DNA from: Octopus vulgaris
Taxonomy: Eukaryota
NCBI GenBank assembly: GCA_951406725.2
Contig: OX597815.1
Coordinates: 21,700,001 to 21,764,000 of the forward strand
Length of the DNA: 64,000 nt
Direction of reading: 5' to 3'
The notes under the pieces were generated by a model. That model was not told where the DNA came from, searched no databases, and saw nothing but the letters and a program-made list of their open reading frames with translations. The position numbers and the translations under genes are program-made. Shown here piece after piece: positions 1 through 64,000 of the stretch. Positions within the stretch are counted from its first letter, which is position 1; the number at the start of each line of letters is the position of its first letter.

Positions 1-449
1 ACACACATGCACGCACGCACAAAAATATATGAAAGTGTGTTGCAATGTGTGTAAATAATATAAATGTTTGAAAAACATTTGAGCAATGCCGGCCAGATCA
101 GTAAGATGATATAAGTGAACGAAAACAATGGGAAAAATATTGTATAACTTTACGTAAGTCTTTTGATGATCTTATAATATTTCGGGAAAGTTCGCTCCTT
201 TCAAATCGAGGAAAAAAAACTAGCAAAATGTTCGGAGAAATGAGTCGCTCTTCTAGTGACGAGAATTCTAGGCGGTCTGCCGGTAACGGCACATTTCTCT
301 GAACATTTCATTATATTCTCTGAATATTTGATTATATTTGAAAAAAGTAAATCTTTCGCGAAATATAGGGTTATTAAGGTATCTTTGTAAAGTAATACAT
401 ATTTACATATTTACCTATTTTCTCACTTGCATCATTACTTAGTTCTTTT

Positions 450-495
<46 letters not shown>

Positions 496-555
496 ACATA
501 CTCCCGCATATGTATAAATATAATATAATATAATATAATATATATATATATATAT

Positions 556-1131
556 TCAAATTAATAATAAAAGGGTAAAATTAATTAATTAAATTAATTA
601 AGTAATCAATCAATTAATTAATAATTTTACCAAGTAGCTCGGTACGTTAAAACAATCTTAAGTAAAATTATATAAATATTCTATAATTATAAACACAATT
701 GTTTGTATTATAGTGCATTGTTGTACCATTCAAAACTTTTTATTCATTACAATCATAATTATAATTAGAGGTCAGCTAATTGCTTCACCACATACCGAAT
801 TTAGAAATAGGAGTTAAAAATTCCTTTTCTACTACTGTAAGAATCTCCTCGATAGAAACACACTTTTTTACGTAGGCAAAGAAAAGAACATTGAATCAAC
901 ACGACTCCGATTAGCCACAGACGCGTTTCGAGATTAAAGTGCTTTAAAATTACTTACTTCTCTCCTCAGTGTTGATTCATTGTTTTTCTCTTTGCCTACG
1001 TAAAAAAGTGTGTTACTGTCGTGGAGATTCTTACAGTAGTAGAAAAGGAATTTTTAACTCCTATTTCTAAATTCGGTATGTGGTGAAGCAATTAGCTGAC
1101 CCCTAATTATAATTAAGTTTATAATTATAGA

Positions 1132-1134
<3 letters not shown>
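556..1134 (-). mobile_element. Non-coding fold-back element (Penelope pLTR / retrozyme-like) with a hammerhead ribozyme in the loop
   Basis: Arms of about 147 bp (756-902 and 969-1115) are near-perfect reverse complements and the loop holds a hammerhead. It is flanked by (TA)n and (CA)n. The start (AATAATAAAAGGGTAAAATTAATT...TTTTACCAAGTAG) and arm motif (CACCACATACCGAATTTAGAAATAG) are shared with the element at 50230. Confidence 0.8.
915..974 (-). ncRNA. Type I hammerhead ribozyme, intact core
   Basis: Minus strand reads CAACA-CUGAGGA-GAGA...UCUC-GAAA-CGCG-UC-UGUGG. This gives the CUGANGA/GAAA core, stem II GAGA/UCUC, palindromic minimal stem III, a GUC triplet and stem I ACA/UGU. Confidence 0.85.
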
Positions 1135-1209
<75 letters not shown>

Positions 1210-1529
1210 TCACGTATGTATGTATGTATGTGTCTATGTGTATACTTATACCTTTATCCATTAAGGCATCATCAAAATAGCTTTATAATGGTGAAAAATC
1301 TATATTCAACCCAGACGCAGACATAATTGATAGACACACTAATTATAAACTAGTAAGGATTTGAATTATCTGAAAATAACCTGTATTATCAATAAGTTCT
1401 CCATCTCGCTTACCAACAGTTAACGCATGCGTACACACACGCACATACGAGAACACACATGCCCACACGCACATACACACCCACTCAGCGATGTAGTTTT
1501 ATTGTTAAGTTTCTTTTTAAAGCGGCTAA

Positions 1530-1735
1530 CTGGGAGAATCGTTAGCGCACCGGACAAAATGCTTCGCGGAATTTCATCCGTCTTTACGTTTTGAGTTCAA
1601 GTACCGATGACATCGACATACCTTTTTATACTTTCGGGGACGATGAAATAAGCACCAGTCAACTACTGGAGTCGATGTAGTCTAATAGCCTCCTCCCAAA
1701 TTTCAAGCCTTGTGTCTATAGAAGAAAGGATTATA
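1530..1735 (+). mobile_element. Degraded tRNA-derived SINE, family B (Nin/Deu-like domain)
   Basis: Similar to the copy at 61593 (GAATCGTTAGCGCACCGGACAAAATGC...TTTCGGGGACGATGAAATAAGCACCAG). Confidence 0.7.
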
Positions 1736-2054
1736 GGGTTTCTGCTTCACTGTACGCTTTTTCTTCCTTTGTCCTCCAAACAACCGTCTCCTCTCTATTT
1801 ATTTCTGATGTCTTCATCCTCAGTAGTGAGTTGCCCACTTGAACTAAGCATTGTAAATGTTAGTTCATAACCCATTCTAAATGCAATCTGAGAAGACGAA
1901 AAGATGAATTCGCTGTTACATAAAGATAAATATAATGTACAACTATTGAGTTATTTCTCGTAATTCTACTTTTTAACACACACACACACACACATACACA
2001 CATACACACATACACACACATACATACATACACACATATATACACACATACACA

Positions 2055-2086
<32 letters not shown>

Positions 2087-2233
2087 TATATTGATCAGAA
2101 AGAGTGATTTGAAAGACGTTTCTAGTGTCCGGACCATCGTCCAGTGGAGTGGATCCCAACCTTTTCACAATGGTTCCCAACCATTTTATTTAAATGAGTT
2201 TTCCACACAGACCCCTTTTGATATGCTTATCCT

Positions 2234-2235
<2 letters not shown>

Positions 2236-2296
<61 letters not shown>

Positions 2297-2461
2297 TTTA
2301 AATTTTATATATATATATATATATATATTTTTAATAAAAAAAAAAAAAAAAAGTTAAAATTGAAATTATAAAAAAAAGATTATTATTTAAAAAAAAAATT
2401 ATTTTTTTTTTATAAAAAAAATTTTTTTTAAAAAAAAAAAAAAAAAAATAAAAAAAAAAAG

Positions 2462-2492
<31 letters not shown>

Positions 2493-3000
2493 AATAAAAA
2501 AAAAAGAAATATATAAAAATATATATTTTATTATATTAAAAAAATAAATAAATATTTTTTATTAACAAAACATTTGCTTTTTTTTCTATTCATAAACGTT
2601 GGGTAGAACATTTTTCTGCATATTGAATAGAAACACCTATATATATAATGATATATAAATATATAACATATAATTTTTTTAAAATTTATTTATATAAAAT
2701 TTTAAATAAAAAATAAAATAAAAATATAAAAAATCAAATATGGGTTGTTTTGAGTTTGTGTTGTTGTTGTATATTGGCCTTGGGTGTTGTGTGTTGGGGG
2801 TTTTGTTTTGTTTTTGTTTGTTTTGTTTTTTGTTTTGTTTGTGTTGTTTTTTTTTGGTTTTGTTGTTGTTGTTTTGATTGTGTCTTTGTATGTTGTTTGT
2901 TTTGTGTTGTGTTTGTTTGGTGTGTTGTTGTTTTGTGTTTGTTTTGGGTGTGTGTGTTTTTGTTGTGTGTGGTTTGAAATTATAAAATATATAAATAAAA
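2236..3000. repeat. Low-complexity TA / poly-A / T-G-rich tract
   Basis: (TA)n followed by irregular A/T runs and a TTG/TG-only stretch. Confidence 0.85.
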
Positions 3001-3639
3001 ATGATGAATTTGCATTACTTTGCTGTTGTGCTATCACACGCTTTCGAAACTCCGAGGAGGTATTTACAAAAAATCGAAAACAGGAATGCTGAGACTGAAA
3101 AATTAAATTTACTTGCATTAACAACGCTGACGATTTACGATCGCTCTAAAATATCAACTTTGACACAGGTGGTTTTGGCTTGATCATCAACCTAGAAAAA
3201 ATGGTTGTAATGTTTCAATTTGTACAAAATAATGGAAATCTGGACACTGAAATACACCTGCGAATTCAAAGGGCAACACATAAATAACAACACAAAATTT
3301 ACAAATCGTGTCAATAGAAAAAATGGTTTAGAAATGACCAATTTGTATTTTAAATTAAACGGTATTTAAAAAAATTCCATAAACAACAACACTTTGCTCT
3401 TTGCTGCAATCATTCAATTTAAATTATTCTGCATGAGATGTCTGGTCATATATAGCGGATGAACGCACATTCAAACAGCCGTTTCCGAGCTTGCAGAGGA
3501 AAACATTAAACCTAAAGAATTTATCGTATAAGAACTAAATGAAGACATGGTCTAAAGGCATAGAAACCTTGGGATCGAGCCGGATGGCAAACAAAAGTGT
3601 GATGTGTCATTTGGGAGACCAAAAATGGTATTTACATAA

Positions 3640-4812
3640 AATATCGAACAACAGGGAATGTTTTTTACCTGACCAGACTGAAATTCAAAACAGGTTTTTA
3701 CTTCACGCATTAGGGAACTCTTATACGCTGACGATTGTGACCTAGTGATAATCAATCGCTCTAAAACGGGCCTGCAATCTCTTGTAGCTGCATTTGACAC
3801 AGCTTGTGATAATTTTGGCTTGATCATCAACCTAGAAAAAATGGTTGTAATGTTTCAATTTGTACAAAATAATGGAAATCTGGACACTGAAATACACCTG
3901 CGAATTCAAAGGGCAACACATAAATAACAACACAAAATTGGCTCTTTACAAATCGTTTGTCTTACCATTCTTGTTGTATTCTTCTAGAACATGGACGTGT
4001 TATGAAAGACATTTCAAATTGTTAGAACGATTCGACCAAAAATGTCTTTGCCTCATTTTAAACATTAAACGGTATTTTAAAAAAATTCCAGGCCCAGATG
4101 TCTTTGCGTCTGCAGGCATCACTTCAATTGAATAAATTATTCTGAAAAACCAAATGAGATGGTCTGGTCATATACTTCGAATAGCGGATGAACGCACATT
4201 CAAACAGCCGTTTCATGGCGAGCTTGCAGAGGAAAAACGCAATCGGGTTAAACCTAAAAAGAGGTTTAAGGACGGTATAAGAACTACCATGAAGACACTT
4301 GGAATGGATCTAAAGGCCATAGAAACCTTTGCTCCGGATCGAGCCGGATGGCAAACAAAAGTGTGGGATGGTGTGAAAGCATTTGAGGAGACCAGGATAA
4401 CACATGCAAGACTCTAGAGCGATTAAAGAAGAATGCTGCGATCGAGAAGGCGAATCTCAGTGACCTTTTTGTGTGCACAGTTTGTGACAGACCATGCCTT
4501 TCTTTTGCTGGGCTCAAATCTCATTTGAGAACCCATGAAAAACGAACCTCCACCAACTATTCTCCCTATATATCTCTACACACCTTTCAATACCGTGTAT
4601 GCCATAAAGTTTGAAATTCTAACGAAGGCGTCAAAAGACATTTTAAGATCCACAAAGATCAGAATTTAACTGCAGCTCTTAGTGGTTCAAATCGAATGTG
4701 CAATCTATGTGGATGTCTCTTCAATACATTGTCTTGTTTAAAAAGCCACATCAGACGACACGATGGATCTAAAGTACAGGAGGTGGTCAGACTCTGCATA
4801 AAGAGTAGACAA

Positions 4813-4815
<3 letters not shown>
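3640..4815 (+). mobile_element. RTE-clade LINE, 5'-truncated, internally deleted ORF2 C-terminus and 3' end
   Basis: Contains the (L)LYADDCDL RT motif, FGLIINLEKM, TKLALYKSFVLPFLLYSSRTWT, MRWSGHILRIADERTFKQPFHGEL and PKKRFKDGIRTTMK, then C2H2 fingers. The 3' end CTCTGCATAAAGAGTAGACAACCA is shared with the copy at 49462. Confidence 0.9.
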
Positions 4816-4849
<34 letters not shown>

Positions 4850-4866
<17 letters not shown>

Positions 4867-6424
4867 CTGAGAATGTGTGTATGTGTGTGTGTGTGTCTGT
4901 GTGTTTCCCTGAAACTTGAGAACTACACAACCAATTTCATTCAAATTTTACACATGCCTTACTTAGGGTCCGGGGAGTGTCATGGGCAAAAAATGTTCAA
5001 CTTCTTGCCTAGGGCGAGCCCATAGCAATATCATATCTTCTCCACTATTTTAGTATTACGTGTTAAAAGTGAAACAAAAACATCTCTCTATTTTATGTCA
5101 GATACTTTCACTTTAACAATAAAAATTAGAGATAATAATAATTGAATTATATGTAGTAAGAAATAATTAAAATCAAACTAAAGTATGATATAATAATTAA
5201 ATCGTAACATAACAAAAGTAAAAATAGCAATTGGTATAAAATTGCATCATAAATGGGAATAAATTAAAAATAAAATTAGTGTGCAGAAATGGAGTAGTCC
5301 AGATGGAGCTGTGCACATACCTTTTACCACAGCTTTTACATTAGATTATCTGCTAAGTAGCTATATGAAGTTTGGCTGTATGTCTGTTTTCTCGAAAAGC
5401 TGCTTCTACTGAGTACTGCTGTTGGTTTATTTCTTATACATAAAGGACTATAGCTTCAACTGCGTACTGCTTTTTGATTCACCGTAAGGTTTGTTGTTAT
5501 TATAATTACTGTTTAACTATTGTTATCACGTTTGTCGGTTCCTCGTAAGGGAAACGTTGTTGTGTTGCATTTGTTAAATAATTGTAAACCGTAATCCTCC
5601 CCCTTTGGGAGAAGGAGCTTTGGTTATTGTTTAAAAATTGAATTGTGTCCCTTTTTGGGGACACAATTCAATTTTGACAATATTTTCACCGTTTATACGG
5701 AAGCATTTTTGTTAAAATGCCTTCGATAGAAGTCCAAAAGTGAATTTCGCTGCAGCCGTCGGCGGGCGCGAACTCATTAAAATTAAAATGGAAGAAATAC
5801 AAACCTATTTTGGATTGATTACCGACAAAGACGGTGAATCTAGGTAACACCACCAAACGAAATAAAAAGTTAAATTAAAGAAAATACTATTGTCTATAAA
5901 GTATACAATGTAGAGAAAAAAAAGATTTGAACACCTGGAGGAAAGCACCATCGAAAAGTGTCTTGGTGCAACTATGAAAGATATCAAGTATCTAACCAGA
6001 GGCGGTAAATTCTCCACAATAGAAGCAAGGTTCGAGTCAACGGAGCGTGCAAGGGAGTACTCGACTCGAACCTTGCAAAGTGGAAATATTTTATTTTTAC
6101 CTTTATATCTGGGACGTAGGACGTCCCGGATAAAAATAAAAAATGTCCCCCCAGAAGTAGAGGTAGGCTGGATTGTAGCCACACTTCTATACAAGAAGGA
6201 GGACAAGATACAATTGATCGAAATTGCAAGAGACGGGCCTACAATTCCAGTCTGTTATATATTTTGAGTATTGTTATCACTAGCGATATCAAGATATAAC
6301 TTTGTATTTTGTATTTTATGTGAAGATGTATATATATAGATGTACATGTAATATGTACACATATATATACACATATATACATGCACTAGCACTATGACCC
6401 GGCAACGGCGGGTCATAATGCTAG
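4850..6424 (+). mobile_element. Non-autonomous Helitron-like element with internal inserted or captured sequence
   Basis: The 5' region (TATAACTGAGAATGTGTG...AACTACACAACCAATTTCATTCAAATTTTACAC) matches the Helitron 5' end at 6883. The 3' hairpin ATGACCCG-GCAACGG-CGGGTCAT is followed by CTAG|T at 6421-6424. Confidence 0.7.
5790..6267 (+). pseudogene. LINE ORF1-like (L1/Tx1-type) coding remnant
   Basis: ORF 5974-6267 (KYLTRGGKFSTIEARFES...LPLYLGRRTSRIKIKNVPPEVEVGWIVATL) resembles RRM-like ORF1 proteins of non-LTR elements. The upstream part is interrupted by stops. Confidence 0.45.
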
Positions 6425-6588
6425 TATATATATATTCTTCGTCGTTGATGTGTGTATATATATATATATATGTATGTATGTATATATATAACGGGAAGCT
6501 TTATGAAAATAGACAAAAGACGAAGGCAGGTGGAAAACAAACGAACAATTGTATTAGTATGGCGCTCAGGAAATATAAATAAAACAAG

Positions 6589-6626
6589 TCTTTAACGTTT
6601 CGAGCCTACGCTCTTCAACAGAAAGA
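6589..6626 (-). ncRNA. Minimal hammerhead-like motif with variant core, inside a ~220 bp element (about 6490-6710) in (TA)n
   Basis: Minus strand reads UCUUU-CUGUUGAA-GAGC-GUAG-GCUC-GAAA-CG-UU-AAAGA. Stems I and II pair perfectly but the core has A6 changed to U. Confidence 0.6.
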
Positions 6627-6706
6627 TACACAGAGAGAAAAAAAACACAGAAAGAAGGAGAGAAAAAAAATGCGTGCAGTAGCTAACGAATCAACATGGC
6701 GATCTG

Positions 6707-6777
<71 letters not shown>

Positions 6778-6882
6778 TATAATAAATATATATTCTTCGT
6801 CGTTGATGTATATATATGTATGTATGAACGTATATAATAAATATATATATATATATGTTCTCCGGTTTTGATGTATGTATAT

Positions 6883-7140
6883 CTCTATATATATAAAACT
6901 GAGAATGTGTGTATGTCTGTGTGAATCCCTAAAACTTGAGAACTACACAACCAATTTCATTCAAATTTTACACATGCCTTACTTAGGGTCCAGGGAGTGT
7001 TATGGACAAAAACACTTCTAACTTCTTGCCTAGGGCGAGCCCACAGCAATATCATATCTTCTCCACTATTTCAGTATTACGTGTTAAAAGTGAAACAAAA
7101 ACATCTCTCTATTGTAATGTCAGATACTTTCACTTTAATA
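6883..7140 (+). mobile_element. Helitron-like 5' end, second copy of the 4850 family
   Basis: Begins A|TCTCTATATATATAAAACTGAGAATG and about 250 bp is near-identical to 4866-5117. No 3' CTAG terminus was found. Confidence 0.7.
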
Positions 7141-7700
7141 CTGAAACTATTATATAAGAGGGATGAACCATTAACAGTGGACATCCATTTTGCTGGAAGA
7201 CGATCTGCTATGGTCTTATATGCTACACCACTGGTTTTTAATTCATATTAATCAAATTAATATTCAATTTCTCACCCTTATTATTTTAAAATAAAATTTA
7301 AACCCAGGACGTCACGAAACGTGTACAACAAAAAGTACGAAGCACGAGTACATGGAACATGAACTATGGAAAACAAAACAATCAACATAAAGAACAACTC
7401 TTCATCAGTTGTTGGCTGTTTTTCTAGTCTCGTATTTCGAGCATTTAACAACAATATACGCTTTCGATAAAACAGTTGCTCCCGCAAAGCAAATTAAATA
7501 AAATTTGGGATTTTGCGGAGGGTCAGAATTGGTAACACAAACAGGACAGTGAAAACAAAGCCTAAACGAGGTTGTGGCGACGAACGCGTAAATGAAGCTA
7601 GGACAGGTGACAAACAAGAACACACACACACACGCACGCACGCACACATACACACACACACACACTCACACTCACACACACATATATGTATGTATGCATG

Positions 7701-8019
7701 TGATTAGAGCATCGAGCTTATGATCGCGAGGTTGTGAGTTCGAATCCCGGACCGGGCTGCGTGTTGTGTTCTTGAGCAAGACACTTTATTTCACGTTGCT
7801 CCAGTTCACTCAGCTGTAGAAATGAGTTGCGACGTCACTGGTGCCAAGCTGTATCGGCCCCTTTGCCTTTCCCTTGGATAACATCGGTGGTGTGGATAGG
7901 GGAGACTGGTATGTATGGGCAACTGGTAGTCTTCCATAAACAACCTTGCTCGGACTTGTGCCTGGGAGGGTAACTTTCTAGGTGCAATTCCATGGTCAGT
8001 CATGACCGAAGGGGGTCTC
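7701..8019 (+). mobile_element. tRNA-derived SINE, family C
   Basis: B box GTTCGAATCC, core GTGTTCTTGAGCAAGACACTTTATTTCACGTTGCTCCAG, tail CCATGGTCAGTCATGACCGAAGGGGGTC. Near-identical to 60091. Confidence 0.9.
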
Positions 8020-8377
8020 AGCATATGCATGCATGTATGTATGTATGTATGTATGTATGTATGTATGTATGTATGTATGTATGTATGTATCTATGTATTT
8101 ATATAAATATATTAATAAATAATATATATAAGCAGAGAGGGAGTGAGAGTGGCTAATCGATCAATAGCATTATAGATATACATTTTTAGTTTTTATATAC
8201 CCTTTGCCAGCCTTCTAATACTTTACTTGTGTAGAGGTTTGTGTTGAGAGGGTTCTTGAAAAACCCAGAAGATGCTGGACAATAACCAAAAACAAAAAAC
8301 AAAAACAAAAAAAAAAACTAGCAATTTACCAGAATTACTCTACAATAGTTCCACTGCTGATGGCGTAGCGATGTCTT

Positions 8378-10476
<2,099 letters not shown>

Positions 10477-10897
10477 TGAAGATGTGTGATATTGCACCAT
10501 TGATGAAAGTCTACAATTATGACCGTTGGGCTATCGACCGACAAGCCAATAGACATCCATCACCTTAAGAAGAAGACGATTTCATTACATAAACGTCTTA
10601 ATCCAACTTCACCATCTGCTTTCATTTCTTCTCTCACTACTTTTCTTTCTCTCTATCTTTTTTCTCTTTATCCTTCTCCCCCTCTCTCGCCCGCTCTCTC
10701 TGGCACTCTCTCTCTCTCTCTCACATACTACACACTTTTTCTCTTTTTCTCCTTTCCTTTCCCTCCTTTTTGTTTCCGTTCCTGTTTCGGTGTCCATCTG
10801 TCTCTCCGTTTTCCGCTCCCTCAACCTTTCTCTCCTTCTCCTTCTCTCCCTCTCCTCTTTATCTGTGAATGTATATATACATTTATAATGCAGTTAT

Positions 10898-11115
10898 ATA
10901 TGTATGCATGTATGTATGCATGTATGTATGCATGTATGTATGTATGTATGTATGTATGTATGTATGCATGTATGTATGCATGTTTGCATGTATGTATGTA
11001 TGTATGTATGTATGTATGTATGTATGCATGTATGTATGTATGTATGTATGTATGTATGTATGTATGTATGTATGTATGCATGTATGTATGTATGCATGCA
11101 TGTATGTATGTATGT
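10898..11115. repeat. (TATG/CATG)n microsatellite
   Basis: Direct reading. Confidence 0.95.
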
Positions 11116-11597
11116 AGATACATGTGTGCGTGAGTGTGCGTATGTATATGTATACATGTATACATATACATACATACACACACATACATATGTATGTATA
11201 TATATAGCCTTATGTGCGCGCGCGTGCATAGTTCTATTTTTGAAAATTCATGCTTGCCAATATTGAACAAACACGCAATTACACATGTACACGGAGATAC
11301 ATATATACGCATACACCCAAAACATATACACACTCATATATATATATATATATATCTTTCCTGTTTAACCTGTTGCATCAATCGCTTTCTTCTGGAAGGA
11401 CCAGTATAAAAACTATGAAAATTAGCCCTCTTCCTCCTCCTGAAGATGATATAAGAAAGTCGACTTACTATCAGCATCACACAACGCCATCAAAACAACC
11501 ATCATAGTTAATATTAACACCAATATTAGGAGCACTGTTATCACAACCATCACCATTACCACCACTACAGCCAAAAGAACTACCACTACATCTTAAT

Positions 11598-11823
11598 ACC
11601 TATTTCTTTACTACCCACAAAGGGCTAAACACAGAGGGGACAAACAAGGACAGACAAACGGATTAAGTCGATTATATCGAACCCAGTGCGTAATTGATAC
11701 TTAATTTATCGACCCCGAAAGAATGAAAGGCAAAGTCGACCTCGGCGGAATTTGAACTCTGAACGTAACGGCAGACGAAATACGGCTACGCATTTCGCCC
11801 GGCGTGTTAACGATTCTGCCAGC
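11598..11823 (-). mobile_element. SINE family B
   Basis: Reverse complement of the 61593 copy, including CCTTTCATTCTTTCGGGGTCGATAAATTAAGTATCA. Confidence 0.9.
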
Positions 11824-12450
11824 CTCTCAGTAGCCACAACCAAATATTTTCCTTAATCTAACGTCCACAATCATTGTATTTACTAGCAATTCACTGTGTA
11901 TTGTTTCCAAGAAAAGAAACTTGAAAAAAATTTCTTCCTATATGTGCATTACACTCTCGTCGTCGACTTTAAAAAAACTTTGTTAAATATTTAATATGCT
12001 TCCAACTCGAGCTGTGCAGACAATCCCTTAACACTCACGACATTGGAAGTACAGTGAACCAGTGACTGATCAACACTATAATGGAAGAAGTCTTTCTTCA
12101 GAAAAACTTAGTCTTTTTCAATATTACGTTTATTCAGATGGGCGACTTGCCCGGACCAATATAACTTCACGCTAGACGTCCCGATCGAGCGATGAGACAT
12201 GAATGTCTGACCTGGATTTTAATCATATTGGTCTTTCATTAGTTGAAATATCTCATCTGCTTACGCCGCAACTACAGATATTAACAGCAGTTCGCACACT
12301 GAACGGATGGATCCCCGCCGTTGACAGTTTGTTATCCGTTCATCTGCTTAGCATCATTTAATAGCCAGTGACTCAGTAAGTTCGTCTGCCGAAATAGTTC
12401 CCCTCAACCATGCGGCATCATATGATTTCAATGCACCCTGGTTACATACT

Positions 12451-12675
12451 TATTTCATTATTACCCACAAGGAGCTAAACATAGAAGGGACAAACAAGGA
12501 CAGACATAGGTATTAAGTCGATTACATCGACCCTAGTGCGTAACTGGTACTTAATTTATCGACCCCGAAAAGATGAAAGGTAAAGTCGACCTCAGCGGAA
12601 TTTGAACTCAGAACGTAATGGCAGACGAAATACCGCTAAGCATTTCGCCCGATGTGCTAACGTTTCTGCCAGGTC
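12451..12675 (-). mobile_element. SINE family B with 18-bp target-site duplication
   Basis: Flanked by GCACCCTGGTTACATACT at 12433-12450 and 12676-12693. Confidence 0.92.
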
Positions 12676-13306
12676 GCACCCTGGTTACATACTATTTAAC
12701 TCATGGCTGGGATCCTGACATGACAGCCACTCCGGATCAAGGTAGACATAGGAACAATGGCAGCTAAGAGGTGGATCGACACGCCTCAAAACCATGGATT
12801 CTCAAACCCGGGTCAAACAACCAGATGCAGCTTAAAGTCAAACCCAGGTTTTTCAAATTCATATCCAGTCACATCCAGTCATATCCTCCAAACAAATAGT
12901 CAATTCATATATCAAGGAAACAGTTTTGTGATGAGTTTTCCCCACCAAACCTAAAATGTTCAACTAATATTTCCAAAGTTGCATCAAATACTTTCTTCGA
13001 TAAATTTTCATGGTAACTTTGCATCAATAACATTGGGGGAAAAAACTACGGTTTCATGCGTCTTCTTCGAGGCAAAGAACTACCGATCAAATGTTCAGTT
13101 GCTGATTTTGTACAAAGGCCAAGTATTAAAATACATCTTTCGTATCTGAGACGGCAGTGTTGCTATACATACAAACATCTTAGGATGCATTATAAGAAAG
13201 CCCAATCAACAGGCTGGCAAAGACTCGTGTACCGGCACACAAAATCTTTTAGCTTACACATATTTTGTTTCTTCACTCGGTCTCTTACACAGCTATTGTA
13301 ATATAG

Positions 13307-13686
13307 CTTTTACTCCTCTGAACTGGGAAAATCTGCACTCTCTAGAATGCCAGTCATCCTTCTCTGACTAAATAATAACGAAAGCTGTTACCCCTATCAT
13401 CATAACTACAACAACTGCTACTGCCACCATCATTATTATTTTCACCCATACTGCTGCCATGGTCACTATCAGTATCACTCTCATGACTTCGACGCCCTCA
13501 GACATGTCATCATCAGCTTCGTCGGCACCATCGCCACCACTGCCACGCTGCTACCGCTGCTACCGCTGCTACCGCTGCTACCGCTTTTACTCCTCTGAAC
13601 TGGGAAAATCTGCGCTTTCTAGAATGCGGCTCATCCTTCTCTGACGAAATAATAACGAAACGAAAGCTGTTACCCCTATCATCATA
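13307..13686 (+). repeat. ~100-bp direct duplication
   Basis: GCTTTTACTCCTCTGAACTGGGAAAATCTGC...GAAAGCTGTTACCCCTATCATCATA at about 13307-13405 and again at about 13583-13686. Confidence 0.9.
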
Positions 13687-14997
13687 CCGCTGCCACCGCT
13701 GCCACGCTGCCACCGCTGCCACGTTTCCACCGCTGCCACGCTTCCACCGCTGCTACGCTTCCACCGCTGCCACGCTGCCGCGCTTCCACCGCTGCACGCT
13801 TTCACCGCTGCCACGCTGCTACCGCTCCCACCGCTGCCACGCTTCCACCGCTTCCACGCTTCCACCGCTGCCACGCTTCCACCGCTGCTACGCTTCCACC
13901 GCTGCCACGCTTCCACCGCTGCCACGCTGCTACCGCTGCCACCGCTGCCACGCTGCCACCGCTGCCACGCTTCCACCGCTGCTACGCTTCCACCGCTTCC
14001 ACGCTGCTACCGCTGCCACGCTGCCACTGCTGCCACGCTGCAACAATTGCCACAATTGCCACTCTTCCACCGCTGCCACTGCTGCCACCGCTGCCAACGC
14101 TGTCACCGCTGCCACGCTGCCACCGCTGTCACGCTGCCACCGCTGCCACGCTGCCACGCTGCCACCGCTGCCACGCTGCCACCGCTTCCACGCTGCCACC
14201 GCTGCCACGCTTCCACCACTGCTACGCTTCCACCGCTGCCACGCTGCCGCGCTTCCACCGCTGCACGCTTTCACCGCTGCCACGCTGCTACCGCTGCCAC
14301 GCTGCTACCGCTGCCACGCTGCTACCGCTGCCACCGCTGCCACGCTTCCACCGCTTCCACCGCTTCCACGCTTCCACCGCTGCCACGCTTCCACCGCTGC
14401 TACGCTTCCACCGCTGCCACGCTTCCACCGCTGCCATGCTGCTACCGCTGCCACCGCTGCCACCATTGCCACGCTTCCACCGCTGCCACCGCTGCCAACG
14501 CTGCCACCGCTGACACGCTGCCACCGCTGCCACGCTGCCACCGCTGTCACGCTGCCACCGCTGCCACGCTGCCACCGCTGCCACCGCTGCCACCGCTGCC
14601 ACGCTGCTACCGCTGCCACGCTGCCAACGCTGCTTCCACCACCACAGCTATCATCGCCACCACAACCACCACAACCACCACCACCACAACCACCACAACC
14701 ACCACCACCACCACCACTACAACCACTACCACCACCACCACCACCACCACACCACCACCACAACCACCACCACCACCACTACCACCACCACCACCACCAC
14801 CACCACCACCACCACCACCACCACCACCACCACCACCACCACCACCACCACCACCACCACCACCACCACCACCACCACCACCACCACCACACCATCACCA
14901 CCACCACCACCACCAACACCACCACCACCACCACCACCACCACCACCACCACCACCACCACCACCACCACCACCACCACAACTACCACCACCACCCT
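13686..14997. repeat. GC-rich 8/9-mer minisatellite grading into (CAC)n
   Basis: Mixed CCACCGCTG, CCACGCTG, CCACGCTT and CTACCGCTG units to about 14640, then (CCA)n. Confidence 0.95.
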
Positions 14998-15449
14998 CAG
15001 TAAGATAGTCATGCACATGTATCTCTTAGTAAAAAAAAAAAAAAAAAGATTACCGAATAGCTTCACTTTCTGGTAAAAGATTAATTCTATAAAATTATTA
15101 TTAGCCGACATGAAAAAAAAAAAAACAACAAACAAAAACAAACAAAAACAAAAACAAAATATAAAATGCAACTTTTGTTTGTATCAAATCTGCGTTGCAT
15201 TAACATTGGCCTCTATCGTTCTACACCTTCTTCACCAGTTTCTTCCTGTCTTCTTGTTCTTGTCCCTCATGTACGGAGGCATTTATACACACGTACAGAC
15301 GTACATTCACTGACGAAATCGATATTAATGTCTTGCGCAATCAACGTAGACATTACTCTCTTTTATACTTTTCATTTTATGTTTTAAAAATTTACTGACA
15401 GGTCTTGTCGCCAGATATAACCCGCCCCATACCTAGACATACGCTCATG

Positions 15450-15700
15450 GTATGTATGTATGTATGTATGTATGTATGTATGTATGTATGTATGTATGTA
15501 TGTATGTATGTATGTATGTATGTATGTATGTATGTATGTATGTATGTATGTATGTATGTATGTGTGTATGTATGTATGTATGTATTTATGTATGTGCGTA
15601 TGTATGTATGTGTGTGTATGTATGTATGTATGTATGTATGTATGTATGTATGTATGTATGTATGTGTGTGTATGTATTTATGTATGTGCGTGTGTATGTA
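15450..15700. repeat. (TATG)n microsatellite
   Basis: Direct reading. Confidence 0.95.
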
Positions 15701-15968
15701 GGTATGCATGTACGTATGTATGCATACATGTATGTATTCATGTATATATGTACATTATATATGAAGGTATTTACACACATCTAACATATATATGTATACA
15801 CGTATGCGTGCATATATATATATAATCATATATAAATATATGATCATATATGTGTGTGTATATCTATACATACACATATTTATATACCTTTATGAGTGCG
15901 GGTGTGTGTGTATATATATAGTCATATATAAATATATGATCATATATATATATATATATATATGTATA

Positions 15969-16004
<36 letters not shown>

Positions 16005-16044
16005 TATACATATACATATTTATATACACTTATGGGTGCGCGTG

Positions 16045-16075
<31 letters not shown>

Positions 16076-19000
16076 CAATATATATATATATGTACTCACA
16101 TTAGCGTAGCTGCGGCACATAAAATAATTATGCACCTGTTTGTGTCTATGAGTGTGTGCGAGTTGTACTGAAAATATCACTATAGGTTTAGTTAGTGTTT
16201 CTTGTTAAATTAAAATGTTGGCAAACATCACGTGAAGATGAATGAGGACTTATATGGTGTGGAGTGGCCTTTTGTTGGAGTGTATTAAGTATTCTATTCA
16301 GAAAAGGAGATTTAGTAGTTTAGATACTATAAAGTAATCACTGTTAGCAATGGATAGAGGTACCACAATTTGTAGGTTAGGATGTAGCTCGTAGGTTTAC
16401 TTTGAATTATAGTTAACCAGGCTTTTTATCCCTGGACAGGTCGACCCCTATTTGGAGAGCGCTTTTGTTCTAAATTTAACTTTAATAAACCGTGAGAGAT
16501 CTAGGGAGTCTTTAATAATTTCATAAAATATGTCGTGGTGTGTATATTTATAAGTCATTCGATGTAGTGGGCACATAGAACATGTCAAGCTTTCAGTAAT
16601 CAAATCATAAATCTTATATTAATTTTATTTCTTAATAAATACATGAAATATGAGAGAATCAGTTTGAAACGTCGGTACAAACTAATTTTATTAGTTATAT
16701 TTAAATCTATTTCAAGTAACCAAGAAAACTATCTGAGTTTCATATACACTTGGCATAAAAATAATTCTCAACAACCCACCTATGATCAATAGATTAAATA
16801 TCATTTGTATATAGGAATATATATGTTCAATGTTAACGAATTAAAGGGAGTTGGTTTTGCAGAATTACTAGAGCGTCGAACAAAATACAATGTAATGATT
16901 TAGTTATAGCCTTTCACTTTCTAAGTTCAAATACTATCGAGGTCAACTTTGCTTTTCAGCTTCCCAGGTCAGATAAAACACAATGCCAGTTAAGGACTGG
17001 AATCGATTTAATCGACAAAGCCTTGCCCCAAGTTGAAATGATTATAAACAAAATAATTTCATACTCCTATGTTTACTTTAAGAGCGCGAATGGCCAAATG
17101 AATATGATCGAGTGTACACAGCCGAAAGATCAACAGTCTGTATCTCATCATCGGCAATGAGTTGTATCTGTGACTAAGGCACAACTGCCCAGTCTGTCTA
17201 TCTCACTGTTTGAACAAAATGCTGCACTAAGGAATGGGCGAAACTATAGAATCGACTATAGTTTCATTAGATTGGATTCGACTCCACCAGCGCATTTCGT
17301 GATTGTTACGCTGTTTTTTTTTGAAATCTTAATTATTTTTTAAAAGTTTCTAAACGTGATTGTGTAGTTAAACTTCTTTTCTCACGGTAACACACAGTGG
17401 TCAAGAAATACTAATGGATGGAACCATTTCTGTCGCAGGGAGATGTAACAAATACGTTTAAAATAAGTTACGGTATGTAAAAACTAGCTAGAAGCACGCA
17501 ACAGCAAAGTCAAGGGAACATATTACAAAATATTTAGGCTTTCCAAAGTGAAAATAAATGACCTTTATATGTGTAACAAACTGTAATTGTGCATGTATCT
17601 ATTGTAAGCGATATCACGAGCTCTCAGCAACTAAGTTGTTTGCAACAAGATTTAGATTCTTGGTTGTAAATATCCGCTTCTAATAACTTTACAGAAAAAC
17701 TGAATGTAACAAAGACTTATTTCCAATTTTCATTAAATAGTCCTTCTCTTGTATCTATTAAAGAAAAGTGTATAGTATTGTTTCAAGAAAGAGAAAAAGC
17801 AGTGTTTTTGATCCTGCTATAGTCATTATCTCTTTATATAAAGAAACAAGAAGTACGAAATAAACCAAAACAAACTTCTATAGATTAGTTACTAATAAGT
17901 GGGAAGGAATCTGTAAAATTGACTTTTGTTAGCATTCTTTTATTACAAAGTAAATAAAACTTCTGTTTAGAAACGGTAGCGTTGTTTGTACAAAAAATAT
18001 GACAGGAAAAATATCACTTGTAGAAAATTGTGACCGTGAAAGATAATATATTGTTCTTTTAAAACAGAATAAGATATGTAGGAGAAATCGGCAAACCAAA
18101 TGAAATAACGAGTGAAAGGATTGTATACTAGGCAGTTTAAAAGCAAAACTAGATTTCGGACAAGTAAACTTATTTTTCTAAACGTAGTATAATTAGCAAC
18201 AGGATTGCTTTTTGATTTTTTTTCCAAAACAGAAAAGTGTCATCAATCCATTAGTCACGTGATTTGTATTTATATCTGCTCGGGGTTTGAATAAGTATAT
18301 TTTTACGTTTATACAATGCGTTCTGTGAATGGATGATTATAATTGCTTATAGATAGATGTGAAATGGCCGAATGAACAAAGTATTAAATTGCTAACTCGT
18401 TTAGTTCAAATTTGTTGTAAGGACTTCCTAGTTTAAGATGGAGAGAATAATAAGGCAAGAAATATGGGTGAAGAAAGAAGAATTATAAATAAGTAAAGCA
18501 AAATAGAATGAAATCGACGAACACTCAGGGAGCATATGTTTGAAAGAAAAAAGAAAAGGGGTAGAAAAAAACTAAAACTCTAAGGAAAATTATTGGTTTT
18601 GCATTTAGACGCTAGTATATAAAAATATCCTTCAAACAATTTGATGACTCTTAACAGAAAAAGGCCTTGCTGTAACAAACCATTTCCCATATTGAAAAGA
18701 TTGGTAATTTTGATGGATATTGAAAATATAGGTGGTCACATAGGAAAAGTAGTGGGCAACAAGCTGAGGGTTCATATTGTCTTCAACACTGCGGTGCATT
18801 TGTGTCCAGGTCATTTAACTCTCTAATAATTCATGGATATCCTTTCGTAGAGTCACTACATGAAGACCTGTTTTTTCCTTGTTGCTCCAACGATTTTACG
18901 AGTCTCGTTGAGGATGTGACAAATTTAAGGATAGGGAAAAAATAAGTTACGAAATAATCATATTATGTAATCAATGTATTAATCTAACGTGGATGATTTC

Positions 19001-21696
19001 CATCACTTTGTACAATAGAAAATGGCAGAGTAGACAGAATATCGCTGTATTTGATGGTTCATATTCTATGAAGGAATGTCAATGTTAGTATACCTAATAT
19101 AGTGAGCTCAAATTGTTAACTAACTAAATTTACATCTTTGGTGAGGATACAGACTCATTATCATTAGATCAATGTGAAATTCTAGTAAGAAAAGCAGTGA
19201 TAATTATGGACATATATTTTGATGGTAGATTTCCTTAGGGAATTATCGGTTGTTCTACTCTGTTTAATGACAAAGGCTCTCAACTTGTAATGATTTACTT
19301 CACCTTGCTCTATCAAGGTTAGTTCAACACTCAAAATGAGTGAAAATATTGTATTACTGGTGTGTATTGTGACGCTGAGCTTAAATACTTTTTTTGCAGT
19401 CTTTTCTTGTTCATAAATTAGAATCGGTCAGATTTCGATAAATCACTTGAAAATTAATTCTTGAAATAATTCTTCAAAGAATCAAAAGATAATGGATCTT
19501 AGACCATTTTTTTCACAATAAACATTTTGATTACTTTTATATAGTATACTTAATTGGGTTTCATATTTGGAATACATAGTGTTTATCTTTCTATGCGTTT
19601 TAATTATTTCATAGTTGGTAGTTTATATTAAACTTCAGGCTTTTCAACCATTGCGAAAAAAAAGTATTAATTTCCTTTGGTATGGAGTCAGCAAAATGCT
19701 CCGACAGCTGAACCACAGGTAGGTTGTTTCCCCGTTCTTGTCTTTTCTGCATTTTGAGACTGGCTGGTACCGTGCCACTTTCGTCTGAGAACCAACCATC
19801 TTGTCTCTCACCCTCTTTCACTCATATTGTTTGAAACCCTCTAGGACTCTTACCAAACATTACACTCAATTCTCCTTCTCCAAAATGTATTTCACCCAGA
19901 ATTTCATCTCTGTCTATGTTTCTTTTTGCAGTCGTTGATTTCCAGTTGTTTAAGGGGTATATGGAACACATCGACGTAGCCTTCATGGGCACGAGCCTAT
20001 TCACCAGACCAGTCCATTGAAACAGTGAATATATTGAGTATATAATTTGAATAGAAGGTTTACTTAGTATCTCAAATGTATTACACGTATGGCAGAATGG
20101 CTCACACAATAGTTTACGGTGTCTATCCATGGAAACAGGTTTATATTATGAGAGGCATCCCTCACAAAAACTCTGTTTAGTTTCGATATCATTTTATGAA
20201 AATGAGGGAGAAAAGAATGAAAAAATCTTTTCGCTGTAAACATGGACCAGCTCGCTTGATAGTATAGATAAAGTGCAACAAAACCGGACTGAAAGGCAAA
20301 ATAAACATTAAATAAGATGGAAAATATGCTATGCTTTATACTGAAGCCAAACCTTTCGTAGCTTGATACAGTGATTTGCATAATGTGTTCGTATCGCCAT
20401 TATAAGTTATTAAAATAAATACAATATAAATATTGAGATACTAAGACACTGATACAGTAAAAGGGAAGGTGAATGACACTTGTAACGTACAACATATAAT
20501 TAAACGGAAATTGATATTTTGTTTATCATCGTAAGCATTTTAGACTATCTTCAAAATGAGTTAAGAAATTCCGAGGAAATCTGCTGCTGCTGGTTTACGT
20601 TGAAAACTTTTGCTTATTGAAGTTCGGAGATTTGGTTAAGTTTGCATGTTGTTTGGTGAAAATATTGACGTTTCGATGCCAGTCAAACAGCATTTTTCTC
20701 TTTTCACGTACAACTTCCACAAAACTATGAATATTACTGTATTAAACGTTGCTATAATATTTCTTTTAACTGCCTTGGCATTGAAAAATGTCATGGTGAG
20801 TTCATCACTCAAGTGGATGAAAGAGATATCTAACTTGGACTGGTATATTACTTGAGGCTTGATGGATGATGGGAACGATGCCGTTCCTGCTAAAGCTAAA
20901 GCAGAACAATGTTGATATTTTCTGCTTTATAGTCCTTTCACATCTACTTTTTCTCCAAACACTTTCTTTGTCATTTTCCAGCAATCCTAAGATAATTCTC
21001 TATGTGTTTATACTTCTTTTGCATCATTTAACCTTCATATAATTTCCTGAGGGTGCCGCGATGTAGTTCACGTTACTCAGTTTACTGAACAGAAGCATTG
21101 GCGTGGTGGTGCTGGTGGGGGTGTTTATTCTGTTGTATTCTGTCTTCAATAATTGACTGTCTATAACAATGTCTATAACTGACTCTGCACAGTTGAAGCA
21201 CAAGTAGAATTCACTCAATATTTGGAAGCCTTGCTCCTTTCAGAACTTTGTTGATCCTGTAATGGAATAATCTGATTTAGAATATTGATATCGAGCCTCT
21301 TTAGTGGAAACACTGGAAAAGTCTGTTATGGTGACTGTAGAAAAGTTAGCTTTTAATAAGTGTTGGTGTAATTATTGTCCAAAACCCTGAAAGTTTATAC
21401 CGAAACAATAGCAATAGCTTCATCAGATTCTTATAGAGGGATTGTCAACCAAAACAGACGCCCGTCTTTCTTTAGAAATTAATTATATCGTCGAAGAAGA
21501 TTATGACATTTTCTGCTATACTGAAAATAGTATTGTTTATAAATATTCAGAAGATTGCTAGAATTTTGTCGTGGTGGTTGTACAAAATCTCCGTTTTTTG
21601 TTCGGCTAAATAATGTGTCGAAATGTCATCGATATAGAAATAGGCCTGGAATAAATTCGAAGATTTCTTTGAAATCGTCGAAAATAGTCTGCTACA

Positions 21697-22102
21697 GGCG
21701 CAGGAGTGGCTGTGTGGTAAGTAGCTTGCTTACGAACCACATGGTTCTGGGTTCAGTCCCACTGCATGGCACCTTGGGCAAGTGTCTTTTACTATAACCT
21801 CGGGCCGACAAAAGCCTTGTGAGTGGATTTGGTAGACGGAAACTGAAAGAAGCCCGTCGTATATATGTATATGTATATATATATGTGTGTGTGTGTGTGT
21901 TTGTGTGTCTGTGTTCGTCCCCCCAACATCGCCTAACAACCGATGCTGGTGTGTTTACGTCCTCGTAACTTAGCGGTTCGGCAAAAAAGGACCGATAGAA
22001 TAAGTACTAGGCTTACAAAGAATAAGTCCTGGGGTCAATTTGCTCGACTAAAGGCGGTGCTCCAGCATGGCTGCAGTCAAATGACTGAAACAAGTGAAAG
22101 AG
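21697..22102 (+). mobile_element. tRNA-derived SINE, family A (CORE-like motif, internal TA/TG microsatellite)
   Basis: GGCGCAGGAGTGGCTGTGTGGTAAG (A box), GGTTCAGTCCC (B box), CCTTGGGCAAGTGTCTT, tail GACTGAAACAAGT. Matches 23262, 44026 and 59414. Confidence 0.92.
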
Positions 22103-22661
22103 TACAATAACATCCTACCACATCTGCTCGTAGAGAAGATAAGCTCGTCATTAGATGCTTTATTAGAGGAACTTAGTTCATCAGTATTGACCAAAGTTAC
22201 AGCTGATCAAATTTTAAAACCCTTGTAAGATCTTCAAGGATTGCATATTGACCATGATTCTGTTCTCTATATTTCTCGTGGACCTAAAATTATTTCGGAT
22301 TTCGTGTAATTTTTTTCTACTAGACAATTCTACCCACCATTGACAGTAAAAGTGCAATAGTCTTCTTTCTTTCAATTTTCTGCTCTTTCTCTTGTTAGAA
22401 CATAATCAGTTTGGTTATGGAAGCTTTGTTGGATCACTGAAATTGAATGGGAAGTATGTAAAAAGTTGGTTGCATGAGACGAAGCACTGTACGTAATGTA
22501 TTGCGAAATGTTTAGAGAAAGAAACATAATTAGACTTCTAGGGATTAACTAGCAAGCTCTGAGAAACAGAATTTATTGTGTTGCGTGCATAGTTCTGAAC
22601 CTGCTTGACTATCAATCTGTCTGTATACCCCCCACATTCTCTTTTCTCTCTCTTTCTCCCA

Positions 22662-22949
<288 letters not shown>

Positions 22950-23261
22950 AGTCTGTTTTCTCTCCTCTGCTTATCCGCCTCTTTGTTCTGGACATTTCCC
23001 TTCTCTTCTACGTGCATATAGATTATAACTTACTTTACTCTAATACAATACCAGACGTTTTTAGGGACTGACAGTTGTCGTATTAAGAATTAAAACCCCA
23101 ACTGATTGACAGCAACACGAATTAACAAAATAAAAGACGGATGACCGGGTCGTTGTCACCATAGCAATATTATAGCTAAGACCGTCATTAGGAATACTGC
23201 TTCAGGCGGTGGGGTTGGCAGGAGCGGAAATGATGATCCTAATGGTAGTGAAGTTAACGTT

Positions 23262-23640
23262 GGCGCAGGAGTGGCTGTGTGGTAAGTAGCTTGCTAACCA
23301 ACCACATGGTTCCGGGTTCAGTCCCACTGTGTGGCACCTTGGGCAAGTGTCTTCTGCTATAGCCCTGGGCTGACCAATGCCTTGTGAGTGGATTTGGTAG
23401 ACGGAAACTGAAAGAAGCCTGTCGTATATATGTATGTGTGTGTGTCTGTGTTTGTCCCCCCTAGTATTGCTTGACAACCGATGCTGGTATGCTTACGTCC
23501 CTGTCACTTAGCGGTTCGGCAAAAGAGACCGATAGAATAAGTACTGGGCTTACAAAGAATAAGTCCCGGGGTCGAGTTGCTCGACTAAAGGCGGTGCTCC
23601 AGCATGGCCGCAGTCAAATGACTGAAACAAGTAAAAGAGA
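23262..23640 (+). mobile_element. SINE family A
   Basis: Near-identical to 21697 and 44026. Confidence 0.92.
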
Positions 23641-24780
23641 GAAAGAAAAAAGAGAGTTGACAATGGTTTTAATGATGATGCTTGCAGACTAATACTTCTG
23701 GTTTTTCTGGGTGGCAACATCGTTCATAAAAAGATGTTGGAGTTGGTAAAACTACAGTGTTAGTGTTAATGTTGCTGCCTCAACTGTGAGGCTCAAAGAG
23801 CAGAAGAAACCTTCGATTGAGCCACGTTTCCAACCCACGCAGATTCTCGACTACAACCATTACAGATCATTTACGTTGCTAACTTCCTTTAGAAATGATG
23901 AGCATCAAATATATCACCCTTCTCAACCTACTTATTTTTTATGCTTACGTAAGCCAATAATATCGGTGCTTCATAATACTTTATTAGCTTTTCCTAATAG
24001 CATATACCTGAGTCAATCAAACAGCTTCTTTCTAGTTAAGGAGACTTAGTGCTTGGGTAAAATGAATATTTGACTGAATGGATAGAAAACTGATCAAAAT
24101 GTCACAATGCCCCACATTACGTTATTTCACATTCTGAGTTTCAATCATGTTAGAGTATAACTTACATTTTATCTTTTCACGGTTGATAAAGTAAGTACTA
24201 GGGTTTAGATTAGAGTTTCCTTTTCCTAAACAGCTATTCTAACAATGCCTAGAGTTCAATCCTTAACAACTTTGATTATCCAGTAGTTCGATCAATTATA
24301 AAATATATGGCTCATTGAATTGGCGCACAAATGTATTCGACAGGACGTGTTTCCATGATATAACTCTCTGGTGGAATCAGCGAGACACATTATAACAAGA
24401 CTGGACCCTTGTATTATAGGTGCAGTTCACACTTTCTACATGATTTCCGGTTCCTATTTTCGCTCGCATAGATATACTCACACACACACGCGCACACCAC
24501 GCGCACATGCAACATATGTAGGTACAGACATTGCCATCGCGTTGATATTATTATTGTTCTTGCCAACTGGTTATTGAAAAGTTGGTGGGTTGTTAATGGT
24601 GGTTGTGGTGGCTGTGTTGGTTATGTTATTGGTGATGGTGGCAGTGGTTGTATTGGTTTTGGTGTTGATTATGATTGTATTGGTAATGATGAAGCTTAAT
24701 ACATACATACATACATACATACATACATACATACATACATACATACATAAATACATACATACATACATAAATACACACAG

Positions 24781-24845
<65 letters not shown>

Positions 24846-24954
24846 CACATACATATATACATACATACATATATACACCCTCACCCCCACAAAATACTAT
24901 CTCGCACTCCGTAAGTGATTATAGTGACGCATACTTCAAACATTTCTATACGCG

Positions 24955-25005
<51 letters not shown>

Positions 25006-25763
25006 AAGAGTGAAATCACAAACTGTAACCTGAATTAGTGAACATATTTAAAATTTCCCTCAGTATAAAGTACATAACCTGAGGTAACTGTAAGGTGGGG
25101 GATGCCTGCATACATACATACATACATACATTACATACATACATACATGTATCATGCATGTATGTATATACAAACATATATTATGTATGTAAAAGTGAGT
25201 GCGCGTGTGTAAGTATGTGTATGCATGTGTGTAAGTTAAAAGACATAGTAACTATGCCAATAAGTGGCACACAGCTTTTTATTTGAATAGCATGGCTGTA
25301 GAATATTCTGTTATAATGTAGTCATTTAACACGACACCCTGTCAGAATTTGACTGGTTTCTTTCATTTTCCTTCCTTTTTTCTTCTTCTTCTTCTTCTTC
25401 TTCTTCTTCTTCTTCTTCTTCTTCTTCTTCTTCCCTTTCTTTCAGTCTTCCTTCATTCTTCTGTACTTTACTTCCTTTACTTGATTATTTCATCCTTTCT
25501 TCCATTCTCTCAATCCTTTATCAATTCTTTTCCCCCCACTTTTTTTCTTTTAACCATTTCTGAGCTCAGCCAATTTTCCGATATGACTCACATGCTTATA
25601 CACACACACATGCACATGTATATCTATCCACCTATGTATGAGCATGTGTGTGTATATGTGTGTGCTTGTGGGCTCGCGCGCGTGCTTGTGTATTTGTGTG
25701 TGTGAGAGTGTATGTATATATATTATATTATATTATATTATATTATATTATATTATATTATAT

Positions 25764-25829
<66 letters not shown>

Positions 25830-26347
25830 TCAAAGATGTAATGCAGGGCAAATCAGATTTCTATTAAATTACAGAATTATACTTACAAGTGTACAATTGT
25901 TTCGTTACAAAGCGGTCGGTTTTGAAGCACCAGTTCAGTATGTGAAATAATTCGTATGTCTATTGATGTGTTTTTACTATTGTAAAAATGTAAGGAAAAG
26001 AAGAAAAGTGATTAGAGTGGAGGAAAGTCATGGTGAGTAATGTCTAATAGGGAGATTATTGTAGAAAGCAGTCATGCTCTATTTTGGGTTAAAATCATGC
26101 AGAATAATTATATGTAAGCTGGTTTTGAAAATTGTTTTCTAAGGGGAAATAACTTCTGGATTCTAGGTATAAAATTAATTATAAGAATATAAGGGAACGT
26201 ACATAACAAAAAATAGTAATGAGACCAGGGCAAAAGAAAAATCTCACGAAGATTTGTTATTTGTTGAATTACTGAAATTGAGAGATTATATGTACAATTA
26301 AGTATGCAAATATAAGACTTATACAACATATCGCATGAGATGTGTGG

Positions 26348-26389
<42 letters not shown>

Positions 26390-26393
<4 letters not shown>

Positions 26394-26637
26394 TCAGCAA
26401 TAATTTAGATTCAAATGAATATGGTACTTAATTTAGATGCACCAGAATTCTGTATGGAGTGATTATAATCAAAATAAGCAACAATAATGACTCCGGTAAT
26501 GGAAAACCTCTATAATTGGCTGATGAGTGCTCAGCATTTTAAACTGTTGTAATACTTACAACATTTAATAAAATGATGTAGTACGAAACGATCGTACCAA
26601 ATTACCGGAGTCATTCTTGTTGCTTATTTTGATTATA
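26390..26637 (+). mobile_element. Non-coding hairpin element with a hammerhead in the loop (family 2), inserted in (TA)n
   Basis: Arms of about 37 bp (26464-26500 and 26601-26637) enclose the ribozyme. The leader GAATATGGTACTTAATTTAGATGCACCAGAATT is shared with the 51604 element. Confidence 0.8.
26516..26600 (+). ncRNA. Type I hammerhead ribozyme, canonical core
   Basis: UUGG-CUGAUGA-GUGCU...AGUAC-GAAA-CGAUCG-UA-CCAA. Stem I is UUGG/CCAA, stem II is extended (CAUUUUA/UAAAAUG, UGUUGUAA/UUACAACA), stem III is palindromic and the triplet is GUA. Confidence 0.9.
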
Positions 26638-26679
26638 TATATATATATATGTTTCAGATATGCATTTGAATGCGTTCAT

Positions 26680-26749
<70 letters not shown>

Positions 26750-27419
26750 CAGCGAGAAAGCTTAAACGGAAGATAGATGACTTTTGGGGAGGTTTGTTTT
26801 TTAAACAGTTTTGGTGGCGTTTTGTCCGAAAAGGACAGTTACTTATTGATTTCAGTGTATAAGAACCAAAGATTCCTGGCTGGTTGTTTCGATGATAAGT
26901 CAGTCCAGAAATGTTAACTGTTTCTTAATTTCAATAAATTATTGGTTTTTATCTGGGGAGGTCATTAAACGGCTGATTGCTTTTGTTCAAGATATGCGAA
27001 TGTTTTTTTCATACACCTGGAAAATTAGCGTATGTTTGTGCGCATGCGCGAGTGTGTGTGGAGATTGTTCAAAATTTATTATTTTTTTTCAATAATTTGC
27101 TTTTTAGTAACAGCAGTAACATCATTAATATCCAGTGGTAACTTGGTTTGGCTCACATGGAAAAGTCATTTTAAATAAAATTTTCCGAGTTTTAATTGTT
27201 TACTTTTGAAGTAAACTTTTTCATAAAATGCTTCTTCATTTCCTTCCCATATTTGAATCATCTCCTGGGCATTTATAGGATAAGAAACTCTTGAAATTGT
27301 TGTTTCCGCTGATGTTTAGATGTTCGTTCAACGGGATCTTCCGTAATTATGTATGTCTAATCTACTGTTTATGAATGTTATTCGCTTTGTTAGTATATAT
27401 GATACAGAAGTGATAAACA

Positions 27420-27830
27420 CAATCACCACCATAAAACCAAATTTATTAGTCCTATTTCAAAGTCCGAAAATGGGAGATCTAAGGAAAGAAAATTGTATAA
27501 CGAACAGCGAACGTCAGCGAACACTTTTTAGGAAATACCTCACAAGGGCAGAGTTCACACCAGGCAATAACTCTGAACTACATAAAAACTTGTGGAAATA
27601 GCAAATGAGGAATATGCAATGATAATTTTAAATATCTAGGAACAGGATCCAATATAAATTTAAAACATATTCTCTTTCCAAATAAATGCAAATATTAACT
27701 GCAAAACAAGAACCCTACTATATTGCATAACCTGCTTTACATACAGAGAAAACTTACATCGGTCAGACTGGGAACTTTCTTTGTGAACGAGTAAGAACAC
27801 AGAAAAAACATATTGTACAAAAACCAACCA
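27420..27830 (+). mobile_element. Decayed Penelope-like element: RT-EN linker and GIY-YIG endonuclease remnant
   Basis: Reads SERQRTLFRKYLTRAEF, KTCGNSK*GIC, then NCKTRTLLYCITCFTYREN/(frameshift)YIGQTGNFLCERVRTQKKHI. This matches the PLE pattern C..N.IY.I.C..C...YIGQT...L..R. Confidence 0.8.
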
Positions 27831-28176
27831 GAAATATTTTGTTCTTTGTCTAAATCTTTAATAAACAAAATCAACAAGCATCTGGCCTTTTTGTGGGCAA
27901 AATGCCACACAAGCTTCTTAAAATAATTCTCTCAAAAATTCGTTTGCTTAAAGGTTCACCCAGAGATTCAAAATACACAGAAATTCAAAACAACAAACAG
28001 GTGGTCTAATCCCTTAACTGGCCACTCCCAAACATTCTTGGCCCGATCAAACAAACAAATTTATTAAAGATGTTTGAATTCCTGACATTTTATCAATAAA
28101 CAGTTGACATCTCTCTCTTATACACACATAAAGTATATTCAATATTCTATAATTTTTGAAATATATATAAATATAA

Positions 28177-28207
<31 letters not shown>

Positions 28208-28394
28208 TGTATGTATAAATGGATATATATGAATATATACACATATACATATGTACATGTGTGAACATATACATATATATGCATGCAAATATTTGTGTGT
28301 GTGTGTGTGTGTGTATGTGTGTGTATGTTTATGTATGTTTATAAATATGGAAGCACAAGCACAAACATATATCTCTATAATGTGTGTGACTGAA

Positions 28395-28425
<31 letters not shown>

Positions 28426-28689
28426 AGGAGAGAGAGGGAAAGAGAGAATGAGAAAGAGAGAGAGAGAGAAAAGGAGGGAAAGAAACGAGAACGAAAATAA
28501 ATTAACTGTCCCCTATATGATTACCATAAAAAGCTCGGTTGTTCTGCAAAGGTTAAAGAATCAGGAAAGAAACGAGAAGTTGATTATATCATAAATTGGA
28601 ATATTAATCTTATGCTATATCTTTCACATTGCCCTCCACACATACCTGAAGACGTATATAATTGTACACAAATGATACATACACACGAT

Positions 28690-28724
<35 letters not shown>

Positions 28725-28829
28725 AATTTCTCAAGGTATGAGAGTATCTTTCTGTATATGTGTATGTGCGTGTGTATGCATGTGTGTATGTAATGAGTCT
28801 GTGTGTTTACATGAATATGATATATGTAA

Positions 28830-28871
<42 letters not shown>

Positions 28872-29363
28872 TGTATGCTTGTGTGTATGTGTGTGTGTTT
28901 ACATGTGAACGGGAGATTGTGTACTCGGACAATATATGAAGTTTCAATCTATCTATACGTACAAAAATACATACATACATACATACATACATACATACAT
29001 ACATACATACATACATACATACATACATACATACATACATACATACATACATGCTTCTAAGTAGGACACAGCATGCAACGGTCATGCACACTATATGGAC
29101 TCACACATATTCACACTCTATCATTTATATTTAAAGACACACATGCATACATATTCATTAAAGATATATACTCATGTATAGACAATGTGAAATGTGTATT
29201 TAAGTATGTGACAGAAGAAGATAGAGTGAGAGAAAGAAGAGGAGTGTGAGAGAGAGAAGAGAAGGAGAGTGAGATGAGGGGGGAAAACAAAGAAGAGGGG
29301 GAATGAGAGAGAAAGAGAAAGACAGATAGATAGATAGATAGATAGAGAGAGAGATAGAAAAAT

Positions 29364-29416
<53 letters not shown>

Positions 29417-29443
29417 GAGATAGATGGATAGATAGATAGATAG

Positions 29444-29490
<47 letters not shown>

Positions 29491-30141
29491 GATAGAGAGG
29501 TAAATGAAGGCGGGAACTGAGGTGTTGATAGGACGCCAATATACCTGTTGTGTATGTTTAATATTTTTCTAATATTCTCTCAAATATTTCTTTATTCTTG
29601 GTTGTAGATAAAACAAAACGATACATAGTAAGCCATACTGTAACGAACGTTTATTAAACATTTTACATTGTATTAGATATAAAATATTCTAGATAAAAGC
29701 GAAAAATATGTTCATTGTTGTTGTTCATGTTTATACCACATCACTCTTAGATCAACCTATAGACCCTATGGTCAAAGATATTCTAGCCGGAACGTCTATT
29801 ATAAAAGTATAGTTTATATAGGACAGTATTGACCAATATATCCTACTTTTACAAGAAAGTAAGTTATGTTTTGAAAGAGACTTGGCCACAGCTTCTTACA
29901 GGTCGAACGCCAGTCATTGGTTTAAGAAATATGTGTTCAGAGAATGAGAATCAGGAAGAGTATGAAAATAACTCAAGCCTGTTACTATAGAATCCCAAAT
30001 GGCAATCTGTTTGTCTTGCTGAAAGCGGAAGATTCTAAATTTATGGGGATTGCTTCCGTGTATTCATTTCTTTAATCATTTCTGAAATGATTCTCGTAGA
30101 CTGTAAGGTTTGTGTAACTATTTTGAGGTTGACAGAGGATG

Positions 30142-30247
<106 letters not shown>

Positions 30248-30266
30248 GTCTGTACGTCTCTCGCTT

Positions 30267-30379
<113 letters not shown>

Positions 30380-30705
30380 GTGTTCCCATGATGGCTGAAA
30401 GCATAATACATGGTTGTTTTGCCAAGCACAAAGGAAATGCAAATATTTAGATCATGTTACTTTAACACTATTTAAACCTTGATGTGTATATTCGAATATG
30501 CATACACACATAAATACATAGATACATACACGTATGCACACATACACGTATGTACACGTACACGCATGTATACATACACACATTCACAAATACACTCAAC
30601 ATATACTGATATACACACTCCTATAAATATGTAACATCATTCAAATAGTCTAGAACAGTGGATTGGAAGGATCATCATAGAATCAGTATTTATACCAGCT
30701 TCAAG

Positions 30706-31121
30706 TAGCGAGCCGGCAGAATCGTTAGCACGCGAAATGCTTAGCAGTATTTCGTCTGTCGCTACGTCCTGAGTTCAAATTCCGCCGAGGTCGACTTTGC
30801 CTTTCATCCTTTCGGGGTCGATTAAATAAGTACCAGTTACGCACTGGGGTCGATATAATTGACTTAATCCATTTGTCTATCCTTGTTTGTCCCCTCTGTG
30901 TGTGGGCAGTAAAAGAAATAAGAATCGTTAACACGCAGGGCGAAATGATTAGCTGTATTTCGTCTGTCGTCACGTTCTGAGTTCAAATGCCGCCGGGGTC
31001 GACTTTGCCTTTCATCCTTTCAGGGTCGATAAATTAAAGTACCAGTGAAACACTGGGGTCGATGTAATCGACTTACCCCCTCCCTCATAATTTCAGACCT
31101 TGTGCTTATAGTAGAAAGGAA
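30706..31121 (+). mobile_element. Two tandem SINE family B copies with different 3' tails
   Basis: About 30706-30921 ends TGTGGGCAGTAAAAGAAAT; about 30922-31121 ends CCTTGTGCTTATAGTAGAAAGGA. Confidence 0.88.
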
Positions 31122-31139
31122 TATTTCTACTTGCTTTCT

Positions 31140-32314
31140 AGGAAGTATCTAATCTTTCTTTGTGAAGTGATGCGTTTTAATGCCTCCGTGGTTATTTTTC
31201 TTCACAACTCCCACATCTGCAAAACGTTTTCCTTTAAGGACTTTTTTCATTCAAGGGAACGAAAGGAAGTCGAAAGGAGCCAGATCGGGTGAATAGGAAG
31301 GGTAAGTAAGGCGGGGTCATGCCAGTTTTAGTACAAAACTGTTTCAAGGCGGTGTGCGCAGGCTCATTGTCGTTATGAAACCACCACTCTCCACTTTGTC
31401 ACTGGTCGGGGGCGTTTTCGTCTCACCGCATCTCGCAAACGCTTCTGAACTGCCATGTAAAATGTCTCGTTAACAGTTTGACCAGGAGGAACAAATTCTG
31501 TGTGCACAATTCCTTTCACATCGATGGAACCAATCAGCGTCGTCTTGATATTGGACTACACTTGATGCATTCTTTTGGTGCCTGGTGACATTGAATGCTT
31601 CCATTGACTTGATTGCTGCTTCGTTTCCGGGTCGTAGCCGTAGCACTAGCTTTCGTCACCAGTGATGACCTTCGAAAAGAGATTCGGATTAACTTCCAAC
31701 TGTTGTTCAATTCACGACACGCATTCACTCGTGACTGCTTTTGATCTTCCGTGAGCAAATGAGGCACAAATTTTGCTGCAACTCTTTTCATTCGTAATTC
31801 CTCGCTCAAAATTCGTTGGCAGAAGCTCCAGAACACAATAGTCATATAAGCAAGTTCGTCAATTGTTCAGCGACTGTCCTCCAAGATTAGTTCATGAATT
31901 TTCGTGTTGTTTTCATTCGTTCTGGAGGTCGACAGCTACTCTGAACGATTGTTGGTCTTCAAGCAACAAGTGAAGCGTAAAAATCACTTGTAAACTTGTG
32001 TTTTGCTCATAGCATCGTCCTTGTAAGCTGTTAGAAGCATGACAACTGTTTGGGCCGCCATTTTCCCCGGCAGAAAACAGAATTTCACGGAAACACGCTG
32101 TTCCTTCGTTTCGGTTATCGCAAAAATCGACGAACAGGGGAGAAGCACTGTAAAACAAAGACACACTACGTGGCAGTACGACCTCAGTGGACGACGCCGG
32201 TCAACAGACTGAAGTGTGAGGGCTGCATCAAGTGGCTTCTAGCGGCTGAAGCCTGAACTACGACAGGCTTGTCCCACAGAGAATGTTTCTGCTTACTTTT
32301 GGGTACCCCTCGTA
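31140..32314 (-). mobile_element. Mariner (Tc1/mariner) transposon, defective transposase
   Basis: EQRVSVKFCF...AYKDDAMSKTQVYK, AAKFVPHLLT, VITGDES*CYGYDPETKQQS and PYSPDLAPFDF motifs. The TIR begins TA|CGAGGGGTACCCAAAAGTAA at 32314. Confidence 0.93.
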
Positions 32315-33453
32315 CATATGTATTTATGTATGTATGTATTCACTAACTTTTACAAGCAAAAGATTGACAGTGACTTCGATGTTTTGGTTTCCTGTTTTCT
32401 TCACACTGTGCTTTACTTGGGTTATTTTTGGCAAGTTGCCTTTCTGGGTAGGTAGAGTTATGTGGATGACAAACAATTAAGTATGGTGTTCGTGGACTGG
32501 AGGAGTAGTTGTGTAGGAGTTGAATTAGGAGTGAATAAGAGAAACGTGTGTGCTTGTAGGGTGTGGGTTGATAGAAAGCTATAGTGAGGAGATTTATTTC
32601 GGTTTGATGTTGGAATTTTGTAATATTTTAAAGCTCCGTCAGACGTGACAGAAAAAGTTTGAAGAGACGTATAGAAATACACTGTAGCCTTGGAATATGT
32701 TTGTGTTCCGGAAGTCACAAGTTATGCAACACTAGTATACTGTTCCTCATGTATATGTGGACCAGTACAACTGAAGCACTTAGAAACTTAAGAATTCCAA
32801 ATAAAGAAATGCACACACTAACACACTGTAATCTCTTATGTCATGTTGAACTACTATTTTCCCCATTTCTGTACAATAAATTTGTCCAAATTTTGCTTTC
32901 CATTCTTCCGAAATCGATAAAATGAGCACTAGTTCATTATTTATATTATCAAGTTATCTACTTGCTATTTCTAGAGTAGGATCAGCTCTTTTTGAACAGA
33001 CGACATATAATCAATCACTTCTGTATTGTATTGGTGACTGCGTTATCAAATGTGCTCTTCCTATCCGTTTTAGAAAGTGTAACGTATTTTGAGGACGATT
33101 TGGATGCTATTTCTAGCAGGTTGAAGGAACATGTTTACATGAAACATGTGACTAGCTTTATATATGCTTATTTAAAGACATATATGTTTGCATACACCCT
33201 TGTTTATGCACAAATATACACATAAAAACATGCATGCATACACATATACGCTTGTATAGCCACATGTATAGCTATTCCCCGACAATACATGCGGACATAA
33301 ACATGTCTTACTAAATAACTGTACACATAAAGATATATACATAGATAATATAAATATACACCACTACATATGCATAGATATACACAAAAATATACATTTA
33401 TAATTGTATATATATATATATGTATGCAACTAGCTGTATTTTATTCATTTCGA

Positions 33454-33493
<40 letters not shown>

Positions 33494-34907
33494 AATATAT
33501 ATATATATATATATTCATGCAAACTCAGCTATGAATATACCATATCACGCGGAGATTCACGGAAATTTGGGTGAAAAAAAGAAAGTATCGCTAAGAGGAA
33601 CAATAAGGAGAAGGAAAAGAAAATAATGATGATGACGGTGATGATGATGATGATGATGATAATGATAATGATGATGGTGATAAAAGATAAGGATGATGCA
33701 GAAGGAGAGATGTGGCGGAAGGACAATAAAAAATTATGAAATAGATATTAAAATGGGAAAATAGGAGAAAAATAACGAAATACATATATAATATAGATTT
33801 AGACAATATAATACACATACTCATACACTAACGTCAATGTATTCATGTATATTTAGAAATTCAAAAACAAAAAAAGAGGTGAAACAAATGGAGAGAGAGA
33901 GAGAGATAGACAGAAGGAATGAGAGAAAGAGAAAGAGAGATAGAGAGGAAGCGAGAAAGAGAGAGAGAGAGAGTGGGAGAAAGACAGAGAAAGAGAAAGA
34001 AAGAGAGATAAATAGATAGATAGATAGAGAGAGAGAGACAGAGTGACAGAAAGAGAGAGAGAGTGAGAGAGAGAGAGAGGGAGAAAGACAGAGAAAGAGA
34101 AAGAAAGAGATAGAGAGATAAATAGATAGATAAATAGAGAGAGACAGAGTGACAGAAAGAGAGAGAGAGAGAGAGAGACAGAGAGTAATACAGACAAAGA
34201 AAGCGGATTAATATTTAATATATGGTAGGGTTGGTGAATTGATAAAGAGGCGGATTCTAAGACAAAATTAATCCCTTCTAACTTCTAGGTTTCATTATTC
34301 TAAATTCTGGGCATCTTACAGGGATCATTCGACATCGCTTCTGATCCCTTCAGGATTGACAAAATAAATATCAGTAATATATTAAGGCTCATTTCAATCG
34401 CGTATGACCACTTCGTACAAAGAATGGTCTTGTGTTTAGTCAAGAGAAATCAATATATAACATATGGTGATAGAAGAGATGCAGCAAAGTATAAAAACAA
34501 GAGAGAAGAAGAGGGAGAAAGGGAAAGAGAGAGGGAGAAAGGGAAAGAGAGCGAGGGAGAGAGAGAGTGAGTTGGAAAAGAGAGGAAGTGGGAAGAGATT
34601 GTGAAAAAAAAAAGGAAATAAAAAAAAAGCGGAAGCAGAGAGTTAGAGAAAGTGAAAGTGAAAGTTAGACATCTTAATATTTAAACTGAAATATAAACAA
34701 GATGTATGGAAATATAGACAGTTAGAAATAAATAAATAAATAAATACATACATAAATAAATAAATAAGTAAGGTAGAAAGAGATGATGAGAGAGTGGGGG
34801 AGAGGTAGTAAGAGAGAAGGAAACAAAGAGAAGTGAGCGAGAGAGAGAAGGAGAAAGAAAGAGGTGAGTGAATGAGAGAGAAGGGAAATGAGTGAGGGGG
34901 AAAGATA

Positions 34908-34962
<55 letters not shown>

Positions 34963-35385
34963 GTTGGAGGGAAGTATGTGAGAGAGAGAGAGAAGAGAAG
35001 AAAGGAAAAGAGGGAGATTGAAAAGGGAGAAGGGGTAAGAAAAGAATTTGATAAAATACACGTAAAAGATGTACACGCACGCACACGTGCCTGTGTGCAC
35101 ATGCACAAAAGTGCACACACATACACACACACACGCACGCACACACATACACACACGTACACACACACACACACAAAATAGACAGATATAACCAAGTATG
35201 TGTTAACAAGAAAAAAACAGAGTGCTCAATACTGAAAGTAAGATTATCTATATCAGCAGAGACCTAATTTTCACATATCGTCACTCCGGGTTTCTCGTTG
35301 TCGCTTTTCGGACGATTACCAAAAATGTAACGTAAAATTTCATATACAGTGAACACACTCGCATACACATACACACGTATGCGCG

Positions 35386-35507
<122 letters not shown>

Positions 35508-35571
35508 CAATACTATCAAGAACATTAGTTGGATTACAAAAAGTAACTGAATCCTATTGGATAAAACTCTA

Positions 35572-35797
35572 ACCTATTTCTTTACTACCCACAAGGGGCT
35601 AAACACAGAGAGAACAAACAAGGACAGACAAAGCGATTAAATCGATTATATCGACCCTAGTGCGTAACTGGTACTTATTTAATCGACCCCGAAAGGATGA
35701 AAGGCAAAGTGGACCTCGGCGGAATTTGAACTCAGAACGTAGCAGCAGACGAAATACCGCAAAGCATTTCGCCCGGCACATTAACGTTTCTGCCAGC
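35572..35797 (-). mobile_element. SINE family B
   Basis: Reverse complement of the family consensus with flanking CTCTAACC duplicated. Confidence 0.9.
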
Positions 35798-36410
35798 TCT
35801 AACCAATATATGAAAAATAGGTGGTGGTGGTGGGGGGTAACATTTAGAGTGGGAAACATAAGGATATAGCATTTGAAACAAGATAGTGGATACATACATG
35901 CATACATACATACATGCATGCATGCATACATACATACATACATACATACATACATACATACATACATACGTACTACATACGTGTAAACGTACGTACATAC
36001 ACGCATACGTACGTACATATATGCACACACACATACACACACAGGTACACACACACACACATGCAAAAACTTTAGCGTTCACGTCTACGTGTGTGTAAAG
36101 TCTAATAGTTCAAGGGAAATAACTCGGGGCGTTTTACAACCTGCTCTCAATAATACATACATACATACATGCACACATACATACATACATACATACATAC
36201 ATACATGCATACATACTATATATACATACATACACGTATATATACATACATATACGTATATATGTAAACGTATATATGTATATATGTATATATACATATA
36301 TACATATATGTATAGATATATATACATATATACATACATATATGTATAGATGTAAAGGTGCATATATGTTCTATATATCAATAAATAAATAACTAAATAA
36401 ATAAATAAAT

Positions 36411-36643
36411 GAGCCCTTTTAAAGCCTAGCTAGGCTCATAGGGCCCGGTTTCCCAGGTTTCAATGGCGTATGTGTTCCCCAGCTGGACGGGACGCCAATC
36501 CATCGCAGCTTTACTCTTTTTTGCCAGCTGAGTGGACTGGAGCAACGTGAAATAGAAGTGTTTTGCTCAAGAACACAACGGTCCAGGAATCGAAACCACA
36601 ATCCTACGATCATGATGCTAACCACCAAGCCACTCGCCTCTAC
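36411..36643 (-). mobile_element. SINE with family-C head and core and a different tail (family E)
   Basis: Shares the GTGTTCTTGAGCAAAACACTTC...CACGTTGCTCCAGTCCACTCAGCTGGCAAAA core. Tail is CTGCGATGGATTGGCGTCCCGTCCAGCTGGGG...GAAACCGGGCCC. Confidence 0.85.
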
Positions 36644-36649
36644 CATATA

Positions 36650-36988
<339 letters not shown>

Positions 36989-37879
36989 ATATATATATAT
37001 ATATATACATACATACATACAGACAGACAGACATATAAATATGTAATATGCATTTATACACATGCACACATATGAAGGGGAAGAAAGCGAGAGAGTCAGG
37101 AAGAGGAGATAGAGAAAGTGATAGAGATAGAGAGAAAGAGAGTAAGAGGAGAAAGGGAGAGAAAGAGAGAGAGAGAGAGAGAGAGACTGAGACATTTAGC
37201 TATAGTTAAGTAGGTTGATAGAAAAGGACAAAGAAACGGCTAATAAAATAAAAATGAAAAAAAAAAGAAAAGAATTATGGATAAGAGAATGAAAAAGAAA
37301 AAAACACGATTGAAAAAGAGGAGTGGGAAATGATTGTGGAAAACGAAAAAAATCTCGTAAAGAATATATTTATCCATACTCAAATACATAGGTATGTATT
37401 TGAATAAGTGTGCGTACACACCGTCGTAGATTTATGTGTTTAGCCCTACGTGTGTTCTTGTGTGTGTAAATTTAATATATTCGTAATCCTTCTCCCCGTA
37501 CACACACACACACACGTATTTGTGTGTATGTGTGTGTTTCTGAATAGCTTAGTGTATGTAAGTGTATTCGTATAACTCCTTCGTTACAGTTTATTAATCT
37601 GTGTGTGTAGTGTATGGTTGCGTGTAGTTATGTGTTTGTAAATGCGTGTATTTGCATGTATGGTGTTATTTTATATATGTGTGTGTGTGTGTGGTGGGGT
37701 GAAGCAGGACCAGGAATTGTAGAAAAAGAGAGAAGCATAGGGAGACGGAGGATGTATATGTGTGTGTGTGTGTGTGTGTGAGTGTAAATATATATGTGTG
37801 TCTGAGTATGCGTGTTGTGTGTGTATGTGTGTATGTTTGTGTGTGTGTATGTGTTTGTGGTTGTGTATTTGTTTGTTTA

Positions 37880-37932
<53 letters not shown>

Positions 37933-38055
37933 ATATATGTGTGTCTGAGTATGCGTGTTGAGTGTGTATGTATGTATGTATGTGTGTATGTTTGTAAGTA
38001 TGTTTGTGTGTGTGTATGTGTTTGCGGCTGTGTATTTGTTTGTTTATTTGTGTGT

Positions 38056-38161
<106 letters not shown>

Positions 38162-38311
38162 GGAATTGATGACAAATAGCAGCCGATAACTATTTCTCGT
38201 CTCATTTAGATTTATGCAAACATCATCCTCCCAACATGGCTGCCATTTTATTCTAAATCTTCAACTCGAGAAACTAATTTCAATCATTTTCTTTTCTTTT
38301 ATATTTTTGTA

Positions 38312-38380
38312 TCATCATCTTCGTCATCATGATCGTCACCGTTATCATCATAATCGTCGTGGTCGTCGTGGTCGTCGTCG

Positions 38381-38430
<50 letters not shown>

Positions 38431-38476
38431 GTCATCGTCATCGTCATCATCATCGTCATCATCATCGTCATCATCG

Positions 38477-38514
<38 letters not shown>

Positions 38515-38539
38515 GTCGTCGTCGTCGTCGTCGTCGTCG

Positions 38540-38574
<35 letters not shown>

Positions 38575-38599
38575 GTCGTCGTCGTCGTCGTCGTCGTCG

Positions 38600-38643
<44 letters not shown>

Positions 38644-38731
38644 GTCATCGTCATCGTCATCATCATCGTCATCATCATCGTCATCATCGTCATCATCATC
38701 ATCATCGTCATCGTCATCGTCATCATCATCG

Positions 38732-38787
<56 letters not shown>

Positions 38788-38809
38788 GTCGTCGTCGTCG
38801 TCGTCGTCG

Positions 38810-38859
<50 letters not shown>

Positions 38860-38898
38860 GTCGTCGTCGTCGTCATCATCATCATCATCATCATCATT
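38312..38898. repeat. (CAT)n/(CGT)n compound microsatellite
   Basis: Direct reading. Confidence 0.95.
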
Positions 38899-39156
38899 AC
38901 AATTCTCACCATTCCTGAAAAGCTGTTGCTTTGTTCAATAGATTTATTTTTCAAAATCTCTTATGCCATTTTCTTCAAGTGCACTTGAACTTAAGCCAGT
39001 ATCCGGCGATTAAAAGTTTCGGTTGCCGGTACTATGATCTTGTCTGAAAATTTTTCTGGATTTTTTTTTCTCTGCTTTTAAGTTCTAGGTTACTTGCCGA
39101 ATAGACAAAATTAACGAAAAAAATTTCAACATTCGAGCTTTTCCACTTTGTAAAGT

Positions 39157-39237
<81 letters not shown>

Positions 39238-39260
39238 GTTTCTTTTTCCTCCCTCCACAC

Positions 39261-39341
<81 letters not shown>

Positions 39342-39368
39342 GCAGCTGTCTGTCTGTCTGTCTGTCCG

Positions 39369-39460
<92 letters not shown>

Positions 39461-39621
39461 GCTAGCTAGCTAGCTAGCTATCTATCAATCTATCTATCTA
39501 TCAATCACCAAAAACAAACATACACAAACAGAACTATAAACTCCCATATATCTAGCTGATACATTTCGTTTTTGGATTTGGTTTGCAAGATTCTTCATTT
39601 GAGTTCGTGTGTTGAAGCATG

Positions 39622-39821
39622 TTCTGTTGTGTCTGGGGAGAGTTATTTTCTTTTGTGTCTTATATTGTAACACACTCACCGGTAAGAGAGTCAAGTCTAT
39701 TGAAAAGGTTGCAAGACGCAACGAAAATTTTAGGAAAAAAAAAATAAGTGGAAATTTTACCGGTGAGTGTGTTACATTATAAAGCAGAAAAAGAAAATGA
39801 TTCTCCCCAGACACAACAGAA
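39622..39821 (+). mobile_element. Fold-back element with a degenerate hammerhead-like motif in the loop (family 3)
   Basis: Arms of about 64 bp (39622-39685 and 39757-39821). The loop contains CTA-TTGAAAAG-GTTGC-AAGAC-GCAAC-GAAA-ATTT-TAG. Confidence 0.6.
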
Positions 39822-40127
39822 ATAGCTGATACAGCTTTGCTGAAATTTCAGTTTTTGCATTTGATGAATCAGACAGCTATATATGTCTCTAAATTGATAT
39901 TATCCAAGATGGCGTCAAGATTCAATGTCTCAGCGACTACAAAACAGTGAGGTCCCGACACTATCTTATATAATGATGTAATTTTTATTTTAATCCAGCA
40001 TGGCTGTCTTATTGATAAAATCTTGAAACCTGCAGTAAGGTTGATCGACGCCAACCGAAAAAGATATACTTCAAACCATGCATTGAGTAATTTATCTCTT
40101 GTTCGTCATAAACAACGGGTATACACA

Positions 40128-40912
40128 TATGCATGTATGTATGTATGTATGTATGTATGTATGTATGTATGTATGTATGTATGTATGTATGTATGCATGC
40201 ATGTATGTATGTATGTATCTACGCATGCATGTATGTATGTATGCATGCATGTATGTATGTATACATGCATGCATGTATGTATGTATGTATGTATGTATGT
40301 ATGTATGCATGCATGCATGTATGTATATATGGATGGATGGATGCATGCATGTATGTATGTATGTATGCATGCATGCATGTATGTATGGATGGATGGATGC
40401 ATGCATGCATGTATGTATGTATGTATGCATGTATGTATGTATGTATGTATGTATGTATGCATGCATGCATGCATGTATGTATGTATGTATGTATGTATGC
40501 ATGTATGTATGTATGTATGTATGTATGTATGTATGTATGTTTGTATGTATATATGTATGCATGCATGTATGTATGCATGCATGCATGTATGTATGTATGT
40601 ATGCATGCATGTATGCATGTATGCATGCATTTATGTATGTATGTACGTATGTATGTATGTATGTATGTACGTATGTATGTATTTATGTATGTATGTATGT
40701 ATGGATGGATGGATGCATGCATGTATGTATGTATTGCATGTATGTATGTATGTATGGATGGATGCATGCATGCATGCATGCATGCATGTATGTATGTATG
40801 TATGTATGTATGCATGTATGTATGCATGCATGCATGTATGTATGTATGCATGCATGTATGTATGTATGTATGTATGTATGCATGTATGTATGTATGCATG
40901 CATGCATGTATG

Positions 40913-40946
<34 letters not shown>

Positions 40947-41002
40947 TGCATGAATGCATGCATGTATGTATGTATGTATGCATGCATGCGTATGTATGTA
41001 TG
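40128..41002. repeat. ~870-bp (TATG/CATG/GATG)n array
   Basis: Direct reading. Confidence 0.95.
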
Positions 41003-41269
41003 ACTATATGAATGTGTGAGTGTGTGCTTGCGTGTGTATTAGTTATGTATGAGTTCTAATAGAGCGCAGTACTTGATTGGTACTTCTACCAGCACAGTGA
41101 AACAACGTTGACTTGGGTAGGATTTAAAATTAGGACGTGAAGGTACGTAGCTAACTTCTGTAACATACTTTCACGCGTTTGCAGTCCAGTGTTTTCATAT
41201 ATGTGCAAAAAGAACCACCGTTATTTAAATCTCATTTTAATAGTTTTAAAATAAGAGGTATATTGTTTC

Positions 41270-41840
41270 TAATTTTTGACACAAGGATAGCGATTTTAAG
41301 GGGAGAAGAAATCAATTACATCGAACCCAGTGATCAATAGCTTTTTCTTACAACCCAAAAGGATGAAAAGGAAAGTTGACCTCGGCAGCATTTGAACCCA
41401 CAACGTAAACAGCCCCGAAACAAACGTCGCTTAGTATTTTGTTCCAGTCGGTAACAATTCTGCCAGAAAGCCGTCTAAATATATAATAAAGAGATTACTG
41501 GTTTATTGACAATCTATATTGTATAACAGAATATATCTATAGACTTTCATCAGCCCTATATGTAATAGACAGGTAAAATACCTTGTCATTATATGTTAGT
41601 GGATATAAACTCTGTATGTTCTGTAGTATAATATGTATGTTCTGTAGTATAATATTGCATTGAAAGAAAATAGCGAATGCTATAATAATCTGCTTGTTCG
41701 TTCGTCCGCTGAGGTCGACTTTCCCTTTTATCCTTTCGGGGTCGATGAAATAAGTACCAGTCAAATACTGGGGTCGATATAATCGACTTACCATCTACCC
41801 CAAAATTCTAGGCCTTGTGCTTATAGTGGAAAGGATATTA
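41270..41840. mobile_element. Two degraded SINE family B copies (about 41270-41465 minus, about 41705-41840 plus)
   Basis: Nin/Deu-like motif GAGGTCGACTTTCCCTTTTATCCTTTCGGGGTCGATGAAATAAGTACCAG and a reverse-complement relative. Confidence 0.75.
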
Positions 41841-42039
41841 TCCAGTACATTTGCACTGAAACAAAACATTGTTAAACAATAATAAATTATTAAATGAACT
41901 GTCAAGAATGCGTTTTATTTGCAAATAAATTTAACCTGTTTCAGGCCTTAATAACTGCGAGTTTATAGATAGTGTCTCTTTGGACAAATTAAGAGAATAA
42001 TCAGGTGCTGATAATAATTACAACACAAAATTAAACTAT

Positions 42040-42480
42040 TCTAGATGAATCCTCTTTTGTTTTTTTCTATCCACAAAAACACTGTTAAGAAAGACAAAGG
42101 ATATACAAATCTATCAATTACCTTTCTTGTTGGGAACATTTTCTTAGGTATACAATGTATTACTGAATAGCACTGAGGATGCGTTGCCTCTCGGTGAAGA
42201 AAATATAGCGGATGGAAAACCGATCATAATGTTACTCGGAATGAGCCAAGTGTTAACCTTCTTTCAGACTTAGCGACAGCATTAATATTGTAGATTGTAA
42301 TCTGACACAGGAAATGGAAATACACTTCTTATTTGTGGCCTTAGCCACAAGGTATAGCATCTTGCTGATCACCAGTTTCTTAAACAAGATTGAATCCTTT
42401 CTTTCAGAGTCTAGAAGTAGCTGGAAGCTTTGGAGGGGATCTGTCATTGTAACATAGAACTCATTTATCATGGGTCATGA
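42040..42480 (-). mobile_element. Possible DIRS-type tyrosine-recombinase remnant
   Basis: KKLVISKMLYLVAKATNKKCISI resembles the DIRS YR box-I region (LT.K..FL.ALATAKR.SE). Downstream AVAKSE and LSAIQ*YIVYLRK resemble F.AK.E and CPVRAL..Y. Heavily decayed. Confidence 0.35.
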
Positions 42481-42688
42481 TACCAGGGAACTACTGGGAG
42501 ACATGACCGGCTCGTATGTGGGCCAGCTAATCCTGTCTCTTTTGTGGCTGCCTCAGTGCTCAGATCGTCTAGAGTTGTGTGCTGCACTTGTCCGCGAAGT
42601 GAAGCATTTGTTATTTACAAATATTGTTTTTTCTTCTGCACATATTTACTTAAAATTAGATTTTTATTGTTCTATACATTGCATATAT

Positions 42689-43013
42689 TAAAGACTCCGC
42701 CGGTTACGACGACGAGGGTCCCAGCTGATACGATCAACGGAACAGCTTGCTCGTGAAATTAACGTGCAAATGGCTGAGCATTCCACAGACACGTGTACCC
42801 TTAACGTAGTTTTCGGGGATAATCAGCGTGACACAGAGAGTGACAAGGCTGACCCTTTGAAATACAAGTACAACTCATTTTTGCCAGCTGAGTGGACTGG
42901 AGCAACGTGAAATAAAGTGTCTTGCTCAAGGACACAACGCGTCGCCGGGAATCGAACTCACAACCTTACGATCATGAGCCGAATGCCCTAACAATTAAGC
43001 CACGCGCCCTCAC
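42689..43013 (-). mobile_element. SINE with family-C head and core and a third tail (family D), with TSD
   Basis: tRNA head with GTTCGATTCCC and the shared core. Tail ends CTGGGACCCTCGTCGTCGTAACCGGCGGAGTCTTT. ACATTGCATATAT is duplicated at 42676-42688 and 43014-43026. Confidence 0.9.
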
Positions 43014-43353
43014 ACATTGCATATATATACTAACGTTAATGCTATTTTGCTTAATACCATTTTGCTCACTTTGCTAATGCATGGCTACAACATTTTCAGA
43101 TGGCCTTATTTATGCTTTTTCTCAAGATGTAATACGGTTCGTACCTGTATTATTTCACAAAATATTCTTCTGATAAAAAGCTATTTTAAGATTAAGCATT
43201 ATATATAAATATGTTTCGAATCTAACCATAATATGGGAATTTACCATTTTTAGCCTTGCCTTTTTAATGTCGGCTGTACTGAGTGCTTATGATCCGAAAA
43301 AGCGAGCTAGTTACAGATACGTGGTAGTCTCGTGTGGCTTTTGCTGCACTGTT

Positions 43354-43447
<94 letters not shown>

Positions 43448-43592
43448 CGAAACCTAGGCAGTAGTCTAGCCTGAGGAAAGCACTAAATAAAACTATGGTC
43501 AAAAGCGTTCTAGATATTACCGTCCGATCTCTTTCCACGCAGAATGTATTTAGAAATATAGTATTCACTGCAGTAGGATGTGAGTAGAAGAG

Positions 43593-43628
<36 letters not shown>

Positions 43629-44025
43629 GAGGGGGAAGAGAAAAAGAGAGAGAGAGAGAATTTGCTACAATTTCTTGTTGGTCAAAAGACTGTACAGAGA
43701 CTTCGTTGTTGGCTCATCACAGTATAACTTTGTTATTGCTGTTGTTTAACCCCAGGACAGATTTGGTCTGGCAGACCATCGTATAAAAAATATTCCGATG
43801 GTGGCGAGTTCGTATTTTTAGTTTGTCAGAAAGTGTATCACGGACTCCATAAACACGTTGTGCATATTTTAAAGTATAAATTAAAAACCTTTGTTACTTT
43901 AATTTCATACATGACAATAAAAAAAACCTTTTGAAGCCTGATGGATCACCTATCGTAGATTAAAAGATTTACTGAAATCATTAATTAATTATTAAAAAAA
44001 AAAAAAAAAATACTATTATTTTATA

Positions 44026-44435
44026 GGCGCAGGAGTGGCTGTGTGGTAAGTAGTTTGCTAACCAACCACATGGTTCCGGGTTCAGTCCCACTGCGTGGCA
44101 TCTTGGGCAAGTGTCTTCTGCTATAGCCCCGGGCCGACCAATGCCTTGTGGGTGGATTTGGTAGACGGAAACTGAAAGAAGCCTGTCGTATATATGTATA
44201 TATATATAAGTGTGTGTGTATATGTTTGTGTGTCTGTGTTTTTCCCCCTAGCATTGCTTGACAACCGATGCTGGTGTGTTTACGTCCCCGTCACTTAGCG
44301 GTTCGGCAAAAGAGACTGATAGAATAAGTACTGGGTTTACAAAAGAATAAGTCCCGGGGTCGATTTGCTCGACTAAAGGCGGTGCTCCAGCATGGCCACA
44401 GTCAAATGACTGAAACAAGTAAAAGAGAGTAAAAG
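44026..44435 (+). mobile_element. SINE family A
   Basis: Full-length copy matching 21697 and 59414. Confidence 0.93.
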
Positions 44436-44781
44436 AAAAAAAAAAGAGAGACATGTAAAGACTGGGTTATTTAATGTGATTCATGATATAATGGAAAGTC
44501 TGCAGTAGAACGTCTTTCTAGAATTTCAGAATTCCATCATGGTTTGTGTATCTAATGACGATCGATATGTTGAAAATTAACAATATTAAGAATATATTTA
44601 TATAAAAATCTAATAAATTCTTTCAATTACGCTTTTCACAGACTAATTATACTATATATAGAACTAGGTATGCAAATTTAAAAGTGCACACAGAATTTGT
44701 ATTGATCTTACATACATGCACGCGCACACACGTGTGTACGCATGCTTGCACGCACGCACGTACGGATGTATGTATGTATGC

Positions 44782-44814
<33 letters not shown>

Positions 44815-44886
44815 TGTATGTATGTATGTATGTATGTATGTATGTATGTATGTATGTATGTACGTAAGTATGTATGTATGTTATGT

Positions 44887-45555
44887 CAGGTCACTTTCGA
44901 GTGCTACTGGTAACATGTAACCCAGTACAACCTGCTGCATGGCCGGGTCCTCGGCGACTAAATCGGCAACCCCACCAAGCTTGCTTGGTGAGGAGGGTGT
45001 TTATTGGACACCCTGCGGGATGAAAAACAAAACCCGTCAAAGGGCGGAGGAACTCTTGAGAGTCAACGGCCATCCAATAAATGTGTAGTTTTTTTCTTTC
45101 CTTAAGGCTTAAGGCTGTATCATGCGTGGGGACAAAGAAATAATCGGACTGAATACCCGATCGCGCGGTTAAACCATTGGGAGTGAAGGACTCCTAGCCT
45201 TTGTTCGGGCATCCTTCTAGGAGAAGGTAACTCAGGTAACTGGGATAACTCCGACATAAAACCTGCGACACAGTGGTTACCGATGATGTTGACTTGTTCT
45301 TCTTTTTGGATTATGGCTGCTGTTGCTTAGTGAGTGGGATTAACTCAGTGCACAGCCTTTCCACACTTTAAAAAAAAAATCTTCTTGCACAGGCATTCCA
45401 CGATAACAACATTGTTCATGATTGTTGATGCTGTGAGTCTCAACTGAATGGCTGGCTATAGCCTTAAAAAGCAATTAAACGTCACATTCGATCACAGCAC
45501 CAATAACAGTTAAGCTTCGTGCAATGGCCATACTCGATAACGAGGGGGCAGCCAT
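44887..45555 (+). mobile_element. ~670-bp non-coding retroelement (family F, probable non-autonomous RTE derivative) in (TATG)n
   Basis: A near-identical inverted copy lies at 60507-61135. It has no ORF and ends TGGCCATACTCGATAACGAGGGGGCAGCCAT followed by microsatellite. Confidence 0.75.
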
Positions 45556-46100
45556 CATGTATGTATGTATGTATGTATGTATGTATGTATGTATGTATGT
45601 ATGTATGTATGTATGTATGTAGGGGCGCAGAGGTACCCTTGTTTAGTGTTACAGCGTGCTGTAAAATTATCGGAAGTAAAGGACCCCCTAGTTGTTTTCA
45701 CAGCATCCTTCTGGGGAGGGATAAAAAAACCTGTGATTTCAAATGATTACTGGTTATCTTACTTAGGCTTGCCACTAGGTACTAATTACTGAAACTCAGC
45801 GAGCGGTACACGTGTTGTACAAGCGTTTATCACAATAATCCATTCACGTAGAAATGTCTTTCTGGCGACCTCGTTTGTCATTCTATCTTCTGAAAATTCT
45901 GTGGTGTTGCAAAAGTGGCGATGTGTGCAGACTTAACCTGTTAGAAGCGTGCAATAATTTAGAACTTTCGTTTGTCACTATTTTTCAATCCATGGGGATC
46001 TGCGGCAGGACTGGAAAATCATGTGTGAGGTCAAGGATGGAAAATCCCCATGTATGTATGTATGTATGTATGTATGTATGTATGTATGTATGTATGTATG

Positions 46101-46910
46101 TTATTCAGTTTTATTTCAAGATTTCTTGTCAATAGAGAAAGAGTCGGTTTCTAACCTAGATCCCAGGCTCCTTCATCGGAATTTCAATAACATTAACAGG
46201 GTAATTTTTGTATGCATGTATGTATGTATGTATGTATGTATGTATGTATGTATGTATGTATGTATGTATGTATGTATGTATGTATGCATGTATGTGTGCA
46301 GATTTGTATATTTTGTTTTATGTATGTATTCTCATGCATATAGTTTCATGTCTATACATGCTCATATATACTAAAATGATAAACTTCTGGAAAGTTTTAC
46401 AGATTTTACAGTTCCAGAGATGTATTGGATCTTCTTTTTGGTTTTGAGAAGCCTAATTTTACAGACTTTTTACAGTTTCAGAGATGTATTGGATCTTCTT
46501 TTTGGTTTTGAGAAGCCTAATTTTACAGACTTTTTACAGTTTCAGAGATGGATTGGATCTGTAGTCTTCGAATTTGCCTTCTTTTTGTTTTTGAGAAGCC
46601 TAATTTTACAGACTTTTTACAGTTTCAGAGATGGATTGGATCTGTAGTCTTCGAATTTGCCTTCTTTTTGTTTTTGAGAAGCCTAATTTTACAGACTTTT
46701 TACAGTTTCAGAGATGGATTGGATCTGTAGTCTTCGAATTTGCCTTCTTTTTGTTTTTGAGAAGCCTAATTTTACAGACTTTTTACAGTTTCAGAGATGG
46801 ATTGGAACCGTAGTCTCCGAATCAGCTTTCTCCTTTCTGGTTTTGAGAAGCTTAATTTCTCAAGATAGGTATTTGGGCAGTGTATTACATATCCCAGTAC
46901 CCAATAATAA
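46101..46910 (-). mobile_element. 3' end of an R4/Dong-type (RLE) non-LTR retrotransposon with internal tandem duplication
   Basis: Minus strand gives IIIG/..GYV.HCPNTYLEKLSFSKPERRKLIRRLRFQSISETVK(ICKTFQKFII), typical of an RLE C-terminus. The 3' UTR ends GAAATAAAACTGAATAA then (CATA)n. The C-terminal segment is repeated as 3 x 83 bp and 2 x 64 bp. Confidence 0.75.
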
Positions 46911-46936
46911 TATGTATGTATGTGTATATGTGTATG

Positions 46937-47015
<79 letters not shown>

Positions 47016-47794
47016 GTATGTGTCTTTAGATGTACATCTGTTTACGCATGGAAATGCCAACCGATTATATTCTATTATTTATATATTTCTTCAGTCATAA
47101 TAAAGCGTTTAGCACCGCAATGCGTAGGACTCTACGTTGTTTCTACTTTTGTTCTAATTGAGACATTCACAATCACTTTAGTGTGTATTTTCACATCATC
47201 AAACCATGATGCGACTGGCACTCATAACATCCATTATCTCAAATACTGAAATCACCACAATATAACAAAAATTAGAAAATTTTACTGCTGGCAATGTGTT
47301 AATTCATAGAATGTTCCCCAATATTGTTCAGCAGCCCTGAATGACTTTTCTCACTCAAATAAAACTCAAAATATTCAACGCTATTTTCAGATATCGAAGG
47401 CACAATCTCTCTCCTGGCAAATGCTTATGTTCATAGATCTCCTACTTTCAAATTGCGGTTCACTTATTGCTTCGCACGAGTTACGTCACTACCCACTTTA
47501 TCTATCTATCTATCTTTTTTTCCCCCTTTTTTCTTCTTTTTTCATTTCTCTTTTCTTTTGTTCCTTTTCCTTTTTTTTCTTTTTTCTTTTTATTCTTTTT
47601 ATTTTTTATTTTATTTTATTTTTTATTTTATTATTTTTTTTGTTCTTTTCTTCCCTTTTACGATCCCTCTTGATCGAAAACCTACGCCACCCCTTTTTTT
47701 CTTTTGTTTTTTGTTTTTTTCATCCCCCAAAAGAAAAGCTCTACCTTGTAACTTGTCCCATCTGTGTGCAGCCCTGTGTGGCCAATAAAGAAAC

Positions 47795-47944
<150 letters not shown>

Positions 47945-48494
47945 TTATAGTTGCAATTCTATTCTGAGAGTTCAGTTCAGTATGCAGGACCATTTTGACA
48001 TAAAAAACTATAGCTCTGTCAAAATTTCCTTTGGATAGCTATAAATTATGTGATTGATTTTTTTTTCATAGGTTTCACTTATTTTGCAGTTATCTTCTGC
48101 ATTCTATTTTATTACATGCTTTTCGTAGTTCCTACTGGGATAGTATTTCTTTGTAAAAAAAAAAAATTCGCTTTCATACTTGGGTCTCGCACTTCTCAGG
48201 CAGCGCGCTTCCGTTTTAAATTATTCAAAGGCTGCGCCGTTTATGTTCAGTTTGGCGAATTTGAACTACTCATCACTGTTATGAGACGAGGAAGATACTG
48301 AACTTGGCTATGCTTCATGCTACCTTTTTAATAAACTTCTCCTTTCGACAGATCTCGATTACGTAATCATTCACTTTGTAATTATAAAGCAGTATTTGCA
48401 TTGACGCATGCACTGAATTTGCACCATTATTTATGGAAGCAACGTAGTTTTTTCTTCAATCCAATTAGAGTGAGAATGCTTCTTTTATGGTAAA

Positions 48495-48884
48495 CTAGCA
48501 GTATCGCCCAGCGTTGCTCGGGTTTGTAAGGGAAATAACTTTATAAGCATTTTTAGAGATGTAAAGTATAATAGCCATCTCAATATGGCTAACCACAAAG
48601 GGGGGGTGCTACTGTAGCTTTTTACGTTCTGAGATTTAATAATAAATTTTTAGAGAGTTACTTCCCTTATATATGCCAAAAATGCATTAAAAATGGGAAA
48701 AATTGATAGTAATTTTTTTAAATCGTAGACTCATCGTAGACGCGCGCTAATACTCAGAAGGGCTCGATATGAATCACGACTATAAGATACCCGGTTTTGG
48801 TTAAACTGCACCGCAAAATGTGGGAGTGTTTAGGAATCTAAATCGTAGGAGACAGACACACAACTTCACTTTTATATATAAAGA
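48495..48884 (-). mobile_element. Complete non-autonomous Helitron (390 bp)
   Basis: Minus strand A|TCTTTATATATAAAAGTG ... CCCGAGCAACGCTGGG hairpin ... CTAG|T: canonical TC/CTAG termini inserted in an AT dinucleotide. Confidence 0.9.
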
Positions 48885-49461
48885 TAACCTCCAGAATTAT
48901 GCTTGAAGCATAATCTCTAAGAGGTTCCGAACCAGGAATGTTCGAGTGTGTAGCAGTAAAAACATACCATGTATCTCAAGGGTTCTTTAATATGAGAACT
49001 TGAGATTTATCAAAGGTTAGCAACTGAATGAAAACTTCCATTCACAGATACTTTTCTCAGTTTTTGCTTTTCTGGGCTTCCAAGATTTAGTTTGTATCCC
49101 AGTGAATTACATATGCAAGACATCCCTTTTTCATTTGACACTGCTTGTATGTGTGTGCGTGTCTTAGTGTCTGTTCTTCCTCCGCTTGATAACCAGTTTC
49201 AGCTTATTGAAGTCCCCGTAACTTACAGGTTCGACAAAAATAGGCCGATAGAAGATCTATGAGACTTCAAAAACTAAGTAATGGACTCGATTCGTTTAAT
49301 TATTCCCCTTCAAGATGGTGTCCCAGAATGTATAGCCAGAGTCTAATGATAGATACGAAAAATCCATCCATCCATCCATCCATCCATCCATCCATCCGTC
49401 CGTCCGTCCGTCCGTCCATCCGTCCGTCCATCCATCCATCCATCTATATATACATACATGG

Positions 49462-50160
49462 TGGTTGTCTACTCCTTATGCAGAGTTTGACTATCTCCTA
49501 TACCTACACCTTAGCACCATAATGGCATCTGATGTGGCTTTTTAAACCAGACAATGTTCTGAAAAGACACCCACAAAGATTGCACCTCTGATTTGGACCA
49601 CCAAGAGCTGCAGATAAGTTCTGCTCTTTGTGGATCTTAAAATGTCTTTTGTGGCCTCCGTTGGATTTGCAAACCTTCTGGCATACACTGCATTCAAAGG
49701 TGTGCACAGACATACAGGCAGAATAGTTGGTGGAGGTTTGTTTTCCATGCGTTCGTAGATGAGATTTGAGGTCAGCAAAAGACAGGCATCGTCTGTCACA
49801 GACTGTGCACACAAAAAGGTCATTATCATTCACCTTCTCGATCGTTACATTCTTCCTTAGATCTCTTTTGAGTCTTACTTGCGTTATCCTGGCGTCTTCA
49901 AATGTTTTCACTCTACTCCATACCTTTGTTCGCCATCCAACTCGATCCGAAGCAAGCGTTTCTATATCTTCTGGAATCATTCCAAGTGACTTCATTGTAG
50001 TCCTTATGCTGTCCTTAAACCTTTCTTTAGGTTTACGCCGATAGCGTTTCCCCTCTGCAAGCTTACCATAAAACAGTTGTTTCGGCATGCGAACAATATG
50101 GTCATACTATCTCAATTGGTTCCTCAAAATCATAGCTTTAATTGAGGTGATGCCTTCAGT
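49462..50160 (-). mobile_element. RTE LINE 3' fragment with an open C-terminal ORF carrying three C2H2 zinc fingers
   Basis: ORF 49504-50088: MPKQLFYGKLAEGKR...KERFKDSIRTTMK, then CTVC..HLRTH, CSVC..HFKIH and CNLC..HIRCH. Same family as 3640-4815. Confidence 0.92.
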
Positions 50161-50167
50161 TTCTTCA

Positions 50168-50233
<66 letters not shown>

Positions 50234-50521
50234 TCAATAATAAAGGGTGAAATTAATTAATTAATTTAGAAATAATCATTAATTTCACCAAGTAGAGTTC
50301 GGCATGTAAAAGACCCATTCAAGGAAGGTTTAAGTAATACTAAGTAATTAAGGGTTCAGCAACGATTTGCCTCACCACACACCGAATTTAGAAATAGCAG
50401 TCAAAACGTTTTGGCTAATCTTTCTACTTAAAGGGAGATCCCAGCAAAAACAAAGCACTTAAAAAACAAACAACGCAGGCAAAAGAGAAAGAAATGACGA
50501 AAATCATTCTATATTAAGTTA

Positions 50522-50611
50522 CCTACGGACGCACGTTTCGGAATTAAGTCATAGCAGAGCATAAAAAATAAATAATATGTCTTCCCTGACTATTTTCCTC
50601 CTCAGCGTAGG
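50522..50611 (-). ncRNA. Type I hammerhead ribozyme, intact core
   Basis: Minus strand CCUACG-CUGAGGA-GGAA...UUCC-GAAA-CGUGCG-UC-CGUAGG: 6-bp stem I, long stem II, GUC triplet. Confidence 0.92.
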
Positions 50612-50715
50612 ACTCTTCAATTATAAATAATTGCGTCTAAATTATTAATAATTGTGCATTAAATTTAATACACAATTATTAATAATTGAGACGCAATTAT
50701 TTATAATTGAAGAGT

Positions 50716-50805
50716 CCTACGCCGAGGAAGAAAATAGTCAGGTAAGACATATTATTTATTTTTTATGCTTTGCTATGACTTAATTCCGAAACGTGCGTCC
50801 GTAGG
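50716..50805 (+). ncRNA. Mirror-copy hammerhead with core mutations (probably inactive)
   Basis: CCUACG-CCGAGGA-AGAA...UUCC-GAAA-CGUGCG-UC-CGUAGG. U4 is changed to C and G10.1 to A relative to the minus-strand copy. Confidence 0.8.
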
Positions 50806-51002
50806 TAACTTAATACAGAATGATTTTCGTCATTTCTTTCTCTTTTGCCTGCGTTGTTTGTTTTTTAAGTGCTTTGGTTTTGCTGGGATCTCCCTTTTAA
50901 GTAGAAAGAATAGCCAAAACTTTTTGACTGCTATTTCTAAATTCGGTGTGTGGTGAGGCAAATCGTTGCTGAACCCTTAATTACTTAGTATATATATATA
51001 TA

Positions 51003-51400
51003 CTTTCATCTGATGATACGTTGCGGTAGAGTCGTGGGATTTCTTTGGGTATGTATTCTAGGTTATCAGGCAAGGAATATTGCTCAAGGAGCTGCCTTCT
51101 AAGTCTTATGATGTTATCAGCCTCATGTATGCAAACTTGGTCAAGGGATGCACTTCGACACTTGCCGAAGGAATATGATACGATATTCAAAGGCATTCTG
51201 GATCGATGTTAAGCCTCCGCCGCCTTGCTTTCCTTTTAGGCAAAGCCGGTCTACGTCACTTTATGTGGAAATTATGTGTGCTTGTTAGTATTTTTCGGGT
51301 TTTCACATCAATGGTTCGTATCGCATCAAGCGTCCAATCTAGCAGCCCAAATGTTGGTATGAGTACTGGCACTGCAAACACATTGTGAGCCACTGTTTTA
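51003..51400 (-). mobile_element. R4/Dong-clade LINE RT C-terminal (thumb) fragment
   Basis: KTVAHNVFAVPVLIPTFGLLDWTLDAIRTIDVKTRKILTSTHNFHIK/DVDRLCLK matches the R4/Dong pattern AINTFAVPV..Y.FG...W....I..ID.KTRK.LT......H.KSDVDRLY. Confidence 0.85.
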
Positions 51401-51603
51401 TTGAATGTATGTATGTATGTATGTATGTATGTATGTATGTATGTATGTATGTACGTACGTACGTACGTACGTATGTATGTATGTATGTATGTATGTATGT
51501 ATGTATGTATATGTATATGTGTGTGCGTGTGGGTGTGTGAGCGCATGTGTGTGTATATATACAAGCGCACACGCACATATGTATATATATATATATATAT
51601 ATA

Positions 51604-51885
51604 CAGCAAAAAACAATTAAGATTCAAGTGCATTCCAATGAATTCAAAAGAATATGGTACTTAACTTAGATGCACCAGAATTGTTTATGGTATTAACCAT
51701 AAAAATGTGGGGTGATTATAACCAAGAAAAAAAGCAACAAGAATGGATTAGTAGTTTAGTACAATTGTTTCATACCAAGAACCATTTTATTTAATTTTAT
51801 TTTAAATAAAATGGTTCTTGGTATGAAACAATTGTACTAAACTACTAATCCATTCTTGTTGCTTTTTTCTTGTTTTTTTTCTTGG

Positions 51886-51890
<5 letters not shown>
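51604..51890. mobile_element. Palindromised member of family 2 retaining only the 3' half of the hammerhead
   Basis: The leader is homologous to 26390. The hairpin 51717-51890 has GAAA-CAATTG-TA-CTAA (51825-51840) and its reverse complement, with no CTGATGA. Confidence 0.8.
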
Positions 51891-51933
<43 letters not shown>

Positions 51934-52168
51934 GTATGTCTATGTGTGTCGGTGTAACCAGCCATCGAGCCTAAAAAACGGGAATCACAATCCCACCAAA
52001 TTCTTGATCACGCCGTCACACTTGACTGCCATAGCCAACCATCAAAGGTCTCCACACGCTTTAGGGCCTTTCAATCCAATGCCGTAAACACACCTCCATT
52101 TACATTAGATTCTTTGTATTTTTATGTTTTTATCAACTACCTCCTGACCACAAACATTCTCACTTCAC

Positions 52169-52692
52169 CAATGTAAATCCTCGAGTATAGTCCGCCTTTG
52201 AGTATAATACGCAGGGGATTTTTAGGGGAGCTGTAGCTTTGAAAAACCTAAACCTTGTGTATAATACGCACCCCTTCCCTAACTTGAGTCAAGGAGGTCT
52301 ATATAACGTCCTTGGTTTGTAAAAATGTACACGGTAACGTCCGTTATTATTATTGTATATATAACATAATGCAAACGTGTAGCTTTTTTGTGCATTTTGT
52401 TAGCAGAAAATAAAGAAATAACAGTAATCATAGTAATAACGTTTAATAAATGTTGCTTACTGCAAGTTATGAATGATTCTTTTATGACTTCATTGCTTTC
52501 ATGCTTAGCTTAAGGTATTTTCGCGCCCGACATCACAAAACGCGTCTGAATAAACATTGCCGGACAGCAAATAGAGACTCGGACATTGCTGAGAAAATAT
52601 TTTTCATTTTTAACCTCATATATAGTACGCATTAGGGATTTTGGCCTTTAAATTTTGGGAAAAATGTGGATTATATTTGAAGATTTACGGTA
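52169..52692. mobile_element. Non-autonomous Tc1/mariner-superfamily (pogo/Tc2-like) MITE
   Basis: Imperfect TIRs GTAAATCCTCGAGTATAGTCCGC and GTGGATTATATTTGAAGATTTACGG|TA, with internal repeats of TATAATACGCA. Confidence 0.75.
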
Positions 52693-53077
52693 AATCTTAT
52701 AACTTTTGAAGCATGTTACGTCACTTGATGACGCTCTCTGCACAGTGCAATGTATCTGATGTCATTACATCGTTCACCACCCACTAGGGAGCAGTGCAGA
52801 AGGCAGCCGAAACGATTGTTGTACTAAATATAGCTTCTAGTTATATACCGTCTTCCGTATCACTCATTGAAAATATAGCCAACTTGCACCTAGGAAGTCC
52901 TGACGTAGATCCAGCGACGAAAGCCCAGTAACGCGGATGACGTCTGGTCGCCATAAGTGATGCACATGCTCTGGAGACACGCAACCTGGAACTTACTCGA
53001 AACAAGGTTTCAATACTGCATTTTAATGTCTCCTTTCTAAACCTTAATTTTAAGTTTTAAATTTAATTTATATATAT

Positions 53078-53675
53078 AGGAGCGCCGAAGACAGTGGGTA
53101 GGGAAAGGAGAAACACCGGCACCCCTGGTTAAGGAAGGTCTTCATCCACGTAAGGTGTTGTTATCTGTTTGGTGGAACATGAAAAGTTTAGTCCACTTTG
53201 AACTTTTAAACCTAAACCAAACGATAACGAAGGAGATCTACGGCGAGCGGCTTAGGTCAGCGTTAGAAAAAAATGACCATCTTTGATTTCAAGACGAAAG
53301 GTATTCTTCCATCAGGATAATGCTCGGTCACATACAGCGAGGATGATATTCGAAAGGCTGGAGCAGTTTGAATGGGACACTCATCACATTCGCCGGACAT
53401 TGCCCCATCTGTTTATCATTTATTCCGCAGTCTTCAAAATCATTTGGATGGAAAAATAAGAATTTTGTAGACGATGTCAGAACAGTACTGGAGGAGTATT
53501 TTTCATCACAGACAAAGGAATTTTGGAAGAGGGACATTGCAAATCTACCGGATAGATGTAAGAGCATTGTAGAAAATGAAAGAGAGTATATTTTAGATTA
53601 AAAAAGAACTTTGTTCATCTCAATTTTGAAAAATAAAAGAAGTATTAAAAAAACGCATTATTTATGGGATGACCC

Positions 53676-53679
<4 letters not shown>
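53078..53679 (+). mobile_element. Mariner transposon, 3' half
   Basis: GLHPRKVLLSVWWNMKSLVHFELL, VFFHQDNARSHTA, HSPDIAP and FWKRDIANLPDRCKSIVENEREYILD*. The terminus is TTATTTATGGGATGACCCAT|TA. Confidence 0.92.
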
Positions 53680-53720
<41 letters not shown>

Positions 53721-54494
53721 ATATATATATATTTTCCATTCCTGACCGTCCAATAACACTATACTTGTTCCAGGTCCTCGCGTTATTGTGTTTTCTCTTT
53801 GTGTTTTCATGTTTGGTTTAACTATATATATATATGCATGTATATGTCTGTATGTATGTATGAGTGCGTATGTGCACCGGTGATAGATATACATATATTT
53901 GAAAGAAAAAAAATTGCCGATAAACTGGTGCGTCGAATAATAATACTTAGCCGTAATTTATTCCGCTCGAATTACACACTCACCCCTTGTCACTCTCGCC
54001 AGCGGAAATGTAGTGAACAAGTGATTGTCCCGGTGGAAATCTATAACCAACGGCGCTACTGTTCATAAAATGCATAAATAAATAAAAGAATCTTGTCGTA
54101 TTGTCTGTCACTCCACCAAATCCTGCTTTTATTCGATATTTTCAAAGTCGGCTGTTATAAACATCGAACTTTATTCCATAAATAGAACTTGTCTGTTCTA
54201 TAAGTTAATACCGTGCGACTCACATTTTAAAACCGCCGTTATGCTGTTATATTTGGTGACAAAAACCCATGATTTTATGCTTTTTCCTTGTGCTCTATTC
54301 TCTAGTCTACTCGGCTACTCTTCTTCCCCTCTTAGAAACATCGAAAAGTATTAAAATCAAGAACGCCATATATATATATATATATATATATATCGTATAT
54401 ATATATCGTATATACATTCATACATACATTCACAGATACGTTCACACACACACACACGCATACACGTATGTATGTATGTATATATATATGCATG

Positions 54495-54549
<55 letters not shown>

Positions 54550-54720
54550 GCATACACATATTCACATACATATATACATGCATGCATACATACACGCAGC
54601 ATGCAAACATACATACATGCATACATACATACACGCAGCATGCAAACATACATACATGCATACATACATACATACATACATACACACATACATTCATATA
54701 TACATACATACATACATACA

Positions 54721-54815
<95 letters not shown>

Positions 54816-55018
54816 GTATGTATAAAATTCAATATGCTTTCTTATCTCTGCCGGTGTTATATGTGAATTAATAAAATGGCTTCCTTTCGTAGCCTTATCG
54901 AAGTATATTCATCATCATCGTCATCATCGTCATCATCATGAAACCAATGATAATGAAAATGGTAATAACAACAACAACAACAACAACAACAACAATAATA
55001 ATAATAATAATAATAATG

Positions 55019-55073
<55 letters not shown>

Positions 55074-55320
55074 TAATAATGACGACAACAACAACAACGA
55101 TAATAATTAGTGCTATAGATGTTGGTAGGTGGGCAATGTTACTGTTGCTGATGACATTTTCCCCATTATTTCTTCTCCACTTTCTGTGATTTTGTCATCG
55201 CTGTTGTTGCTGTTATCACCATTGTTGTTGTTGTTGTTGTTACAGCTGCACTCCATAATTCTTGATAATTTCTCTTGCTGTTAATTCATTGTTTTATCTT
55301 TCTCGCTGTCTTTCTCTCCT

Positions 55321-55354
<34 letters not shown>

Positions 55355-55971
55355 ACTATTCTTTCCCATCTTTCTCTTTTTCTTCAAACCCCTCTTACTC
55401 TGTCTTTTAACCACTTATTTTGTCTTCGTGCCCTTCTTTATATACGTTTTTCTTCCTTTTCCTTTCTCTGTTGTCTTTGTGTTTTTATCCCTCACACACT
55501 CTCTTTTCTTTCTCTACCATTTTCCCTCATCCCCCTCCTTTCTCTCCTTTCCATTTACCTGTCATATTTTTTTTTCTCTCCGCTTCATTACAAAATATTC
55601 CCATCCTCACTTGTCTCTGTATTAATCCGCACAATTTTCTCTAATTAAACAATCTTTGCTGAATAAGCGATCGCTTGTCTTCGTTGTACTTTACTCTGAA
55701 ATTCTACTCCACATTTATATGATATTTCTTCGTGCAACATCCTCTTCACCATCTACACATGCCGTCTTGAAACCAATACTCCTTTGCACACTCCACTCAC
55801 ACAAATACACCCTCCAGCTTACCAGCAGCTAGTTGCACATCAGATCCGCCCAACGCAGAGATACAGATACTTCAAGTCCATACACTCTCACACAAACACA
55901 TGCACTCATGTACGTATGTATGCTTGTACGTACATAGGCACGCATGAATGTATGCATTCACGCGCGCCTAT

Positions 55972-56388
<417 letters not shown>

Positions 56389-57105
56389 ACTGTCACACAC
56401 CACAGATGCGTAGATAGATAGATACTTGAATGCATTCATGAGCACATATACGAACATGCACACATGCCACTTCGGAAATTGTATCAGTAGCCTCCGTTAC
56501 TGTAATATTCGGACAGACAATGGACGAGATTCTAACAATTGAATCCAGGCTACTTAGATATCTACACATGAATTAACCACCTACACAGCTTCACAGATCC
56601 AGCCATTCAACAACTACATCCAAGTAAAACGTACAACCCACACTAATTGTTCTCAACTGGAATAATTGAGAATGGTTTATAAGCGTGGCCTATGTGTGTA
56701 GGTTGAGCAGGTTTCATAGCGCTGCACGTGTTTGTGTGGGAGGTGGTGTCAGTTTGAAGGAAACCTTAGATGCATTTTTCAAACTTATTCGCTGTCATTC
56801 GTCAAATCTTATACATCCGACATTCTCGTTGTAATTTTTCTTTATTTAATTTAATTATTTAAAAAAAAAAATATGTGACGCTGTTAACTTATAATGGTTG
56901 TTTTTCTTTCTGTTTTTATTTATTGAATCGTTCTTAAACACCTCAATGCGTGTACTTCGGTGATTCAGCTAACATATACATGCTTACATTTACATCCACT
57001 CGCTCCTCGACTGATAAAGCATAAATTCACACGCTGACATACATATATACATTCAAATATAATAGATACATACATGGATACACACACACATATACGCATA
57101 TGTAC

Positions 57106-57168
<63 letters not shown>

Positions 57169-57801
57169 TGCGTGCGTGCACGTATATAAGTATTCATAAA
57201 TACGACTGTTTACTTGAGCACACGAAGACATACAAATGATCCAGCTCGCACTTTCTCGATTTATCATTGTGTATGGCTGTCATGTTTTTTTTTCTCCGCC
57301 ATTTATCGGAACATTTATCTGTTCATCATGGCTTTCCTATTCAACAGTTTCTGTGCTTGTGTGCCTACAGTTTCAAGTGCATGCTCATAAACACACAATG
57401 AAGATAGACGACGAATTAGCAGATACGCTTTCAGCAACACATGTGAAAGAACATACCTGCTCTTTTATATTTATGTTAAATCTTTTATATTCATGTTCGT
57501 CCATTTTTTTTTTCCAATGCAACAAACTAATTCTGCTTGTAATGGTCAATATAGTATTTTGTTTGTCTTAATCGGGACCAATATTACAAACTGATAGAAA
57601 GAAAAGTTTCCTAAGAGAAGTAATGTTGACTAATAAGACAAACTGATAGGAAATGGTCGACTCCTTGACTTAAAAGTATACAGGCAAACAAAGAATATGC
57701 TAGGTTGGCAGTTAGACTAACTGGCAAGCTGACCAAAAGACTGGCGTAAATACGGACAAATAATATTTCGGGCTTGCTGAAATACGACTTATGAGAGTCA
57801 A

Positions 57802-57854
<53 letters not shown>

Positions 57855-58043
57855 TGTTACAAAGAGAAAATAGAAACTACACTTGGTAACGTAAGGGGAA
57901 AGTAAGAAAAATAAACGAAAATGCACATTGTAAATAAAAAAAAAGTAAAGGCTTTTTATGAAAGGTAACGAAAGATATACAATTAGATGAACTGAGGTAG
58001 GAATAAAAGTAATAAAAGTCATTTTTGTGAATTGTTAAAGAGA

Positions 58044-58086
58044 TTCAAGCATACCGGTTTCGTAAGTTACTAATCATTGCTTTGAA
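58044..58086 (-). ncRNA. Degenerate minimal hammerhead
   Basis: Minus strand UUCAAAGCA-AUGAUUA-GUAACUUAC-GAAA-CCGG-UA-UGCUUGAA. All three stems and the GUA triplet are present but the core has two substitutions versus CUGAUGA. Confidence 0.6.
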
Positions 58087-58373
58087 TGCACACCATTTTA
58101 CACACACACACACACACACATATATATAACAAGCAAAAATGCTAGTTTTAAAATCTAAGTGATCAACGCAGTAGTTGTACTAGCAAGTTATATTCGTAGC
58201 CACTTTAACATGACTGTCCGTTCGAGAGGACTCTATTGCTATTGTTTAACCTCAGGAGGACATCTCCTCTTGCTAGTTAACGATGCTCTAGAGGAGATTC
58301 CTCTTGAGGTTAAAAAATCGCAGTAGAGTCCGCTTGAACGGACAGCCATGTTGTAGTGGCTACGAATATTACT

Positions 58374-58404
<31 letters not shown>

Positions 58405-58685
58405 ATATATAAAAAGGGGACAACAAACCATTCAGATAGATGATACAAAGAAAACAAGGATGGGTCATTCGGAATTTTCTTTCGTCAGTCGAGTCCCAGA
58501 TTATCTTTGCAATTTCGGCTGGTTATACTCGAGATTGGTCCAATCTGGCCAGCCCCAAGGAAAAACTAAGCTAAGAGCATTAGATTCTTTGGAAGAAAGC
58601 AGCAAATGTATACGAAAACAAGGACGGGAAAGAAACGGAGAATGTTACATAACAGGACATAGCAGGTGTCTTTCGACTAAGGACG

Positions 58686-58732
<47 letters not shown>

Positions 58733-59413
58733 AGTGTATACATGTATACATATATATATGCGTATACTTAAATGTATAAATATGTGTCTGTCTGTCTCTT
58801 TATCTGCCTATCTGTTGCAAACATTATTAAACAACGCAAGTGGGTCAGAGTATGTGTCAGGGTGTCTTGTCTGTGTTTCAGTTTATCTTACCCTCTGTTA
58901 AATTACGCTGTCAGATGGCAAAATGTTACTTGTTTTAGGGATGTAGACCACCGCAATTTTGCCCCCTAATTAAAGTGATTCTATACAATAGGTAATATGG
59001 ATCAGATGAAAAAGATGGATAAACATAGATACACTCGGACAGACTGATAGACTGATATTTTGATACAAAGCTAGACAGACTACCAAATCGGCTGACTGAA
59101 ATATTAAGTTAGTCTTAAGATATTTAATGCCTGGTTCGTTTAAAACAGCTTAAAAAAATCTATGAGGGAAAGGCAAAAAAATTCAAGCTAACGATTAATG
59201 TTATTTGCAACAAGCATAGATGACAGCTGCGAGCATATTTTGGTTTTATTCTGATTTCTTATGCAAAACCTTTTCTTCACATTACTAACCAAATCAGTAA
59301 CGAAAGAATTACTATGTAAATATAGTAGATTGTTAATTTGCTCGAGTAAGAAAAATGTTTATAGATTTAAATAAATAAAACAACGACAAGCTAACAGTAA
59401 AAACAAAAATATA

Positions 59414-59644
59414 CTCTTTACTCTTTTACTTGTTTCAGTCATTTGACTACGGCCATGCTGGAGCACCGCCTTTAGTCGAGCAAATCGACCCCGGGACTTA
59501 TTCTTTGTAAGCCCAGTACTTATTCTATCGGTCTCTTTTGCCGAACCGCTAAGTGACGGGGACGTAAACACACCAGCATCGGTTGTCAAGCAATGCTAGG
59601 GGGACAAACACAGACACACAAACACAGACACACACACACACACA

Positions 59645-59698
<54 letters not shown>

Positions 59699-59869
59699 CA
59701 TATATACGACAGGCTTCTTTCAGTTTCCGTCTACCAAATCCACTCACAAGGCATTGGTCGGCCCGGGGCCATAGCAGAAGACACTTGCCCAAGATGCCAC
59801 GCAGTGGGACTGAACCCGGAACCATGTGGTTGGTTAGCAAGCTACTTACCACACAGCCACTCCTGCGCC
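59414..59869 (-). mobile_element. SINE family A
   Basis: Full-length reverse-complement copy. Confidence 0.93.
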
Positions 59870-60090
59870 TATATAGTTGAAAAATAGAAACAAAAATGAT
59901 GCTGACCATTCTGTTTTAACTCTCAAATTGGATATTTTATGCCAACGATGTAAGGTACCTCCACATTTTACCATAGAAAAGGATACCATGCACAGTCTTT
60001 ATGGTTGATTCAACCATTAAGAGAAGGATACTTTTGCTACACATACATACATACATACATACATACATACATACATACATACATACATGT

Positions 60091-60432
60091 GTGAAGGCGC
60101 ATGGCTCAGTGGTTAGAGCGTCGAGCTTACGATCGTGAGGTTGTGAGCTCGAATCCCGGTCCGGGCTGCGTGTTGTGTTCTTGAGCAAGGCACTTTATTT
60201 TCACGTTGCTCCAGTTCACTCAGCTGTAGAAATGAGTTGCGACGTCACTGGTGCCAAGCTGTATCGGCCTTTGTCTTTCCCTTGGATAACACAGGTGGCG
60301 TGGAGAGGGGAGGCTGGTATGCATGGGCGACTTGTAGTCTTCCATAAACAACCTTGCCCGGACTTGTGTCTAGGAGGGTAACTTTCTAGGTGCAATCCCA
60401 TGGTCATTCATGACCGAAGGGGGTCTTTACCC
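60091..60432 (+). mobile_element. SINE family C, full length
   Basis: GGCGCATGGCTCAGTGGTTAGAGCG (A box), CTCGAATCCC (B box). Matches 7701. Confidence 0.92.
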
Positions 60433-60506
60433 TTTTTTACATACATACATGCATGCATGCATACATACATACATGCATACATACATACATACATACATAC
60501 ATTATT

Positions 60507-61135
60507 ATGGCTGCCCCCTCGCTATCGAGTATGGCCATTGCACGAAGCTTAACTGTTACTGGTGCTGTAATCAAATGTGACTTTTATTTTTTCGCTTTTT
60601 AAGGCTACAGCCAGCCATTCAGTTGAGACTCACAGCACCATCAACAATCATGAATTAGTTAATCAATTTAATCAATCAATCAATGTTGTTATCGTGCAAT
60701 GCCTGTGCAAGAAGATTTGTTTTTAAAGTGAGGAAAGGCTGTGCACTGAGTCAATCCTACTCACTAAACAACAGCAGCCATAATCCGAAAAGAAGAACAA
60801 GTCAACATCATCGGTAACCACTGAGCCGCAGGTTTTATGCCGGAGTTATCCCAATTACCTGAGTTACCTTCTCCTAGAAGGATGCCCTAATAAGGGCTAG
60901 GAGTCCTTCACTCCCAATGGTTTAACCCCGCGATCGGGTATTCAGTCCGATTATTTCTATGTCCCCGCGCATAATACAGCCTTAAGACATTTATTGGATG
61001 GCCGTTGACTCTCAAGAGTTCCTCCGCCCTTTGACGGGTTTTGTTTTTCATCCCGCAGGGTGTCCAATAAACACCCTCCTCACCAAGCAAGCTTGGTGGG
61101 GTTGCCGGTTTAGTCGCCGACGACCCGACCATGCA
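60507..61135 (-). mobile_element. Family F non-coding retroelement, second copy, in (CATA)n
   Basis: Reverse complement of 44935-45555. Confidence 0.8.
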
Positions 61136-61592
61136 CGCATACATACATACATACATACATACATACATACATACATACATACATACAATTAAATAAACAT
61201 ATACGCATACATAAAATAAAAATTACGAGCCGGTATTCCGTCTTCCGGATGGTTGTGGGTTTCCTCAAAAATTTCTCTATATAGCCTTTTGGTTATATTT
61301 CCACCTGAAGTTTCCTACTCTTCTGGGTTATTTGTTTTTTAAGATGTTGCATGTGTATTGTGATATTTGGATGATCTTTATGTGTACTGGAATGCTTTTG
61401 GTTAATGTAATGTAATTATTGTTCGTAATGCTTGTACGTTGATGTATGTGATTCATTAGTTCTTTACTGCTTGTGTTTATGGCCGTGTAGTCAAGTATTT
61501 CGTGTTTGTTCGTGCTGGAGTATGTGAACTGACCTGTGTGTTTGTGAATTAAGTTGTACTTATAACGATAGTGGTAGTGATGGGGATAAAAG

Positions 61593-61821
61593 CGGCGAGC
61601 TGGCAGAAACGTTAGCACGCCGGGCGAAATGCTAAGCGGTATTTCGTCTGCCGTTACGTTGTGAGTTCAAATTCCGCCGAGGTCGACTTTGCCTTTCGTC
61701 CTTTCGGGGTCGATAAATTAAGTACCAGTTACGCACTGGGGTCGATGTAACCGACTTAATACCTTTGTCTGTCCCTGTTTGTCCTCTCTGTGTTTAGCCC
61801 CTTGCGGGTAGTAAAGAAATA
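61593..61821 (+). mobile_element. SINE family B with 15-bp TSD
   Basis: GGTAGTGATGGGGAT at 61573-61587 and 61822-61836. Confidence 0.93.
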
Positions 61822-61845
61822 GGTAGTGATGGGGATGTTGATGTT

Positions 61846-62018
61846 GATAGTACTGGTTTCCTTGATAGTACTGGTTTCCTTTATAGTACTGATTTCCTTG
61901 ATAGTACTGGTTTCCTTTATAGTACTGGTTTCCTTGATAGTACTGGTTTCCTTTATAGTACTGGTTTCCTTGATAGTACTGGTTTTCTTTATAGTACTGG
62001 TTTCCTTGATAGTACTGG
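61846..62018. repeat. 18-bp tandem repeat (about 9.5 copies), reads (TSTIKE)n on the minus strand
   Basis: Unit ATAGTACTGGTTTCCTT(G/T). Confidence 0.95.
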
Positions 62019-63484
62019 TGTTGCAGTACAGCTGTTGGGGTTGGGTGTCGGTGAACCGTTGCTTCAAAGTAACTCCCTCATTTGCCAGCTTTTTGTGCTG
62101 ATGTGCTTTTGTTTCTTTATCTTTTCATTGCATTGGTAACTTTCTGCCATTTAGGCACCTCACCGTCACTTTCGCCACACGATCAGTTTGAGTGGTCCCA
62201 AGCAGGGAGAGGCATAACTCGGGAGTATCGTCTTATTGTTTTGTTGTTGTTTGGGGCTTTCAATTGCTGTCGTTCGTAGTCATGTCGTGGCTCTTGAAGG
62301 CGGTGTTTCTTTTGTTTTTGTTGCTGTTGTTTCCACTCTTGGTGTTGCTGCCACTTTTGCTGTTGTTGGTGCTGCTTCCAGTCGTATAGCTGGTACTGCA
62401 AGTACTGTTGCTGTGGTTGCATGAAGTTGTAGTGGCTGTGGTTGTTTGTGTTGTGGTTGCTTCTGTTGTTGTTGGTGTTTAAATTGTGGTGTTAGCAGTA
62501 ATAGAGGCCTTCTTTCAGCTGTCTATTTCTGTTGTTGTTAGGTGAAAAAAGCCTTGAAGTGATAAGTATTTCTTCAGCTGTAACATCGAGGTCTCCAGCC
62601 CTTTCATACCATACCTCATACAGATGCTGCCCTCCTGGGATCTCTACTAACTCGGGGATTTTGTCTAGTATTTCTAGTTTCACCGAATCAAAATTTCCAG
62701 TCGCATTCCAACTTTCTTTTCGGAATGTATTTCTAGAAGCGTGATAATATATTCCAAAACTACACACTTCACCATTCATCGGGAATCTAGTCCTGGTTGT
62801 ATATTCGAGATATTTACTAGAATCGCTCTTCGTTCCAAGTAAATCTGTATCCTTGTGAAATTTTTAGTTCTCTGTGGGACGGTAGAGAGCTTCTTAGTTA
62901 GGCTTTCTGAGCGGCAAGTAATTCAGATATATCCGAATGTTTGTGGTATGTCCTACAGAACTGATTTCTTCTCATATATTCCTTAAACAGAATTCAGCTT
63001 CGTCTAAAGGTTATACACTCTATTTTGTGTCTTTCCATCGATAAGCGTCTATACTGAATTGTTTTTCTTTTCTTTTGTTTTAAAATGTGTTGCAATATAG
63101 TGAATGTAGCTTTTCTTTGTTCTAGTCTGTTGACGTATTTCTCTGCCTCTTCTAAATGTTCATGCTTATTGTCTGGTGATAAGAGATTGAAAACGTTTGT
63201 GATCCTGACAAAACAAATACTTTTTGCCGTGTTTTCACTCTTACTACGGCCAGTTTTAATTACAACCATGTCTGTATTATGGTAAGGTAGAAAATGACTG
63301 CGAAAGACTGCTTCACCTTCAAAACCTCCTCTCACCAACACCGTGCTCGTTTATTTACTGGGCGATAAGACAACGCCATTTTGAATTGTTTTTCAATAAG
63401 CAGAAAAATTTTCATTCTTTAAAATTCTGCTCCGTAAGGTGAGAAACAAACATTTGATCGGTCCCTTATGGTTCCACAGGCAAT

Positions 63485-63527
63485 AAATAACAACAACAAC
63501 AACAACAACAACAACCACAACAAACAA

Positions 63528-63622
<95 letters not shown>

Positions 63623-63625
63623 GTA

Positions 63626-63683
<58 letters not shown>

Positions 63684-63684
63684 C

Positions 63685-63737
<53 letters not shown>

Positions 63738-63780
63738 GAACAACAACAACAACGACAACAACAACATCAACAACAAAAAC
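63485..63780. repeat. (CAA)n-(TAT)n-(AAT)n compound microsatellite
   Basis: Direct reading. Confidence 0.95.
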
Positions 63781-64000
63781 AATTTCTTTATTGGACTTGA
63801 AACTAAAATTAGAGGGTCATGGTTGGAACATTTTGATCTTAGCCCTGCTTGATCAGAGCTGACCTGGGGTTAAACAATATTAATAAAAAAATATCCCTCT
63901 ACGTTCATCACTTCCACCACGCTACTTGGAGAACCACGACCACTTCCTCTTCCTACTTTCAGTATTTAACATGACCACCACTACAGCTTCTTTGTACTTA

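Follow-up and report, generated by a model that had tools for sequence, protein, structure and literature searches.

The 248 bp at positions 26390–26637 of the window, the 64-kb stretch of Octopus vulgaris DNA analysed as a whole, are best explained, with considerable probability, as the hammerhead-bearing end of a Hydra-type Penelope-like element (PLE) left behind as a two-armed fragment in a (TA)n microsatellite (Table 1). The hammerhead described in the initial annotation is confirmed, and the link to Penelope-like elements proposed there has turned out to be right, as the motif is the pLTR hammerhead of a many-copy Penelope-like retrotransposon. Membership in this family, the two-arm layout, the fixed outer ends (+41 and +137, counted from the predicted cut site) and the variable inner ends can be read directly from the sequence. 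The copy has no function of its own and is a dead fragment that lacks both a promoter and an ORF. The kind of element and the kind of hammerhead are already known, and what is new is how long helix II and the tail are.

Table 1. Features of the insertion and of its hammerhead; positions are those of the window and element positions (+/−) are counted from the predicted cut site.
Feature	Position	Strand	Description or basis
(TA)n microsatellite, left flank of the insertion site	26350–26389	.	(TA)n-type repeats also flank most family copies
Inverted arm	26390–26500	−	Element +5 to +137 (3' end and ~96-nt tail); alignment to natural copy L031
37-bp arm	26464–26500	−	Inverted duplicate of +5 to +41, pairs with 26601–26637; specific to the 26390–26637 copy
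Junction microhomology TAAT	26497–26500	.	4 nt, between the two arms; alignment to L031
Direct arm	26497–26637	+	Last 141 nt of the pLTR, −100 to +41; alignment to L031
15-nt 'asymmetric bulge'	26501–26515	+	Ordinary element sequence upstream of stem I, unpaired owing to the junction
Type I hammerhead	26516–26600	+	Includes GAA at 26585–26587
Stem I	26516–26519 / 26597–26600	+	TTGG / CCAA, 4 bp
Core CUGAUGA	26520–26526	+
Helix II	26527–26584	+	58 nt here and usually 59 nt in other copies; built of three helices
Helix III, ACGAUCGU	26588–26595	+	True palindrome
(TA)n microsatellite, right flank of the insertion site	26638–26650	.	Sequence

The motif has CUGANGA, GAAA and UH in type I order, together with three helices that close the core (4 bp, a basal 5 bp, and 2 bp in the monomer or 8 bp in the dimer). 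Its core is canonical throughout, as had been annotated; A17 is 26596, which places the predicted cut after A26596 (GUA), between 26596 and 26597. The suggestion that the palindromic stem III suits a dimer agrees with the calculated energies, the duplex reaching −10.0 kcal/mol versus +2.4 kcal/mol for the monomer hairpin. Likewise present is the stem II of about 58 nt in three helices, far longer than usual and built from 5 bp plus 2 bp, then 7–9 bp, then an 8-bp hairpin; its length is kept by family copies. Across 48 of these copies, 93–98% of the cells are paired in each helix. A relaxed type I descriptor finds two hammerheads within the 64-kb window and 229 matches in 0.91 Mb (the window plus fetched loci, which were mostly picked because of their hammerheads) versus 1, 0 and 0 in three block-shuffled controls, so the hammerhead is not a product of chance. 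Rfam detected no hammerhead, neither at the gathering score nor at E up to 10. Because the long helix II hides such ribozymes from Rfam, hammerhead counts in genomes of this kind are probably too low.

A second hammerhead family, F2, is found at 50230–50992 of the window, also as a two-armed palindromic insertion in (TA)n. The core is intact in the minus arm, at 50605 (−), where helix II measures 59 nt and stem I 6 bp, and is changed in the plus arm. F2 yielded 1,602 first-look candidates with a tail of ~127 nt, some of which stand in ~600-nt tandems. A repeat search of the 64-kb window gave output dominated by microsatellites, and 49507–50106 (−), with an inverted copy near 4202–4780, contains a LINE-like ORF end of 200 aa in which C2H2 zinc-finger motifs occur.

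Compared with the natural copy L031, the direct arm is identical save one missing A in helix II, and the inverted arm shows a 22-nt deletion within the tail in the pairwise alignment. A reading of 26390–26460 as the end of an ORF was dropped, this region being inverted tail. Contigs of independent runs continue into ordinary family sequence at 26497 and 26500, where they form loose ends, and DNA-like runs from two organisms cover the element family deeply. The first copy search covered a 2.8-Gb assembly of 227 contigs and gave 1,999 first-look candidates, of which 40 were scored.

The bulge and the ~37-bp arm had been proposed to provide tertiary contacts. As a layout both exist, with 15 unpaired nucleotides and an arm that pairs with a single mismatch, but the proposed role does not hold, as the arm is copy-specific and the junction differs in every copy. 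The first search gave 24 other two-armed copies, none of which shares the junction (the pair of inner ends) that gives the 37-bp arm, and arm and bulge are therefore not an evolved tertiary module; nine of the 24 have no pairing arm because their inverted arm stops at +55 or later. The bulge sequence is also found upstream of the core in family copies without the arm. Judged by these alignments, the arm and the bulge are products of one insertion event, and the large outer hairpin is likely a by-product of insertion.

This copy comparison also bears on the idea of an evolved, efficient ribozyme at this locus, in which the bulge and the 37-bp arm dock on the long helix II. The intact core would agree with such a ribozyme, as would an arm that clamps both strands of the 4-bp stem I and a bulge placed beside stem I, a frequent site of type I contacts according to passages of PMC3088659. 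However, the arm and its junction are absent from all the other two-armed copies, and folding predictions show no gain. A secondary-structure model places the active fold 5.4 kcal/mol above the ensemble when the 37-bp arm is present and 5.5 kcal/mol above it in the native context, and the predicted active-fold share does not increase through the arm. The arm instead displaces a native extension of stem I that is itself weakly predicted, with a pair probability of 0.0 in the window and of about 0.55, or 0.03–0.16, in two native contexts. We consider an evolved ribozyme of this kind very improbable, and return to the insertion of an element fragment as the preferred reading.

The minimum-energy fold of the 248 nt differs from the hammerhead fold drawn in the initial annotation, with the core trapped by two small hairpins, and the z-score of −8.5 for the whole stretch is contributed mostly by the inverted repeat. 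The same model, which omits tertiary energy, puts the active fold of short-helix hammerheads of this genome 5.0 and 6.7 kcal/mol above the ensemble; because these also receive low active-fold shares, it does not rank activity, slow or fast. A family copy of the 50605 (−) hammerhead in its native context reaches the active form more easily in this model, at 3.2 kcal/mol; with its 6-bp stem I, the 50605 (−) hammerhead rivals the one at 26516–26600, which had been annotated as the window's best candidate for activity. Inspection by eye revealed no conserved contact between helix I and loop II. Passages in the literature report that PLE hammerheads cut poorly in vitro. Here, too, any cutting would probably be slow, and would probably take place as a dimer via the palindromic helix III or be helped by the element's protein.

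Contigs of runs guessed to be RNA map to family sequence rather than to the window flanks, and neither a splice joint nor a defined end is visible in them. Splice-like words were noted at L127:1548–1642 and L015:1119–1207: donor-like GGTAAG is seen inside helix II of F2/F2b, donor-like GTAA stands right after stem I in F2, F3 and F4, and an acceptor-like stretch lies just upstream of the family 1 start codon. Introns in the 5' part of PLEs are known.

The parent element is represented by a full pLTR–ORF–pLTR copy, L116 (G000:C14, minus strand), a unit of ~3.5 kb in which two direct repeats of 326 nt, 98.5% identical and each with hammerhead and tail, flank the ORF. The ORF starts 181 nt downstream of the cut site of the upstream pLTR and is broken by frameshifts, across which the motifs DKT, RW, FDI, PMGS, YRxD, CxCx5C, CxxC..E and CxH follow in order, a set that corresponds to the Hydra-clade traits listed in section 11 of PMC8557442. 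Walking upstream from the hammerhead, one meets a 3' UTR of 0.6–1.3 kb, then a C-terminal GIY-YIG-type endonuclease, an Asn-rich linker and the reverse transcriptase (RT). At L088:5718–6707, a long and variable Asn-rich (AAT)n stretch separates RT and endonuclease and is in frame in several copies.

This organization is that of an endonuclease-bearing PLE (EN+), with a single RT and GIY-YIG-type endonuclease ORF between hammerhead-bearing direct pLTRs in L116, and with 5' truncation, an adjacent inverted copy and a tail at one end. The traits of the Hydra clade are present as well: DKT for DKG, an RWK-like motif and a divergent RT4 (ADKTG, FRWI with the K replaced, FDIPMGS), the CxCx5C linker, CxxC and CxH around a conserved E and N, the C-terminal endonuclease and insertion into (TA)n. 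The unit exceeds the length of generally <3 kb that is a tendency of the clade rather than a defining trait. By eye, the ORF resembles the Hydra-clade alignment of PMC8557442. Pfam matched none of four ORF pieces of the element; RT-like Atlas neighbours were found at 0.93–0.96, the nearest clusters carrying RVT_1 or HTH_animal in part of their members. Motifs and by-eye alignment likeness, used in place of a tree, point to a Hydra-clade identity of the element.

A different origin, a short non-autonomous hairpin element (MITE-like or a retrozyme monomer) that moves as a 250-bp unit, would account for the strong hairpin, the TA flanks and the numerous similarly sized copies that the first search gave. 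That search favoured look-alikes, however, and copies chosen by other parts run kilobases into the RT-endonuclease ORF. The inner junctions vary among copies, and instead of the fixed terminal inverted repeats that a MITE has at both ends the inverted repeat is asymmetric and differs from copy to copy. Non-LTR retrozymes consist of non-coding tandem hammerhead monomers, whereas this family has an ORF and the 26390–26637 copy a single hammerhead; arrays of short monomers were not seen for the family, unlike for F2, F2b and F5. Unless many dispersed copies share the exact junction, the full-length L116 refutes a mobile 250-bp hairpin, to which we give next to no credence, and the stretch is again best seen as the truncated end of a coding element. 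Tandem units of ~490–600 nt are included in F2, F2b and F5. Young tandem non-coding retrozyme-like repeats with long-helix-II hammerheads were observed at L177–L201 (unit ~594 nt, 98–99% identical over the query) and L202–L221 (unit ~490 nt).

How such fragments arise was analyzed on the ends of 60 loci picked by the tail alone from >1,000 candidates ranked by identity, a sample in which both query copies and a tandem pair are included. In all 60 the tail arm ends at +136/137 (the tails themselves being the query), 26 loci have an adjacent inverted partner, and 21 of these partners end at +41. Both end points, +41 and +137, fall on TTATA, a match to the (TA)n target. The cut site is read through in 43 of the 60 tail arms and is the end point of 0–1, so uncut RNA is the usual template. 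A footprint of cleavage was not seen at base level, where none of 55 anchored copies ends at +1 and no ends pile up at the cut site; five of the 55 end within −4 to +5 versus 2.5 expected (p = 0.11), in a walk that dropped five copies without an anchor and halts early at double mutations. At the BLAST level, 7 of 60 copies end within −3 to +5, and the end of L287 is by eye compatible with +1. Junctions are apparently in excess inside helix II, an excess that is not statistically significant.

From these end points we infer a twin-priming order of events. The GIY-YIG endonuclease of the element would nick both strands of the (TA)n target, and the RT would start at two places inside the RNA, each with ...UUAUA at its end and potentially able to pair with the target. 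Synthesis of the two cDNAs on uncut element RNA would stop early, and the products would be joined through the 4-nt microhomology. The scheme resembles Poseidon in vitro, for which passages of PMC11167929 describe two internal RT starts, uncut RNA as template and protein-assisted cutting. The intact element carries the same hammerhead in both pLTRs, the upstream one ~180–190 nt before the ORF start, and the ribozyme would trim read-through transcripts. A role of the upstream-pLTR hammerhead in cap-independent translation is possible by analogy with viral 5' UTR hammerheads, which have such a role according to passages of PMC13725137.

The unusual length of helix II is not confined to this copy. 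Helix II measures 55–60 nt in 91 of the 92 aligned rows of the family (some rows being one genomic copy seen via overlapping loci) and 50–70 nt in 8 of the 14 hammerhead clusters among the fetched loci, most of these long-arm clusters having been searched on purpose later, so that their match counts do not equal frequencies. Long arms recur in three protein-coding Hydra-type families and two or three tandem families; the two other coding ones also stand behind Hydra-type endonucleases, ~33% (31–35%) identical to that of the 26390–26637 family. In the literature searched we found no description of arms of 50–70 nt in animal PLEs; such variants may be shown in Lunse et al. 2017 or Arkhipova et al. 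2017 or in their supplements, papers known to us via citing passages. The two other coding families are represented by L147–L176, with a helix II of 53–55 nt, and by L222–L241, with one of 50 nt.

Whether family copies preserve the pairing of stem II depends on the part considered. The basal helix does so, being paired in all 48 aligned copies (rows pre-selected by a pattern that covered it), with G-U and A-U exchanged 29/17 and a U-A, U-G, C-G series of 44/3/1; the copies show consistent changes and one compensatory change. For the far part, covariation is not convincing: in family 1 a double change occurs in 1 of 48 rows, 8 of 48 rows break one of the pairs and 21 of 500 shuffles have a covariation score at least as high, and in family 3 there are no double changes in 22 pairs, a result not above shuffles. 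No alignment was obtained between the far helices of families 1 and 3. The far part of the window copy nevertheless folds with z = −2.7, with 3 of 300 shuffles as good; across representatives it folds better than shuffles in seven of ten (z −2.3 to −4.6) and weakly in three (z −0.2 to −1.7). The family is characterised by a long helix II in which the basal helix needed by the core is kept; the remainder of helix II is most likely an appendage that folds by itself, is tolerated and experiences weak structural constraint.

Mere tolerance fits poorly with the recurrence of long arms in three coding and two or three tandem families. Helix II could instead be a selected domain that either docks the element's RT/endonuclease or acts as a switch controlling cleavage, and that would let non-coding tandem derivatives be recognised. 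Its occurrence across coding families with such divergent endonucleases and in tandem ~490–600-nt repeats speaks for selection, together with the folding of most far parts, two compensatory pairs that separate F2 from F2b, and the Poseidon hammerhead, which cuts only with protein according to passages of PMC11167929. However, the F2/F2b pairs are located in stem I and the basal helix, outside the far part, and the far helices offer the poor covariation, the failed alignment and the three weak representatives described above. On this balance we regard a selected domain as rather unlikely and keep to the tolerated appendage. More speculative still is a scenario in which several unrelated Hydra-type elements in the lineage of this animal and their non-coding riders each grew a helix II of 50–70 nt that binds their own RT/endonuclease and gates cleavage, while both RT start sites pair with the nicked (TA)n; we think it improbable. 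If true, this pairing of the RT starts would account for the long tail, for insertions with two arms and for the fixed position of both ends. The importance of the long helix II is modest; copies that carry it offer natural variants for probing what PLE hammerheads do, and the sharply defined pattern of two ends and two arms supplies genomic evidence that can be used to study PLE integration.

Compared with known systems, the element shares with Hydra-clade PLEs, as described in passages of Craig et al. 2021 (PMC8557442), the C-terminal GIY-YIG-type endonuclease, the CxCx5C linker, CxxC/CxH around E and N, DKT and RW, as well as (TA)n insertion, a type I hammerhead near the 3' end, an inverted 5'-truncated copy and a one-end tail. 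It differs in helix II, 58–59 nt here versus 10–24 nt in the 26 Hydra-clade rows of File S2, in the tail, ~96 nt versus the 30–40 nt described for PLEs, and in a larger unit with an Asn-rich linker and a long 3' UTR, one published clade member having 3,045 bp. The published octopus family Hydra-1_Obim has, by eye, a different hammerhead. The printed precedent for a long arm is PLE-X1_sMoe of spike moss, marked as deviating in File S2, with a helix II of ~53 nt; it is a single plant element without endonuclease, whereas here the long arm recurs in several animal families.

Similarly, type I PLE hammerheads as presented in passages of Cervera and De la Pena 2014 (PMC4209133) have in common with the present one a 4-bp helix I, the G10.1-C11.1 pair, a palindromic helix III, the location in the pLTR, many solo and opposite-strand copies and an expected slow, dimeric cleavage. 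The present hammerhead, unlike those, has no bulged base between A9 and G10.1. Helices II called long in the printed passages otherwise have 6–8 bp (PMC13725137; 'larger than usual' in PMC4209133), versus ~22 bp in three segments here.

The in vitro work on Poseidon of Anolis (Frangieh et al. 2024, PMC11167929) provides a close parallel for the insertion, with two internal RT starts that define the tail, an AT-rich target cut on both strands and an uncut template. In the passages concerned, the Poseidon RT start lacks homology with the target and the start codon lies within reach of the hammerhead, which overlaps it, whereas here both ends fall on sequence that matches (TA)n and the ribozyme lies well upstream of the ORF. 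Animal non-LTR retrozymes, finally, carry type I hammerheads in PLE-linked repeats (passages of PMC7229834 and bioRxiv 10.64898/2026.07.22.740005), a description that fits the tandem F2, F2b and F5; in contrast to the tandem non-coding monomers of retrozymes (PMC7229834), the 26390–26637 family is the protein-coding element itself.

Follow-up and report, generated by a model that had tools for sequence, protein, structure and literature searches.

A head-to-head insertion of a non-coding hammerhead repeat in Octopus vulgaris: a retrozyme-like element probably mobilized by Penelope-like machinery

Results

Organization of the locus

The inverted repeat at 50230 to 50991 is located in a 64,000-nt stretch of Octopus vulgaris DNA (the window) and is flanked by the (TA)n target microsatellite on the left (50173 to 50229) and on the right (50991 to 51002); nearly all of the sampled copies of the repeat ended in (TA)n. 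Alignment of the arms confirmed the 655-nt palindrome without a spacer that had been proposed from the sequence alone. The arms, of 327 nt (50337 to 50663, minus strand) and 328 nt (50664 to 50991, plus strand), are arranged head to head around a centre at 50663|50664, each covers positions 1 to 327 of the repeat monomer, and they differ by 10 substitutions and one indel. The interval stated for the palindrome had been 50230 to 50991; its outermost 107 nt (50230 to 50336, minus strand) was unpaired and was present in the left arm only.

This unpaired segment, the tail, lies between two fixed end sites of the repeat. Its outer limit is the long end (...TTATTGATAAT; 50230, minus strand), and the right arm terminates at the short fixed site (...TTACTTAGTA; 50991, plus strand). 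The tail contains a predicted hairpin (GGUGAAAUUAAU...AUUAAUUUCACC; 50246 to 50289, minus strand) with a fold z-score of -2.85, which was equalled by 1 of 200 shuffled sequences. A conserved core motif is present in the left arm (50375 to 50397, minus strand), with its mirror copy in the right arm (50931 to 50953, plus strand), and may represent a protein-binding site. No open reading frame of at least 90 amino acids was found within 50230 to 50991. Among the Rfam matches listed for the whole 64-kb window, only microsatellite-driven miRNA matches were present; those to miRNA families at the palindrome centre were below their gathering scores and were rejected as a reflection of the hairpin.

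The junction is formed by the self-complementary hexamer AAATTT (50661 to 50666), which was identified as natural monomer sequence (...CCTTCAAATTTAATAC...) from the upstream sequence of other copies. Since the hexamer is natural to the monomer and is included in both arms, the missing spacer is explained by a 6-nt microhomology join. Contigs from public short-read runs had loose ends at 50661.

Hammerhead motifs

The sequence-only reading had assigned a hammerhead to each strand. A motif was indeed present on both strands, at 50611 to 50522 (minus) and 50716 to 50805 (plus), but the plus-strand copy had two changes in its core. Read from the centre outward, each arm comprised a 6-bp stem I (CCUACG/CGUAGG), the core, a long stem II and the segment GAAAC-GUGC-GUC. 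The minus-strand motif, a type I hammerhead, had an intact CUGAGGA core, the G10.1-C11.1 pair and a 4-bp base of stem II, and its predicted cleavage site was between 50528 and 50527. The plus-strand copy carried U4>C (50723) and G10.1>A (50729), rare derived alleles that were found in 2/51 and 1/51 close copies, respectively, and is likely to be impaired.

Scores against the Rfam Hammerhead_1 model were 21.7 bits (E = 0.017) for the minus copy and 15.3 bits (E = 2.1) for the plus copy, compared to a gathering score of 34. Despite these weak scores, the motif was supported by compensatory changes between subfamilies, both in stem II (GGAA/UUCC, GAAA/UUUC and GAGA/UCUC) and in stem I, where a C-G pair was replaced by U-A. 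Stem III was self-complementary, with a computed duplex energy of -10.2 kcal/mol; hammerheads of this form are described as needing a dimer (PMC4209133).

In one young subfamily (L049, L295, L320, L327 and others) the core CCGAUGA, which contains the U4C change, was fixed and accounted for 39 of the 127 ribozymes tallied. Copies of this subfamily were 97-100% identical and formed arrays of up to 7 units. According to PMC3088659, U4C lowers hammerhead activity in vitro, yet a ribozyme with this change works in a viroid in vivo.

The repeat family

A search of the genome (2.8 Gb) with one arm yielded 3,061 candidates, 40 of which were scored. Exact patterns were found 2,875 times for the core motif, 1,721 times for ribozyme stem III and 565 times for the short end followed by TATA, compared to 0, 10 and 0 matches, respectively, for the controls. 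The length of the arms and the thousands of family copies, set against 0-10 matches for the reversed-pattern controls, excluded a chance origin of the palindrome.

Other copies continued for approximately 166 nt upstream of the point that corresponds to the palindrome centre and then entered the next unit, which defined a monomer of 599 nt (L008). Monomers of the different subfamilies were 583-601 nt in length and formed head-to-tail tandem arrays of up to 7 units, with a ribozyme motif in one polarity only and covarying stems in every array unit. The tandem monomers were dispersed and low in GC, had no coding capacity and no LTR, and had no RT-like match in the arms; the present locus has less than one monomer per arm. 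By its sequence, the locus is one insertion of a non-coding tandem-monomer repeat of approximately 590-600 nt with a predicted type I hammerhead. Contigs from four presumed-RNA runs also matched the family; such contigs cannot show strand, circles or the present locus and were not counted as evidence.

The element at 556 to 1134 of the window had been assigned to the same family. This assignment did not hold, as that element belongs to a sister family: the common sequence was limited to a core of approximately 57-66 nt (80-82% identity), which includes the conserved motif, and to the terminal hairpin predicted in the tail. The sister insertion has arms at 746 to 902 and 969 to 1125 (157 nt, 94% identity), one minus-strand hammerhead (969 to 920) in a 66-nt loop, and its own tail of approximately 130-150 nt that contains an internal duplication. 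The genome-wide search for this sister family gave 3,535 candidates.

Architecture of the insertions

Insertions were compared in samples anchored on the short end, the core motif and the ribozyme, which were taken as the first places on contigs C1-C3, were chosen by exact motifs and overlapped one another. The short-end sample comprised the first 100 of the 565 places (99 loci and the window). Sixty of these 100 loci had two arms, arranged head to head as an inverted 5' arm, and 40 had one arm alone. In 55 of the 60 two-armed loci the partner arm ended 86-114 nt past the short site (approximately 105 nt), and in none did it end at the short site; of the remaining five, two extended beyond the analysed DNA and three were short, odd pieces. 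About 20 of the 30 loci in a long-end sample had two arms, and no partner ended at the long site. In these 55 loci the one-sided segment that resembles a Penelope-type tail was thus 86-114 nt long, compared to the published 30-40 bp for Penelope-like elements. The family had a (TA)n insertion bias.

A ribozyme motif on both strands was found in 9/59 ribozyme-anchored loci, all nine of which were head to head. A whole ribozyme was present on both arms in 2/100 short-end loci (L147 and the present locus), 4/57 core-motif loci (L282, L295, L301 and L302) and 6/59 ribozyme-anchored loci (L282, L295, L301, L302, L316 and L320). The existence of related double-ribozyme copies, which the sequence-only reading had made a condition of its proposal, was thus borne out at seven other loci, and the palindrome is not unique to the present one. 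The position of the junction differed at every double-ribozyme locus. The double-ribozyme form is a recurrent minority outcome of variable arm length, seen where both arms are long.

Arm lengths varied widely and could exceed one monomer. The short-end arm was longer by more than 40 nt in 20/55 loci and the long-end arm in 14/55, and 60/153 arms extended more than 10 nt past the predicted cut. The inner ends of the two arms fell within 25 nt of each other in 17/55 loci, compared to 6.1 expected (p<1e-4), and in 13/48 compared to 5.4 expected after loci near the cut were dropped. Equal arm lengths, in contrast, were not enriched (3/55, with 4.5 expected). Coincident inner ends without equal lengths suggest one shared RNA end or stall.

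Arm ends accumulated immediately 3' of the predicted cut: of the 80 arms at risk, 20 ended within the first 25 nt, compared to 3/83 and 4/60 in the neighbouring windows (p = 2e-5; p = 0.007 for short-end arms only); the width of this window was chosen after the data had been seen, and windows further 3' also had rates of 0.10-0.18. This accumulation hints at cleavage or folding of the ribozyme within the template but does not prove it. Insert-free junctions had an overlap of at least 3 nt in 6/16 cases, compared to 6.4% of random joins, a count that leaves out the 32 of 48 scored junctions with extra or unmatched bases. At near-symmetric junctions the short-end arm was the longer in 18/21, and it may be the cDNA end of this arm that invades or folds back.

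Three independent insertions (L051, L135 and L175) had an identical inversion junction, with inner ends at 96-97 and 91-92 nt and an overlap of 2-3 nt, which marks a hot spot.

Origin and fate of the present copy

The arms of the present locus had seven non-majority alleles in common, two of which were rare (2/80 and 6/57); shared rare alleles indicate that both arms came from one source. All 10 differences between the arms were rare derived alleles, found in 0-2 of 48-90 copies, and were private to one arm, six on the left and four on the right. A comparable pattern was observed at L316 and L302, where units differed by 1-3 within the locus and by 12-19 from the nearest other locus. A-to-I editing was ruled out as the cause of the arm differences, since the 10 changes are of mixed type.

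Among the contigs of four short-read runs, which covered the family, none spanned the locus. An artefact of assembly or read fold-back is nevertheless very improbable as its origin, and so is an inverted duplication that arose later and independently of the insertion. Rare derived alleles on both arms point to change at or after insertion, as opposed to read fold-back; the right arm ends exactly at the short site of the family, with (TA)n next to it, an arrangement found at 565 other places; and the same geometry was seen in 60/100 loci. The palindrome is accordingly an aged genomic structure with family-typical ends, as had been claimed for it.

The inversion point had also been placed beyond the ribozyme, and this was correct: each arm extends beyond the predicted cut by 136 nt and includes the ribozyme. 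It follows that the template was uncut or circular at that point. In predicted folds, read-through RNA from either strand formed a single duplex of -537 to -553 kcal/mol, in which forcing a hammerhead cost 125-129 kcal/mol compared to 2-4 kcal/mol in isolation. Each strand has a single ribozyme, which does not allow a unit-length circle to be cut out. This copy is likely to be a dead end that could at most give rise to double-stranded RNA.

These results bear on the resemblance to ambisense viroid-like RNAs that had been drawn from the sequence alone. Were the locus the DNA copy of an RNA with functional ribozymes of both polarities, a hammerhead on each strand would be expected, as found here and at seven other loci, and a CCGA core is tolerated in the young subfamily. 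The monomer and its arrays, however, carry the motif in one polarity only, which is at odds with the defining feature of ambisense viroid-like RNAs; the ribozyme on the other strand is not a distinct one but the first in inverted form, and the plus-strand copy has lost G10.1. Moreover, the junction lies at a different position in all of the double loci, the double form is infrequent (2/100 and 6/59), the 655-nt duplex would bury both ribozymes at the folding cost given above, and the family has thousands of genomic DNA copies, whereas such RNAs have no DNA phase. We consider such an origin extremely improbable and the analogy unsupported.

Candidate driver elements

The O. vulgaris genome contains intact open reading frames that encode a reverse transcriptase (RT) and a GIY-YIG endonuclease (781-aa frames at L254, L256, L257 and L269), located in (TA)n and in some cases with the same head-to-head, two-ended form. 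Further young RT + GIY-YIG Penelope-like elements in (TA)n were found at L261 and L266. Both L257 and L261 had inverted 5' arms (766 nt and 100% identical in L261) and tails of approximately 30-35 nt. The search scored 150 of 6,136 candidates, and divergent clades would be missed by it. Among the 46 loci that it yielded from 148 matches, no pLTR sequence was in common with the monomer, and the tails were approximately 30-35 nt, not 105 nt, in length. The flanks of the family loci likewise yielded no common sequence and no Penelope-type frame continuous with any arm, and the interval 50230 to 50991 has no RT + GIY-YIG frame of an autonomous Penelope-like element. Judged from their sequences, the RT + GIY-YIG elements indicate that the necessary machinery and geometry exist in this genome. 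Hammerheads and (TA)n targets have been reported for Hydra-clade Penelope-like elements (PMC8557442).

Discussion

Proposed mechanism of insertion

The data are best explained by a trans-acting RT/GIY-YIG endonuclease from a Penelope-like element, which would have inserted a non-LTR retrozyme into (TA)n and left a ribozyme on both strands as a by-product; we regard this explanation as probable. The monomer and its arrays, the (TA)n targets, the two fixed outer ends approximately 105 nt apart, the head-to-head geometry and the variable inner ends were observed directly. The enzyme would nick both target strands in (TA)n, and cDNA synthesis on retrozyme RNA would be primed from one nick at the short site and from the other nick at the long site. 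Both cDNAs, which have the same sense, would then extend for variable distances around circular or multimeric RNA, and their ends would be joined head to head, often via microhomology. At the present locus, both cDNAs would have been copied from one source. The ribozyme would still have been uncut, so that both could continue through it and end together 136 nt upstream of the predicted cut, at the self-complementary AAATTT, which would have allowed them to pair without a spacer; a ribozyme on both strands would simply result from both cDNAs having run long. This scheme agrees with in vitro work on a Penelope-like protein from a lizard, by which both strands are nicked and extended; synthesis begins at two sites inside the RNA, which bound the tail, and needs no ribozyme cleavage (PMC11167929).

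Self-priming has been proposed for Penelope palindromes (PMC3846280). Here, a single cDNA would have snapped back on itself and been copied into the inverted arm, which would account for the rare alleles common to both arms, the excess of near-symmetric junctions and the 18:1 skew as to which of the arms has the loop. As the whole mechanism it is unlikely: short-end arms occurred alone in 40/100 loci, and the longer short-end arms in 20/55 loci, together with the tail that the long-end arm always has and the short-end arm lacks, mean that neither arm can alone have templated the other. The excess of longer short-end arms at near-symmetric junctions is not predicted by a symmetric join of two cDNAs and could be explained by a partial fold-back step; folding back can be a sub-step of the join within the proposed two-cDNA insertion.

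A more specific version of the trans-insertion model is conceivable, although we regard it as somewhat less likely than not. It postulates twin priming, in which both target nicks prime on the same folded retrozyme RNA at sites separated by approximately 105 nt, or three times the published tail length. Both cDNAs would end at a common position, in many cases the ribozyme cut or its stem I, before being joined head to head. Under this version the spread of the U4C-weakened subfamily would imply that slow cutting favours spread. No report of twin priming in Penelope-like elements was found in the open-licence PMC and bioRxiv literature.

Comparison with known systems

By the features that can be tested in DNA, the repeat belongs to the animal non-LTR retrozymes, and its insertions bear a scar of Penelope type. 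As far as the accessible sections of PMC7229834 and bioRxiv 10.64898/2026.07.22.740005 describe them, animal non-LTR retrozymes are likewise non-coding, AT-rich tandem monomers with one type I hammerhead each, are dispersed as monomers to multimers and co-occur with Penelope-like elements. The present repeat differs in its monomer of 583-601 nt, compared to a typical 150-450 bp, and in its two-armed inverted insertions with fixed ends, which are not described in those sections. The likeness described here is at the level of DNA.

The sequence-only reading had also likened the locus to the inverted pLTR arrangement of Penelope-like elements without an open reading frame, and the geometry agreed. 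As described in PMC3846280, PMC8557442 and PMC11167929, insertions of endonuclease-bearing Penelope-like elements share with the present repeat a head-to-head inverted 5' arm, junction palindromes, partial tandems, a tail-like segment at one end, a (TA)n bias and a hammerhead in the repeat. The octopus repeat, in contrast, has no open reading frame, no homologous autonomous partner was found for it, and its tail is approximately 105 nt and not the published 30-40 bp. The Schistosoma Penelope-like elements of PMC4209133 resemble it in having dual minimal hammerheads approximately 100-700 bp apart on opposite strands (the cores here are approximately 120 nt apart), but the short palindromic helix III, the 6-bp helix I and the tandem non-coding monomer set the octopus repeat apart. 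Ambisense viroid-like circular RNAs, as presented in PMC10162972, also have a ribozyme motif on each strand; these circles have no DNA counterpart, and both polarities of a single monomer contain a ribozyme, whereas a one-polarity monomer and an inverted DNA insertion were found here.

Pairs of hammerheads on opposite strands have therefore already been published for Penelope-like elements, and the double ribozyme is not a new system. The new details are the tail of approximately 105 nt, the coinciding inner arm ends and the accumulation of arm ends at the predicted cut. The repeat family, its tail, the end statistics and the spreading U4C subfamily were not found in the open-licence PMC and bioRxiv literature (excluding supplements and Repbase). 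The family bears on how Penelope-like elements form inverted ends and tails, and on whether they move retrozymes. Being small and non-coding, with two fixed ends, measurable junctions and dated insertions in the thousands, it allows these questions to be tested directly in the genome and offers a compact substrate for in vitro work.

Neighbouring elements in the window

Other elements were noted in the same window. A third, unrelated hammerhead (26520 to 26596, plus strand; core CUGAUGA) lies in the loop that separates the arms of a 37-bp inverted repeat within (TA)n, and the segment that contains it, 26380 to 26637, is another mini element of like architecture. A relative of the 26380 family lies 600 nt from the palindrome, at 51603 to 51890; it consists of a 67-nt perfect inverted repeat (51728 to 51794 and 51802 to 51868) with a one-sided extension and is also located in (TA)n. 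The left flank of the palindrome contains the truncated 3' part of a LINE-type element, with C2H2 zinc fingers (49504 to 50165, minus strand), of which an 83% related copy was found in the opposite orientation at 4202 to 4780, within 3851 to 4780. The right flank has a degenerate reading frame (51003 to 51392, minus strand) that may be a fragment of another non-LTR retrotransposon. Finally, a 123-aa open frame of ordinary composition and with no Pfam match (62492 to 62863, minus strand) is a possible exon.

Follow-up and report, generated by a model that had tools for sequence, protein, structure and literature searches.

A half-hammerhead palindrome in Octopus vulgaris, read from its sequence as two truncated 3' ends of a Hydra-clade PLE joined head to head in a TA repeat

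Hydra-clade Penelope-like elements (PLEs; Craig et al. 2021, PMC8557442, section 11) are characterized by RWK and DKT motifs, a CxCX5C linker, CxxC and CxH motifs and a C-terminal endonuclease. In the same paper an inverted 5'-truncated copy with a one-sided tail is drawn as typical of PLEs (Fig. 2 legend). For Penelope of Adineta vaga (Arkhipova et al. 2013, PMC3846280), inverted ends, a one-sided tail and junction palindromes were described and self-priming was proposed. The protein of the Poseidon element PAc of Anolis (Frangieh et al. 2024, PMC11167929) is a predicted dimer, the tail is bounded by two internal RNA starts, and ribozyme cleavage was not needed in vitro. The formation of PLE inverted ends and tails is treated as an unsettled question in PMC8557442 and PMC11167929. 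Hammerheads with a palindromic helix III, and pairs of them on opposite strands at distances of 100-700 bp, were described in PMC4209133, and retrozymes have been argued to be non-autonomous PLE derivatives (bioRxiv 10.64898/2026.07.22.740005). No genome-wide map of breakpoints in inverted PLE copies was found in our literature search, which mostly had subscription articles and older Penelope papers outside its scope.

The sequence under study occupies positions 51604-51890 of a 64,000-nucleotide stretch of Octopus vulgaris DNA (assembly GCA_951406725.2, contig OX597815.1, 21,700,001 to 21,764,000, forward strand), called the window from here on. Its features are collected in Table 1. The first-pass annotation described it as a palindrome that holds the GAAA half of a hammerhead and lacks the CUGAUGA half, and this description was borne out. 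Positions 51719-51888 form a fold-back (MFE -134.7 kcal/mol, z -18.8, with none of 200 shuffles equally stable) in which the arms at 51731-51794 and 51802-51865 mirror each other at 64/64 core bases. The right arm retains GAAA-CAATTG-TA. CUGANGA, including CUGAUGA, is absent from both strands of 51604-51890, and thus no type I hammerhead with both core halves is present there. An Rfam scan of the window returned 0 matches at the gathering score. The copy sits between two (TA)n runs, and with (TA)n on both flanks a unique TSD is not readable.

Positions within the element are counted from its short 3' end, set as 0. On this scale the copy at 51604 runs antisense from about +115 to -74, continues through 6 filler bases and then runs in sense from -75 to 0. 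In its own subfamily CUGAUGA lies at -118 to -112, the apical stem II hairpin at -92 to -76 (loop -85 to -83) and GAAA at -51, with the predicted cut after -40. Both arms end at about -75, immediately 3' of the apical hairpin, which is entirely missing, and the turn is therefore not at the tip of stem II, where it had been placed at first. Since both arms ended short of CUGAUGA at -118, the 5' half of the ribozyme is missing from both, and most likely it was never copied rather than overwritten. The sense arm has an 11-12-nt tandem duplication near 51873-51884 that the other arm does not have. The copy is almost certainly a PLE insertion product. By its sequence it is read as a palindrome of two truncated 3' ends of a Hydra-clade PLE placed head to head in a TA repeat, and it is predicted to be inert debris.

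Table 1. Coordinates of the 51604 copy and of related insertions in the window. Negative numbers are element positions; a dot marks a feature without strand.
Feature	Position	Strand	Basis or remarks
(TA)n target, left side	51582-51603	.	Sequence; tail end adjoins (TA)3 in 69/72 and 89/96 sampled copies
Tail, ~115 nt (the 'leader' of the first-pass annotation), on the antisense arm only	51604-51718	-	Alignment to real copies; extent equals the pLTR part from the short 3' end to a point ~55-60 nt before the ORF start
Antisense arm, element 3' end, 0 to ~-74	51719-51794	-	Mirrored GAAA half as TTTC at 51768-51771
Junction filler, 6 nt	51795-51800	.	Sequence; repeats neighbouring antisense T-rich bases; 17-nt apical hairpin and all 5' of it missing
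Sense arm, element 3' end, -75 to 0	51801-51888	+	5'-truncated, without tail
3' half of type I hammerhead	51825-51841	+	Matches intact subfamily ribozyme (L291, 12 identical records)
Parts of the half-hammerhead		+	GAAA 51825-28; palindromic stem III CAATTG 51829-34; predicted cut after 51836; stem I 3' strand 51837-41
(TA)n target, right side	51887-51929	.	Sequence; overlaps the element's TTA end
Sister-subfamily insertion, same layout	26390-26637	.	Tail and 34-nt antisense arm 26391-26500; sense arm from -135 at 26501-26637
Whole hammerhead in the 26390 copy			CTGATGA 26520-26; GAAA 26585-88; CGATCG 26589-94
Retrozyme-like insertion, ~600-nt tandem non-coding hammerhead unit	50228-50991		~110-nt one-sided tail, head-to-head arms, (TA)n target
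Insertion of a family related to 50230 (76% in tail)	556-1134		Tail-bearing arm ~70 nt longer

DNA searches of the 2.8-Gb assembly gave 1999 and 1862 first-look candidates for the 51604 and 26390 copies, respectively, and 40 of each were scored. The best relatives of the 51604 copy among its 40 are 96-97% identical to it over its first 187-191 nt and then run on into the reverse complement of a whole hammerhead. The left part of the 51604 copy is therefore the antisense 3' end of the element. The homology to 26390-26637 noticed at first stands, at 92% over 49 nt of the left-end 'leader' and 75% over about 70 nt of the arm. Judged by these sequences, the 26390 copy is a member of a sister subfamily and not the parent of the 51604 copy. 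Its inner ends lie at -34 and -135, and its long 'arms' are a 34-nt inverted duplication and not stem I. Nor is the 'leader' a 5' leader: it is the reverse complement of the sequence between the element's short 3' end and its ORF start. Full-length copies have the same sequence in sense orientation, after the short 3' end and ahead of the ATG, and both its end points are TA-like. Of six full-length stretches examined, five read through from it into ATG GAA/GAG AAA and one ends in (TA)n. A 27-letter pattern from it has at least 1000 exact matches in the genome; the reversed control has 0.

Stem III of the 51604 copy is palindromic CAATTG, as annotated, but the change from CGATCG that had been proposed did not hold. 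The fetched loci contain 187 distinct matches to the hammerhead pattern, other families and some chance matches included. Stem III is palindromic in 147 of them; CAATTG is commonest (85), and CGATCG occurs in 37. CAATTG is thus a subfamily trait. Because the parent subfamily owns an intact hammerhead with CAATTG, stem III is unchanged in the 51604 copy. Stem I is TTTAG/CTAAA in one subfamily and ATTGG/CCAAA in the other, and the base of stem II and stem III also covary between them. The pLTR hammerhead of the parent has the CUGANGA and GAAA cores, the NUH site and the three stems with covariation of a type I hammerhead, and it is predicted to cleave. Hammerheads of the family at L291:2085-2179 and L175:4839-4932 have a stem II of about 60 nt with a 7-8-bp apical hairpin, and they were missed by Rfam.

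The coding parent was reached through L054, a relative of the 51604 copy that carried ORF sequence. A search with it led to 20 fetched stretches of 9.5-9.9 kb. An intact ORF (MEK to stop, about 957 aa) is present in 5 of these 20 loci, with a pLTR before and after it, in a unit of 4.2-4.7 kb. The pLTR repeats are direct in L082, L085, L088, L089, L092, L096 and L098 and inverted in L083, L084, L090, L093 and L097. B-type ends lead straight into ORF remnants in L054, L193, L203 and L210. The ORF encodes an RT with FD and YRDD motifs and a C-terminal endonuclease with YIG. The translated protein P0001 is without an N-terminal endonuclease and has RWK in RIRWKT and DKT in ADKTG. Read by eye, it has the CxCX5C linker CKCRIKSKC, the CxxC CQLC and the CxH CVH, around conserved E and N, and no CCHH. 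Its core RT blocks fit, also by eye, the part of the Hydra alignment printed in PMC8557442. A Pfam search and a PDB phmmer search of the ORF each gave 0 matches; the Atlas look-alikes of the protein are RVT_1/HTH_animal clusters at 0.94-0.97, which serve as a lead.

The (TA)n target and the canonical hammerhead are further traits of the Hydra clade found here. Its tendency toward units below 3 kb, which is a tendency and not a rule in the text of PMC8557442, is not followed by a unit of 4.2-4.7 kb. The inverted 5'-truncated copy with a one-sided tail, a trait of EN+ PLEs, was found in 97 of 168 tail-bearing copies, the 51604 copy included. By motifs, domain order, target and hammerhead the parent is classed as a Hydra-clade C-terminal EN+ PLE. 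Other clades were considered. Naiad (N-terminal endonuclease, DKA, no canonical hammerhead) is ruled out by the C-terminal endonuclease, DKT and the hammerhead, and Neptune/Nematis (CX2-5CxxC linker, CCHH endonuclease) by the CxCX5C linker. The five intact ORFs (L089:2501-5443, L091, L092:3874-6750, L095 and L097) are of Hydra type and near-identical, which suggests recent activity of the element. In L095 two ORFs face each other head to head. Four runs that are presumably RNA gave contigs spanning the L092 pLTR up to 8342; strand, ends and cleavage are not readable from contigs.

In layout, with inverted truncated ends, tail and junction palindrome, the 51604 copy has traits already published for PLEs in PMC3846280 and PMC8557442. 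The octopus element shares RWK, DKT, CxCX5C, the CxxC/CxH endonuclease, (TA)n and a type I hammerhead in the 3' repeat with the Hydra-clade elements (for example, Hydra-1_Obim and Penelope-13_HM). Penelope-13_HM also resembles it in carrying a 5'-truncated inverted copy at the 5' end and a hammerhead on each strand. The octopus unit differs in its length of 4.2-4.7 kb and its ORF of about 957 aa with Asn-rich inserts, whereas the Hydra families listed in PMC8557442 are below about 3 kb. Its stem II spans about 60 nt, whereas that of the Hydra hammerheads tabulated in PMC8557442 (File S2) spans about 12-25 nt, and its tail is 96-119 nt, compared with a usually quoted 30-40 nt. Adineta vaga Penelope, as described in PMC3846280, has head-to-head inverted ends, a one-sided tail, junction palindromes and Asn-rich ORF inserts, which the two inserts found here resemble. 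However, it belongs to the Penelope clade, has few copies and has readable TSDs, while at least 1000 tail copies lie here in (TA)n and the TSD is unreadable. The PAc element is similar in that two RT starts bound the tail, both strands are cut and extended and a hammerhead lies upstream of the starts; its starts, however, fall within the ORF and lack homology to the target, whereas those here precede the ATG and are TA-like (PMC11167929). Non-LTR retrozymes share the type I hammerhead with palindromic stem III, and the 50230 family of the window is, like them, a tandem non-coding unit of about 600 nt. Unlike them (bioRxiv 10.64898/2026.07.22.740005; PMC4209133), the 51604 family has a coding parent and is not a tandem non-coding unit.

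The breakpoints were mapped in two samples of tail-bearing copies. Sample A was drawn from the first 100 of at least 1000 matches to the 'leader' pattern (75 A-type, minus 3 duplicates, leaving 72), and sample B from the first 100 of 119 matches (minus 4 tandem duplicates, leaving 96). Both arms are present in 36/72 copies of A and 61/96 of B, which are lower bounds; the remaining copies are single-arm or longer than the 1.35 kb of sequence examined. The arms were placed by jumping alignment, and 95 two-arm junctions were mapped after 2 spurious ones were dropped and 10 were set by hand, with insertions longer than about 1.3 kb under-counted. The short end is followed by TATA in 32/36 and 58/61 two-arm copies of A and B, respectively, and the inner ends of the 95 spread from +24 to -974. 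The half-ribozyme palindrome, with GAAA kept and CUGAUGA missing on both arms, is not a singleton and occurs in 16 of the 95. As a sequence feature the 51604 copy, being one of these 16 stubs, has little importance. It carries a caution, namely that long 'stem I arms' and 'half ribozymes' in the genome are insertion scars.

The map of breakpoints relative to stem-loops, which the first-pass annotation had proposed, did not favour hairpin tips. Of 37 near-symmetric junctions centred between -118 and -15, 4 are centred in the apical hairpin and 7 at stem III, where a uniform spread would give 6.3 and 3.5, respectively. Among 71 ends in sample B, 5 lie inside the apical hairpin (10.0 expected) and 5 at the hairpin foot (4.7 expected). 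Sample B also has 14 ends at GAAA/stem III compared with 7.0 expected (p 0.009), an excess that is post hoc, concerns one of three intervals tried and one subfamily, counts paired ends twice and is set against a uniform background. Clustering just downstream of the predicted cut site was inconsistent (16 versus 5 ends in A, 15 versus 19 in B). The two inner ends of a copy are coupled: they lie no more than 15 nt apart in 46/95 junctions, compared with 10.3 +/- 2.8 in 20,000 permutations (maximum 24), which suggests that both arms were copied from one RNA. Overall, the tailless arm is the longer one in 65 junctions and the shorter one in 29; among the unambiguous near-symmetric cases the counts are 29 and 10 (p 0.003). 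Coupled arm ends narrow the models for the formation of PLE inverted ends and tails.

Filler is present in 37 of the 85 automatically placed joins. Of the 48 direct joins, 11 have no overlap and 23 have at least 2 common bases. With nearest-sibling references, overlaps of at least 3 nt were found in 14/83 joins (5.8 expected) and in 9/44 near-symmetric ones (3.0 expected), and filler was found in 49 joins, which is an overestimate owing to mismatches and to short arms that were anchored wrongly. The weak GAAA/stem III excess and the 2-3-fold excess of short overlaps may reflect a small contribution of local self-complementarity. The arms of one copy differ by 2.5-5.5%, about 3% on average, and private unshared changes outnumber shared ones in all four classes. 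Thus, the arms formed together and then drifted; later homogenisation by conversion was not seen among them. L286 and L338, on different contigs, have one junction in common with a 5-8-nt overlap near GAAA, so that either the same join arose more than once or a single palindromic copy was mobilised. L160/L161 (G000:C1:127918152-127918489) has a tail on both arms and turns at -127. L118-L122 (G000:C13:65417867-65449292) is one insertion present five times in a tandem duplication of about 7.8 kb.

Any account of these insertions starts from the observed layout, the parent family with its ORF, two fixed outer ends and inner ends that are variable and coupled. The two outer ends resemble target-primed starts on opposite strands. 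On the evidence of genomic copies, we consider it probable that both target strands primed on one element RNA and that the short cDNAs were then end-joined. The GIY-YIG endonuclease would nick both strands of (TA)n. Site 0 would serve as the start for one 3'-OH, and the end of the tail (+96 to +119) for the second; the element is TA-like at each of these sites. Both RTs would halt near the same place, the later-starting one tending to halt first, and the cDNA ends would be joined blunt, via a few common bases or with filler, before repair fills in. In the 51604 copy both RTs would have halted at about -75. Dual priming is favoured because the PLE protein of PMC11167929 cuts and extends both strands and has two internal starts. 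Several observations count against it. The tail-bearing arm is longer in 29/95 copies, a result that dual priming accommodates only with trimming or with two RNAs. Overlaps of at least 3 nt occur at 2-3 times chance, the longer tailless arm is predicted by snap-back too, and the start site used in vitro by PAc (Poseidon) lacks the likeness to its target that the TA-like ends of the octopus element have. A more specific form can be offered only tentatively, at somewhat less than even chances. The stubs, which number in the thousands, may record a PLE reaction in which an RT-endonuclease dimer primes both strands on one RNA from two TA-like starts about 100-115 nt apart, the trailing RT stopping at or before the leading one. 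If true, a single step would account for the tail, the inversion and the junction palindrome, and no antisense templates would be needed. Intact ORFs of about 957 aa and a simple (TA)n target make the dual-priming reading directly testable.

The same insertion could instead have involved snap-back self-priming, in which the site-0 cDNA folds, copies itself back and switches to a tail-bearing template (a second cDNA or antisense RNA). This was proposed for PLE junction palindromes in PMC3846280. It accounts for the coupled ends, the longer tailless arm and the excess of overlaps of at least 3 nt, and some turns do fall on hairpins or palindromes (the stem II tip in L034, stem III in L326, L340, and the common 5-8-nt overlap of L286/L338). 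However, most junctions have no priming stem, 35 of 44 near-symmetric ones having an overlap below 3 nt or filler (a noisy estimate), and 48/95 are far from symmetric. The zero-loop palindromes L162, L173, L278 and L340 leave no hairpin loop unless trimmed later, and self-copying alone is unable to add the tail. Snap-back is thus a possible but rather unlikely origin. Of the broader claim made at first, that template switching recurs at hairpin tips, fold-back junctions in two independent hammerhead families that arise in copying were confirmed, and the clustering at tips was not.

Two further readings were considered. According to the first of these, made in the first-pass annotation, a 26390-type hairpin element was inserted complete, a template switch at the stem II tip later overwrote its CUGAUGA half, and the half-ribozyme could be cleaved in trans. 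The homology with 26390, the ending of both arms at the foot of the apical hairpin and the B-sample excess at GAAA/stem III are in its favour, the last being weak for the reasons given above. Yet the 51604 copy belongs to another subfamily (96-97% versus 75%) and has the layout of an insertion product, neither tip-centred turns nor hairpin-foot ends are enriched, and the arms were not homogenised after insertion. Since pairing of the GAAA half with its mirror is complete (probability 1.0), cleavage in trans is unlikely, and the cofolding model likewise disfavours it: the predicted gain from adding the 26512-26555 piece is 0.0 kcal/mol for the two-arm sequence and 1.7 kcal/mol when only the right arm is present. 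Overwriting is accordingly very improbable, and the scatter of breakpoints along the element already largely refutes it on the terms first set for it. We give equally little credence to a palindromic unit that multiplies as such (a MITE or foldback DNA transposon) or to a fold-back artefact of sequencing or assembly. The inverted repeats are perfect, look terminal and lie in TA, and the junction is read from assembly sequence. Nevertheless, junctions vary from copy to copy with one pair (L286/L338) shared among 61 B junctions, the tail is one-sided, and the ends lead into an RT ORF; the arms differ by the percentage given above, and in the 51604 copy only one arm carries the duplication.

The insertions at 556 and 50230 belong to another hammerhead family with the same layout as the 51604 copy, and neither turns inside stem II of its ribozyme. 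For 50228-50991 there were 3069 first-look candidates, and one base is changed in the core of its right arm. Its turn lies on a 6-nt palindrome, with the ribozyme about 58 nt further downstream. A repeat unit of 593-601 nt was found in 6 of 25 loci of the 50230 family, and tblastn with P0001 found no ORF for the family in the 25 loci of +/-1.5 kb. With its PLE footprint, the insertion at 50228-50991 would support the mobilisation of retrozymes by PLEs, and a non-coding retrozyme-like unit of about 600 nt with the same footprint is a second substrate for testing the dual-priming reading. In 556-1134 a whole hammerhead (core at 969, minus strand) lies between the arms without a stem I partner of its own. 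Elsewhere in the window, a 200-aa frame at 49504-50106 (minus strand) may correspond to the C terminus of a LINE ORF that includes C2H2-type fingers. Degraded, presumably RT-like sequence occurs near 3127 and 3728, within about 3100-3800 on the plus strand.
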